Assembly (NCBI GenBank): GCA_964106645.2
Contig: OZ067038.1
Reading direction: 5' to 3' (one strand)
From: Podarcis pityusensis
Lineage: Eukaryota
DNA length: 64,000 nucleotides
The notes beneath the pieces were generated by a model, which did not search any database, was not told where the DNA came from, and was given only the letters and a program-made list of their open reading frames with translations. Positions 1 through 64,000 of the stretch are shown in pieces. The position numbers were made by a program, and so were the translations under genes. Numbering within the stretch: position 1 is the stretch's first letter; the number at the start of each line of letters is the position of its first letter.

Positions 1-40
1 TCCAGGTGCCAACTTGGATAAGAGCCCAGATTCCAGTGGT

Positions 41-350
41 TCATAAGAAGAGACTGCTGGATCAGGCCAATGGCATCCAGTTCTTACAGAGGCCAACCAG
101 ATGCCTATGGGAAAGCAGGGAGCAGGACTGGAGCAGAAGAGCACCATCCCATCCAGTGGTCCTCAGCAACTGGTATTCTAAAGCATTACTGCTGCCAGCA
201 TGGCTAGCAGTCCTCAAGAGCTCCACCCACCATGAATTTGTCTAATCCTCTTTTAAAGCCACCTAGATTGGTGGCCATCACTGCCTCCTCTGGGAGCAAG
301 TTCCACCGTGTGAAGAAGCACTTTCTTTTATCTGTTCTGATCTTAACTTT
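41..350 (-). mobile_element. CR1 LINE 3' fragment
   Basis: Minus-strand translation KIRTDKRKCFFT.WNLLPEEAVMATNLGGFKRGLDKFM matches the CR1 ORF2 C-terminus; boundaries approximate. Confidence 0.8.
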
Positions 351-510
351 TGGCATAAGATGTGAGGTCGCTGTTATGAAATAAATACTGACTAGTGGTA
401 GCAGTAGCAACTGTTGTGTGAAGCCCTGCTCTATATGTTTAGGCAGGGAGGAGGGAAGAACAATGGCTTCCTAAGAAGATGTAAAATGATTGTTTGGCTT
501 TCTCTTCTAG

Positions 511-777
511 GACTGGATGGCCCAACTAACCTGCGATTTGTCAATGAGACGGACTCTACTGTGCTGGTGACCTGGAGGCCCCCTCGTAGCCGCATTGCAG
601 GATACCGGCTTACTGTGAGCCTCACAACAGGAGGGCAACCCAAAGAGTTCACCGTGGGGCCATCAGTCACCAGATACCAGCTGAGGAACCTGCAGCCTGC
701 CTCTGAGTACACTGTGTCCCTAGTGGCTATCAAAGGAGACCAGCAAAGCAACCCGGAAACAGGAATCTTCACAACTT
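511..777 (+). CDS. FN1: Fibronectin exon 20-equivalent, FNIII-5
   Basis: tctag|GA...ACT T|gtaag; [35 protein letters not shown]...[19 protein letters not shown] matches FNIII-5. Confidence 0.96.
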
Positions 778-3409
778 GTAAGCAAGAAGCAGCTTTGGAT
801 ATTGTTTCAGTTATCCTGATATTTCCCAGGCTTATGATGAGGTTGTGTCTAAAAAAAGAGAGAGGAAAAATTATTAGTATAGAACATGAAGCTGTGTGAG
901 GTTACACGTAGTAAGGTTTGTAGTTGTGTGTGCTGAGATACCTGCTGTCATCAGTGGAGTATAAAAATAATAAATCTGCCAGCTCCTCCCTGTGCCCTAA
1001 TACTACCCGATCACCTTCAATTAGCATTGGAAATTGCCGCCCATTTTTTACTCCTTTACTCCAGTCTTCCATTGGAACCTCCTTAAGAGCAGTAGCTAAG
1101 GTGGCCAGTACAAAAGGCAAAGGAGTGGGTCAGGGTCCCTTTCGTTCCTTGGTATTTTGAGCATAGCTTCTGCCTAACACGTTTTGGGAATTACTTACCT
1201 GTTAGTTGAAGAGAGAGTTCTAAGCTTTGGTTTCATATCATAGCCTGTAGTAATCTGATGACCACAGCGCTTCAAGATCAACCTTGCTGGATACATATTG
1301 CCACCTTGCGTGGTGAAATGCAGATTTCTACCACAAGATCCAAAAGCCATCTTGAAGTGCAAGAATCATGTGAATTGCCTGACTCTACTGTGATAGACAG
1401 AATTAATGGTTGGATGGCCATCTGTCATGGATGATGTGATCCAGCCATCTGAGCATTGCAGATTGGCCATGCAATAGCAGCTCATCTGGGGCTCAGTAAA
1501 TCTCCTGGTTTTGTTGCCTTCCTGGCATTGCAAAAACAAAGCATGGGATTAGGTTTCTCCATCAGCGGCTAGTGTGGTGGGTCAGAGTAGCACTGCCACC
1601 CTCCCAACGTCAGGGTGGCGGTGATGCACTGTTGGAGCCAACTTGCATGCCACAATATGTGACTTGTAGGCTGCATTTGTTTTGGTGGGTCACAAGTTAT
1701 GTAGACCTGAGTAGACTCTGCTGGTCACCTGTAGGTGGTGTCTCTGCAATTTGTTTTGAGATGAGACTAAAGCTTCAGGCTGATTCCAAAGTTGAGTTGA
1801 TCAATGACATAGCACATGTACAAAAGAGCCATTTTTGGTTCAGACTTTTAGAATATTTGGTTTAGAAACTTCCTGATCTTAAAACTGCTGCCTTGGTTTT
1901 TTATTAGCTGTCCGCTGGCTTGTATCTGTTCCAAGTTAAATGTGCCTGATAACCAGGATCTAAGTTACATATTAATACTCTAATATTGCTTCCAGTCCCC
2001 CCCCCCCCCGCCCAGTAGAGTCATTCTGGTCTACCACTACTGGAAGTGATAGCAGGCTGTGACTCAGATGTGGTGTGACGCTTTCACCAGAAGGAACCAG
2101 CGACAGATTTTAGAAGTTGTCACCCTGTCATCTGTGTGGGAGAGATGGACACACTTGGTATATAGGTGTCTTTTTAATATATCTTTTGATTCCTGGGCAG
2201 CTGGCTACATTTTTTATACTAGCTCATCTGGCTCACCAGACCTAACTTTGGAGCCACATCCTAAGTCTATTTAATTAAGTGCATTTGGGTGTATACTTAA
2301 AGTTGCTACTACACAACAGCCAGTGTGTCTTGCAGACATTCCTTCAGAGGCAGTTAATTAGGGATTTTTATCCCAAATTGGCAACATTTTACTTGTTTAC
2401 AGAGGAAGGGAAGCCGTTGTTTTGGTAGCCATGCGGTGTTGTTTTCTCTGCTGGGTAGTACTTTGAACTCACTTTGAAGCTGATGTAAATAATGAGATCC
2501 CTCTGCTTTGCAAACTAGAAGTAATGCACAGTGCTCAGGCCTTATGCCGGCTGCTTCCAGCTTTGCACCCAGGCGCTGGTTTGGGGTTCATATGCATTCA
2601 TACACGTAAACGTGTTTTGTTGGCATGAACCATCTCCTTTGGTTAGCCCATGACCCTGAGGACCAGGTGGCAGGAAGAAGAGTAGCCTGGTTACTATGGC
2701 AATGACTAAATCTGCTTTGGCAGACAAGAGTTGGAATGAAATGCAAACTCCTTATCCTGGTACTAAAGAGTTGAGCCTGGCCTACTGAGCGCTGGGTGGG
2801 CTCAGCTTCTGGGATGGCTGCCTCCCTGTGCTGTCACAAGAACTCTCCTCCTCATGGGAAAGAAAGGAGGTGGTGGCAGGCATGGTAATAATGGTTGCAA
2901 AACAAAGTGGGGATAGGAAGGCCAAGGAGGAGGAATCTCAGGACTTCTGGAAAAGCCTGCTAAAGACCTTGTGCTGCTATCAGGACAGGAAGACTTTGGG
3001 GGTAAAAGTCCTGGGCCCCCATTCAGCAAAATGAGGACAACTCTCAAACATAGCAGACCTGGCTTCTCACATTTTGTACACATTCCTATCTAAAGAGCCC
3101 ACCACCACCAGACCATCAAACCCAGAGTCTCAAATTACTTGACTGCACCATGAACCTGTGGAAGAGCTGAGAGAATGCTAAACCCTCTTTCCTTCTCATG
3201 GAGAGATAACTGCTGGGGGCATGGAATATGCTCCTATGCCTCTCTGGTTACCCACATAGTATGCTTAAAGACCATCTTTGTAGGAATTTGGGTTCCAGCT
3301 CACAGGACTAGAGTCCAACTCTCTGGAATTAGGCCCACAGAGTTTGTAGACTACTCTTTATAACAGGACTAATTTCCTGGTGAGAATGCCCACCTCCTGC
3401 TGCAAATTT

Positions 3410-4146
3410 TGGGACTGCCTCTGAAGACTCCAGTTGGTGCAGAATTCAGTGGCCTGCTGCTAACCGGGCAGGACGGTTCAAGCATATACAGTGGTACCTC
3501 GGGTTAAGAACTTAATTTGTTCAGGAGGTCCGTTCTTAACCTGAAACTGTTCTTAACGTGAGGTACCACTTTAGCCAATGGGGCCTCCCGTTGCTGGCGC
3601 GCGATTTCTGTTCTCATCCCGAGGTAAAGTTCTTAACCCAAGGTACTATTTCTGGGTTAGCAGAGTCTCTAACCTGAAGCATCTGTAACCTGAAGCGCCT
3701 GCAACCCGAGGTACCACTGTAACTCCATTCCTGGCCCGACTGCACTGGCTGCCAATCAGTGTCAGAGCCCAACGCCAAGTGCTGGTTTTTGACCTTTAAG
3801 CAGCTCAGGACCGCCTCTCCCCATAGGAACCAGCTCTGACCTTGTGCTCAGATTCTCAGGCCCTTCTTTGTGTGCCTCCTTTTCTGGGGTGGGGTGTCCT
3901 TCCCAGGGAGGATCACCTGGCTCCAGTATTATATCTCTTTAGGCACCAGCCAAAACCTTTCCTCTATAACCAGGCCTTTGGCCTTTAATTATCTGCAGCT
4001 TTTTAGGGTGTGATGTTTTTAATGTATTTCTCTTTCTTTTTGGTTTCAATGTACAGTATCTATGCGGGGTTTGACTAGTTGCTTGGTTGTAAGTCGCTTT
4101 GGGTTGCGCTGGGCAAGATAAGCGACTGACAAATTAAATAAATAAA
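3410..4146 (+). mobile_element. L2-clade LINE 3' fragment interrupted by a MITE
   Basis: Degenerate LQLVQN..A.LL.G...HITP.LARLHWLPI..RAQ.KVLV motif and (AAAT)n tail; boundaries approximate. Confidence 0.7.
3489..3719. mobile_element. Tc1/mariner-pogo type MITE, 231 bp
   Basis: TIR CAGTGGTACCTCGGGTT / AACCCGAGGTACCACTG, TA duplicated on both sides. Confidence 0.9.
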
Positions 4147-4317
4147 CTAGTCCAAGGAAATTCCATACTACAAATAAAAATATTACAGCAACAGATGTTG
4201 TATGTGACACTCTTACAATATGAGGCAAAATATAAAATACAGTTCATGGCAAGCTGGCATCTCTAAGTGTCGTGATGTTGTTTAAATGGGAGCTCTTTTT
4301 GTGATTTCATCTTACAG

Positions 4318-4412
4318 TACAGCCCTCAGGCTCTGTTCCTCACTATACCACTGAAGTGACAGAAACATCTATTGTTATTACCTGGACACCAGCTCCAAGA
4401 ATTGGGTTTAAG
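4318..4412 (+). CDS. FN1: Fibronectin exon 21-eq, FNIII-6 first half
   Basis: acag|TA...AAG|gtaag; [32 protein letters not shown]. Confidence 0.95.
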
Positions 4413-4753
4413 GTAAGAAAACAGCCACAAATTCCCACCCTACCAGTACTTCAGGTATCACTTAAACAGACATGAAAACCAATCTACCTCAGCAGGGGGA
4501 GAGACCCCTGGTTCAAAAGGGCTTATTACAACTAATGGCTCATGGCTATTTGACAACTTGTAGTAGCAATTGATACACTGGCTGAACGTCATTTGTTTTA
4601 AGCCTGATGTAACAGATTAGAAGTTAAAGGTTCAAAGGTTCAAAGGTTCCTGGAGCAGCTACAAACATTTGTTTATAATTTATAAAATCCACAGTTAAAA
4701 GTGGTTTGAATGTAATCTCCTAAGCAGCTAACAAAGAAGCAAAAATTAACAAG

Positions 4754-4756
<3 letters not shown>

Positions 4757-4822
<66 letters not shown>

Positions 4823-4823
4823 A
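4757..4823. repeat. Compound (TC)n(AC)n microsatellite
   Basis: Directly visible. Confidence 0.95.
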
Positions 4824-5487
4824 AAAGCATCCTGATGAAATGAAGTTGTGAAAATGTTGTCTAGCATATGTTATCCTGCTAATGTGGCCTTGGTGCAAAA
4901 AGGGAACCTTGCTGCAGCGTGCATAAGATTTCATGTTTGTTGTTAATCATTCTTAGTTCTAGTAGTTCTTGTGCCAAAAAAAAAACAAAAAAAGGCCAGG
5001 CTATGTTTCAAGAAAACTCTTAGTTCTGAGCCCAGAATGAACAATTCTACAGCGCATAAAATTGCTTAATAGAAATAATTAAACATTTCCAAACTTGGTA
5101 TTTCATTTGGTTGCAGATAGAGTTGTTGTGGGGTTTTTTGATAGAGTGGTTAAGAAGCCAAGGGAGAAGGGGCAGCAGAGGCAAGATGCTAGGAATGGAA
5201 AGTCAGCAGAGAAACCAGAAGCTGTTAGAGCCACAGAACTCTTTCCCTTTTCCTCCCTGCTTTAGTCTCTGCTCTCTACAATACTGAGGACTAGATATCT
5301 ACTTTTCTGAAATGAAATCCTGAAGTTCTCAGAAAGCTCGGGTTCCACCATGCATATATCTTTGCAGAATTCAACTCCTAATAGTTTTGATCATCCACAT
5401 TAAGCTATACTGGTGTTCTTCACAGGAGTACATACTACAGCAGCCATTGTTAGCTGTGAATAATTCTTCATTCTTTTCCTTCTGCAG

Positions 5488-5656
5488 CTGGGTGTGCGAC
5501 CAAGCCAAGGTGGAGAAGCTCCAAGGGAGGTCATCTCTGAGTCTGGGAGCATTGTCATCTCGGGTCTGACTCCTGGTGTGCATTACGACTACACCATCAC
5601 AGTACTCATGGATGGTCAAGAGAGGATCACACCCATCACCAAGACAATAGTTACAC
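5488..5656 (+). CDS. FN1: Fibronectin exon 22-eq, FNIII-6 second half
   Basis: gcag|CTG...ACA C|gtatg; [56 protein letters not shown]. Confidence 0.95.
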
Positions 5657-6149
5657 GTATGACACATTTTAACTATCACATAATGAACACTGCTTTTTTA
5701 GGCCAAAGATCCCAAAGCCATTATCCCCCACAGAAGTCTGTGGAATTATTTTGGAGTGGTTTCTTTGTAAAATAAATCGGGCAGATTTGAGCCAGTATAT
5801 GTGGAAGAGGGGGTAGCACAGGTGTATTCCTACCACAGATAAGACTTGTTTCCTGCTAACCTGGGCCTGGTACATCCTGACACCTCCAGCAGACCAGCCC
5901 ATAAGGATCAGACTGCCATGAGGTGCTGCTGGGCTTTGGTAGCTCACAACATGTCATGGCTAGCTTAGAGAGCAGGGTTCAGTCCATGACCCAGAGAAAA
6001 TAGTGTAAGTTGGAAGAATAGCTCTTGGAAGAACCTTTTGATGCTCAGGTTTTATATTTCCAGGTGGCTTTGGTGGTGCAAAATGCCTCCCATCAGCTTC
6101 AGCTGCTGGCCCCACCACCCCTACCCTATATGGACAGGGATATATTTGT

Positions 6150-6715
6150 GTTGTCTCTGCTCTGGTAACCTCTAGGTTAGATTACTGTAATGGGGCTGCC
6201 TTTGAAGATGTTTCAAAAACTGCAAATGTTGGAGAATTCTGCAACCAGGTTGCTCATGATGGTCTGAGCACAGAACATCAATCCTGGCCTGTGTGCAGTG
6301 GCTGCCAGATGGTTTACTGGCCCAATTCAAAATGCTGGTTTTTACCTTTAAAGCCATATGCAGTTTAGGACCCCAATGCTTCAAGGACTGTCTGTCCCCA
6401 TATAATCTAATCTGCGCCCTGCATTCCAAGGGAAGTGCAGAGGGGGGCAGTGCGAGAATAGGCTTTCTCTGTGGTGGCCCCTTGTTTATGAAATGATCTT
6501 CCCAGGGAAGATCTCTTTTTAGGCGCCGGGCAAAAACATTCTTGTTTATCCATACCTTTGGATCTTAACTTCCTGCTTCTCTTTTAGTGTGGTGGGGTGG
6601 AGTTTGCATCTATTCTATTTATACATGTTATATGTTTGTAGTTTGGGCTGTTTTAGCACTGTTTTTAATGTTTTTTGTAAGTCACATTGAGTTTCATTTT
6701 TGAAAAAAGCAACTA
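6150..6715 (+). mobile_element. L2-clade LINE 3' fragment
   Basis: VTSRLDYCN..LPLK...KLQ and QWLP...AQFKMLVFTFKA..LGP..KDCL remnants; boundaries approximate. Confidence 0.7.
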
Positions 6716-6780
6716 ATACTGAAAACTCTTTCTGTTGCCTATCTAGTGAAATCTTAAAACAATGATTTTACTACTTATAG

Positions 6781-6867
6781 CTCTGTCACCACCAACCAAC
6801 TTGGAACTTGATTCCAACCCCAAAACTGGAATCCTCACTGTCTCGTGGGAAAGAAGCACATCTCCAG
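6781..6867 (+). CDS. FN1: Fibronectin exon 23-eq, FNIII-7 first half
   Basis: atag|CT...CCA G|gtatt; [29 protein letters not shown]. Confidence 0.95.
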
Positions 6868-7540
6868 GTATTTATATTGTGCATGGCTAGGAACTGCCCT
6901 TTTGACTGTGCAGCACTCTAGATCCTCAGCAATTCTCCAAGATGAGCTGTCATTTTGGGCATTGTTAACCAGATACTGGATACATCTGTTATAGTGCCAT
7001 TTCTAGTACAGAGGGAAAGGAGGGCACTCCTTTCTAGGGAGCATTTTGAAAAAGAATAGCACCATTGGAATCTGCCCACTAAGAAAACAAGGAGGGTAAG
7101 AATATGGTAACTCTTCTACAACGTATTGCATTTCTTTGTGAATGCCCTCCCTCAAAGCTATCAAACACCTTTGAAAGGTTGTCTTTCAAACATTTGTGTT
7201 AAAAATAATGTATTTAGGAGAAAAATGGAAAATTAACATTGAAACACACCATAGATCTGTGTCTCAGTATGTTCATGAAGCACATCTCATTGGATTATAT
7301 TGAAAGTATATATTCCTGCAATTTCTATAAGTCTATAACAAATGGAAACATCAGAATGCTTCATACTTGCCCCACATTCTGTGAAAACAATTATGTGTCA
7401 CAGGCAATTGGAGGGGACCTTCTTGCTGTCAGATTTCCAGGTTTTAAGACCATTTCACATTTTTAAATAGCTGTGCTTCTGTCTAGTTTTAAGGAAGTAG
7501 AGTATAAGTGCCAACTAAGCCCTTTACTTTTGTACTTTAG

Positions 7541-7732
7541 ATGTAACTGGATACAGAATTACTACTGTCCCTACAAATGGACAGCAAGGTTTCACTCTGG
7601 AGGAAGAAGTTGATGCTGAACAGACATCCTGCATCTTTGAAAATCTGAGTCCCGGAGTGGAATACAATGTCAGTGTTTACACAGTCAAAGATGACCAGGA
7701 GAGCTCGCCCATCTTTGAAACCATCACACAAG
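7541..7732 (+). CDS. FN1: Fibronectin exon 24-eq, FNIII-7 second half
   Basis: ttag|AT...CAA G|gtaaa; [64 protein letters not shown] (free Cys of III-7 kept). Confidence 0.95.
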
Positions 7733-10450
7733 GTAAAATTTAAAAACTGAGCAGCAGATTTGACAAATTTCACAGGGAGCCATCCTATAAATTTCTGTAC
7801 TTATGAAAGCTGTACCTGAACATCTTTCGGTGAAGATTTTTCATTGGTTGTGTGCATGTTTATTCATAAATAAATCCTGTTCAGTTCAGTGCAATTTACT
7901 TCTAATTAGGATCACAGCCCTGGACACCAAGACAAACATACTTGCTCATTCCATATGGTTTTTATACTATTGTCTTATTTTGCATAGGTATACAACAGTG
8001 GTGAGCAGATTGGCCTTGGATTCGCTGCCTCTGACTCAGGGGAAATGGATCACTAAACATTTTGGGTTTATTCATATGTTACATTTTGTGTGGGTTTCCA
8101 TGTTGCTGTATCAAATCTAGACAAACCAGATCAAGTACCAGTTAATAATGGTCAGAGGTGTGAAGAATATTTTAGAAAATAAGGTTCTTATTTGTTCAGG
8201 TGACATTGCCCATTGAAAATCAACAGTGCTTGATGTTTAGAAAGATTCTGGTGGAGGACCAATGTTCTCTGCTGCTGGATAAGCTCACTCAAGAGTCAAG
8301 TGTACCGTCTCTGTATTGAGCTGTTGCCATGCTGATCCCAGATATCATGAAATACAAAATGAGCAAGTTGATCCAGTTGATCACTAGTAAAATATTAAGC
8401 CTTCATATGTGTTTACTCAGATGTTAGCCCTACTTTATTAACAGTGAGACTTGCTCACAGGTAAATGTGCATATGATTGCAGCTATAGACCAAGAAAAAG
8501 TATCTCTTTGCTCTTTATTTGTGCTCAGAAGTATGTGTTATGACTGAAAATGTACACCCTGCCCTTCTTCTGTTGTAGAAGATGATGGTCTGGGATGTCT
8601 CAGTCTAGCCTTATGTTTGTAGTGCTGTAAAACCCCAAACCTGTCATTATGGGATTTTGCCTTATCCCCACCCCCCACCCCAATGGCTCCCAGCTCCTGT
8701 GTTTCACAGATGCTTGCCATTAACACTGCTTGGCATTTCTGTGCTCTTGTTGAGTCTCTCTTTGCTCCTATGGGCAACTAACACCCTGGTTTGAGTTAAT
8801 TCAACAATCAGGTCCTTAACCCAATGCCACTTTCTAACACAAAGAAGCACTGGGGGAAAACTTTTTGTATGTCTTTAGTGCTTTCTTTACAGGTGATATG
8901 GTAAGCGTATCCCACAAAGATAAGTGGTTATTTGGTAGAAAATTGATACTTTCTTTTTCAGTTCTGCTCAGTGGTTTTCCATAACAGAATGGAAAAAGGT
9001 TCTGAAATTATTAAACCAATGTTTTGCACCAGATGTAGACCAACTTTGAAAGATTCCTTATCAATTTAAGAATTGTATACTCCTCCCACCAAAGAAAACA
9101 TAAAACACACATTTGCCCTGAAACAGGCTGTGTCCCTTTCCCCATCCTTCCCATCCCTCTATAGTATAGTAGCACATAACATATTTTACGTAAGCGCCTC
9201 AAAACTGCTTCCATTCAAAGACAAAGTGAGGTAGGACTCTATTCCTAGAGTGATCTATCAACCAACTTTGCTACAGCTGTTGCTCATAAGTGTTACTTCG
9301 CCTTAGAAATTACCTGCTGAATAATCACCAGGCTGTGTAATATATACTATATGTAGGGCTGGATGTACAAAATCAATATTTTGCTTCAGGATGATTAGCC
9401 CATGAAAACAATGTCAGGTAAAGGAACATGTCTCATTCATCACTTAGACTAGAATCCCTTGCCATTTTTAACTTCACAAATGACAATTCTGTAAGGATGA
9501 CATGTTTTATGTTTCAGACTGCTGTACTGTACACAGTTACTTGGTGGGATTAACTCCAATTAGGATTATGTTTCAAGGCTATGATCTTTCTAAAAGTTTG
9601 CACTCAGAAAAGAATGGCTTTGTTAGATACTGAAGTTGATAGGAGTGAACGTCTGTAGTGCAGGTCAAAAAAGCAGGCACAAAAGAAGCAATATTAGTCC
9701 CGTTACGATAATAATAATTTATTATTTATACCCCGCCCTTCAGGCTGGGTTTCCCCAGCCACACTAATGAATCCATTAAAAGTGTCTGAGCCACTTGATC
9801 ACCATCCTTAGCCTCTCTTTTTTTTAAAGTGTCTTCTCGGTTGTGTACTGGTTGGCAACTTCCCCCACCCATAAGTCTACAGCCTTCTGGTCTGTGACGT
9901 GACGCATAGAAACTGTTTCCTCCCCACTTTATCCTAATTGAAAGTAGAATATTTAACCAAGGCAATTGCTTTCGAGTAATACTGCAACTGGCAAAACAAT
10001 CTGAACCTGATTATCTGTGTGGAACATGTATAACCCAGGCAAGCTGTCATTAACTACTAATGATTTGTACAAGGAAAACTTGGTACGGGCAAGCATATGT
10101 GTTAGTTGGAGAAGCAAACTTTTAAGACTGTGGGGCTCAAGCGTTAGTTGATAGGGTCTCATACATTCCTGCCAATTTGATTCCCTCCGCCCCCCCGAGA
10201 TGGGCTCCTTTGTTGTTTTACATATGCTGGAGCAGGTGCCATTTTGCTCCATCCTAAAAACATATTTGCTGGCAGAGTGTTTCATGAGAATTGGCTGCAA
10301 ATCCTGCAGAACATCTCTAATGACATTCAGAAGAGATGTTCTGCAGGTATTGTAAGAGGGTTTAGCTATCTAACCCATTGCTGTATGTTGTAAATGGTGG
10401 ACTTGCTTTTCATAGGGAAATATCGCATATCACCACAATTACTTCGCTAG

Positions 10451-10569
10451 TTCTTCACTTTTAATTCACTGCTGAATTCACTGATGATCACTGCTTTTTC
10501 TTTCTCTTCCTTCTTGTTGTATTTTGCCTCCGTTTGTCTTTGGCTCCCTGTTTTGCTCTGTAACACAAT
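10451..10569 (+). promoter_or_regulatory. Long AG-exclusion zone / polypyrimidine tract of the EDB 3' splice site
   Basis: No AG dinucleotide for about 119 nt upstream of the acceptor; branch-like CTGA motifs at about 10472-10486. Confidence 0.7.
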
Positions 10570-10571
10570 AG

Positions 10572-10844
10572 AGGTGCCCCACCTCACTGACTTAAGCTTT
10601 GTCGACGTAACTGATACAAGCATCGGCCTGAGGTGGACCCCACTAAATGCCTCCACCATTATTGGCTACCGCATCACAGTAGCTGCAGCAGGAGAAAGTG
10701 CCCCCATTTCTGAAGATTTTGTGGACTCTTCAGAGGGACACTATACGGTCACAGGCTTGGAGCCAGGCATTGATTATGAGATCAGCGTAATCACACTCAT
10801 TAATGGCGGAGAGAGTGCCCCTGCTACGCTGACTCAGCAAACTG
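10572..10844 (+). CDS. FN1: Fibronectin alternatively spliced extra domain B (EDB/EIIIB), exon 25-eq
   Basis: 273-nt phase 1-1 exon; [26 protein letters not shown]...[19 protein letters not shown]; weak donor G|gtgatt. Confidence 0.96.
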
Positions 10845-11454
10845 GTGATTGTTGAAGACCTCCTGTGTTGAGAGGACTGTTTCATGCTGTCACTAGCTGC
10901 TTGGATGACTGGTTTGCTCAGTGGAGAAATGGGCCTCTTGCTTTGTTTAGGGAGAGGTGGCCAGGGGACATTTTTGGAAGTTCAATGGGAACAGATATAC
11001 AGTATTATACACATAATTTCCTTTTAATATTTCCACCAATTTGAGGTTGAATCTTGCATCTCAATAGCAGGTTGAAGCATCTTGCCAAATTCTCAGTGGA
11101 TGATAATTTATTTGGCTTTTGCAATTCTATCTCCTAATGTTTTTGTGGATAGAAAACATTTCTCTAACATTTCTTCTCACAGCTTTATTATCATTTCACA
11201 GTGCATATCTGAGCTGGGCTTGAACCCACATCTCAGAAGTTTCAGAACCTATGTGATGTATCCACATTGGCTTTCCTAGCCACAATGGAGATAAATGGAA
11301 TAATCCAAATACAAAAGCAATATCTTGGAGTCCATTGTCCTAATCCTCACTTAGTGGCCCAAGTGTTCAAGTGATTCCCCCAAAATGGTCTGGGGAAGAA
11401 GGCATCCTCCAATCACGCTAGTGACAGGCATGGCAGTCTTTGAAACCTCTGTAG

Positions 11455-11953
11455 TGCATGTACAGAAAATGACCTGGGAGTTTGTTTTGCATGGAAAGAC
11501 TAGTATGTTCACCTTAGCTGGGTAAGGCTTTATAACCTTTTCCTATGTAAGTAGTTGTAGAGTCCTAGAGACTTCACAGCTATTGTTCATCCTCCCCTCT
11601 GTATGCATGTTAGTGTTATGGAAGTGGTGCCTTTTCCCGCCTCTGAGCTGCTGTGGAGCACATTGGGCCTCTCTGATTTGAGATGGATCTCAAGATCCAT
11701 AGGCAAAAGACAACAATACAGGAACTCACTGCTTGTCTTTTTTCTTCTTTAAAAAAGTAATATTATGGAATACATTTGGAATCCATAACGGTTTTGCTGA
11801 GAGGTTAAAGGTGCTTTACATCAGCTTTAACTGTATAATGAAAGATTGAAAGATTACTGCAGCTTACTTTCGTGGAATGAAACATAGTTTAGTAGTACAT
11901 TTGCATGGGTTTGATTTTGTAATGGATTCCTCCCCCCCTTTTTTTTTTGCATG
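11455..11953 (+). promoter_or_regulatory. RBFOX-type TGCATG intronic splicing enhancer cluster downstream of EDB
   Basis: TGCATG at 11455, 11488, 11604, 11902 and 11948; this hexamer array is the known EIIIB intronic control region. Confidence 0.85.
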
Positions 11954-12037
11954 GGATTGTTTGTATATTTTTGAAACACTATTGAATCGAATTCTGGTGC
12001 TTCTAAAATTACTGAAAATATTGTCCTTTAACCTCAG

Positions 12038-12220
12038 CTGTCCCTCCTCCCACTGATCTGCGTTTTACCAATGTGGGCCATGACACTATAAGAGTAACTT
12101 GGACTCCACCAACCTCCATTGAACTGACCAACTTCCTCGTTCGTTTCTCACCTGTGAAGAAAGAGGAGGATGTTGCAGAGCTGTCTATCTCACCATCTGA
12201 CAATGCAGTGGTTTTAACAA
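12038..12220 (+). CDS. FN1: Fibronectin exon 26-eq, FNIII-8 first half
   Basis: tcag|CT...ACA A|gtaag; [61 protein letters not shown]. Confidence 0.96.
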
Positions 12221-13198
12221 GTAAGAGACTGCTTCATTGATACGTTTTATCCAGTCATCAAACTGATGTGATTTGATATTGGAATTGGTAGACTTTGGGG
12301 GAGTGTGTGGGGAGATGATTGGCTAGACGTCTACTTTAGACTCTTGCTGTCACTCTTTATATGCATTTTCTATGGCTATTTTTCATTTGTTTTCCCCTCA
12401 ATTCACCAAATCTCATTTTGATGGCCTCTATTTCATTTTTCTCTTTGTAGTTACTACTTTAAACTCTATGCAAAAAGTCTTATGAGGAAATCATGTACTG
12501 GAAGAAACGTGTTGTATTAAATTATAAATACACAGTCGGGTAGCCCTGAAAAATTATGTTTCTGTTTGTTTGGAATTTATCCATCCCACAATAGAATATG
12601 AGCTCTGTCACCAGTACCTAAGTCCTGGTAGGCCAACAGTACATGACACATCTGACCCAGCCTAAACTCTCTGAGATGCTCTTAGGTTAAACATTTTCTG
12701 CTGGCAGTGTTTCTCATCTCTCCCAGACAGTGAAAATGAATGTCAGAATTAAAGAGTTGCTGCCATTTGTACTTTAGTTCTTATGTGCATTTCTGACAAG
12801 TACACAATTTGACAAGGCCTTGGTAGAAAAAATTAAAGAGTTTTGTTGATGGAGGTAGATATGGAAACAGTACAAGCTTCAGAGCTTTTCCAGTAAAGAA
12901 CATGGAAATTCTAGCTGGAAATGCTTTGTGAATAAATGACAATAGGCAAAACTGTCAGAGAGTGAGAAACTTGTTTTGTAGGCTGGAAAGATCCATTGGG
13001 TTGGGGGGGACCAGCAATTTTTTCAGCGGATAATGCTGCATGCTCAGGTAATGTAACATTTAGAACTTTGCTAAACAACATAGCTGGAAATGACCATTTT
13101 TGTTTAGCAAAGGAGCTCTGCTGGGTAAAAAGCTGAGATTTGCAATTGTTTCTAGAGGAATTTAAATATCCTAAATCATTGCTGTTTTAACTCTTCAG

Positions 13199-13288
13199 AT
13201 CTTCTCCCTGGCACTGTGTATTTGATCAGGGTTTACAGTGTATATGAACAACGTGAGAGTAAACCTCTGAGCGGAGAGCAGAAAACAG
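13199..13288 (+). CDS. FN1: Fibronectin exon 27-eq, FNIII-8 second half
   Basis: tcag|AT...ACA G|gtctg; [30 protein letters not shown]. Confidence 0.94.
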
Positions 13289-13738
13289 GTCTGTGGAATG
13301 ACAAATATTGAAAATGTCTTCACTTTCTTTCTACTAGTTTTATTTCAAATGAGATTTGTGTGGTAGCAATTTATTAAGATTGTTCTGCTATTTCAGTTGT
13401 TCAAAAATATTAAGGATTTTGAAAATTTTTGTGTAGATTTTGCTTTACAAATTGGTTTTAGCAAGCCCATTTTAGAAAGAACTATCATGCCATGATGGCT
13501 CTGTTGAAGTTGGTCCAATACAATTTCATAACTTCAGGACTCTACATTCATAGCCCTATCCATGTTGTTATTCCTTCCCCTTTCAGTGGAGGAAGGGTTT
13601 GGTGTTTGAACAACCTATTATGGCCCACATCTTTAAGAGCTGTGGTTGATGGGACTTTGGTTTGTCTGAATGTTTCCTATCTATTTTAATATATATCCAA
13701 TGTATATGCATGCTTTTTCTACAAAAAAACGACATTGA

Positions 13739-14065
<327 letters not shown>

Positions 14066-15326
14066 TAGACAAGGAAAATAAAATACAGCTTTTAAGTTCT
14101 TGAGACCAGGTCACGGAGTTAATTGAAATGGAACTTAGATATGGTCAATTCCTCTAACAGCTCAGGGGAAGAAATTGAGTCAAGAAATTTCACTACGGAT
14201 TGCAAGTGAGGCATTGACCATATAACAGTAAGAACCTACAGGTTTACTGGATGGTTTTGAATGGCAGCTCAAGAGTTATAGAAATCATTCTCAGTTTTAT
14301 TCTGCTTCTGCTACTCATGGAGTTGTGGAAGGGACTGCAGCCAACTGCTAGGAACCCAGTCAAGGCCTCTCTTCATCCTTTCTGAGATTTCCTCAGGCAC
14401 ATTGTCAACCCTATCAGTGTGGCCTCCAGAACTAGAAAGTTTTGGCAGGTGTTAAGAAAAGACTACAAAACAGAACTAAACAATATGCAGCATATGTACA
14501 CGATGCTGAAAGCAGCAGCTTCATGTCCCTTGCTCCTCCCAGTAACATGGAGGCAAAATACGTGGCATTGTATTGAGTTTCCCAATCCCTTCATGTGTAG
14601 GTAGGGACACACGCAGACAGTGATTTTTCAAGTTGCTGCATTTTTGAGGAAAAAAAAACAGCATTTCTGGAAAAAGTAGAAGAGAGTAAGCAGGACTTTG
14701 AGCAGAGCCAGCTCTACAATTGGCACACTGAGGTGGCAGCCTCAGGCAGCAAAAACCTTCAAGGCGGCAGCCCCACCAGGACCCCTCTGTCGCTGGGGCA
14801 GAAGCAGTGCCAGTATCGGCACCAATTTCAGATGGAATTGTGGGAGATCATGCAGAGCATGAAAAGATATCTTATGATTTTGCCGAGATCTTGCTTGAAA
14901 TTGACGCCAATGCCGGGGTCACTTCTCTGCCAGCAGCAGAGGTGGCAGGGCAGGTGGAGAAGTGGTGGCAGCAGTGGCAGGGCATTTGCCTCAAGCGGTG
15001 AAATAGGACATGCCGCCCCCGACTTTTAGTGACTTTCAGTGTTTTATATTGTCTGCTTTGGGCCATAGGTTTTCAAAGTGCTGAATATCTCAAGTCCAGT
15101 ACCCAATTCCATGGATTCTTGGTACAATCGCAGAATCAAAACCCAATTGAAGATTCAGATATGGGTTTAAATGGCAGCTTTCTAGTGGGCTTGCAGGGTG
15201 GTGCTTGGCTAGCTACTTTCCTTCAGAATTATTTCCGCTCCAATAAACTGCAAGTGCTAGTGATGCATCTCAGAGGGGGAATACAATGATGAAACATTGC
15301 CTGCCTTGGAACCAGTGCAGAATATA

Positions 15327-15496
15327 CCGTATTTTTTGCACCATAACACTCACTTTTTTCCTCCTAGAAAGTAAGGGGAAATGTCTGTGCGTGTTATGGA
15401 GGGAATGCCTACGGGTGGCATGCCTACGGATTTTCCTCCTCTAAAAACTACGTGCGTGTTATGGTCGGGTGCATGTTATAGAGCGAAAAATACGGG
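15327..15496. mobile_element. Short TA-flanked Tc1/mariner-type MITE
   Basis: TIR CCGTATTTTT / AAAAATACGG; termini shared with 58167-58786. Confidence 0.8.
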
Positions 15497-15643
15497 TAGT
15501 TCTAAAATACTACCTTGTCTAGAAAGATGTCTCCAAAAGGAATATAAAAGCTTTACTGGGCAGTTGCACTGTACAGTATGACATGTGAACTGAGAGGATG
15601 TGGAATATTCCAAATTTTCCCTTTCTTAAACCCCTCTGTCTAG

Positions 15644-15760
15644 TTTCTGATGTTCCAAGAGATCTGCACGTTACTCCCACTGGCCCCACCAGCCTGGTCA
15701 TCACCTGGGAGGCTCCTGCCGTTACCGTCAGATACTACAGGATCACATATGGCGAAACAG
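15644..15760 (+). CDS. FN1: Fibronectin exon 29-eq, FNIII-10 first half
   Basis: ctag|TT...ACA G|gtcag; [39 protein letters not shown]. Confidence 0.96.
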
Positions 15761-16416
15761 GTCAGTGCTAGATGGTCTTAATACCTCGTATTAGAAGTTA
15801 AAGCAAGACTCTGGAGGCAAGGTTTTAAGTGACTTAAAAACACTGCAACACTTTGAATGACTGCTGTGGCTCTGATAGACACTGGATAATTACAATTCAA
15901 ATACAAGTTAGAAGGGAGGTAAAAGGGATCAGAGCCACTGGCTCAGCCCTGACAGCTGCATGTTCAAGGGAAAGGGGCTGATGCTTACATGGAGCATCTT
16001 GTGGGTATCAAATCCTTTTCACACTAACGCTAAAAAGATGAATGTCAGTGGTGGGGGCTGTATATGTGTGGGAGGGGACATTTGTGTACCCCTTAATTTG
16101 AAAGTATTGAAAACTTAACATTTGAGAGGACTTTTTCTGCACCTGTTGGTCTGTCATCATTATATACAATATTAATTGGTACTAAACACAACCTGAGACA
16201 GTTATCTTCATGGGTTTTCCAAAGGCAGTCCCACACCATGTGCATTACAAGGATCTAATTTAGGCATCCTGGTGGCATTAATTGCCATGGGGGGGTTGTA
16301 ATGCTACTTTCTATGTATTTTATACATGATTGTTTTATTACTTGTTAATTTTTCTGCAAATTGCTTTGAACCCTTTTTGGGGATAAAGACCATTTGCAAA
16401 TTTAGTTATTAAATTT

Positions 16417-16466
16417 GATCTGCATGTCACTTCCACTGGCCCCACCAGCTTGGTCATCACCTGGGA
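16417..16466 (+). repeat. 50-bp intronic duplicate of FN1 exon 29 sequence 15661-15710
   Basis: 46/50 identical, no gaps. Confidence 0.92.
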
Positions 16467-16611
16467 CAGGAGTGCCAAATTGGATAAAATAATTGATCAC
16501 TTGATGTGGTGCACACACACCATTTGAATGGCAATGCCCATCAACTTCAGAGGGGCAGCCCCCTCAAATATTTTAGGGGGGCCCAAGACCCCTTGGCTCC
16601 TAGGTGTTGGC

Positions 16612-16746
16612 AGGATAGCTCATTTGGTAGAGCATGAGACTCTTGATCTCAGGGTGGTGGGTTTGGGCAAAATAATCCTGCATTGCAGGGGGTTGGACTA
16701 GATGAACCTCATGGTCCCTTCCAACCCCGCATTCCATGATTCTATG
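16612..16746 (+). mobile_element. tRNA-Lys-derived SINE with CR1-like tail
   Basis: Head GGATAGCTCAtTTGGTAGAGCATGAGACTCTTgATCTCAGGGT resembles tRNA-Lys(CTT) with the T-arm deleted; tail GGTCCCTTCCAAC...ATTCTATG. Confidence 0.75.
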
Positions 16747-16812
16747 TACTACCACCATCGTCATTTTAACAACAGCTGTGAGCTTTTGACCATCTTGTGC
16801 TATTGCTCATAG

Positions 16813-16977
16813 GTGGCAGTGGGCCTGTTCAAGAGTTCACTGTACCTGGACATGTCTCCACTGCAACAATCCCTGGACTTAAGCCTGGAACAGACTATAC
16901 CATCACTGTGTATGCAGTCACTGGACGTGGAGACAGTCCTGCCAGCAGCAAACCAGTCACTGTCGACTACAGAATAG
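16813..16977 (+). CDS. FN1: Fibronectin exon 30-eq, FNIII-10 second half with RGD cell-binding loop (RGD 16926-16934)
   Basis: [13 protein letters not shown]...[20 protein letters not shown]; atag|GT...ATA G|gtaag. Confidence 0.97.
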
Positions 16978-17639
16978 GTAAGACCAGGACAAATGGACAT
17001 TTAAGAACTATTTATTCCATCTGCTCACTTCTTCTTTTTTTTAAGGGTGGGAGAGCAAACCAAATTATTCACTCCACTGGCTTAATTCAACAATCCTGTC
17101 CATCATGCAAAAAGACCTCTAACCCATTTAAAACACTTGCATCTTGCTTTTTGATGAGCTTGAGATTGCTGGCAAAAACTATGGCTTTGTTTTCTACAAC
17201 TCCTTGATTTACATCAGGATGGTAACACAACAGTGCTTTCCATTTGTTTGAATCCAAATACGTTGCAAATGTGGCCCGCAGTAAATGTTGGCGTTCTTAT
17301 TCATCTAGTTTAGCGCTCGTTTCCAGCAATGGCCAGTCAAATGCATCTGGAAGACCAATCACCAAAGGAGAAGGGCAACAGTGGCCCCTTGTCTGCTTCC
17401 ACATGTGATATTTCACTATGTTGTGGTCATGTGGAGACTCTATTCAATTATTGTAGAGCATGGGAGAGGTGAGGTTGAGTGGGTGGAGCCAAAGGAAAGC
17501 GCAGCATCAGTGATTTGGCTGGGGAGCAAAAATTTAGGTCCCTCATGGTGGCAATCCATGGTTTTAAGGATTATACTTGATCCCAAAAGTGGCTAACACA
17601 GCCGTGGATTAAAGCAATATTATGCTCAACCATATATAT

Positions 17640-18080
17640 TAATTTTGTTGATATGTATTTTTGAAAGATTTATACCCCACCTTCTCAAAAATGAAGTTCT
17701 CAGAAAAAAGACCCTTCTAAAAATATAACATAAGGTAGCATAAAATGAAGTGGAACAAATAAATCACATAAAATATTTAAAATTTAGCAGCACCAGTATA
17801 AAAAGACAAATTAACCATCAGTGCAAAAGCTAAAATGATAAAGTAACAAATAAAGTCTCAGGAGCAATAGCTGTTGATTCATTCAGTTATAGGGTAAACA
17901 AAATCTTAGCCTGGTACCTAAAACTGAACAGGCCAAGCCTGAGGCAGGCTGCCCATGGAAAGAGTGTTCCAGAGTTGGGGTCCATAATAGAGAGAGCTGT
18001 TTTGGGGGTAGCCACCCACCTCCCTTCTGATGGGGAAGATAAAGGCTTATAATGATTATCATAGCTGGCACACAGGTTCA
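17640..18080 (-). mobile_element. Degenerate L2-type LINE 3' end
   Basis: TTTATACCCCACCTT...GAGTGTTCCAGAGTTGGGG pattern similar to the other L2 tails in the window; boundaries approximate. Confidence 0.45.
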
Positions 18081-18147
18081 AATTTGCCATAACATTTTTG
18101 TGTGTGAAGAACACTCGGAGAAGGAGTAATGTATATATATTCCATTA

Positions 18148-18378
18148 CAGTGGTACCTCGGGTTAAGTACTTAATTTGTTCTGGAGGTTCATTCTTAACT
18201 TGAAACTGTTCTTAACCTGATGCACCACTTTAGCTAATGGGGCCTCCTGCTGCCGCCGCGCGATTTCTGTTCTCATCCTGAAGCAAAGTTCTTAACCTGA
18301 AGCACTATTTCTGGGTTAGCGGAGTCTGCAACCTGAAGTGTATGTAACCTGAAGCGTATGTAACCCGAGGTACCACTG
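18148..18378. mobile_element. Second copy of the 231-bp TA-flanked MITE
   Basis: Same TIRs, TA TSD and internal sequence as 3489-3719. Confidence 0.9.
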
Positions 18379-18720
18379 TATTTAATTCCCCTTCTCTGTT
18401 AAAATCCCAAGACCTAGCTTGCAGATTAAAATATTAACACTTTCAAATAGCGCTTTCTGCTGATTTCCCCCTCTCCCACTTTCTTCACCCCAACTTTCTT
18501 ATCTACAGTTTTTGAATGCTTGTTCCCCAAGGCCACATCATGGAGAAACAAGGATCTGGTGTTATCACTGCAGGTTCCATACGAAATTCAGAATATTAAT
18601 TTAGTGTCCTTGAGAAATGTCTTCTGAGTTACTTTAGGCCTTGGAGGACCAACATGGCCACACTTCTGCTGAACACAAGGTGGTCAGTCTTCTCTAAGAT
18701 CTGTCACAGAAGCCAATGAG

Positions 18721-18971
18721 AGAAGAAGAAGAAGAAGAGTTTGGATTTGATATCCCGCCTTTCACTCCCCTTCAGGAGTCTCAAAGCGGCTGACATTCTC
18801 CTTTCCCTTCCTCCCCCACAACAAACACTCTGTGAGGTGAGAGGGGCTGAGAGACTTCAGAGAAGTGTGACTGGCCCAAGGTCACCCAGCAGCTGCATGT
18901 GGAGGAGCGGGGAAGCGAACCAGGTTCCCCAGATTACGTGACTACCGCTCTTAACCACTACACCACACTGG
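18721..18971 (-). mobile_element. tRNA-derived SINE (Squam3-like)
   Basis: Reverse strand starts CCAGTGTGGTGTAGTGGTTAAGAGC (A box), has a GGTTCG B box and ends in a (TTC)n tail. Confidence 0.8.
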
Positions 18972-19012
18972 TGTAGTGTAGAGATGAATGATTTTAATTC
19001 TTTTATGTGCAG

Positions 19013-19168
19013 AGATTGATACACCATCCCAGCTACAAGTGACTGATGTTCAGGACAGCAGCATAACTGTGCGATGGCAGCCTTCTTCTTCCCCAGTTAC
19101 TGGTTACAGAGTGACAGCTGTTCCCAAAGATAACCACGGTCCCACAAAAACCAGAGTTCTCTCTGCAG
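19013..19168 (+). CDS. FN1: Fibronectin exon 31-eq, FNIII-11 first half
   Basis: [52 protein letters not shown]; GT-AG ends. Confidence 0.95.
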
Positions 19169-20350
19169 GTAAGAACAGGGCATACATAAAACTCAGAGAG
19201 GGACACCCAAGGGAAGGAAAAGTCCATAATCTAAGCCTGACTTACTCGCAAGCCAAAATGTTGGGTCACCACTGCACCTTCCCCATAGGCCAGCTTCTCT
19301 CTCTTGTGCTTTTTCAGAATGCACTAGCATGAACAGAAATAAAAAAATTTAAAAGCCTACAGGTCATAAGAAGCCTTGGCAGAATAGCAGTGTCTTCCTC
19401 AGTTACGAAAATGTTCCATGGAGTTCCACAAAGGGCTGAGATAGCATGCTAAAATCAGAATTGTGTACATGACTGAGGCAAAACGTGGCACAATGGCCCG
19501 GACCTAAAGAACCACGCAGTTAGTTCCACGTACCTAGGTGTGTTTGCATCTAATGCTAAATTATGGTATAATGCTCTATGCACAAGCTGGAATGAGCTTC
19601 AGGGAGGCGTGCCTCTCTTCTCCTCCCATCGCACTGAGGTGTGTGAACCTAGGAATCATGGTTTATTACAGACGTTGCTTCTTCCCTCATTCATACAAAT
19701 CAAGTTCTACTCCAATTAGGAGAAACAGGAGGAGGAGCCCAAACATGAGGCTTTGCTCAGGCTTGTCCTGGCTCATGCATTTAGTTCTAGGTCAGCCTCG
19801 CCCAACTTGGTGCCCCTCTAGCATGCTGGCTGAGGGTGATGGGAGTTGTAGTCCACTTAACAGTCACGTGAGACTAAGGCACTGCACATAAAGGTAACAT
19901 CTTCTGGACCAACATGGTGTTTAGTGTACTTCTTCTAGAATGACAGAACAAGTCTGCAGCAGTGGACAAGCATCATGGTCTTGAGATGTGTTGGCAACAT
20001 CCTAAGAGTATTTTTGTCAAGATTGCAAATATTGTTATTCACCTTTAATTATACATCTGATTTCCTCCTTGCAAATGTTTGTTTAAAAGCCCCCAGTGTA
20101 CAATATATTTCATTGGAACTGGCTTATAGAGCAAAGAATTTCTGCATTTTTCATTCTGAAGAAATTTGAGTGTGGAATCCATTAACAAAGCATCTTTGAT
20201 CTGGAACTATTTGTGTTAATCTAGAGCAAGTCGCCTTTCCACTTGGAGCACAAATGAATACTTGCACAAGGGTCTCAGTTGTGACAGAATGAGGCCATCC
20301 ATAAATAACATTTCATTCCTGATTAATGTTTTATTGGCCTTTTGTTGCAG

Positions 20351-20464
20351 ATCAAACTGAAGTTACAATTGATGGACTGCAACCTACAATTGAGTATGTA
20401 GTTAGTGTCTACGCCCAAGGTCAAAATGGAGAAAGCCAGCCTCTGGTTGAGACAGCTGTTACAA
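20351..20464 (+). CDS. FN1: Fibronectin exon 32-eq, FNIII-11 second half
   Basis: [38 protein letters not shown]; gcag|AT...A|gtatg. Confidence 0.95.
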
Positions 20465-22872
20465 GTATGTATTTTGCATTTTCTGAGTTTTACAGCAGGA
20501 ACACAGTGTCTCTGAATGCTTGAATTCACTGGACATATCTACTTTCAGAAATCAGTGCAAAACACAGAAAACAGCATCATTCCCACTGATACAACCTAGA
20601 GAGGCTGCTAAAACTCAGTTGCTCACCCCAGCCTCAGAAGATGTGCTTTGAGTATGGCTAAAAATGGTCAATGCAAAAAATGAAAAACCTTGACTCTTAA
20701 TTGCTTTTAAATGTGTGCGAAATATTGTACTTCCTATGGTAAGATAGTAAAGGTGACAGCTGGAGATTACAAACTCATTTTACATACTATCTGACAAAGA
20801 TACTAATGCTGAGGTTGCTTATTTCTTTTCTTTATTCCTGTCAGCAGCCTGTGGGGAGGTAAATAAGCAATAGCAGTGAAATTAATTTAAGTCACTTGAA
20901 AGCATAAATTCAAAGTTTTAAATCTGCATATCAAATTTTGATGAAAAACAAAGTGAAGGAGGAGACTAGCTCTCTCTCTGCGTGGAGCACAATCCAGCAT
21001 TTTCAACCCTGAAGTAAATCTGCACACTAGCAATGCACATTGAGGCACAAATACTTCCTGGTGAATTCATCAGCTGGTGAGTTTTACTGCTCGCCATGTG
21101 CTCTGTGCCCTGACAAATCAGGGCAGACTTGCCCACAGTAATACAGTCAGGGCATGATCTTTCCCTGTCCAAGCGCTCCGGCTGTGTGGGATCAACAGAG
21201 CTCTATTTGTCGTCCCCCCCCCCCTCAATGTATTCACAGGAGAATGGGAAGTCTATGTGCACCTTCCATATCCCCATCCAGCCTTCCTTCCTTTGCCTGT
21301 ACATATTGAACAAGCAGAATAGGGGGAGGGTTGGATAATAATATATGAAGAGCACGGCTAGATCACACCAAAGGTCCATCTTGTCCAGCATGTGCACAGG
21401 TGGCCAGCCAGATGCATCTGGGAGGCTCATAAGGAAGACATGGGCAGTGTGAGCAGATCTTCTGTTTCCTGCTTAGGGAAGGAGAGGAGAGCAGGGCTCC
21501 ACTGAACAGCAGGGGCTCCTCCATGCACAGGTGCTGTGCCCATGAAGGGAGAAATTAACCCAGCTAAGAAAAGAACTCTGGAATTGAAAGAGAAACAAGA
21601 CAGCATTCTGAAACCCCAGACTTGTGCAATAGAAGTCACCTTTTCTATCTGGAAAGCATAGGAAATGCACAACTCTAACATCACTTTGCTATCAATGGTG
21701 GCAGAATATGCAATCATTTGAATCTTCTTTTTAAATGAAAAGACTGCTCCTTGGCTCACGGAAACTGGCTGAGTGCTCAGTTCTGTGCATACTTACTCAG
21801 CAGCAAGGTAAATTGTGTCCAATAGGACTTCCTCCCAAGTAAGTATGCATAGAATTGCAGTGCTAGTTTTACCGACATCTTGAAAAGCGATCCATGCTGC
21901 TCTCTGTTGCCTAAGAGCTGCTTCCGATGTTACTGTTTAGGTACATGGAAGCACTCCCAGAAGTCACTTCTGTGTTTGCAAACATCCTGAGGAAATGGAA
22001 GAAAATATATGAACTCCAGGACTTCTGAAGCAGTTCATGTCTATCCTGGAGCTGATACTAAGCCTTCCAACAGGCTGTTTTCAGTCATGGAAACAGAATC
22101 ACTAATATGCTGAAATTGTTATATCAAAAGTAACATCCTGGTCTGCCAAATACTATCTTTAATTTAAAGATAGGGCTTCGTATGCATATTATCTATGCTT
22201 ATGGCAATAATTTGCAATAATGGTGTGTGTTTTTTGACAAATTGATATGTGGATGTTAATTTGTTGAAATAGCTACCTTGAGGCCTTTCTGCAGTCACTT
22301 ACAGCAGTACAAGACAATGATCAGCTTGATTCTCTGATCTGGCTGGTGTAGAGCGCTTTTGGGAAACACAGTTCCTCCATCAAAGAGGTTCTGGGCTAGC
22401 AAAAATAGTTGCAGGTCTGTGGGAATAGTATTTGAGGAGGGTCTTTAGCCAAGGCTATTTTCTGAATTGAGCTTGCCAGATTCCAGGCAGATTGCTTCTG
22501 CCTGTCCGGTTTTCTGGGTTGCAGCAAAAGCATCAATGCAATGGTCAGATCAGCTGAAACCATCAGAGGTGTGCTGCTGTGACTACCAGCCATTCGATTC
22601 CCAAAAAGCTTGTGCTTTATGCTGATTGCTGTTTGCAATAGCATAACATCCAGCTGAAAAACATGGTACAAGTCTTAACTGCTACACCTCCATTGTGCTG
22701 CTGTAAATGGCTCTGCAGGCTGCAAAATAAAATAAATAAATAGTTTCTATTTCGCGATGTGGAGAAATAGAAGATTGCTTTGCATGCCTATAACAAAGTG
22801 CTTTGTGCTACCCAAACCTGCTTCCCCACCCTTCCCCTCCACTTAATCTTTCATCATTAATTTGCCTAACAG

Positions 22873-23142
22873 ACATTGATCGCCCTAAAGGACTGACATT
22901 CACTGAGGTGGATGTCGATTCCATCAAAATTGCTTGGGAAAGCCCACAGGGGCAAGTCACCAGGTACAGGGTGACCTACTCAACCCCTGAGGATGGAATC
23001 CATGAGCTATTCCCTGCTCCAGATGGCGAAGACGACACTGCAGAGTTGCATGGCCTCAGGCCTGGTTCTGAGTACACTGTCCGCATCGTTGCCTTGCACA
23101 ATGGCTTGGAGAGCCTACCTCTGATTGGGACCCAGTCCACAG
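22873..23142 (+). CDS. FN1: Fibronectin alternatively spliced extra domain A (EDA/EIIIA), exon 33-eq
   Basis: 270-nt phase 1-1 exon; [29 protein letters not shown]...[20 protein letters not shown]...GTQST; weak donor G|gtacac. Confidence 0.97.
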
Positions 23143-23328
23143 GTACACACATAGCAATGCCACCCGGTGGCCAGGGCAGCTGCTGCCTTCGTTGCCTGGC
23201 TGGCCAGAATAGTTTCCAAGTGCTGCTGGTTTCTCATCTATGAGACCCCCAGTTCGGGGGAATGCCTTTGGTGTGGGGACATAGAGACATGGGTTTCTTT
23301 TGCATGGAAGATGAAGGATATCAGAAGC

Positions 23329-23330
<2 letters not shown>

Positions 23331-23370
<40 letters not shown>
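23331..23370. repeat. (CA)20 microsatellite
   Basis: Directly visible. Confidence 0.95.
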
Positions 23371-23375
<5 letters not shown>

Positions 23376-23877
23376 TGACTTTGGAATCAAGGGACGTGTA
23401 GCCTTTTCCTCCCTTAAAAAGATTACCTTTGATAAAAGAAAAGGTGATTAGTTTTCACTTTTTAAAAAAGCCTTGGGCAAGGGTTCTGAAGGTCCCCTAT
23501 GACACTTCTATTTGCCCTTCTCCTTCTTCCTTTCTCACCAGTTTGATCACCATTGCAGCCTATGCCCACAGTCCTTCCTTGCACATCCTTTTAATTTCAC
23601 TAGTACTCGCACACAACATTTGAGCACAGAATTTGACTGATTTTGGGCATCATCCTTTGTCAGCCTAGTCAATAAATGTCTCTGCAGCGTGTTACCATCA
23701 TATAATCTTGATTATTGTTGATTCTATAAAATCATCATGATATTTCCAAAATCACATAATTGACCCTGTTTTGGGGCAGGCACAGCAGAGTGCTGCCTGG
23801 TTATACCTATAACCACTCTTTAAAATTCTAAATCTGTATCCGGGGACATTAGAAAACAGCACCAATCACCTCCACAC

Positions 23878-23880
<3 letters not shown>

Positions 23881-23918
<38 letters not shown>
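23881..23918. repeat. (TG)19 microsatellite
   Basis: Directly visible. Confidence 0.95.
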
Positions 23919-23921
<3 letters not shown>

Positions 23922-24227
23922 TACTCAGTTAAATTGTGGCAGCATTGTTTAAAGATGACTTTGTAGCTTAGTTGGTCCCTGTTTTTCCAGCAACTATCTT
24001 CCATTACTGATGATCCATGTATAAAAATATTTCAATACATATTTGTCTTGTTCAAGGCACCTGAATTTTGAAACTTCCTTTCTATTAGATTTTTTAAAGA
24101 TACCTGATCACATCATCAAAACTGCAGTCACCTGAAATGATACCGGTGACTTCACAGCAGGGCTAGCCATTTCTGTACTCATTACTACTCCCGAAGTAAT
24201 CTAAAATTTTAATCCTAAATTTGACAG

Positions 24228-24415
24228 CAATCCCACCTCCTATGAACCTGAAGTTTATTCAGGTTGCTCCAACCAGCCTGACAGTCACCTGGACTGCACC
24301 TAATGTTCAGCTTACTGGATACCGCATCAGAGTGAATCCCAAGGATAAGAACGGGCCAATGAAAGAAATTAACCTCTCTCCAGATAGCACATCGGCTGTT
24401 GTCTCAGGACTCATG
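24228..24415 (+). CDS. FN1: Fibronectin exon 34-eq, FNIII-12 first half
   Basis: [63 protein letters not shown]; ATG|gtaat. Confidence 0.95.
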
Positions 24416-24429
24416 GTAATTCTTCTTTT

Positions 24430-24782
24430 ATTTTTTTGAAAGGATTTTTTTATTTGTGTTTTTACATACAGTTCAAAAAGAATAAGTAAAGAATAAATGG
24501 AGAAAATGAAAACAAAACCACTACAAACCAAGGACACAACGCAAAACACCTAAGGACTTCCCTTCCTCTCCTTCTCTGGTATCTTTTCTTTTCTCTTTCT
24601 TCTGCATATTCTTAGTTACTAAAGTTCTACTCTTCGTACTAATTTTCTCCTACTTCCTCTTACACTGCTGAGTTTTCAAGTCCTGCTAATCTGTTCACTT
24701 GTTTACACTGATTTTTTAAAATACTCTACAAACATTTTCCAATCCTTTTTGTATTCTTGGGGACTTCTGTTATGTATTCCCA
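24430..24782 (-). mobile_element. L1-type LINE 3' end
   Basis: Poly-T on +; minus translation W..FVEY..K.QCKQVNRLAGLENS-like ORF2 end; boundaries approximate. Confidence 0.55.
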
Positions 24783-25601
24783 GAAGAAAAACTTCTGGTT
24801 TCTTGGGAAATGTTCTCTTAAGTATTTCCCCCCTTAATTCCCATAATTCCTGGATTATTTCACATGATCACCACTTGCGGTAAAATTCTTCTTTTTAAAT
24901 GCATTTGGTTATAATTGTTTTGAAGCCACAACATTATTTGCGGCAGGAGTTCAACCTCTATTGAGCTTGACTACACATTCAGCCCTCTCTCATAACTACA
25001 TTTGAATGAAGCAAATAATAAATACATTACAGCAAGCAGCATAGGCACTGAAACCACCTTCCATTCCTCCAAAAGGGGTTTCCATTGAAGACAGAGAGTT
25101 ATGGGTATATCTCCTGACAGTCCCTGGGACTGCAGTCACTGTTGCCATGTGTAACTTTCATTCTATATATCTCATAAAAGATGCATAGGGACAGTGGGGT
25201 TTTGTTTTTTTGAAAGAAGGTGGTGCTTCTCACCATGAAGTTGTTACAGTAAGTGACATACTTTTAACATTTGTGGGTGGGTGAGTGCTAGTACTGCATA
25301 CTCTTGAATTCCCCCAGAGAAAAGCTCTAACATGTGGAATATGCAATTCTCCAAAAGAGCAGATAAAAGCTAATTACCAAGGGATGCAAGTCACTGAAAA
25401 ATCCTCGTTTCTTTGTGTCATCTGAATATTTGGCTCCATCTGATTTTCTGATTGCTCAGTAAGGCTCCCAACACTTCACAATGCATTGGATTAGAGAATA
25501 TAAATGAAGAGCAGGCTTACTGAAGTGGCTTATGCGTCAGCTTTTTGTGACCTCCTGGAGGATGTAAATCTCTTAACAGTCCATGGTTTTGTTACATCTA
25601 G

Positions 25602-25712
<111 letters not shown>

Positions 25713-25754
25713 TAGCGTCCCTGATCCCTGATACCATAGAGTCCCTGATTCAAA

Positions 25755-26220
25755 GGCAAAAACATTTGGAGCTTTTTCAGTTTCGAGAAAAGGCAAATAA
25801 GTGGGAAGGGGGAGGACATGATAGAGGTGTATAAAATTATGCATGGTGTGAAGAAAGAGGATAGATAAGTCCCCCCAATTGCCCAGTATTAGAACCCAGG
25901 ACCATCAAATAAGGCTGAGTGTTGAAAAACTCAGGGGAGACCAAAGGAAGATCACACCACAAATAGCAAATTTTCTACCACAATCTGCTGTGAGGCCCAC
26001 AAACCTAGATGTCTTTAAAAGAGGATTATTCATGGACTATCAACAGTTGCTAGTCATGATGGCTGTCGGACAGTCGGAGGCAGCAGGTTTCCAAATAGAA
26101 GTCATTGGGGAGCACCAATGGGGCTTTTGCCCTTGTTGTGTCCTGCTTCTTTCCTTTCCACAGACAGTTGGACTTGAGGTCATTGTTGGAATACAGGATG
26201 CTATTCTAGATTGGTCATAT
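25755..26220 (+). mobile_element. CR1 LINE 3' fragment
   Basis: LFS.EKR...GDMIEVYKIMHG and TNLDVFKRGL remnants of CR1 ORF2; boundaries approximate. Confidence 0.75.
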
Positions 26221-26381
26221 CCCTCTTCTCCTATTTTTTGGGAGTGCCTGGAAATGGGTTCCTAGAATCACTGGTTCTGATCCTGAATGAGAACTAGGCA
26301 GATTGGGTTTGGAGGTATAAATAAGTGGTAGTTCTAAAGCGGCCTTTTGGTGGAATTTGCCTCAATGCATGTTTGCGAGAC

Positions 26382-26566
26382 GGCATGCACCCTTTACCTT
26401 TAAAGCACATTTGACACACTATCCCCCACTCCAAAGAATCCTGACTGTTGTAGTTTACCCCTCACACAATTACAGTTCCCAGCAACCCTTCACTACAGTG
26501 CCCAAAATTCTTTGAGAGAAGAAATATGTGTAGAGTGTGCTTTAAAGGTATAGTGTGTCTGCAGCC
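26382..26566. mobile_element. Palindromic MITE-like repeat
   Basis: Inverted CCTTTAAAGCACA / TGTGCTTTAAAGG near the ends. Confidence 0.55.
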
Positions 26567-26662
26567 TTCAGTCTTCCAAGCAGCTGTGTATGACTGTGGT
26601 ACTAGCAGACTGTTGTGCTAACGGACAGTTGCCTGACTTTTGGTGTTTGTGTGTGTGTGCAG

Positions 26663-26839
26663 ATGTCAGCCCTCCCCGTAGGGCACGTGTCACAGATGTC
26701 ACAGAGAGGACCATCACAGTCGTCTGGCGTACCAAGACTGAGGCAATCACTGGTTTCCATATTGATGCTGTCCCAGCAAATGGTCAAAATCCTGTTCAAC
26801 GAACAATTGGCCCTGATGTTAAACCCTACACTATCACTG
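26663..26839 (+). CDS. FN1: Fibronectin exon 36-eq, FNIII-13 first half (HepII heparin-binding PPRRARVT)
   Basis: [59 protein letters not shown]. Confidence 0.96.
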
Positions 26840-27191
26840 GTATGTGAACTTATTCACACCACCTCTGTGTCTGCCCATCGTCCTATCTGCGCCCAGGCTC
26901 TGAGTCTGAGTCTCCTTGGCTCTTCCTTTCCATACCTCCACTACTTTTCAGTATGATTTCAGAATGCAGCAGGGATGTCTGTGACAAAAACCCTGCTCAC
27001 CTTCAATAGGAAGCAGCACAAAGGCCCTAATTCCCATCCCCGCCATTCATGGTGATGCCACCCTTAGGGCTTGTCAGCCAACTTCCTTGGAAGCCCTTGC
27101 TAACATGTTTTTATTGACTTGAGGTGCAATGCTGTTCAGAACAGTACTTTATATGAGCAAGGTTTATTTTATTTTTAATATTTCACTTTGA

Positions 27192-27302
<111 letters not shown>

Positions 27303-27524
27303 TAAAAACTCATATTAACTGAAATGGTGGTTTCCTTTCCTTTGATCATGTAAATCATCTGTGGCATGTTACAGCAATGATTCTCTTCCCGCCGCTTGGA
27401 CTTTGGGGGAGAAGCAGAATGTTCTCAGACTTGTAGCTGAAACATATGGAAACTGTATTTCCCCCTTGAGGGATATGATGTCATATTAAAATACACGCAC
27501 TCAATGGTTTTATTTGTTCCTCAG

Positions 27525-27704
27525 CCATTGACGCCCCCTCCAACCTCCGCTTCCTTACAACCACAAGCAACTCCCTGCTGCTCACTTGGCAGCCACCCCG
27601 GGCCAAGATCACAGGATACATCATCAAATATGAGCAGGCTGGGGGGCAGCCTAGGGAAGTGCTTCCACGTCCCCGCCCTGGCACTACGGAGGCCACTATT
27701 ACAG
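27525..27704 (+). CDS. FN1: Fibronectin exon 38-eq, FNIII-14 first half
   Basis: [60 protein letters not shown]. Confidence 0.96.
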
Positions 27705-28419
27705 GTATGACCTCTCCCCAAAGTAGTCAGCTGTTCAGCTGAGAGGTGGGGTAAGCCTGTTCCTTGCTTGACCATCCCTGGTGGGTTGGGGGTTTGGTAA
27801 TGACAACTTTTGACCCTGCCTCAACAATCTTGCCCATTGTAACGAGTGCATTTTGTCCCAAAGACCTGAATAGGAGCAGTTGAGAACTAAGCCTACTCCT
27901 ACATGCATAGCAACAGTCTGGGACCATATCCTGGCCATGCTAAAATATAGCAGGCCAATAGACCACTTTGGTTCAGTTGTTTCAGAATATGAACCTTATT
28001 AGCACTTCTATCCTTTAGAACCCTGCCTCTATCTATCTATTTAGAAACATGTATATCCCACTTTTCCACTGTGACTGCATTTACAAAATCTGAACTTAAA
28101 CAGGACAACAGATGAACAGTATTAAATAACAGAGAGATGAAAGTAACAAAACAAGAAAAACAGAGAAACCATATTAAAATATAAGAAGTTAAACCAGCAA
28201 AACCTATCTGATAAATGCCTATCTGAACAATAACTAGATGGTAGTAAATGGGAGCAGTGTGTGTATAGAGTTCAAAACTAGAAACCTGTAAACACGTACC
28301 TGGTAGTAAGCTCCATGAAAAACAACGAGGCTTATTTTTGAGTAAGCATGCATAAGATTGCACTGCAACCTTGAATACTGTTTCCTTTTAAAAATGGGTT
28401 TATGCCAATCCTTTGTCAG

Positions 28420-28509
28420 GTCTGGAGCCAGGAACAGAATATGTCATCTATGTATTTGCTGTGAAGAATAATCAGAAGAGTGAACCATTGATTGGAAGGA
28501 CAAAAACAG
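28420..28509 (+). CDS. FN1: Fibronectin exon 39-eq, FNIII-14 second half
   Basis: [30 protein letters not shown]; GT-AG ends. Confidence 0.95.
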
Positions 28510-29778
28510 GTAAAACACCTTCAATCTTACTGAGCACGAAAGAGAAGCTAGATGCAGTTCTGTTTTGAATTTCAATTAATGCCCTTGCCACACAACTGGT
28601 GGCACATCACTGCTTAAAATTTCCTTTATATTTCTGGACACAAGTGGAGACACTCATCAATCTGTATATATATATATATTCAGATAAGTTGGTAATCCTG
28701 ACCTGCAAAGTACTAATGCAGTTTAATAGATTTGGCTGCGGTTGACAAACCTCCTTTCACTTTTTGTCTTTCCTGTTTCCTACTTTTAAAATGGTTGATT
28801 TAATATTGCTTCTTACCTCTGAATTTGTTAGAAACTGAGGGTACACTCCAATCCAAATTAAACAAGTCTGCTCAAAATTAAGCTTCACAACATTCAATAG
28901 TATATGTGGTTGCATCCTCAGCATTTAATTTGATTGGTGAGAGGTAAGCACTTGCTTAACTCTCCTTAATTGTAAATCAGTGGAACCTACAAATGCTTGA
29001 TTTGATCTGGATTGTAAATCATCTAGCTTTTTATAGATTCAAAAGGAGAAATCTATATTGATTAGTAGATATCAGTTGATGCATGCGGGTCTGAGTGACT
29101 TGTTCATAAGACACAAGAGTTGCTTTTTCTCAGAAGAAAGGGAGTCAAGAGCTTCAGTCATGGATGATTGACATAACTCTCAGTTAGTTTCAAACCAGAT
29201 TCACCTTTGAAGTGTGTGGTAAGTAGTTGTAAAGTAGAGGGGAGTTCAGGTGTTATCATCCTAAGCTAAATGATTTTGGAAATAGGTGCAAGGAGTAATG
29301 TAGTATATAACATTTCTCCCCTTTAGCTGAAATTACATCAAAGGAACTGAATATAGTGGTCCAAGGGCCTAATTTGAGGGTACATGAGAGTCATGTACTG
29401 CCTTCCATGGTGGAAGAGTGGCAGGATAGAAATGTCCTGTCATTCATTCATTCATTCAGCAAAAGATAATTTGTGGCAAGAAGGTTCTTTTGCTTCATAG
29501 GGGATCATCTCAAAGGTACAAAAATTGTCATCACTTTGGCTCATCTTGAGTTCTGTGGGCACATGCTTTTGCCTTCTGGCTGAAGTGCTCTAAGTAGCCT
29601 CTGTAGAGAAACTGCATGATGACTTTGAGGACCCTTGAGAATGCTGCTAACATTTAATTGCTTGAATTAGGCAGTGTTTTATGGAGCAGCTGCTTAGTTT
29701 GTTTCATAATGAAAGCAGCGCTTGCTGAAGGGTGCTTGAGAACCTGGCTTTGACTGCTTCTAACCTCTCTTTGGCTAG

Positions 29779-30218
29779 ATGAGCTTCCCCAGCTAGTAAC
29801 GCTGCCACACTCTGGCCAAGGTGTGTCAGAGAACCTGGATGTGCCCAGCACTGTGGAGAACACGCCTTATCTCACCAACAACCCGCATGATAATGGAAAT
29901 GGTATCCAACTTCCAGGGACTTCTGGTCAGCAGACTATATTGAGCAAGCCAGGCCAACAAGTCATTGTGGAAGTATATGGGTCTCGGACCCCTACAACTG
30001 CCACCACCCCAGTGGGGCGTAGGCCACATGTGCAGCCTGGAGACCTACCAGACGTGGATGAACATGCTTATTATCCCCACAACCTTCTGCCCAAGAATAA
30101 TCACACGAGGCTCCAGGAAGCAGTTTCTCAGACAACCATTTCTTGGACGCCCTATTCAGAGACCACGGAATACATTATCTCTTGTCAACCTGTTGGTGCC
30201 GAAGAAGAGCCTGTAGAG
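29779..30218 (+). CDS. FN1: Fibronectin exon 40-eq, variable (V/IIICS) region plus FNIII-15 first half
   Basis: ctag|AT GAG; [11 protein letters not shown]...LDVPST...[13 protein letters not shown]...[35 protein letters not shown]|gtaac. Confidence 0.94.
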
Positions 30219-30464
30219 GTAACTTGGTTTTGTTAATTTCTAAAATGTAGTGGTAATTCTGGAAAAGTGTTGTTGCCGTTCTGCTTGTTTAGATAACGCC
30301 CTCACCGGCACTTTACCAAGTTTCATAGGCAAACTGTCTTCAAGACCCCATTCTCAAGGAATTTGCAATCTAATAAAGACAATGATGAAAACAGGGATGG
30401 CATGCTAAAGGTAATGGTTAAATGTACCCACTGAAGTTACACGTACTTTAATCTCAGTTGGATA

Positions 30465-30835
30465 TTATTACTACTACTATTTAAATTTCTATACCACCCT
30501 TCTACTGAAGATCACAGGGCGGTTTACAATATAAAAACACAAAAATACATGTCATAACAAACAAAAACAATACCCCCCCCCCAGTTTAAAAGGCAATAGG
30601 TGGTTTAATGGGAGGCCTGGGAGAAGTGGAATGTTTTTGCCTCAAAATAAGTAACCAAAGCACCAGGCAAGCTTCCCTGAGGAAAGCATTCCACAAATGG
30701 GGAGCCACGACAGAAAAGGCCCATTCCTGTTTTGCCACCCTCTGGACCTCTCTCTGAGGAGGCACACAAAGAAGGGCCTCAGATGATGATCACAGGGTCT
30801 AGGTTGGTTCATATGCGGAGAGGCAGTCCTTGAGG
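30465..30835 (-). mobile_element. L2-type LINE 3' end
   Basis: (TAC/TAT)n tail, then CTATACCACCCTT...GGGCGGTTTACA...GCATTCCACAAATGGGGAGCCAC; boundaries approximate. Confidence 0.6.
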
Positions 30836-31710
30836 ATGAAGGAGAAGGAAAGCAGAGAAATGGCATTAATACACATTTAGGGAGGTGCAGTAATGGAAAA
30901 TAGGTCATTTAATGAGTCATTGCAGGCAGCTAATTAGTCTGCTAGGGTAATGGTAGAGCTATAGGGAACAGAGACTACAGAACAGATAGAAGAAATGAGA
31001 GCTAAGATACCGGAGAAATGTGTTGAATACTTCAAAAGTAACATGCTTTTGCTGCTACAGATGGGAATCCATGGTTGTGAAGAGGGTTTTTTCTTGGTCT
31101 AAGGCAGAAATGAGGAGCTTGTGATTCTCCAGAAGTTGCTGGATTATGACACTTGTCACAACTGACTACTTGCCATGCTGGCTGGAGCTGATAGAAGTTG
31201 GGAGTCCAGCAATATCTGATGGGGCCACTCAGGGTCCTCATCTCTGTCCTATTGGATAGGAAATGCCTTGTCCAAAACAGGGTGGGCTTATCACTCCTGC
31301 AAAAAACTGGGGCAAATGCTGGTGTGGGAAAGAGACTTGCTGTGAGCTACTCTTTCAACATTACTAGAGCTGCACAGGAAGAAGACTTTGTGGCAGCTCC
31401 TCACCATGAAGGTGACATCAAAAAGTGGCCAAGCAGTAAATTGGCTGCTCAAATCTCACCCTGTTCTTGACAACTTGAGTAGATCTAGGTAGCCACATCA
31501 CTGCATTTGTAAAAGAAGGGGGAAAGGTGCTGGAATAAGGGAGACTTGTCTCATCTCTATTTGGGTAAAGAGAAGCCATATCCTCATTGGATTGGACCCC
31601 AGAACCCTGCTCTCTAGAGAATCGACTTGATATACAGCCATTTCAGAGCCAGTGTCTCATTCTTCAAGAAAGCAAAATTCAACATGTTTATACATCTTCT
31701 CAAATTGTAG

Positions 31711-31849
31711 CTCAGAGTTCCTGGCACATCGTCAAGTGCTACACTTACTGGTCTTACTAGAGGTGCCACCTACAACATCATAGTGGAGGCAATTAAAAAT
31801 AGGAAAAGGCACAAAGTCCTTGAAGAGGTGGTCACAGTGGGCAATGTTG
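31711..31849 (+). CDS. FN1: Fibronectin exon 41-eq, FNIII-15 second half
   Basis: [46 protein letters not shown]; GT-AG ends. Confidence 0.95.
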
Positions 31850-32434
31850 GTAAGTAGAAAGGAAGCACTTTGGGGGAAGGGCTCCACTCTTCTTTTGTGT
31901 AATAACCTTGGTTTAGGGTCGCTGATAACTATGGTGTCCTTGTTTGGTTGGATTCACACTTGTATCACACTAATCCTTCATGGAGTTCAGGATGGCATGC
32001 ATAGGGGTCTCCGTGCCACATGCCAGTTTAACCTCCCAGGGAGGTTAGTTAGAGAGAAAGTGACCCTGGCCAGCTTCATGGCTGACCGGGGATTTGAACC
32101 CTGATCTCCCCACTACTGCACTCTAACCACTGCACCATTCTAGCTCTCAAACTCCTCTTTGATTTGTGTATCTTTCAGCATACATTTCTGCCTGTTCTTT
32201 TGCTTCCTCTGAGTTATATATTCAAATAATCTTAGTGGGAGAGGAAGCCTGTTTAAGCAATGAAATCCAGATCATTATCTGAACAAAGATAATTAAGGTA
32301 GATTTTGTGCTATTTATCGCTGCATGGAGACTTCATTCTTACTGGCACTCTTTTGAGTGTGTGTGTGTGGGGGGATTGTTTGCTAAGAAGTACTGCATGT
32401 TGTCATACTACTTTTCATTCTGTGTCCTTTCCAG

Positions 32435-32599
32435 TTCCTGGAACATCAAACCAACCAACAGATGACTCATGTTATGATACATTCACTGGCTCCTTCTACT
32501 CTGTTGGGGAGGAATGGGAAAGAATGTCTGAAACTGGATTTAAACTCTGGTGCCAATGTTTAGGCCTTGGCAGTGGACACTTCAGATGTGACTCTTCAA
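32435..32599 (+). CDS. FN1: Fibronectin exon 42-eq, FNI-10
   Basis: [50 protein letters not shown]. Confidence 0.96.
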
Positions 32600-32644
32600 G
32601 TGAGTAGCTTCTTGAATTCATTTGGCTCCATTTCTAAAATTTGA

Positions 32645-33120
32645 GGCAATAAACCCCAAATACCTACACCTCGCCCCCCCTCAGAAGGGTGGTGAGGAAT
32701 CCCCAGCACAGAACTATACTACAACGCCAACCAAGTGCACCACATAATCCCATGCATTCCAGAAGACGAAACAAAACAATGGGTACACCTGGAGAGAGAC
32801 GTAATCGAAAATACCCCCACCGTGGCACACCCATTCCTCCCAAACATATCCCCACAACGCTAAACAGGTTCACACAGACAATGCTTTAAGCATGGAAGGA
32901 AGAAGCAGGTAAACTGTCCCCAACCCCAGCCCCACTAAACCCCCTGGCTCACCACTCACTATTCCACCACGCAGCACAAAACCTCCAGATAAAAACCTGG
33001 CAAGCCAAAGGCTTATACCGCCTAGCAGGCTTCTACAAAAACAACAAACCCACATTGACACAAGAAATACAAGGCAAACTAGGGGACACCCAAATGCCCT
33101 GGTTAACACACCACCATTTT
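32645..33120 (+). mobile_element. Degenerate L1 ORF2 fragment
   Basis: Frame reads EGW*GIPSTELYYNANQV...KQWVHLERD, resembling L1 GG.G.P...LYY.A.Q...WV..E. Confidence 0.55.
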
Positions 33121-33290
33121 CATTGTGCTGTGATGTTAGACAACCCAGAAAAGGGGATAGCACACATTTGCGTAGCTGGTTGTACAATGGACAGTATAAA
33201 AGAATATGTTCTACTGGGTCCAGCACATTCAAAAAACATCTGCAATGCCTATCGTTTCAGGAGATGTTTAAATATCTGCCCTTAACAAAA
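33120..33290 (-). mobile_element. Non-LTR retrotransposon ORF2 C-terminal Cys/His fragment (clade uncertain)
   Basis: GRYLNI..DRHCRC...DPVEHILLYCPLYNQLR; same motif as 55600-56048. Confidence 0.6.
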
Positions 33291-33620
33291 GCTGAGGAAA
33301 AAACTTTCAGTTGGCCCTGCGTTGGACTGGAATTATTAACTGTGAAATATAAGTGACCCTGCTATTTGTTGGATTTAAACCATAAAACATAATCCAGCTA
33401 GAGCTGTCATTAATTCTGATTTACACCAGTTTTTTCCCAATTAAAGTTCAGTATTTTGTTTGCTTCAGGACTTTACCAGCTGACTACCCTGATGCCAAAC
33501 ACTTACATTCTTACATTTCCCCCCCAGATAAAATAAGACACCTAATTGAACATTGCTTCTTCTGTGTGTGCTTCACATTTACAGATACTGACAGCCAAAT
33601 CAACAACTAAATAAATCCTG

Positions 33621-33746
33621 TGTATCTGAAGAAGTGTGCTTGCACACGAAAGCTCATACCAAGAACTAACTTAGTTGGTCTTAAAGGTGCTACTGGAAGG
33701 ATTTTTTTTATTTTGACTATGGCAGACCAACACGGCTACCTATCTG
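33621..33746 (+). mobile_element. Solo Penelope-like element terminal repeat fragment with 13-bp target-site duplication
   Basis: Flanked by TAAATAAATCCTG at 33608-33620 and 33747-33759; begins with a minimal hammerhead motif typical of PLE repeats. Confidence 0.75.
33622..33659 (+). ncRNA. Minimal type I hammerhead ribozyme motif
   Basis: Stem I GTAT/ATAC; core CTGAAGA; stem II GTGTGC-TT-GCACAC; GAAA; palindromic AGCT in place of stem III; predicted cleavage after C33655. Confidence 0.75.
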
Positions 33747-34342
33747 TAAATAAATCCTGATAACCTGAAGACAATTTGATAAAACCTAAACACTATGTCT
33801 TGATCATATTGCAAGTTATAGCCCTCATTCCCAGCCTTGTCATATGTATCCTAGCAGCATTAGAGCTTTCTAAAATAATCTTAAAAGCCAATTCACTTTC
33901 TAAATATGTTCATAATATGTTCCAGTGGTGAAGCACTGCTCAACCCTTAGCAAGATCAACTGCTTCTAGCTCACCCTGGGATAAGTGATGGTTTAAGCAG
34001 CCTCACGTAGCAATCACAGTAATGAGGAGACCAACAGCAGGTGGATGTGGCTGAAACACCCTAGAATTATTTTTTGGATAGGCGGGGACTGTTACCTGGG
34101 AACAATAACAGGAATTATTTTTTATGGATACTAAACATGTCAGGCCCCTTTTTACTTCCAAGCTGTGCCTAGCTGCCAGTTGAGTGGATAGGAGCTCTTT
34201 TTCGTTGAAATATTGTTCTTTGTAAAGAGCTCCTTCTACAAACCTGAGGCTTTTGTCTATGGGACCCTAAGCCCCAGAATACATCAAGTGACCAACACAC
34301 TGTCAAACAGGGCTCAGTGTGGATTCAGCATCACTTTATTGA

Positions 34343-34516
<174 letters not shown>

Positions 34517-34675
34517 TGATGTATAAAACAACATTCCTGCTGCTCATGCTTGTCCCCAAAATAACCTAGAAGCGAAATCTAGGGTGCTATTCAACTGGGT
34601 TTCACTCAGAGTAGATCCATTGAAATTAGTGGGCCAAACTTATGGATCTACTCTGAGTTAAGCGTAGTTAAATGC

Positions 34676-34731
34676 CACCTCTGGTGATTTATTTTTCTGA
34701 ATTCACCTCTAGTGATTTATTTTTCTGAATT
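34676..34731. repeat. 28-bp tandem duplication
   Basis: CACCTCT(G/A)GTGATTTATTTTTCTGAATT x2. Confidence 0.9.
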
Positions 34732-35213
34732 AAAATGAAAAGTTGGGGTCCAATTCCTGTCCTCTGGGACAATTCTTCTTACAGGAGTGTTTAACTGGCA
34801 ACGAGGGTGTTCGGCACAGGGTTGTTCATTCTTTATACCACAAAAGGCAAGAAAAATGTGTTCCTGCCATCAGGATAAAGTTTCTGCCCAGTTTAGGTGC
34901 TCCCTCTTACAGGAAAGCACTGGCAACTCATGGCCCTACTGCCAATGCTGGTGGCCATAAATCAACAGTACTCAACTAGGTTTTCTTCCCTCCTCCTCTT
35001 TTCCACAGGCTGGCAGGTAGGAGAAAACCTGAACAAAATCCTGCCAACCTGTTGATGAATACCACACTGGAGATAACCTCCTAAATTGTCTTAAGAATCT
35101 TCCTGGTATAGGTTGGCACTGTTAAGGTGGATTTAACCTGAGATGTTTTGCCCTCCAAGTGGCAAAGTACATGCCAGTTAAAAGAATTGCTTGTTCCTTG
35201 GCTTTTTTTGTAG

Positions 35214-35320
35214 ATGAAGCAACTTGCTATGATGAGGGCAAAATGTACCATGTAGGAGAGCAGTGGCAGAAGGAATATCTTGGGGCCATCTGCTCCTGTA
35301 CTTGCTATGGAGGACAGCAG
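35214..35320 (+). CDS. FN1: Fibronectin exon 44-eq, FNI-12 first part
   Basis: [36 protein letters not shown]|gtaag. Confidence 0.96.
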
Positions 35321-36092
35321 GTAAGCATTCTAATACCAGTGCTGTGACTTATAACAGGCAGCATGGTGTGTGAGAGAGAGTGGGGGGGGGGAGGCAGGAG
35401 GGAATATGACATACTTGCAGAATCTGGACATATTTTGTGGCTAATGCCCACTCAGGTTCAGAGTTCATTACATTTTAAGTGACTCTACAGTAACAAGCAC
35501 TACAAATGAAATTGTTAAAGGGGAGCCTAAAGCAGAAATAAACATGTGACATTATGCATTTTTGCCTGGTTTTACAGGCATGCGCAGTATATGAAGTCTG
35601 ATTTACCAATACTAATGCCACTTTCAGAACAAGTACTTTTGCAGCATTGTGGATGAGCTGTTTAGAGCTGCCTAGGTGACGCAGTACTGTTCCTGTCTCC
35701 TAACATGGCTTTCATTCAGATAGCTTTTGTAGTTGTTGAAATATTATTTCCCAAATGATCAGTACATCTGTTCATGCAACTTATTTAAGTCTATACTGAA
35801 AACACTTTAAATGACTTTGACCTTAAAACACTGTTAGTTCCTCTGCCTACTAAGACTGTAATCATACACAGTGAGTTCCCATTCACTTAAAATCAGTGAA
35901 AATTTACCTGTATGAATGAACCTGTGATACCTAGTGAATCAACCTCTCATTTTGACTGGATCTTTTCCCTTAGGATACGAAGGGAAACAATTGTGTATGC
36001 CACTTTTCTTCAGGGACAAAATTGAAATTTGATATATATGGCATCTTCCATTCAGAATCTCATGCTAAAATGCAGTGTTTGTTTATTTAAAG

Positions 36093-36203
36093 GGCTGGCG
36101 TTGTGACAATTGTCGTCGGCCAGGGGCTGCGCTCTCACCTGAAGGTTCTCCTGGTCACACCTATTCACAGTACTCACAGAGACAGCAACAAACTTCAAAT
36201 ACT
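36093..36203 (+). CDS. FN1: Fibronectin exon 45-eq, FNI-12 end and C-terminal linker
   Basis: [37 protein letters not shown]|gtaag. Confidence 0.95.
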
Positions 36204-36845
36204 GTAAGTATAGAAGCCCCATTCATCTGACAGCAGTGGCTGTTCAGCACTGCTCACCGTTGTCACTAAGAATGCAAATTCCTGGTAGTCTTCCACTATA
36301 GACAGGCAACTTCTGTTAACATCATGGGTCTCCCAGCAGTTTCTAATCTAAGAGACTGATCAGATGCACAGCTTCAGAATCAAGTGCTTCTAGTTCAACA
36401 CCAAAATATTTAGAATAAGTTAGTCATCTGCTTGGCCAGCCTAAAACAGTTCTAAACCACTTTCATGTGATGACTAATCAAACGTTCCTAGTCTGACTGC
36501 CACAGGGTTCCAGTTCCCACAATATCCTACGGTATGATATGGTATGGTATGAAACAAGACTGGAATGCAGTTTGTGTCAAGAGTGAGTGTGTTTATTGGA
36601 CCATGTCCAGGTTAGCGGCAGAAGGAAGGGAAACCAATACAGCCATCACTTTGATGAATGCAATGGAACAGGAACATTTCCATTCCCTTCGGCAGAACTG
36701 CTGCCCATCCCTCCACCTCACAATTCATCTGTTAAGGGTTTGCATTGTGAAATGTCAACAGATGCAAGTATTTTGGCTGAGCAAGATACTTTCCACCTTC
36801 TAGACCTGTTGAGCTGATTTCCTTCCTCCTCCTTTCTTCCAGCAG

Positions 36846-36920
36846 AATGTTCACTGCCCCATTGAGTGCTTCTACCCTTTGCATCTACAAGCAGAGACGC
36901 CAAATCGACGAGGAGACTAA
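36846..36920 (+). CDS. FN1: Fibronectin terminal coding exon 46-eq with interchain disulfide CPIEC; alternative acceptor start at 36843
   Basis: ttccagcag|AAT; NVHCPIECFYPLHLQAETPNRRGD*TAA. Confidence 0.94.
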   Translation, partial: NVHCPIECFYPLHLQAETPNRRGD

Positions 36921-37578
36921 CACCAGCCAAGGAAAGTCTTTCTTGCCAAGACCATCCACTCTAGAATGCTGCTAGAGGAAAGCAGGTCTGCTTCGGGTGG
37001 CCAGAGCGCCTTTCTCGGCTTTGCTCAACTCAACTCACAGCTTCTCCAAGGGAGGCCACTCTTGGAGTGTCTCAAGACTTCTTTTCACAAAGGATAGTTG
37101 TATACTGTCTTCTCTTTTGCTCAGTGTTTCAATACCATTCAGTATTTTCCCTGAAGACGACTCATACTAACTCATAATTTGCTCAGCAACCAGTAGCCAT
37201 AAGGGATTAAGGGGAGGGGCTCTCCTGCCATAGGGAATGAATGAAAATCCAAAGTTCTGTGTTCATCTAATTGCGCAGCTACCAATAGGGACTGCAAACC
37301 CCATCACTGTGATATCTAAAAATATGCACAGTCCTAATCTTTCTAAATTATCCTAATTTCTTTCCCTAGCGGTATGTTTGTATCTCGTACTGTTATTTAT
37401 CAACATTGTTCTTCCTTTCCCTGCTCCCTCCCCTCCCCCTCAGTGTTTTTTTAACAGGAAAATATATTAAAGACACTTAGTACACCATTGACAGAGGAAT
37501 TTGGTATAATTATGATCAGTGATTATTTTTTATACTGTAAGTGCCAAAGCTTTAACTACTGTGGGAGACAACTCTTTT

Positions 37579-37584
37579 AATAAA
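37579..37584 (+). terminator. FN1 polyadenylation signal AATAAA (3'UTR about 36921-37600)
   Basis: AATAAA about 660 nt after the stop, followed by GT/T-rich sequence; context resembles the mammalian FN1 3'UTR end as I recall it. Confidence 0.8.
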
Positions 37585-39171
37585 AAGATTTACAATCCAG
37601 CTGTGTGTCTAGTTGTCTCTCTCTTCTTTGGATTGTGTAGCTCATCCCTGGATCTGGAACATGGAGCTCTTCTGCATCCCCCTTCTAGGCACTGAAATAC
37701 AGCTGCTGTATAGCAGCACCGTTGGTGCAAGTGTGGATCTATCACAACAAAAAAATACATCTCCTTTATATTTTTTGAGCTTTTCATTTTTCAAAACATC
37801 ACCAGCCATGTCTCCCCTGCTCATTACCTCCCTCGTTGTAAGATAGATTAGGTTGATAGGTGGCAACCGGCCTAAGGCTACCTAATGAGTTTTGTGGCTG
37901 CGTGAAAATTGAAACTGGAATCACTAATTCATACAGCAAAGGAAATTCTCTCTCTTAGCCTTTATTGCTATAAGACACCTATCTTGTGAAACAGGTGAAG
38001 AAAGCCCACCCTGAATTTATCGTGGGAATGAGGCATCTTTAGCCTACCTTGATGGCCTTTTCTCTACTCTTGCCCCATTCTGATCTAGACCATTTGAAGT
38101 AGTCAGGGGAGGAGGTGATGGTATGGAAAGATTTTGCTTTAGGGCAACAAGAGGGTCTGCTGTTGAATGTTGATGCTCTACGCCCAGTGATTGTGACCCT
38201 ATTTTTAAAGCATTTGGCAGCGGTACTCCCTGAGATCTTAACCGTCTTCAGTCACAACATGAAATACAAGGCTAAAAACATACAGAACCCAAGACTGCAA
38301 TGATTACAACAGCAAAATGCTAATACTGTAATACAGCTTTTGTTACACAATATGGCTTGCAATACTGTTAATGTTGCTATCATGAAAATTGCTGTTTGCA
38401 GTCTTTACTGCAGGTGTCAGGGCTGGAGTCTGGTGCAGGCCAGAAGAAGCAGAACCAGTTGTTAGTGAAGTTAACTTTACTCAAGGCAACAAACATAAAC
38501 TCAACAACACTCTGAGTAGGTTTTGCCAGGACTGATTGTCCCCACCTTCTACCCCCTCTAAGGCTCCTCTCTGCCAGATGTTTCCAAGCAGTCTCAAACT
38601 GCATCTGGGCATCTCTAATCTTTGTTCTGGCCTACGCATCACTCTGCGTGTCCTTGGAGACAAGGGGGGAGGGGAGCTTGTCACAGTAGATGTTAGCTAT
38701 TTGTGATCAAAAATAGTTGAACTTGCCCTGCTCACTAAATCCTGTTGACCCAATAGCATTCCACTCCTTGAACTCTCCTCAGTGTCCCATCACCAATCCC
38801 TGGGCTCTGAGCCTTCCTCTTCTGGGGTTTCTCTTGGTGGTTCCTCAGCTGATGCCACTGTTTGTCACCCAGCCGTTCTCTGACAACAGCAAACTTCCCG
38901 GGGGACGGGGCGTATGTTGCGGGCCCTGTGTGCATAAGCGAAAGTGGGGAACCCACTGCAGCTTCCCACCCAACAGCTGTTTAAAGGTTTGGTTGATTGG
39001 TAGCAGGGATGTTGGGTCCAGAGTGGGAAAGGGAAGCGGTGGGCAGGGAGGGAGACTGTCTTGCCCCTTCCTACCGTTTGCATGGCTGGTGCTGAAGCCA
39101 CTTTGTGGCTGGACTTCCTCTTTTCCCTCCAAGAGGACAGGTTGTTTTCACCTCCTTTTTTCTGCCTCATT

Positions 39172-39451
39172 CAGGGGTAGGCAACCTAACCCCCATAGGC
39201 CACAAGCAGCCCACGGGGGTTAACCGGCCCATGAGCCACCCCCCAAACCAAGCTGCCTGCTCGGCAAGTCCCCGTGCGCTGCGCTAAACCGGCGCAGCAC
39301 GATGTGGGGACTCGCTTCTGCGGCACCAGAAATTGCATCTGCGCAGACACCGGAAATCACACGGACGTGTGCTCAGGTGTGTGCGCAATCCAGCCCAGAG
39401 AGGGATCTCTGGAGTGAACTGGCCCAGGCGAGGTAAAACTTGCTGACCCCG
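39172..39451. mobile_element. hAT-type MITE in the intergenic region
   Basis: Starts CAGGGGTAGGCAAC, ends TTGCTGACCCCG; 8-bp TSD GCCTCATT/GTCTCATT (7/8 match). Confidence 0.7.
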
Positions 39452-42400
39452 GTCTCATTGTTGGCGTTTTTAGCACGGTTCCATTTGTGGGGGTAGCAGG
39501 ATTTGTTGGGTAGCGTGGGAGTGTCTCAGAGTGAGCTCTCTCTGGTCCACCATCTTCCAAGAAGTCCCCGTTGTTGAGTGGGAGAGTGTGGCAGCAGTGA
39601 GAGCGTCCGCACACCATTTTGGAGCCCTTGGAGTCTTTTTTTCTGGACTTTTGGCTCACTGGCGTACTCTACGGCCTCTGAGGAGAGTCTCCTTGGGGGT
39701 CACAAGGATTTTCCAGCTCTAACCCACCATTTCAGGTTAGAATTGTATTATTTATTTCACAATGCTGCATGTATGCAGTCGCATGTGACTCAATCGTGCG
39801 CAAGTAAGGGGATGACTGTATTTGCTCCTAGTAAAACTGTCCTAAAAGGCAGTTTATTTTTTAATCAATGCAGGCCACCAGTTCAGTATGTTTGGCACCA
39901 AGCTGGTGCCACATGTATTGTCCTGCTTTCCTTTGGGCCACATTAGTGAGGCAGAGAGGGGTCTTTTTGTCTGGGCAGCACAAGACCTCCATACACACTG
40001 CCAAGGCTTGTGCCCTGGGGAGGTCACTCAGTGCTGCAAATGCAGCCATTTGACTTCACCCCTGGAGGCACACTCCATTGTCCCTTGAGACAGATGGATG
40101 CCAACAGGAGAAACCACCAAGCACATTTTCCTACCTTCATTTGTCATCCAAGGCCAGTTCATACAACCGCGTAGTTGCAGGGTCACAAATAGCACAAAGC
40201 ATTCCCTTTGTAGGCTGGGCCATGTTGAACCTTGCTTTCAGAGAGATTCATTCAAGTCCCACCACCTCCAATGGAGGTTCCCCCCAAGTATGATTACAGA
40301 AGTCTTTGTTTTAGTTGTGCACTTCCAAACGAGCAACTTGTTAGGCAGTGCTGCTTGAACAGGTTGCGTCCCTCTAGCCAACTACAGCACAACTTGAAAT
40401 GAGCCAAGAGGCAGGGAGGTGGGTGCTCTTCTGTTCCAAGTTTTGTTCTACTTCACTTGAATACAGCCAGCGTAACTTGGTGCTCCAGATTACACCACAC
40501 CTGTCTAACAAGAGCCTATGAAGGGTTTTTCTCCAGCAGCTGCAGTTCATTCTCATCTACCATTGCATCTCAACTACACTGAGTGTTAGATGAGCTGGAC
40601 AGCACCATCTCTTCAACACTTGCCATTGGCTAAATTAAAAATTAAAAAGCTTTAGCTCGCCAGCTATTGACTTTGTTTTTGGTATAGAAAGTAAAGTAAA
40701 ATCAAAAGCTCCTGTCTATTTAGATTAGAGTGAATTACCCAGGTGAACATACCCACACTGAGCATATACCTAAAATGTTTCTTTCTCCAGGCAAATTAAA
40801 GGCTTTCCTAAAGGAGACAGAAGTGCTGACCCAACTCCCTAAAAAAGCAAACAATTCTCTCTTACACTTTGGGGAAAACCCTTTAGAAATTGAGTCAATT
40901 TTGTTGCTTGGTCACTTTCATGCCTGTAACAAATAACTTCTTTGTTTAAACTGCACATCTGATCTGACAAGCACAGCAAAACATGCTTCAGAGTATTTCA
41001 CAGTGGAGACATTTTTAATAAACCACCAAACACGCAGAAACCATGCTGCCGGTTTCCTCCCCCTTGGCAGTGAAAATTACCTACTCTTACCACATATTCT
41101 GCTGTCAGCATGGCAGAGGTTATTTCCATCACTTTATAATACACCTCCCCAAAGACAGTTCACATTTAATAATTCCAACTAAGCATAAGGCAAATCTTTT
41201 TATTGTAGCTCACTGTTTTGATTTCAGAGTTCTGAAAAGGGAAACAAACATTTAGAAAGATGAGGCTTCAGCTTCTGTAAGTCTTTATCTCTCCTGGTCT
41301 TATGTGAGAGTATGTAGAGTAGAAGCTGCTGCACAGAGCATCTTGATGTCCCGGTGCAAGTGCTGGAGTTTAACATATTTATAGTCGGACCACAAGTTGG
41401 TGTCCAGGTACCGAGCACAGAATACAGAGAATAAGCATACAGGAGCCCGATAAAGCTTCAGACTGTTGCAGATCCTCCTGCAGTTGTTCCCCAACCCCTT
41501 GTTAACAAAAGAATGTATTGTGGTTGCTTATAACGGCATGGCTACAAACTACGACATTTATTCTATAAATTTACTCAACATGTATTATATTACTTGTGCT
41601 GGAGCCCCTTCAAATTCTCACTTATCCGTGTGAGTGCAGCTTCTTCCATGCTTGTAGGTCTATAAATCCTTCCATCCCTTTAAAAAAGAGGTTTAGCTGT
41701 TGTGGAGGTAACGTCTGCTGAGGGTGCACAGTAAGTTTTGTAGTTGCCAGTCACCTCATCATATTTAACCATGATAGGAGAAACCGCAGAAGAAGCTGCA
41801 ATCGGAGTGGCCAGTGAACATCACTAGGGGTCAGGCACCCCAAATTCAGAATATCCTGTCTGTACAGTGCTAAGTTTTGGGCACCAATTTAAAACCACCA
41901 CCCAGGCCTTTGCCTCTATTCCCACTGCTGTGAAGTTTACTTATCTTGCTACCATTTTATATTGTTAATGCTTGCTGATGCATTACATTTTGTTTTAACT
42001 ATTTTATTAGCAATTGTAACTTGCTCTTCGTGAGTGCAATAGAAATACCATATTTCACTGCATCATTGCTGCATTTTTAATACTCTCCCCCCCAAAAAGG
42101 GGGGGTTGCAACCATTATGTAGTGAATTACGGTAATGGCTGGAAGCCGTCAAGGTGGGTGGAAGCCGTCGTGTCCCAGAGTGTGGGCAGGAGGAGACGCA
42201 GGCCTCAGCGGTTGGGTGTGAGCCAAGTTGTGGGGCGCTGGAGTTCCACGCCTGCCAAGTTTGCACAGGCCTCCGGCAGCTCTCGCGCCCAGAGGCATGA
42301 ACAGATGGAGGGACCCAGAGAGGCAAAAGCAATCTGGCACCCGGGTTGAATGCCCTTCCCAGTCAATAGCCAGCAATCAAGGCCATTGGCAGCCCAGCTC

Positions 42401-42516
42401 CACGGATCCTCCTGCTGTCAAATTATACCCTGCAACTATTATGTGGGGAAAGCACTGGAACCCACTTTAGAGCTGCAAAAATGGGGGTGAGACTATTATG
42501 AGATTAAATGTGGTAT

Positions 42517-42522
42517 TTTAAT
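42517..42522 (-). terminator. Candidate ATIC polyadenylation signal (ATTAAA)
   Basis: TTTAAT on + strand about 350 nt past the ATIC stop; no transcript support available. Confidence 0.3.
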
Positions 42523-42871
42523 ATCAAAGTACAATGATTATCTGCTTCCCATACATACAATGCCCAGCTGATTATCTGCATACTGCAAAAGCCAATAAAA
42601 CCAATGTCCACGCCTTGAATGCATAAAGAATTTGACTTCAGACACATTAGTGACAAACACTTTTGTCCATTAATTTTTCAAGAAATGCATCAGAGGCTAG
42701 CTACTTTAGTTTTCTCAAAGCAATTGGTATCATATGTAGAATATAAAGTGAAATGTTCCCATGAAGACTGGCTTTTTAGAAAACAAGCAAGAACCCGTTA
42801 ATGAGGATGCTTCCACAAGCAAAGAGACAAGCAAATGAGCAAGGAGGAATGTCTGGCAACATGGGGAAGCT

Positions 42872-42991
42872 TCAGTGGTGGAAGAGACGGAGGCTGGTAT
42901 GAACTAGAGTTATTCCCAGCTCATCACAGGCTTCGATCACAACTTGGTCAGCTGCTGAACCAGAAGGGGCAGCAATGAACTGGACTCCACT
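42872..42991 (-). CDS. ATIC: ATIC terminal coding exon 16
   Basis: [39 protein letters not shown]; diagnostic RLFHH C-terminus of PurH. Confidence 0.96.
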
Positions 42992-43429
42992 CTGAGAGAA
43001 AAGGAGGAGGGAGACAAAAACAAATCAGCTTTGTTGAACCATTTCATTAGCTGTTGCACAATTCTGCACATATGGGGTGCCCACAAAAGCTGTCAACCAC
43101 TTTTAGGGAAGATTGTCCTAAACGGAGGTCAGAGAGGATACTAAGGGTGGTGAATCTTCTCTTTGGAAGGTGCTGAAAGATGAGAATTGCAACCTGTCCG
43201 AGTTTGAGTAAGTATCACCAGCTTTTCCTGAAATGCATGTCAGGACTAAATTTCCCTACAGCTACTCCTGCTTCCACTTTGATACCTCTTACTTGCAACC
43301 ATAACCTACAAAACAGACTTTAGGGAGCCAGCATGCAGAGCAAGAGCAGCCAACTGGACATATTCTCCTCAGGCCTGCTAGCCATTAAGAGTCACAGTCA
43401 CCCCCCCACCCCCAATTCCACAGCCTTAC

Positions 43430-43585
43430 CCGCTTTGCTCTATCCACGTTATCCCTGAAAGGGAAGAAAGCATCAGAGCTGAGCGAGACTCCGTTCAGTT
43501 TCCCAATCCATGCCTTTTGGTCTGCCTCAGTTAGCAAAGCTGGGACTTCCTCAAACAGCGCCTTCCACTTGACAAGATCTTCATC
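43430..43585 (-). CDS. ATIC: ATIC exon 15
   Basis: [52 protein letters not shown]; GT-AG ends. Confidence 0.96.
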
Positions 43586-44974
43586 CTGCAAAGGGGCATT
43601 TTAAAAATTCACCTGCTTCATTGATGGCATCTAATTCAACAATGCAGGCAAATACAGTGACAAGAATGCAAACATTTCTCTAGGTTCCCCACTGGAAGGT
43701 CACAGCCACGTAAAACACCTTGCTACAAAATTTGTACTCGGAGGTTTATTAAATTCTAAGCCCCTCTGGTTCCTTTGTTGTTTAAACTAATGCACACACG
43801 TACCCTTATAGCTTCCTGCTACAAAGCACCCTGCTCATTTCAGTCATTTGCTTTGCTTGGCCTATTTTCTGCTACTCCAGCCAGTGAGTAAACATCAAAG
43901 CACCCAAACAGACCATTTAGTACAAGGAGCCCAACACAACATTTAACAAAACAGGATTTTGGCTCACTGTCCTCTGTCTTGAGTGCCACTGATCCAGCTG
44001 CCGTTTGCCCCAAGGAAGCAATCAGACTTCTGACATGATTTGCAGAATGTCTGTTTTAACCACATCCCTGTTTGCTTTATTGCATTCAGACTTTATTGCA
44101 TTCCGAAGGAGTGTGTAGTTTACCAAGTTATGCAACGTTTGTGGAAGCCCTGAACTTGCCAGAGAAGCATTCAAGTAATTGGAATAAGAAGTCAAACACC
44201 CTTCTGCAGCTAAAGGGGGTGGGGGCAGTGTTCAAATTTGGATATTTGTTTTTAATGTTTTCGGCACAAGCTTTTCAACCAGAGAGTTGCCATTCGTGGT
44301 CCTTTTATTCCCTTAAAGATCTCTGATGAGAACTAGGCGGCAGCTCTGACTTAATTTCTTCTGGTACTTCAGATTGAAGTCTTTAGGAACCTTCCCTCTT
44401 TACGAACCAGACCTTCTCGTGGAAGCAGCTATAAAGGTACCCGGTTGGATCTTCTGAAATATCAGTTGATAAATATGATGTGATAAATATGATAACCCAG
44501 ATGTGGAAGGAAGACACTTGATACTGATCCTAGTTTAATTTGAATCTGACTCTTACCTTTCAGATGCACTTCATGATGGGAGTATTGTCTGCCTCTGAGA
44601 AATGTGGAGATGCCTGGCCTTTTTACTGAGGCTTCCAAGGATCATCTAACTTGCCGGGGGGGGGGGGGGGGCTCTACCCTAAGAAGTCTAATGCACTTGG
44701 AAAAAACTTGACTGTTTTTCATACTGTTGTTTTTTGTAATTAAGTACTATATAAAAGCAACAGAGAATTACAGCTTCAATAACTAACAGCACATAGATCC
44801 AGCCATGGCAATCACAACCAAGAGCTCCCATCCCAAGCACATGAATATGCAAGGCACATCCCTTTCTCCCTAGGCTTTGGCTATCCTACTGAATATTTGA
44901 ATAAGGCAGCCCTTGGCGCAGAGCTTTCGCAGGGTTGTAAGCATTCCAAGGTGCCTCCTATGTGAGCAGAGGTT

Positions 44975-45170
44975 GCACGTGGCCTAGTGGTCAGAGTGCC
45001 AGACTTGGGAGGCCAGAGTTCAAATCCCTGGTTCGGCCAAGAACCTCACTGGGTGACCCTGAGCCAGTCTCTGCCTCTCAGCATAACCTACCTCACAAGA
45101 TTGTTGTAGGGATTAAGTGAGGAGCAGGGGGAATCATGTAAGCCACCTTGAGCTCCCTGGAGAAAGGGGT
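44975..45170 (+). mobile_element. tRNA-derived CORE/Squam3-like SINE
   Basis: A box TGGCCTAGTGG, B box AGTTCAAATCC, CTGGGTGACCcTGaGCCAGTC core-like segment. Confidence 0.7.
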
Positions 45171-45174
45171 ATCA

Positions 45175-45432
<258 letters not shown>

Positions 45433-48087
45433 CTAGAGTTATTTGGAGGAGGGGCAAGCTTCCCTGGGCACCTTTTCCTAAGAAATTCACTCAAGGCCTC
45501 ACCAGAAAAGCCAAACCTTAAACAAACTGTGTCACCAATATGTACCAGTTTAGAAACAAGATTCCTGAACATTACACACCTGCCGGGGGTGGGGGGGGTG
45601 GGAAGCAAAATATTTGTTAAGTTAGGAAACAAGACTGCTTTTTCTTCAGTAATCTCTGCATTGAGCCAAGGAAAAGGAAGCACTCAAGTTATGAGAATTT
45701 CTAGGCATCTAGCCTGCTCTGGGAAAGCAGTTGCACTGCGTGTTCTGAGATGAGCCGTTCTCCAATGTGGGAGTCCCAAACACTGTGGAGAAAGCTGTAA
45801 TATTCTCTACTACATTGTAAGCTATCTTAATTTCCACAATCACTACAGACTTCATTGAAATGGGCAGATGGTGCAGGAGGTTAAGGCAGCCAAAGAGAGT
45901 CAATTCTGGCTGAGTGAATATGTGTCACTGGCCTAGAGAAGGCTCACTGCAGCCCTGAACCTCAGGAAAAGATTAGGGGCCCCAACCCAAAGGGGGATTA
46001 TAAAGCTCCAAGATATTTCCTTGGGATTCAGTCTTACCAGGTTCAATAGGACCACAGGCTGTGTAACCTGATGCTGTCCAGCATTATATGAACTTGTCCA
46101 CGTAAGCAAAACAACATATAGGAAAATTGTCAAAGGTTAGATTTGCAAGCAGGGAAATATACAGCTCAGGAGTAGGTAAGTTTCTAGCTGAAATTTATTC
46201 ATTACTTTAATACAATTTTGTATACTGCTTGACTGCAAAAAATCCCCCGCAAAAAAGCACATAAACCCCACCATTTTGGTTTACAAAATGCTGGAACATA
46301 TGATGATACAAGAGTAACATAGAAACTGTTGAGCTTTTTTTGAAGGGGTGGGGAGACACAACTCATAGGCCTCTAACGTTAAGGAGAAAGAAAGAGGGGG
46401 GAAGAGATAGAGAATACCAACATCCAAAACTTTTGAGTTCCAATCCCTGCTTATTACCACTTTAGTTCTACATATATTTTCAAACTTTTTTTTCACAACA
46501 ATGAGGACTAGAAAAGCGGGCGGAATCTAAATGAAATTTAGAAGGAAGACTGGATTTTTATATACTCCAGGTGCTATCCAGTCAGTTCCAGGCAGGAAGC
46601 CTGGCTGCGCAGGAGGGCAACTGCAGTCACACATTTCCACGTTCCCAAAGAGCGCAGTCTGGCTGTTCAGTATCAAGGCTGCCTCCTAAGTCCATTCAAT
46701 ATTAAAGTCATTTGCCTGAGGCACACCATCTCTTTTGGAAGTGATGGCTCGGGGCAGGGAGGATGAGGAAGCAACAGTGGATGTTGTCCGGATGGTAGTG
46801 CTGTGGTCATTAGGCCAGAGGAGCTCCAGGGGAGCTGTGGCAGCCCCACAGGTACACACAATGCTGCTGCTGCTGCTGCAAGGTCACAATTTCCCCCCTG
46901 CCCCTTATGGAGGCACTTATACTGGGCATTGCCAAAGCCAGAAATAATTAACTGGTGCAGAAAGACAACTTCTTCTGCTAAGCTAATGCCTTTCTGCTTA
47001 GTAGCAAATCCAGTTTCTTCCTATCTAAATTCTACCTGCCTGCAGGTGCTCAATCTGAAGCAGAAATAGCAGCAATCCATCAGAAAACCCATGCATGTGA
47101 AGACAACTTCTTAAGAAACTAGTCTACTTCAAACGGCTGTCCTGTAAATCCACTAATAAATGAAGAAAGCGAAACGGGGGCAATCACCCTCACGCGCAAA
47201 GTCTGGCTAACAAGCTTCTTTTAGCATCCAAAGGTTTTGTGGTCTCAGCCCTTCTAATACGCTGTTATATCTATCTAAAATGCTCCGGGAAAAGTCATTA
47301 CATAATTTATTTTACAGGTGGGCTGGAGAGCAGTTTAGCAGACTGACTGGAGAGGATACTTTTAAGAAGACAACATATGTTTTATTTTGCGTAAAGCCAA
47401 GAGCAGTGTTACACCATCCTCCCCCTCTCTACAGACCGGCACTCACCGGGAGAAATGTTAACCTAAAACCAGGTAATTACCAGTGCAATCAATAACAATT
47501 TCCCTGCTCATTTTTTCCAGGGTCCACAATTATAGAAATTACCAGTTATTATTATTCATGACTGCAATCCTATCTAGCAGCAGGGCTTAATAACGTTTAC
47601 TGAAAGAATAGCATCTGACACTCTAAACTACAATCTGGGTGCAGAAATTATGATTGTTGGGATCAGGAGTCAAGGGACCAAATTCAAATAGCCGTTCAGC
47701 CACAAAGCTAATGGGACAGTCACATCTTTTCAGCCTAAACTACCTCCTGTTGTGAGGATAAACATCCGTCAGTATGTGTGTATATGTGTGTGTTTTATGA
47801 ACCATGCATTCTGCTCTGCGCACCTTGAACTCAAGAGACAGATTAAAAATCTAAGCAAATCCAGGGAAAGGTGTAAACCTCATTCTAATGCAATGAGGAC
47901 TCAAAAGCTATGCTACAACTGTAGATTCACAACCCTGCACTAATTCAGATAATAATGCCAGTTCCATGCTTAGGCAGGGCAACTCTATGCATTTTTACTC
48001 TGAAGCAATCTCCATATGCTCAGATCGATCTTATTACTGTAGATTAAAATTCTGAATTCATTGTTAAGCCTGTATTTAAAGAGCAGT

Positions 48088-48390
48088 TGTTGTAAATAAA
48101 AATATGCCCTTTTCCCTTATGGGGTATCCAAGAGCCCATATAGAGTCCTTACATAGGTTCCTTATCGGTAGGAGAAAATAACAGAGGCCAACCAGAGAAT
48201 ATTGAGAAGCAAAGCAGCTAGGAAGCTTTGCAACAGATCAATAAAGATCAAGCTTACTAGCTGCTTTGCTTCTCAATATTCTCTGGTTGGCCTCTGTTAT
48301 TTTCTCCTACCAATAGGGAACCTATGTAAGGACTCTATATGGGCTCTTGGATACCCCATAAGGGAAAAGGGCATATTTTTATTTACAACA
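48088..48390. repeat. Long inverted repeat: 141-bp arms, 21-nt spacer, 3 mismatches
   Basis: 48088-48228 is the reverse complement of 48250-48390 except at 48162, 48166 and 48222. Confidence 0.95.
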
Positions 48391-51300
48391 CAGTAAAAGG
48401 CTTAAAAGCAGTAAAAGGCTTATTACCTCCAGTGCCACTGCAACAGGGAACTCAGAGAGCAAATAGTCTCCTAAATTAAGCGACTGACATCAGGGAGGTA
48501 GCCTATAATCTCAAATGGCCAAAACTCAAGAGTTGCTTCATCCACGTGTATTTCATTTTCAGCTCAATTATTTTTGGGGTTTGGGCCTTCATTCTGCTAT
48601 GTTAAAAACAGGTTGGGGGCACTTTCCACTCTCCTCACCCCCACCCTCTGCAATATTTTGGGACTGTGTTCCCGTTTCCGCCCAAGGAAAGGAGCACCAG
48701 GGGAGAGATGAGTTCCTTGCTGGGTCAAGAGGCCTGGCCACTGCCTCAAACTTTCCAGGCTGGTTAGGCTGCATTTCCAGATGTTAAAGCCCTAAGTCCA
48801 AGGCCAAACTGAAAGAAATGAACCATTTGCTGTCTTATTCCTACCGTGATTTCACATCTTGCCAGGATCATTTATAAAACAAAAATAAGGATTGTTCCCC
48901 AATGACAGGGAATGAAAAATCTGGACTTGTGTCCTTTTTTTAGCAGCCAATGAATAATATGCTCCTAGCTAACAAGACAGCCACTGGCATTACACAACAA
49001 TGCGCTTGTTTAATATTCCTCAGGGGCTACACAATGAATGGATTTACAGAGTCCTGCATGCTGGGCAGCTGTAATGTTGTGCCTGCTCCATTAGAAAGGT
49101 CTTTTGCCTAACATGGCTTCTCCACTGGCTTCAGGACTGCATTGAACCTCAATACAAGCTGATTTTACACATCAAACAACACTCTTCATCTTCACAACAA
49201 ACAAAATACTGCACCTCTAAGCAGGACAAGTCCTTGGTCTATGGCAGTAGCTCTCAAAGGGCAGGCCTTGCCACACGGGTGTGCCAGGAGAGGATGGAAA
49301 GTGCGGTGGGAAGATTCAAGGGCAATCAAAGAAACATTCCAACATTTCAGTGTAGCATAGTATCAACTTAAAAAATAAAATAAAATGCAGAATATGGATA
49401 TCTTTTTAAAATGAGAGTGAGAGCACTGGCTGTTTTTCTACAGTTCTCCACAACATATTGTTGTGAACAGGGATTTTGAACTCTGACAAATATGAAAGAT
49501 CAGAAAAGAGAAAGGCTTCTTTGTGTTGAAGAGATGAGTTTGTTTGTCTCAAACTACACCTAATATAAATGTGATTACTCACACTTAAGGCACAGAGGAA
49601 AGAGGCTCGTTTATAATTACATTTTGGAAATGATTCATGTTCTTATGAAGCTGGACTGTTTTATACTTTCTGGGTGTCTCATGACCATATTATATAGAAG
49701 TTGTGTTCTGTGTTATAATTCAAGCACTGCTAGGAGTTGTTTCTTTGTGTTTTCCAATGTATTTATTATCAATAAAAAATCTGATGTGGGGTGAGCTAAT
49801 TTATATTCTGAGAAAAAAGTTTGAGAACCTGGTCTGTGATGTTTGATTTGTTAATTCTTGCTCCTTCGTAGTCACTGAGTGAAAGACAAGGTGTGTGAAC
49901 TTGCTTCCCTTCCAAGCAAAGTGTGCTCTGGATCCTCTACACTCAAGGAGCCATGCGGCAGAAACCACAACTCCCTCCCAGCGCTGCTCCTTAACTGCGC
50001 TATGGCACTCCTTACAACCTCCACCTTCAGATCTGCTCCCAGGGCCAAAAAGCTTTTTTACCCCAGCATGATAGTTTCCACCAATTCCCCAAGCCACATG
50101 CAGCCCCTAGAAAATCTACCTTGCTTTGGTGGTGGCAAAAATATAGGTGGCCGTGGCAGGGGAGGGGGTGGGTCTACAGGAAATTACAAAAATCACAGCA
50201 GGGGTTTCCGTTGGATGTGAATGGAAGCAGCCCTTCTGTCCCTGGGGAAGAACAATTCAGGAGCTAAGGCCATGTGCTTCTATAACCTTTATTCCTTCAT
50301 AAGCATTCTGGGTTGCTTATTATATGCCTCTCGTCTGAGTAACTGAATTTGAGTACCGTGATTCTTAGTTAAGGGGGAAAGCAGCAAATCCTGTCAGCTC
50401 TGAAGATAAAAACTCGAGGGGCACTTAGGGCTCCCTCACGCTCCCCCTTGTCCCGTGCCTAGAAACATGGGGGTCTGAGCTGTTTCCCCCTGCCCTGCAC
50501 CTTCCCCAGGGAAAACCCTCTAGCTCTGAAACGGAGCCAGCATCAAGCCAGAGAAAACCCAAATTGCGGTTTGCTCCAATTGGCACTCAGCTGAGTCCTA
50601 AGGAGTAGACTCTTTTCCCTGGGGAACAGAGTGGGGCAAGAGGAAGTGTGGATAAGCCCTCAACATCAGGAGCTGGACAATATTGAAGCACATCCCAAGG
50701 GGGGGGGAGGAGTCATGGCACACACCCCTGAAAGTTAAGGGGCCGCCCAAGGGCTTGTTCATTCTGGGTGTGACCCTGTTCCTTTAAGATTTACGGGAGA
50801 TTTGCCACGAATTTCAATGGCTCTTGAATGGTGATAAAAGCAACTGAACATTTACACAGCCAACACTATACCAGCCAGGTACAAGGTATATCAAAAGTAC
50901 CCAATGGAGAGTTGCCATTTCAGGTCTGAATGACTTGTTTATTGCAACGAAGAATCTCAGTGTATTCTAGTTAACTCTCTTGGGATGTTTGCAGAGACTG
51001 CAACAGAATACAGCCCTCGTGTCTGTCAACTGAAATGACGGTATAAACAGTTCAATCATTTATCCGGAGAAGAAACAGAAGCAGGATTAGAATCCTAAAT
51101 TATTCCAGAGGCTCCCCCCCCCCCTTGTTTTTCAGCTCAGCCTCTGAATAGCCCCCTGAGCACATAAACAAATCACAGGATGAAGTCAACTAAGAGGCTT
51201 TTGACACAGAGAAAAAAGCTCATTATGTTGCTATAACTGCTACCATTTAAAAAGTGGGGGGGGGGGGCAGGGTAGAAGCCCAACATCCAGAGAAAAACAA

Positions 51301-51852
51301 GAACAGTTCAAAATGTACCATACACAAACAGAATCAAAATGTACACCATTTGCCCCAAGTAGCAAAGAGGAGTCTTCCTTCTGCTTGAACCTGAATGGAG
51401 TCTCTTACTTCCCCAGCATCACAGATGGTACAGTCATTATTGCAACGCTCCAACAATGGAAAATGCAGCTGCCTCTGCAAAGGCTCTGGAGGAAACATCA
51501 AGGAGGGATGCACAACACCGTTCTTGAAAGGGAGCAGCGGCAAACACGCTTTGTTCCTGGACCAGTCCTATTTATTATGCTTATGGGGAGGACATGAGCT
51601 TGAAATGACCTGTGAGACCAGCAGCAGCTACAGCCCATGAGGCTTCTCTGAAGCACTTTAATAAGATCAAAATTAAAAACTGCACCACCAGCACAGCACC
51701 AAGCTCCTCACCCTTCCTGGCAAGCAACAGTGACAAACCTGCTGGGAAGCTCCCACAATCTCCCACCTTGTAAGCTTACAGTGTTGATAAAGCACAGGAC
51801 ACATGACTGCCACCCTAGACTCCTTAGGAGAGCAGAGCAAATTGGCAAGTTA

Positions 51853-51962
51853 TAAAAAAAAGGTAAAGGACCCCTGGACGGTTAAGTTCAGTCAAAGGCG
51901 ACTATGGGGTTGCAGTGCTCATCTTGTTTTCAGGCCAAGGGAGCCGCCGTTTTGTCCACAGT
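51853..51962 (-). mobile_element. Sauria-type SINE 3' fragment
   Basis: AAAGGTAAAGGACCCCTGGACGGTTAAG is the reverse complement of an (ACCTTT)n-tailed Sauria-SINE-like end. Confidence 0.65.
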
Positions 51963-52611
51963 TTCCCTGGCTCACAAGAGGATTTCCTGCCAGTCTGCCC
52001 CTAGCAGCACTTCAATGCAGGGAGACATATTGACATTTATGGCGCAGCGGCAGTAAGCCTGCCTGGCACCACAAACAAGTCTCCTTGCAAAGGCAGGAGA
52101 ACTCTTTCAAAGTCAGCAGATTGGTCCCAACAAGCCAAAGCGTCTTTAAAAGGACAGCAGCAACTCAACAGGACTCAATATCCCAAACACAGTTTCTAGC
52201 TCAACATCGCCACTCAAATTCTGGACAAGTTCAGAACTGGAAAGTATACAGAAAGGTCTGCCATGCACTTGAAAATAATAAACAAGAGGTGTGAAGGGGA
52301 ACACTTCCAAGGCATGCAAGTGGCACTCTTAAGTCTGATGGGGGACTGCAGTGACAGTGTGGCGTAAATGGTTTGAAAACACATTCACTGTACACCGAGG
52401 CATTTGTTTTCTGGGCAGAGAATGTGCCCTCAATCACTTACAATGTATATCCATCATCACCCACTATGCTGCTGGCTTCAATATAGTAAACACACACAAG
52501 GGAAATTTTGGAGTCTGTGAGCCAGGGAACATAGAAAAAGGTGGGAAGGGAAGAATGTATCAAATGAAACTTAGCAAAACTTAAACTGCAGACCCTGCAG
52601 AAAGATGTCTA

Positions 52612-52902
<291 letters not shown>

Positions 52903-54360
52903 CTAAGCAGCACTACTCAAGACATAAAACTGAAGATCAGGGAACTTACTTTAATAACTGTTTTGAGTCTTTACTCTAAACACTCTGCAAACCAATTATC
53001 TTCTATAACCTGAGTGGTTAGATGACTGTTGAATTAAAATGAAGGCACAACAGTTTTTTTCTAGAAAAATCTAGGTGGTCTTTAACAGAATTCCCCTGCA
53101 GAGCAAGGCAGCTGTCTCCATGAGACACTGACATCTCTTCACCAGCCCTGTGTGAAGTCTCTCTCTCTCCTGACAGGGCTGCTGCCTCTTCCCTGGAGAC
53201 CAAGAGGGGAGCTGAGAAGAGGGGGGCTGGGGACCCGGGGGGGGGGAGTGACATTCATTCCCAGAAACAACACTGAGTTTCCAGAAGATGCTAGAAGCCA
53301 GGGTGCAAGGTCACTGTGAAGAATGTCTCTACCCATGCACCCTTCTGTACTGGACAGTTAAGAGATGTTTAGTCTAAACTCTTCTCTCAAACTGTGACGA
53401 TGTGAGAGACGGTCTGGCAGTTTTTAGGGCCAGGCCTGAGCATTAAGTTTAAACTGCCTCGATCAGGGCCCTAGCAGAGGCTTTGTTTTGTATAGTTTGT
53501 AACAGCCATGCTTAAAACTGACCGTAAAGACTTGTGTCTGTACTCAATCATTTCCTGTGATTTCTTTCTACTCTCCGTGCTAGTCTTGGAACTCCCACAT
53601 GCTGTGGAAGCTGCGTGATTACTCTGCTGCAGAGCAGGCCAGGTACCTGGAAGTGGGCTGGACCCAAAGACAGCTGCAGGCCAAACCCCAACAGGTTATG
53701 GAAACATCCAACAAGCACCCCAAAGGATTTATCTGAGCAGGAAAGGTGGATTTTCAGATGAGCAAGTTTCACCAATACAGAGAGCAACTGGCTTCTGCTT
53801 CTACCATCCTCACTACATACAGGATCTCCAGCCCGTCTCCAGATTTCTTGGCATCCTTGTATTACTAGTGAAGATGGACAGTTTAGTGACTGAGCAGTAG
53901 AGAAACAAGCCTGGGGAAAGCAGGCAAGCAGCGATGTTTAATGGCAACCTGATTAATGGCAAAGTGTTCTGCAGAGCCACCTGCTGATCTTAAGTGGTAC
54001 TACACCAACAGGTTGGGTGCCTGCCTGTCTTTGGTGAAAATGACGAGGTTCTGAATGGGCTTCTGGACTTGTTCGAAGGAGAGGTGTGTTTTTTTTTGGG
54101 GGGGGGGGATTGGCCTTTGGAGAGGACTGGTGTTTGGATGCCATTGTTCAGAACTGATGCTTGGTGTTCTGTTCTTTTCAACTCAAGATAAAGCAGGATG
54201 GAATCAGAGAGCTGTATGTCCAAAGCCCGAGTCCTGCCACTCAATTATATACTGTTAAGACAGAACCATTAAATGGTCCCAATGTAGCGCTCTAATTTCC
54301 ATTCCTGACAGGAGCTTTGTCAGTCAGCTCTCCCATCAAGGCACCCTTTCCTTCACTTAC

Positions 54361-54489
54361 ACTTTTATTTTTAGTGACGATGTTTTTGAAGAGAGATCGG
54401 TCGATCACGCCATCGTTCCTCTTCTGCATCAGGTGCAGTCCAAACAGAGTGCGGATTTCGTTTTCATCCGGCTCATAAGCTGGGTCCAT
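54361..54489 (-). CDS. ATIC: ATIC exon 12
   Basis: [43 protein letters not shown]|gtaagt. Confidence 0.95.
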
Positions 54490-55307
54490 CTAAAAAGCAG
54501 GATTCTGTCCTTAATGCCATGTCGATTTAATACAGTTTCTCTCCTTGCTTATTGTTAATGAAGTACTACACACCTGCTGAAAACCAGGAGCCAGCAAAAG
54601 GTTCACCAGAAATGTTCAACTCCATGGTCCTCACAAATGCCAAAACACACTTCAAAACAAACAAGCTGAAAGTTTCTGTGTGGCGGCTTCCCAAAGTGTT
54701 ATTCATCTTTCAGGGATTCTAGCCTCCTTCTCTTAAAGTGAGTATGACTGCAGTCCTAGAAACATTTCAGTAGGAGCAAGCCCCACTCAACACACTGGGA
54801 CTTGTTCCAGAGTAAAAATGTGATGGGTTACCCCCCACCCCCAGCACACAGATTAAGGGGTTTTGGGAGATATGAAACAGGAACTACTTTTAAACCATAT
54901 GCCATTAAACCCTAAATTGATGGCAATGTTGTATTCATTACCTTTTGGACCACAGCCATATTGTCAGGTTTTTCTTACTGAAGGTTTTTTCTTACTGTCA
55001 GGTTTTCCTTACTTCTCATAGTTTTATTAAACCATCAATGCACCGAATACAAGTTTATATTGCAAACTACAAGCATGGAAAACAGTTTGGAATCACTAAA
55101 ATGCGTCTCCTCAACCTAAGAGGCAATTTTAGGAAACGCCATTGCACTTTGAGGTTTTAAGATGTCATGAGTATATCTTTATTGGTTTTTGCTTAAATAT
55201 CATGCTTTAAAAGTAAATTGAGGGAGGGAGCAGGGAAGTCTGGACGTAGTTGAGAGAGAGAAATCAGTTGTCATATTCACATATCCTGTAGCAGTTCAAA
55301 TACTAAC

Positions 55308-55397
55308 CTGGAGGACACAGTAGCTTCCATTTTTCTTTTTGGATAGGATTTTGAGGGCTTCATCATCATAGCCAGGAGCCACAATCCCATCAGATAC
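55308..55397 (-). CDS. ATIC: ATIC exon 11
   Basis: [30 protein letters not shown]. Confidence 0.95.
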
Positions 55398-55599
55398 CTG
55401 TATGCACAACACACGTTTGCAATAGATTCCCTTTTTCTATTGGATGAGTCACATATCTTCGCGCTTATTAAGCAAAGGCTACTGGACCATGAAATCCCAA
55501 AACTTCACCCCTCCCAGCCTTCTGTATGCTCATCTGCTCACTTAGGATTGCAGCCTCACCATGGAGTAATGCCTAATTTCTTTTACAATTTAGATACTC

Positions 55600-56048
55600 C
55601 ATAGCATCGCAGAGCTTTTATGTTGGCTCATCAAAGGCATTCCCCTCAGCTGTATTTGGTTGGAAGGTTTCAAAAGATCCCCTTCCAGAACAGATTCTGC
55701 TCCTGTATTAAGAAAACACCAGATAAAATACGTCACATAATCTTGGATTGCCCTCTTCTCGACACCCATTGCAGAGATCTCCTAGTGGCTCCCTTACAGC
55801 TCAAAATACCCACTTATAAAGAATCTATAATCCAATACCTGTTGAGGGATGATAATCCCGAAACTACCAAGATTGTTTCGGGTTATTTAGCCGAGATTTT
55901 TAAAGCTAAATCCAAAGTTGTCTGATTTATTCAGCGGTGGCTAGTGAGCCTTTTATATATTGTATATGTTTGGATTATTAATATATTTGGGTGACTTTGT
56001 ATGATTTTATTGTTTAAACCTATGCCAATAAAGGTAAAAAAAAAAAAA
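55600..56048 (+). mobile_element. 5'-truncated non-LTR retrotransposon 3' end with polyA
   Basis: ORF 55620-55925 GRFQKIP..NRFCSC...IRHIILDCP (zinc-knuckle-like), AATAAA and A-tail at 56027-56048. Confidence 0.75.
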
Positions 56049-57399
56049 GTTAAGCCACCCAAGAATGTCCAATATCTTATCAGCAAACTAAACTTTAAGG
56101 TAGCGTCAGTCCTATTGTAGGGCGGTGTCAGCATGCTCAAGGGACCCTTAAGGGAATGATCGCCAAAGCTGCCCAATAAGGAGTTAACCCTTTCAGTGGT
56201 CAATGAATCCTGTCTGACATTTGGGAGGGGAAAGGCACAGAAAACTGAACTGAACTGAATACTTTGGAAGACTACATAACTGCTAGCTTGCTAGCACCCT
56301 GGACAGGATCCCTGCCACCACTACTGCAACATTTTGTTGCAGGTTCCACTGGTAATTACAGAAGCCTAAATCCAAGCAGGCTAACTCTGCCCTGCAGGAG
56401 GGGCTGGAGCCTCGTCCTAACTGAACCTTTTTGGGGGGCAGAGGGACAGCCTTGGATTTGTTAGACGGCCTGCCTTTAAAACCAAACCAAACACAAAAAC
56501 ACAACTTAAAACAAACGCTCAGCCGGGGGGGGGGGGGGGGAGAAGAAATCTCAATTGGGATTTCCAGCTTGTATAACAACCTGTCAAACAGCCTTAGCTA
56601 TCTCCCATGAAATATAAAACAGGAATTGATCAGGAAAAAAAGACATAAAATTTAGGTATAACCCTATGTCCAAAGGCTTAGGAGTATCAATTTAACAAAG
56701 GGCGGGGGCGGGAGTGGGGAGAAAAGATCAGTTAAAGAATATGTCCTTTATTCTCCAAGAAGTGCACATAGTTAGGGGAAATGATTAGTACGGACTCCCT
56801 GTTGTTCCATCTCATCTGCTGCTTTATAAAATTCAAGGGGTCACAGGCTGAAACTGAATCCGAAAATTTTAGGTGAAGGGTACAATTATGCTCTTGGGAA
56901 AAACTGGCAGCCATGACCAGTTATTCTGGATCCATATTTCAGAAGTGTGAAGAGGAGAGGGGATTTCTTTTTTCATTTTTTAATGGTGAATGGCAGGGGT
57001 TTAGTCAGGCATTGCTCTGGCTACAAAGGAGCAGCGTTCAGTGCTCAGCATGCTTACGTTCTGATCAACAAAGCTTCCCAGTGCCTCTGTGTACTTTAGA
57101 AACTCCTTCCTCCCAGCCATTCCCTTGGACTCACTTCTGCCCTTTATTGCAACATGGGCAAAACCCAAGCCTAAAGGTCTGGCCTTCCACACACTACTGG
57201 ACCTGAGGGTTTCAAGATCAGGGCAGGTTCCCAGGGCAAGAGGACAGGGGGAGAACAACACCCATTATAAGTAAATTATATGCAACAAAATCACTACCAA
57301 CCACCTTATCCCTACCCACCATCTACTCTATGGTCACGCAGTGGTCAGGCCAACTCCAGCCAACTGACCAGAGAGGTGCAGAATGCTATGGGGACTGAC

Positions 57400-57485
57400 C
57401 TCTCTGGAAATAATCTTCGCTGTGGGGACGTCACAGATGTCAGAGAGAGCAATGAAGTCACCAAAAGACGACATCCTATCAGCAC
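57400..57485 (-). CDS. ATIC: ATIC exon 10
   Basis: [29 protein letters not shown]. Confidence 0.95.
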
Positions 57486-58166
57486 CTGGGGGAGAAAAGT
57501 AGCATTTTGCACCAGAAAGGTCACCTACCAGAGTCAGGGATCCCAGAATTTAGCTTCTTAAGTGTACAGCTCAATCCCAGGTGCATTTACTTTTGAGTAA
57601 GCCCCAATGCCTTCAGTGCTCCTTACTCCCTTGGGACTTCTGGCAGGTTTCTTCTTAACTGCAGCCCAAGTTACCCAGGGGGCAAGCAAGCTCAGTGTAG
57701 CAACTCAACATTTTCAACATCACAGTATTGATGTAGGTGGTTCGCTGCAGCATGAATAACCAAGTCGCCAAACCTGTGTGGTACTTGCCAAGAACCACAA
57801 GTTAACAAAATTGCTTAACTAGCAGACGAATCCCTTCTCCATGGAGTTCTTCTGTCTGTTGCCAGGAGCCACAATGTGGGGGAAATGTCTAACCAGCCCA
57901 GGGCCATTTCCAACAGACAGGGCACTGCTGCCCCACAATGTCATACTATGAACAGGGAAAACAATAATTCTACACAGGGCAGTAAGATCAAAGGCATGGA
58001 TGCAACCCTGATATGAAAACCCAGGCTGTATCTATACAGATATTAAAAACACTATTATCAAAAGCTATAGTGGGGAAACGCTCCCAAGGCAATCGGCCAT
58101 TGACTTTGGATTCTGCTCTACAACGCCATCTGGTGTCACATTTTTATAACACATTTTAATGTTATA

Positions 58167-58786
58167 CCGTATTTTTCGCTCCATAAGACACACTTTTTTC
58201 CTCTTAAAAACTAAGGGGAAATGTCTGTGTGTCTTATGGAGCGAATGTGTGGTCCCTGGGACTGGGGGGGAGAAACGGACAGGCTGCGCGCAGATGCCCT
58301 GCGCTCCTGAGCAGCTCTGGGGTAGCCCACGAAGCCTCCGTAGGGCAGCAGGATGAAGGCTCCCCACTGCCCTGAGGAGGCTTCGTGGGCTTCCCCAGAA
58401 GCCAGAACAGCTAGAGGAAGCGCTGCAGTGCTCCCTCTAGCTGTTTTAGCTTCTGCCTTAGTGGCGCAAAGCCTCCGCTGCCCTGTGGAGGCTTTGTGCG
58501 GCTATCCCTGGCTTTTGCGGGAGGTGGGGGAAGGGACAAAGCGCGGCTCTATCCCTTCCCCCACCTCCCAGAAAAGCCCCCAAGAGCCGCGCTCCCTTTA
58601 AAGAGCTGCCCTTCTCCCTCCTCGGGGAAAAGCCTGCAAGCGCCGCACACACACTCCACACAGCTCGTGAAAGGGAGTGCTGAACAGAGCCGGGGATGCA
58701 GACAGGCTCTGCTCCCTTTAAATAATATGTTTTTCTTGAATTCCCCCTCTAAAAACTAGGTGCGCCTTATGGAGCGAAAAATACGG
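58167..58786. mobile_element. 620-bp TA-flanked non-autonomous DNA transposon with GC-rich palindromic core
   Basis: TIR CCGTATTTTTCGCTCCATAAG / CTTATGGAGCGAAAAATACGG, TA on both sides. Confidence 0.88.
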
Positions 58787-58811
58787 TAAATTGCCCTGAG
58801 TCCCCACTCAC

Positions 58812-58919
58812 CTCTTGCTCGCGCATATGCAGATGCCAAGGGTGTCAGGGTGTTGTGCATGTCGTGCACCATACAGACTTGAGCTTCCTGTTCAGTGAGA
58901 GGTATGCCAACAGCTGCCC
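58812..58919 (-). CDS. ATIC: ATIC exon 9
   Basis: [36 protein letters not shown]. Confidence 0.95.
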
Positions 58920-58989
58920 CTGGTAGGCAAAAGAAGTAAGGGCCGTAAGAAGAGCTTTGTAAAAAAATAATAAATTATTATTATTACAT

Positions 58990-59125
58990 CTGAAGGCAGC
59001 CCTGTTCAGGGAAGTTTTTAATATTTAACGCTGTATTGTTTTTAATACTTGATTGGGAGCCACCCAGAGTGGCTGGGGAGACTCAGCCAGATGGGCAGGG
59101 TATAAATAATAAATTATTATAAATT
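58990..59125 (+). mobile_element. LINE 3'-terminal fragment (same family as minus-strand 9710-9765)
   Basis: GGGAGCCACCCAGAGTGGCTGGGGA...GGGTATAAATAATAAATTATTA; reverse-complement match at 9710-9765. Confidence 0.55.
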
Positions 59126-59609
59126 ATTATTTGTTTCTCTACAGTGGCTGTGGCCAATGGGGGCTTTGCAGCCCAACCTCTGGAAGGGCCACAGGCCCAC
59201 AGATGCAGTACCATTTGTGTATGGCACTCCCCACCTGCAAATATCGGAACCTGAGCTTCAAATCGCAATTCCATTATTCAAACTACAAGAAAGAACAAAA
59301 AGACTTGGACTAAGCTATTTGAAACTGGAAAAGACTGCCTTGGAAGGTGGTGGATTATCCTCTCATAGAGGTTTTCAAGCAGGTGTTGGATGGTGACTTT
59401 TTGGAGAAGCTATAGCAGTAGATTTCCTGCATTGGTAAGGGGCTGAGGGACCTTTGAAGCCCCTGCCAACTCTACGCATACAAGCTACTCTGAGAAAGAG
59501 AAGCGCACAACAGAGCTCTAGTTCACCTTTCTGTTAAGCGTCTCAGTTCTTCTAGAGAGGACATTAGTGCATCTTTGCAGATGTAACACAAGAAATACAG
59601 TCTCCTTTA

Positions 59610-59828
<219 letters not shown>

Positions 59829-59962
59829 TCAGTCATAAAGGCCTTTCTTATGTAGGGGCACCAACAGCCAAAGCGGAAGGTGCCATTCAGTTTAGGAACA
59901 AAGTGTTATGAACCATTTCTCTTTGCTTTTAATCCTACCAGTAGTAAACACAAGGGAAAAGA

Positions 59963-60012
59963 AAGGAAGGAAGGAAGGAAGGAAGGAAGGAAGGAAGGAA
60001 GAAGGAAGGAAG
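59963..60012. repeat. (GGAA)n microsatellite
   Basis: Directly visible. Confidence 0.95.
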
Positions 60013-60797
60013 GTCCCCCTCCACTTTTACATTAACAAGAGCAACGAATGAAACATCTGAGGGCTTGAAGAACTTGACAACATTCCAACCACTAAAGCAC
60101 GCTGCCTCCATCAGTAGCATTACTGAGAGCCTGGTGAAATGTAGTGCCTAAGATTATGAGGTATAGCTCCTAATCTCACCTCTTTTACCTGTTTTGAATG
60201 TACTGAATAAGTGCTGTTCTCTGCAGTCTGTGATGTGGAAATATCAATTCTGACCTACCTGATAGTAGTTCTTGTAAAGATTACAGTAGAAATGTGTGCC
60301 GTATATTCAAAAGAACTGTTTCCTAGTACACAGGTCCCACCATCAGAACTCTTGTTATAAAAAAAAATCTCTTATCTGAACACAAAGGATTATGCCCAAA
60401 CCTCACTACACGAATGGCTGATTCAGATATCCGAACAGCCAACGTTTGCCCACTTCCTTGTTTGTTTGTTTTTTGCTGGTTGGTGGCAGCCATCAGGAGC
60501 AGAAACCGTGGTGGGAGGGAGAGAGATCAGAGATATCAAGGAGCAGTAGAGATCGGGCAGTTCAGTTTTTCCTTTGTATGGCTTTTGCTGATTGGCTGCA
60601 GCAGTTTCAGGCAGAAATCATGGATGACAAATCACAGGTTATAGATATGTTCCCATAGGAAATCATCAGTTTGCTATGCAAATGTTCACTTAATGAACGA
60701 TTCCCTGGGAACGCACTGTGTTCAGAAAGGAGGATCTGCGTGCATTGTTACAGGACCATTATAAGGTTATTCAGAACAGACTTACAAGGCATCCTAC

Positions 60798-60954
60798 CTG
60801 AAAGAGGAAGCTTAGACCTCAATGTGTAGAGCTGAGCAGGAGTCTGGTGTGGATTCATGCCATACCTCAGGGGAAGTTGAGACACCCCTTTGCTGTACTG
60901 TTTCCTGAAGTAATCAGAGATGGCCATATCATACTGAGCCGTATGAGTGAAAGC
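60798..60954 (-). CDS. ATIC: ATIC exon 7
   Basis: [52 protein letters not shown]. Confidence 0.96.
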
Positions 60955-61038
60955 CTGCAGAAAGCACATTGAGACTAGTCAGTCACCAGCATACTTGAAA
61001 AGTTGTGGGAAAGCAGCGCGCACAATCAGAAAGCCGAC

Positions 61039-61190
61039 CTTCAGAGCCAGTTGCTGCCGAGTTTCCAAAGTCGTATCCTTAGCGCTGGACGCCTGCATTT
61101 CCTTTGCTATGGTGGGATAGTCCCCAGGATCACACACAACAGACACGCGAGCATGGTTCTTTGCAGCAGCCCTCAGTAAAGCAACACCTC
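61039..61190 (-). CDS. ATIC: ATIC exon 6 (followed by an 84-nt intron)
   Basis: [51 protein letters not shown]. Confidence 0.95.
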
Positions 61191-62216
61191 CTGCAATTAA
61201 AAGGAAGCCAGGAAAACCATTACCATTCCTCTGTACATCACAGACTGGGAGCTTAAGGTCCTACCTTCAAAAACACGCAACGCGCTGATCCATCCAGGGT
61301 CTGCCAGAACCCTCAGGGGAGGTGCCGGAACCAAGTTGAAAAAAAGCCCTGGTCCTCCGGATGTTGCCAGACTGCAAATTCCACCATTCCTGACCAGTGG
61401 CCATAGTGGCTGGGGTCATGGGTACTAGAGTCCAATGAAGTCTGAAGGCCCTCAGGCTCCCTAACCTTGCTATACAACATCTCAGACACACCAAATCTAG
61501 TCATCTCACATACAACTCATTTCCTCTCGCACACAGGGTTTGCAGGATTTATAGCATGTGTTCTACAGCCAGCCTTCCAACAACTCAACAGATTGTATTA
61601 CAACCACTGGGTTGTATCCGATGCATCATATAGGTGCAGTTCCACTATGATGGGACTTCTCTTTACTTCCCTCCCCTCCATGCTCCCTCCCCCCCAAAAT
61701 CTGCTGCAGAGGGTCCTTCAACCCCCTGGAGTCAACTTTGATGGGGGGGGGGGACTGGAGGGGACAGGACAGGAGCCAAAGCCACACTGTGTGCATGGAA
61801 GTCCATTGAGTCAGCAAAGCTTCATCGTTGGGTAAGGTGGATAATGCAGCGGTTTCTGCACTGGCTTCTCAAAGTAAATTCATCATTTATGAAAATTTCT
61901 CTGGCAGAAAGAGAACCTTTAGAAAAATTCAGCTAATTACTACATACAAAATAGATTTTAAGGACCCTTTTTGTCCAAGGAACCATTTCCAATTCCGTTT
62001 CTGCTTGTCCAGGTCACAGAAAAGCTGGCCAGAAATGCAGCATTGCAAGACAAACATTGGGATACCCAGCGGTGGTGGGTTTGCACACATGCATCCCTTT
62101 CCACACCCCTCCCTGAAGTCTGTTTTCAAGGAAAAGATGAAGCAGTGACAGCCCCAAAGTTGCTGGCACAAAGTTGCAAGGCACAATCCATTCAAACCAA
62201 TGTTCCTTTGACTTAC

Positions 62217-62305
62217 CTATGTCAATCTGTTCAACTGCTTCTGGGATAGTTACGCCTGGAGATGAGACTGTCTTGACAAAGGGGTAGAGGTTGCAAACTA
62301 CAACT
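62217..62305 (-). CDS. ATIC: ATIC exon 5 (IMP cyclohydrolase domain)
   Basis: [29 protein letters not shown]. Confidence 0.95.
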
Positions 62306-64000
62306 CTGGAAGGAAGAAGATTGAATGGCTTTAAATTGTTCATTTCAGACAGGCAACTGCAGAGCTATGGGGCTGATCCAGCCCACGGCACCTTGAAGCC
62401 AGCCCACATCTCCCCAAATTGGCCACAGCCGCCCACTTTAAAAGTGCGGGACATCCTGTTCATGCAAGTGGGAGCCCCGCTCTGCTAAGCCAAACTGCTG
62501 TGTGATATGTGTGCGTGTGATTCATAGGGGACGGCGGCTTAAGGAAGGGCTACCCCTCCCCTCCACACATGATCCCTGAGAATCAGACTCCTTCCCTGCA
62601 CCCACCCATGCCAAGCTTTCTTGTGGAAAGGGGGAACTGTCAACAGGAAGGAAGGAATGAAAAGAGGGGATAAGAGGGTGGCAGAAACAAACAAGGGAGC
62701 AACTACAAGCTCTGGCTCTGCTGACTTGTGGCTCTGCTTCCACCGCCTGCAACACTGGTATGCAGTACCCCAGACATATCCATCTGAGGGAAAATGTGGT
62801 CCTTGACTCCAGCAAGGATGGCAGCTATAATGCAGCAACATCTGTAGGGGGTGCAGTTCCCCATCCCTGCCCTAATGCAAAGCAATCATTTATCGGATCC
62901 CTGCTGAAGCAAAACAGAAACAAGACCCTGACATGGGGCATTCAGGACACCCACCCCCCAGCAGCTGCTCTTCCAAAGGGCAGGTTCAAAAGGCAGGACG
63001 GGAGCAGCCTTTGCAACACTACCTGGCTCAATCTGGCAATCCAGAGTCAGGTCATCACCTTAAAGTTGTTTTCAGGTAGCCCACCAAATAAGAGGAACAT
63101 GCATTTCATCCATACGGAACCCAGTTGAAAGGAAGCAGTGGGCAAACAGCAGATGATCTACACTGCTGAGATTGTGACAGAATGAGAACTATGGGAACAA
63201 TCCACCCACTAGTTCCAACAGGAGATGGGGGAAAGAGCATTACACATATGCTTAATTCTCCTCTGAAATCAGTAAGAGGGACCAAATATTTTGGTTGGAT
63301 TGTGCCCATATTGCCCTTTATTAGGTTAAAAAACCCAGTATCATTAAGGTGGCCCAGAAATATAAAACACTAAAAGTCATCTGTCCAGGTCACTGGGTGC
63401 TGATGGTACAGAATCAGGTGACCAGTTGCCAGACAGTGACCCACGTTACGTTTCCACTGTGCTTTGCACAAAACTGGCCAGTTAAGAATCACTTTTATTT
63501 AACTTTGATGCTGAACTTTCTGATTTCCATTTAATGAATAACTTCTGTTTGGCATCCAAAGTCACACTTTGCACCACACCCACATCAAGTTGGCCAATCG
63601 AATGAAGCTGAGGAATTATTATGCTGCCTCTAAGTTAAGGGATGGGGCAAGAGGTGCAAAACTGAAAGGGGGCGGGGGGGGGCGTGCACAGACCAAGTCT
63701 TCAGCCCCAGGGTCCTCAGCCTCTGGCCCTGAATTTATGCACTCTTACGTATGAAGTTGACTTACATGTTGAAATCTAAACAGTACTGTGTAAATCTCAA
63801 AAGGGTATGTTTGCCAGTGTTTCAAAATTAAAACAATGAATAGAAGTATAGAGCCTTTAAGTCTCTTACACTATTATTTTTTCTCCCTTTTCCTTCGCTC
63901 CAAAAATGATGACAATGACACCATCTCACAAAATTTATGCATCTGATCTATTTTTTACTCTAACACACAGATAAAGGCTTGTTTATGGAGCAGAAGCCCT

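Follow-up and report, generated by a model that had tools for sequence, protein, structure and literature searches.

What is a hammerhead ribozyme motif doing in an intron of the fibronectin gene FN1, and does it cut the RNA in which it is transcribed? The question is raised by a short insert in a 64,000-nt stretch of lizard DNA (the window, whose numbering is used throughout), which an earlier note had read as a young Penelope-like element that could nick FN1 pre-mRNA in trans. We consider it very probable that the insert is a recent solo insertion of a high-copy repeat, likely a truncated Penelope-like end placed by target-primed reverse transcription, and that the hammerhead is a predicted inactive passenger in the FN1 intron.

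The insert and its empty site in FN1

Pfam fn1 and fn3 domains identified the host gene as FN1, on the + strand. The intron that holds the insert runs from 32600 to 34367 with GT..AG ends, the exons joined across it stay in frame, and the insert is oriented sense to the gene (Table 1). We take the domain of the upstream exon to be FnI-10 and that of the downstream exon to be FnI-11. The insert is bounded by an exact 13-nt direct repeat with 126 nt between the copies, and an exact repeat of at least 13 nt in that geometry was obtained at 2 of 300 random spots of the window. Both the repeat-bounded insert and its sense position between exons for type I domains are thus as first described.

Table 1. 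Positions of the insert, its parts and its surroundings in the window
Feature	Position	Strand	Basis
Upstream FN1 exon, fibronectin type I domain	32435..32599	+	Pfam
Pre-insertion host intron sequence with predicted pairing to 33620-33638	33574..33592	+	Folding; present at the relatives' empty site
Target-site duplication, 5' copy	33608..33620	+	Exact repeat; single copy at the empty site
Insert: single stub from a high-copy repeat family, likely the pseudo-LTR end of a Penelope-like element	33621..33746	+	Contig depth; family likeness over 33620-33749
Minimal type I hammerhead	33622..33659	+	Descriptor and numbering; comparison with Fig. S3 of PMC4209133
Predicted scissile bond, after C17	33655..33656	+	Hammerhead numbering
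Stub, 3' part, with a T-run and letters diagnostic of the subfamily (A at 33683 among them)	33660..33749	+	Family contigs
Target-site duplication, 3' copy	33747..33759	+	Exact repeat
Downstream FN1 exon, fibronectin type I domain	34368..34492	+	Pfam

The duplicated 13-mer is AT-rich (10 of its 13 letters are A or T) and contains an AATAAA hexamer, found at 33610-33615 in the 5' copy and again at 33749 in the 3' copy. Family and target have letters in common at both junctions: one nucleotide at the 5' end, where G33620, the last letter of the 5' copy, is also the family letter and the loose ends of the family contigs start before 33620, and three at the 3' end, where the TAA that opens the 3' copy also occurs in the family sequence as a 3-nt microhomology. 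The family contigs align up to 33749 and then diverge from the window. Just past the 3' copy, the host sequence carries a CTGAAGA (33765-33771) whose distance from the 13-mer equals that of the hammerhead box from the 5' copy, which is either chance or a hint of homology-aided joining. A third copy of a 14-mer lies at 7867 (E 0.089).

Eight of the 23 listed public runs were examined as contigs, representing six organism labels (organism D not among them) from six studies. None of the listed runs is on record as RNA, which says nothing about expression. An empty site with one copy of the 13-mer was found in all eight, the two closest holders included, and because this site has a single copy, the 13-nt repeat is supported as a true target-site duplication. 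In six runs (X3, X4, X9, X11, X15 and X17), a single contig jumps over 139 nt, and 13 of its letters fit on either side. The two closest runs, X1 and X2, come under one species label (organism A) with shares of words of 0.81 and 0.80; their joint connects 33610 with 33750, the short side counting 31 letters and the letters in between being unspecified. Just right of the site, this one contig accounts for the whole depth in these two runs (24.8 and 26.7), so that none is left over for a filled-allele junction. The flanks of the window show two listed differences from X1, fewer than the four between X1 and X2, so the haplotype of the window falls within the variation of organism A. The filled allele, absent from all eight examined runs, is known from the assembly of the window alone; the insert is likely polymorphic in the species of organism A or confined to a very close lineage. 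Since the site is empty in all eight runs, under six organism labels, the insertion is supported as young, and the check for an empty site in relatives came out in favour of the age first suggested. The statement that the motif is transcribed in every FN1 pre-mRNA has to be narrowed: it holds for the alleles that carry the insert and fails otherwise, both runs of the closest organism being without it.

Several other features were observed around the site. The two runs of organism A, but not organism B, show an extra contig depth of about 16-21 over 33580-33602 and a break in the contigs at 33609. Organisms C, F and G have a 12-base addition at 33878/33879 that is missing from the window and from organisms A and B, a small lineage marker. 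An older repeat occupies 32680-33400 of the same intron, occurs in the relatives too and reaches a depth of up to several hundred times that of the flank in runs X9 and X11. It had no Pfam match; one of its minus-strand frames contains a C..C / H....C pattern, which we take to be like the C-terminal motif of LINE ORF2 proteins.

The hammerhead motif and its repeat family

Both strands of the 64 kb were searched with a descriptor of the minimal hammerhead, with 400 dinucleotide shuffles as control. The descriptor matched a single site in the window, on either strand, that of Table 1, and the shuffles gave three matches with 4-bp stems (one with a 5-bp stem II). Hammerhead numbering assigns every part of the motif: a 4-bp stem I (33622-33625 with 33656-33659), the CUGAAGA box (33626-33632) followed by an extra A (33633), a 5-bp stem II (33634-33638 with 33643-33647) that carries a CUUG loop in the energy model, GAAA (33648-33651), G15.2 and C16.2 (33652-33653), U16.1 (33654) and C17 (33655), with a loopless palindromic AGCU in the position of stem III. 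The catalytic boxes CUGANGA, GAAA and U-H at 16.1/17 are therefore all present (as CUGAAGA, GAAA, U33654 and C33655), as are the extra nucleotide between 9 and 10.1 (A33633), the G10.1-C11.1 pair (G33634-C33647), the palindromic 15.2-16.2 with no stable stem III, and a short stem I next to a longer stem II. The complete core with its 4-bp stem I and self-complementary AGCU, and the predicted cut after C33655, stand as the earlier note had them; its placement of the motif in the first 39 nt with a 6-bp stem II needs correction, as the motif spans insert bases 2-39 and stem II has 5 bp with a CUUG loop. The sixth pair, which would close a 2-nt loop, has a probability of 0 in the energy model. 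A C-G pair can close UU in CUUG-type loops.

The bare core pattern is not above chance in the window (8 matches, 5.4 expected), and the hammerhead fold is no stabler than that of shuffles (z of -0.74 for the 40-mer and -1.14 for the 152-mer). The Infernal-type check that had been proposed was negative: the hammerhead covariance models of Rfam gave no match at gathering score in the window, nor at E up to 10 within 33400-33900. Two weak Rfam snoRNA matches (E 1.5 and 5.7) were put down to chance.

Cervera and de la Pena listed four family features for the minimal hammerheads of metazoan Penelope elements (PMC4209133), and all four are present here, in agreement with the class that had been assigned, that of the minimal type I hammerheads known from Penelope-like elements. 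What is shared with the hammerheads in the published alignment comprises the type I topology, the short stem I and longer stem II, the extra base after A9, the G10.1-C11.1 pair, the loopless 15.2-16.2 palindrome and an occurrence mostly as dispersed single copies (PMC4209133). With the motif of the turtle Chrysemys picta bellii, 29 of 34 positions outside loop II are equal when compared by eye, and the five differences are a compensatory pair in each of stems I and II plus C17 here for U17 there; loop II has 4 nt here and 7 in the turtle motif (PMC4209133). This covariation amounts to two compensatory pairs in one pairwise comparison by eye, set beside a large family here, and no covariation was found within the family itself. 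The source does not mark the turtle motif as linked to a Penelope ORF, and its alignment shows no lizard family of this type, whereas the present case is a dated single insertion with a verified empty site (PMC4209133).

The insert belongs to a very abundant family. Summed contig depth over it is about 1e6, against 9-29 for the single-copy flanks, and the ratio of insert depth to flank is 45,000-147,000 in four runs, a figure that is not a copy number since the contigs overlap; divided by 31 for overlapping words, it gives a floor of about 1,400-4,800 in these four runs. The DNA-type runs each contain 3,474-13,446 family contigs, counts that for one set include the second repeat of the intron. 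The family thus has at least thousands of copies. The A at 33683 accounts for about one third of the family depth in organism A and for 1% or less in organisms B and C, so this copy is in a lineage-specific subfamily that expanded recently in the lineage of organism A. Within the hammerhead, the only position with family variants at 5% or more is 33655 (C>T, i.e., C17 to U, at 14-30%), where the variant is a permitted letter, and the catalytic core of the insert equals the family majority at every position. The hammerhead and the 3' part do not differ significantly in conservation (1 of 38 and 10 of 90 places variable, p 0.17).

In many cases, a family contig starts at 33620-33622, next to AT-rich flanks that are unrelated, and ends at 33749; about 49-53 loose ends fall at 33622 in each DNA-type run, with an agreement of 0.36-0.40. 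Past 33749, many family contigs share a common short sequence, from which it follows that copying started inside the template. Joints between family copies are frequent: opposite-strand joints occur in all four runs of one set and are absent from this copy, joints lead from 33749 or 33745 back to 33622-33624, and among the joints listed with letters in between, whose orientation is not stated, nearly all return to 33619-33626. A 30-40-nt 3' tail was looked for as well: joints leave at 33711-33713 and at 33745-33749, about 36 nt apart, where alignments also break at a variable T-run. The final 35 nt or so of the stub, within its 3' part, may be such a Penelope "tail".

All six DNA-type runs contain family contigs (14-53 per run) that run past 33620 on the 5' side, into a pyrimidine-rich stretch which they have in common and which ends in CA. 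Together with G33620, it makes an acceptor-like CAG directly ahead of the first base of the insert, and it is missing from this copy. Judged from its letters, this stretch ahead of stem I may be a candidate splice acceptor or just the U-rich 5' flank that is part of the published minimal-hammerhead consensus; the intron of the Drosophila virilis Penelope is described as ending at the 5' edge of helix I (both PMC4209133). An acceptor-like stretch that ends at the common 5' boundary may bear on how these elements define their ends.

The insert itself is non-coding, with no ORF of at least 90 amino acids over it. Of 85+ window frames, 29 were scanned against Pfam; none showed a reverse transcriptase or GIY-YIG domain, and the output comprised only fibronectin domains, minor overlapping matches and a weak MGS-like match. 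Pattern scans for homologues returned no locus in viral contigs, none and one in metagenome contigs, and seven in prokaryote genomes. These eight loci were rejected as homologues, the best being a 21-nt match inside a long bacterial-type ORF that we took as chance. The features of the motif, the joints among family copies and the target site together strongly suggest a Penelope origin of the family. A literature search by title and abstract start found no publication on this lizard family; Repbase and Dfam were outside the search, and the family may well be catalogued. As to novelty, it is one more example of a known element type, a stub with a minimal hammerhead.

Predicted behaviour in FN1 pre-mRNA

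Folding was predicted at equilibrium, without proteins. In these predictions, at 25-37 °C, the open-core hammerhead fold costs 1.5 kcal/mol for the motif alone, 1.7-1.8 kcal/mol in the insert and 4.6-11.1 kcal/mol with host flanks, depending on the context: 7.7-8.6 kcal/mol with 80 nt of upstream flank, 10-11 kcal/mol for nascent 33540-33660 and 4.6 kcal/mol in 450 nt. Random flanks were equally bad in 4 of 143 cases. The upstream intron stretch of Table 1 is predicted to pair with the 5' half of the motif with a probability of 0.7-1.0, hiding stem I and the CUGAAGA box, and the probability of stem I with flanks is 0.004 or less. A descent of this upstream flank from an old antisense copy of the element was tested and found no support, 15 of 637 windows scoring as high and 26 of 6,375 reaching the hybrid energy; the predicted pairing with the insert looks like chance.

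Stem III formed in trans would be a 4-bp AGCU duplex of -2.5 kcal/mol, and in the best predicted dimer of two 38-mers, stems I and II pair between the strands and stem III stays unformed. There is no second copy of the insert or of the hammerhead within the 64-kb window, beyond which FN1 continues 5' and might hold another copy. In vitro, related hammerheads were described as uncleaved when monomeric and as cleaving at a low level when they were linked as dimers (PMC4209133), and the anole Penelope hammerhead is presented as cleaving with the assistance of the element protein and not without it, with no RNA-seq ends at its cut site among the data described (PMC11167929). Cleavage of FN1 pre-mRNA is unlikely on several counts: stem III is lacking, the window holds no partner copy, the core is predicted to be paired with the upstream intron, and the relatives stay uncleaved as monomers or when protein is missing. 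The weak activity that the earlier note expected agrees with these predictions and with the reports on relatives; its proposal that FN1 pre-mRNA is nicked in trans to a meaningful degree does not. With letters that all agree with the family majority, the core would likely be competent once it is folded and has a partner. Such partners may be available in trans, since family sequence is plentiful (247 and 155 contigs) in two runs of a relative that we guess to be RNA, and remodelling of the RNA by protein could counter the predicted silence. The same two runs show the FN1 intron with the empty site at a depth of 5-10.

Origin of the insert and rival readings

We propose the following course of events for the insertion. 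A Penelope reverse transcriptase-endonuclease, encoded elsewhere, would have nicked the AT-rich site and primed on element RNA at a TAA inside it, about 94 nt beyond the cut site; that RNA was presumably uncleaved, because the copy keeps both sides of the cut site. Copying would then have run back through the entire hammerhead and halted at the common 5' boundary of the family, just ahead of stem I, and repair would have duplicated 13 nt. The youth of the copy and the retention of the motif in the source elements, and not any use in FN1, would explain why the ribozyme is intact. In the pre-mRNA, it would find neither a stem III nor a linked partner, the upstream intron, made earlier, is predicted to capture its 5' half, and the intron would be spliced out and degraded as usual.

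The arrangement can be compared with that of endonuclease-containing (EN+) Penelope elements, for which tandem and inverted joints of insertions (PMC8557442) and target-site duplications of 8-10 bp, in rotifer examples (PMC3846280), are described. Partial-tandem and inverted joints among family copies were found here, and so was a target-site duplication at an AT-rich empty site. The present copy is like the solo or inverted pseudo-LTR insertions of these elements (PMC3846280, PMC8557442) in that a short insert of pseudo-LTR size is flanked by a duplication and its family shows tandem or inverted joints; it differs by its one arm without inverted partner and by a duplication of 13 bp instead of 8-10 bp. 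A closer comparison is offered by PAc, a Poseidon element of Anolis carolinensis (PMC11167929), in which reverse transcription is reported to start 111-118 nt into an ORF beginning at stem II; in our insert, 116 nt separate the start of stem II from the 3' end. As the sequences differ, this is a likeness of layout rather than homology. Both are lizard Penelope-like elements with a minimal hammerhead, AT-rich targets, an internal start of reverse transcription and an uncleaved RNA template, unprocessed RNA being given as the main substrate of the anole element, which fits the uncleaved template proposed here (PMC11167929). Compared by eye, PAc has other stems, a CG-type palindrome and an ATG at stem II; it is autonomous where the present copy is an ORF-less stub.

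Readings other than a truncated Penelope-like end were weighed against the same evidence. The family might be a stand-alone, non-autonomous, retrozyme-like monomer with a short transcript of its own, of which this copy would be full-length, and we regard this as possible, if doubtful. The many contigs that start at 33620-33622 in unrelated AT-rich flanks and end at 33749 would suit such a unit, as would the joints that lead back to 33622-33624 and a reptile retrozyme consensus given as 176 bp on average with many monomers (10.64898/2026.07.22.740005); other contigs, however, carry more family sequence on both sides. Animal non-LTR retrozymes share with our insert that they are non-coding, bear hammerheads, are related to Penelope, are often monomeric and often intronic (42-44% of copies in Xenopus), but active retrozymes are defined there by two or more tandem units, each with a hammerhead, and a single unit is present here (10.64898/2026.07.22.740005). 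Since the same source derives retrozymes from Penelope pseudo-LTRs, this reading and that of a truncated end share both the enzyme and the outcome. Domestication as a regulatory intronic hammerhead, as in RECK, we consider practically negligible. The motif is intronic, sense and intact in its core, and domesticated intronic hammerheads of type I are known from amniotes (PMC6155905, PMC10761166), but those of the RECK type are described as conserved across taxa and active as single motifs, while this one has no stem III and no Rfam match and is absent from close relatives. The orthologous site, empty in all the runs examined, refutes such a domestication, barring a selective sweep of the filled allele in one population.

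An effect on FN1 could be imagined along two lines. The hammerhead might cut the pre-mRNA in trans, through AGCU with family RNA or with the help of Penelope protein, so that the output of the filled allele falls, which we hold to be improbable. The intact core with its majority letters speaks for it, as do the abundance of the family in the two runs guessed to be RNA and the protein-assisted cleavage of the anole hammerhead in vitro (PMC11167929); the weakness of the AGCU duplex, a predicted dimer without stem III, a core predicted to be hidden by the upstream intron, uncleaved monomers and low cleavage of linked dimers (PMC4209133) and the anole site without RNA-seq ends (PMC11167929) all speak against it. 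Introns are, moreover, short-lived. Dye and colleagues reportedly observed in 2006 that splicing proceeds across a cut intron, which also counts against an effect of trans cutting. We would give similarly little credence to the more general idea that sense intronic copies of the family are latent cut sites, which plentiful Penelope protein or family RNA would activate in trans, nicking host pre-mRNA allele by allele. Alternatively, the insertion might act, if at all, through signals of RNA processing, as an intronic poly(A) site or a cryptic acceptor, and this appears very improbable to us. Both AATAAA hexamers are there, GT-rich letters follow the first only in the filled allele, and a T-run precedes a CAG at 33723-33725. 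Against this, the empty site already has one AATAAA and the same intron another at 32648, no consensus GT[AG]AG donor occurs in 33590-33790, the pyrimidine run is 8 nt from the AG, and the copy is without the acceptor-like stretch found ahead of stem I in longer members.

Seen as a truncated Penelope-like end, the locus is of low importance as it stands, one of thousands of stubs of a known type in a gene that shows no sign of using it. Its verified empty site makes the insert a clean presence/absence marker. If it is polymorphic, the pair of filled and empty FN1 alleles would suit the question whether minimal hammerheads of Penelope cut host RNA in vivo, though a positive result is hardly to be expected from this copy, given its predicted pairing with the upstream intron.

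Finally, the window contains other features of interest. A near-perfect palindrome of 303 nt (48088-48390, 92% self-match) resembles a MITE or a fold-back insertion, and 58163-58578 is a cluster of adjacent short inverted repeats of 60-85 nt each, part of which matches 15323-15407 at 88%. The weak match to an MGS-like domain on the minus strand (62014-62364, E 0.006, below the cut-off) would presumably fit ATIC, which we take to lie tail to tail with FN1 in vertebrates. At 16609-16683, a tRNA-like head reaches the Rfam gathering score (29.6 bits) and is followed by non-tRNA sequence, likely a tRNA-derived SINE, and two copies of a 235-nt interspersed repeat, 88% alike, lie at 3487-3721 and 18146-18380.
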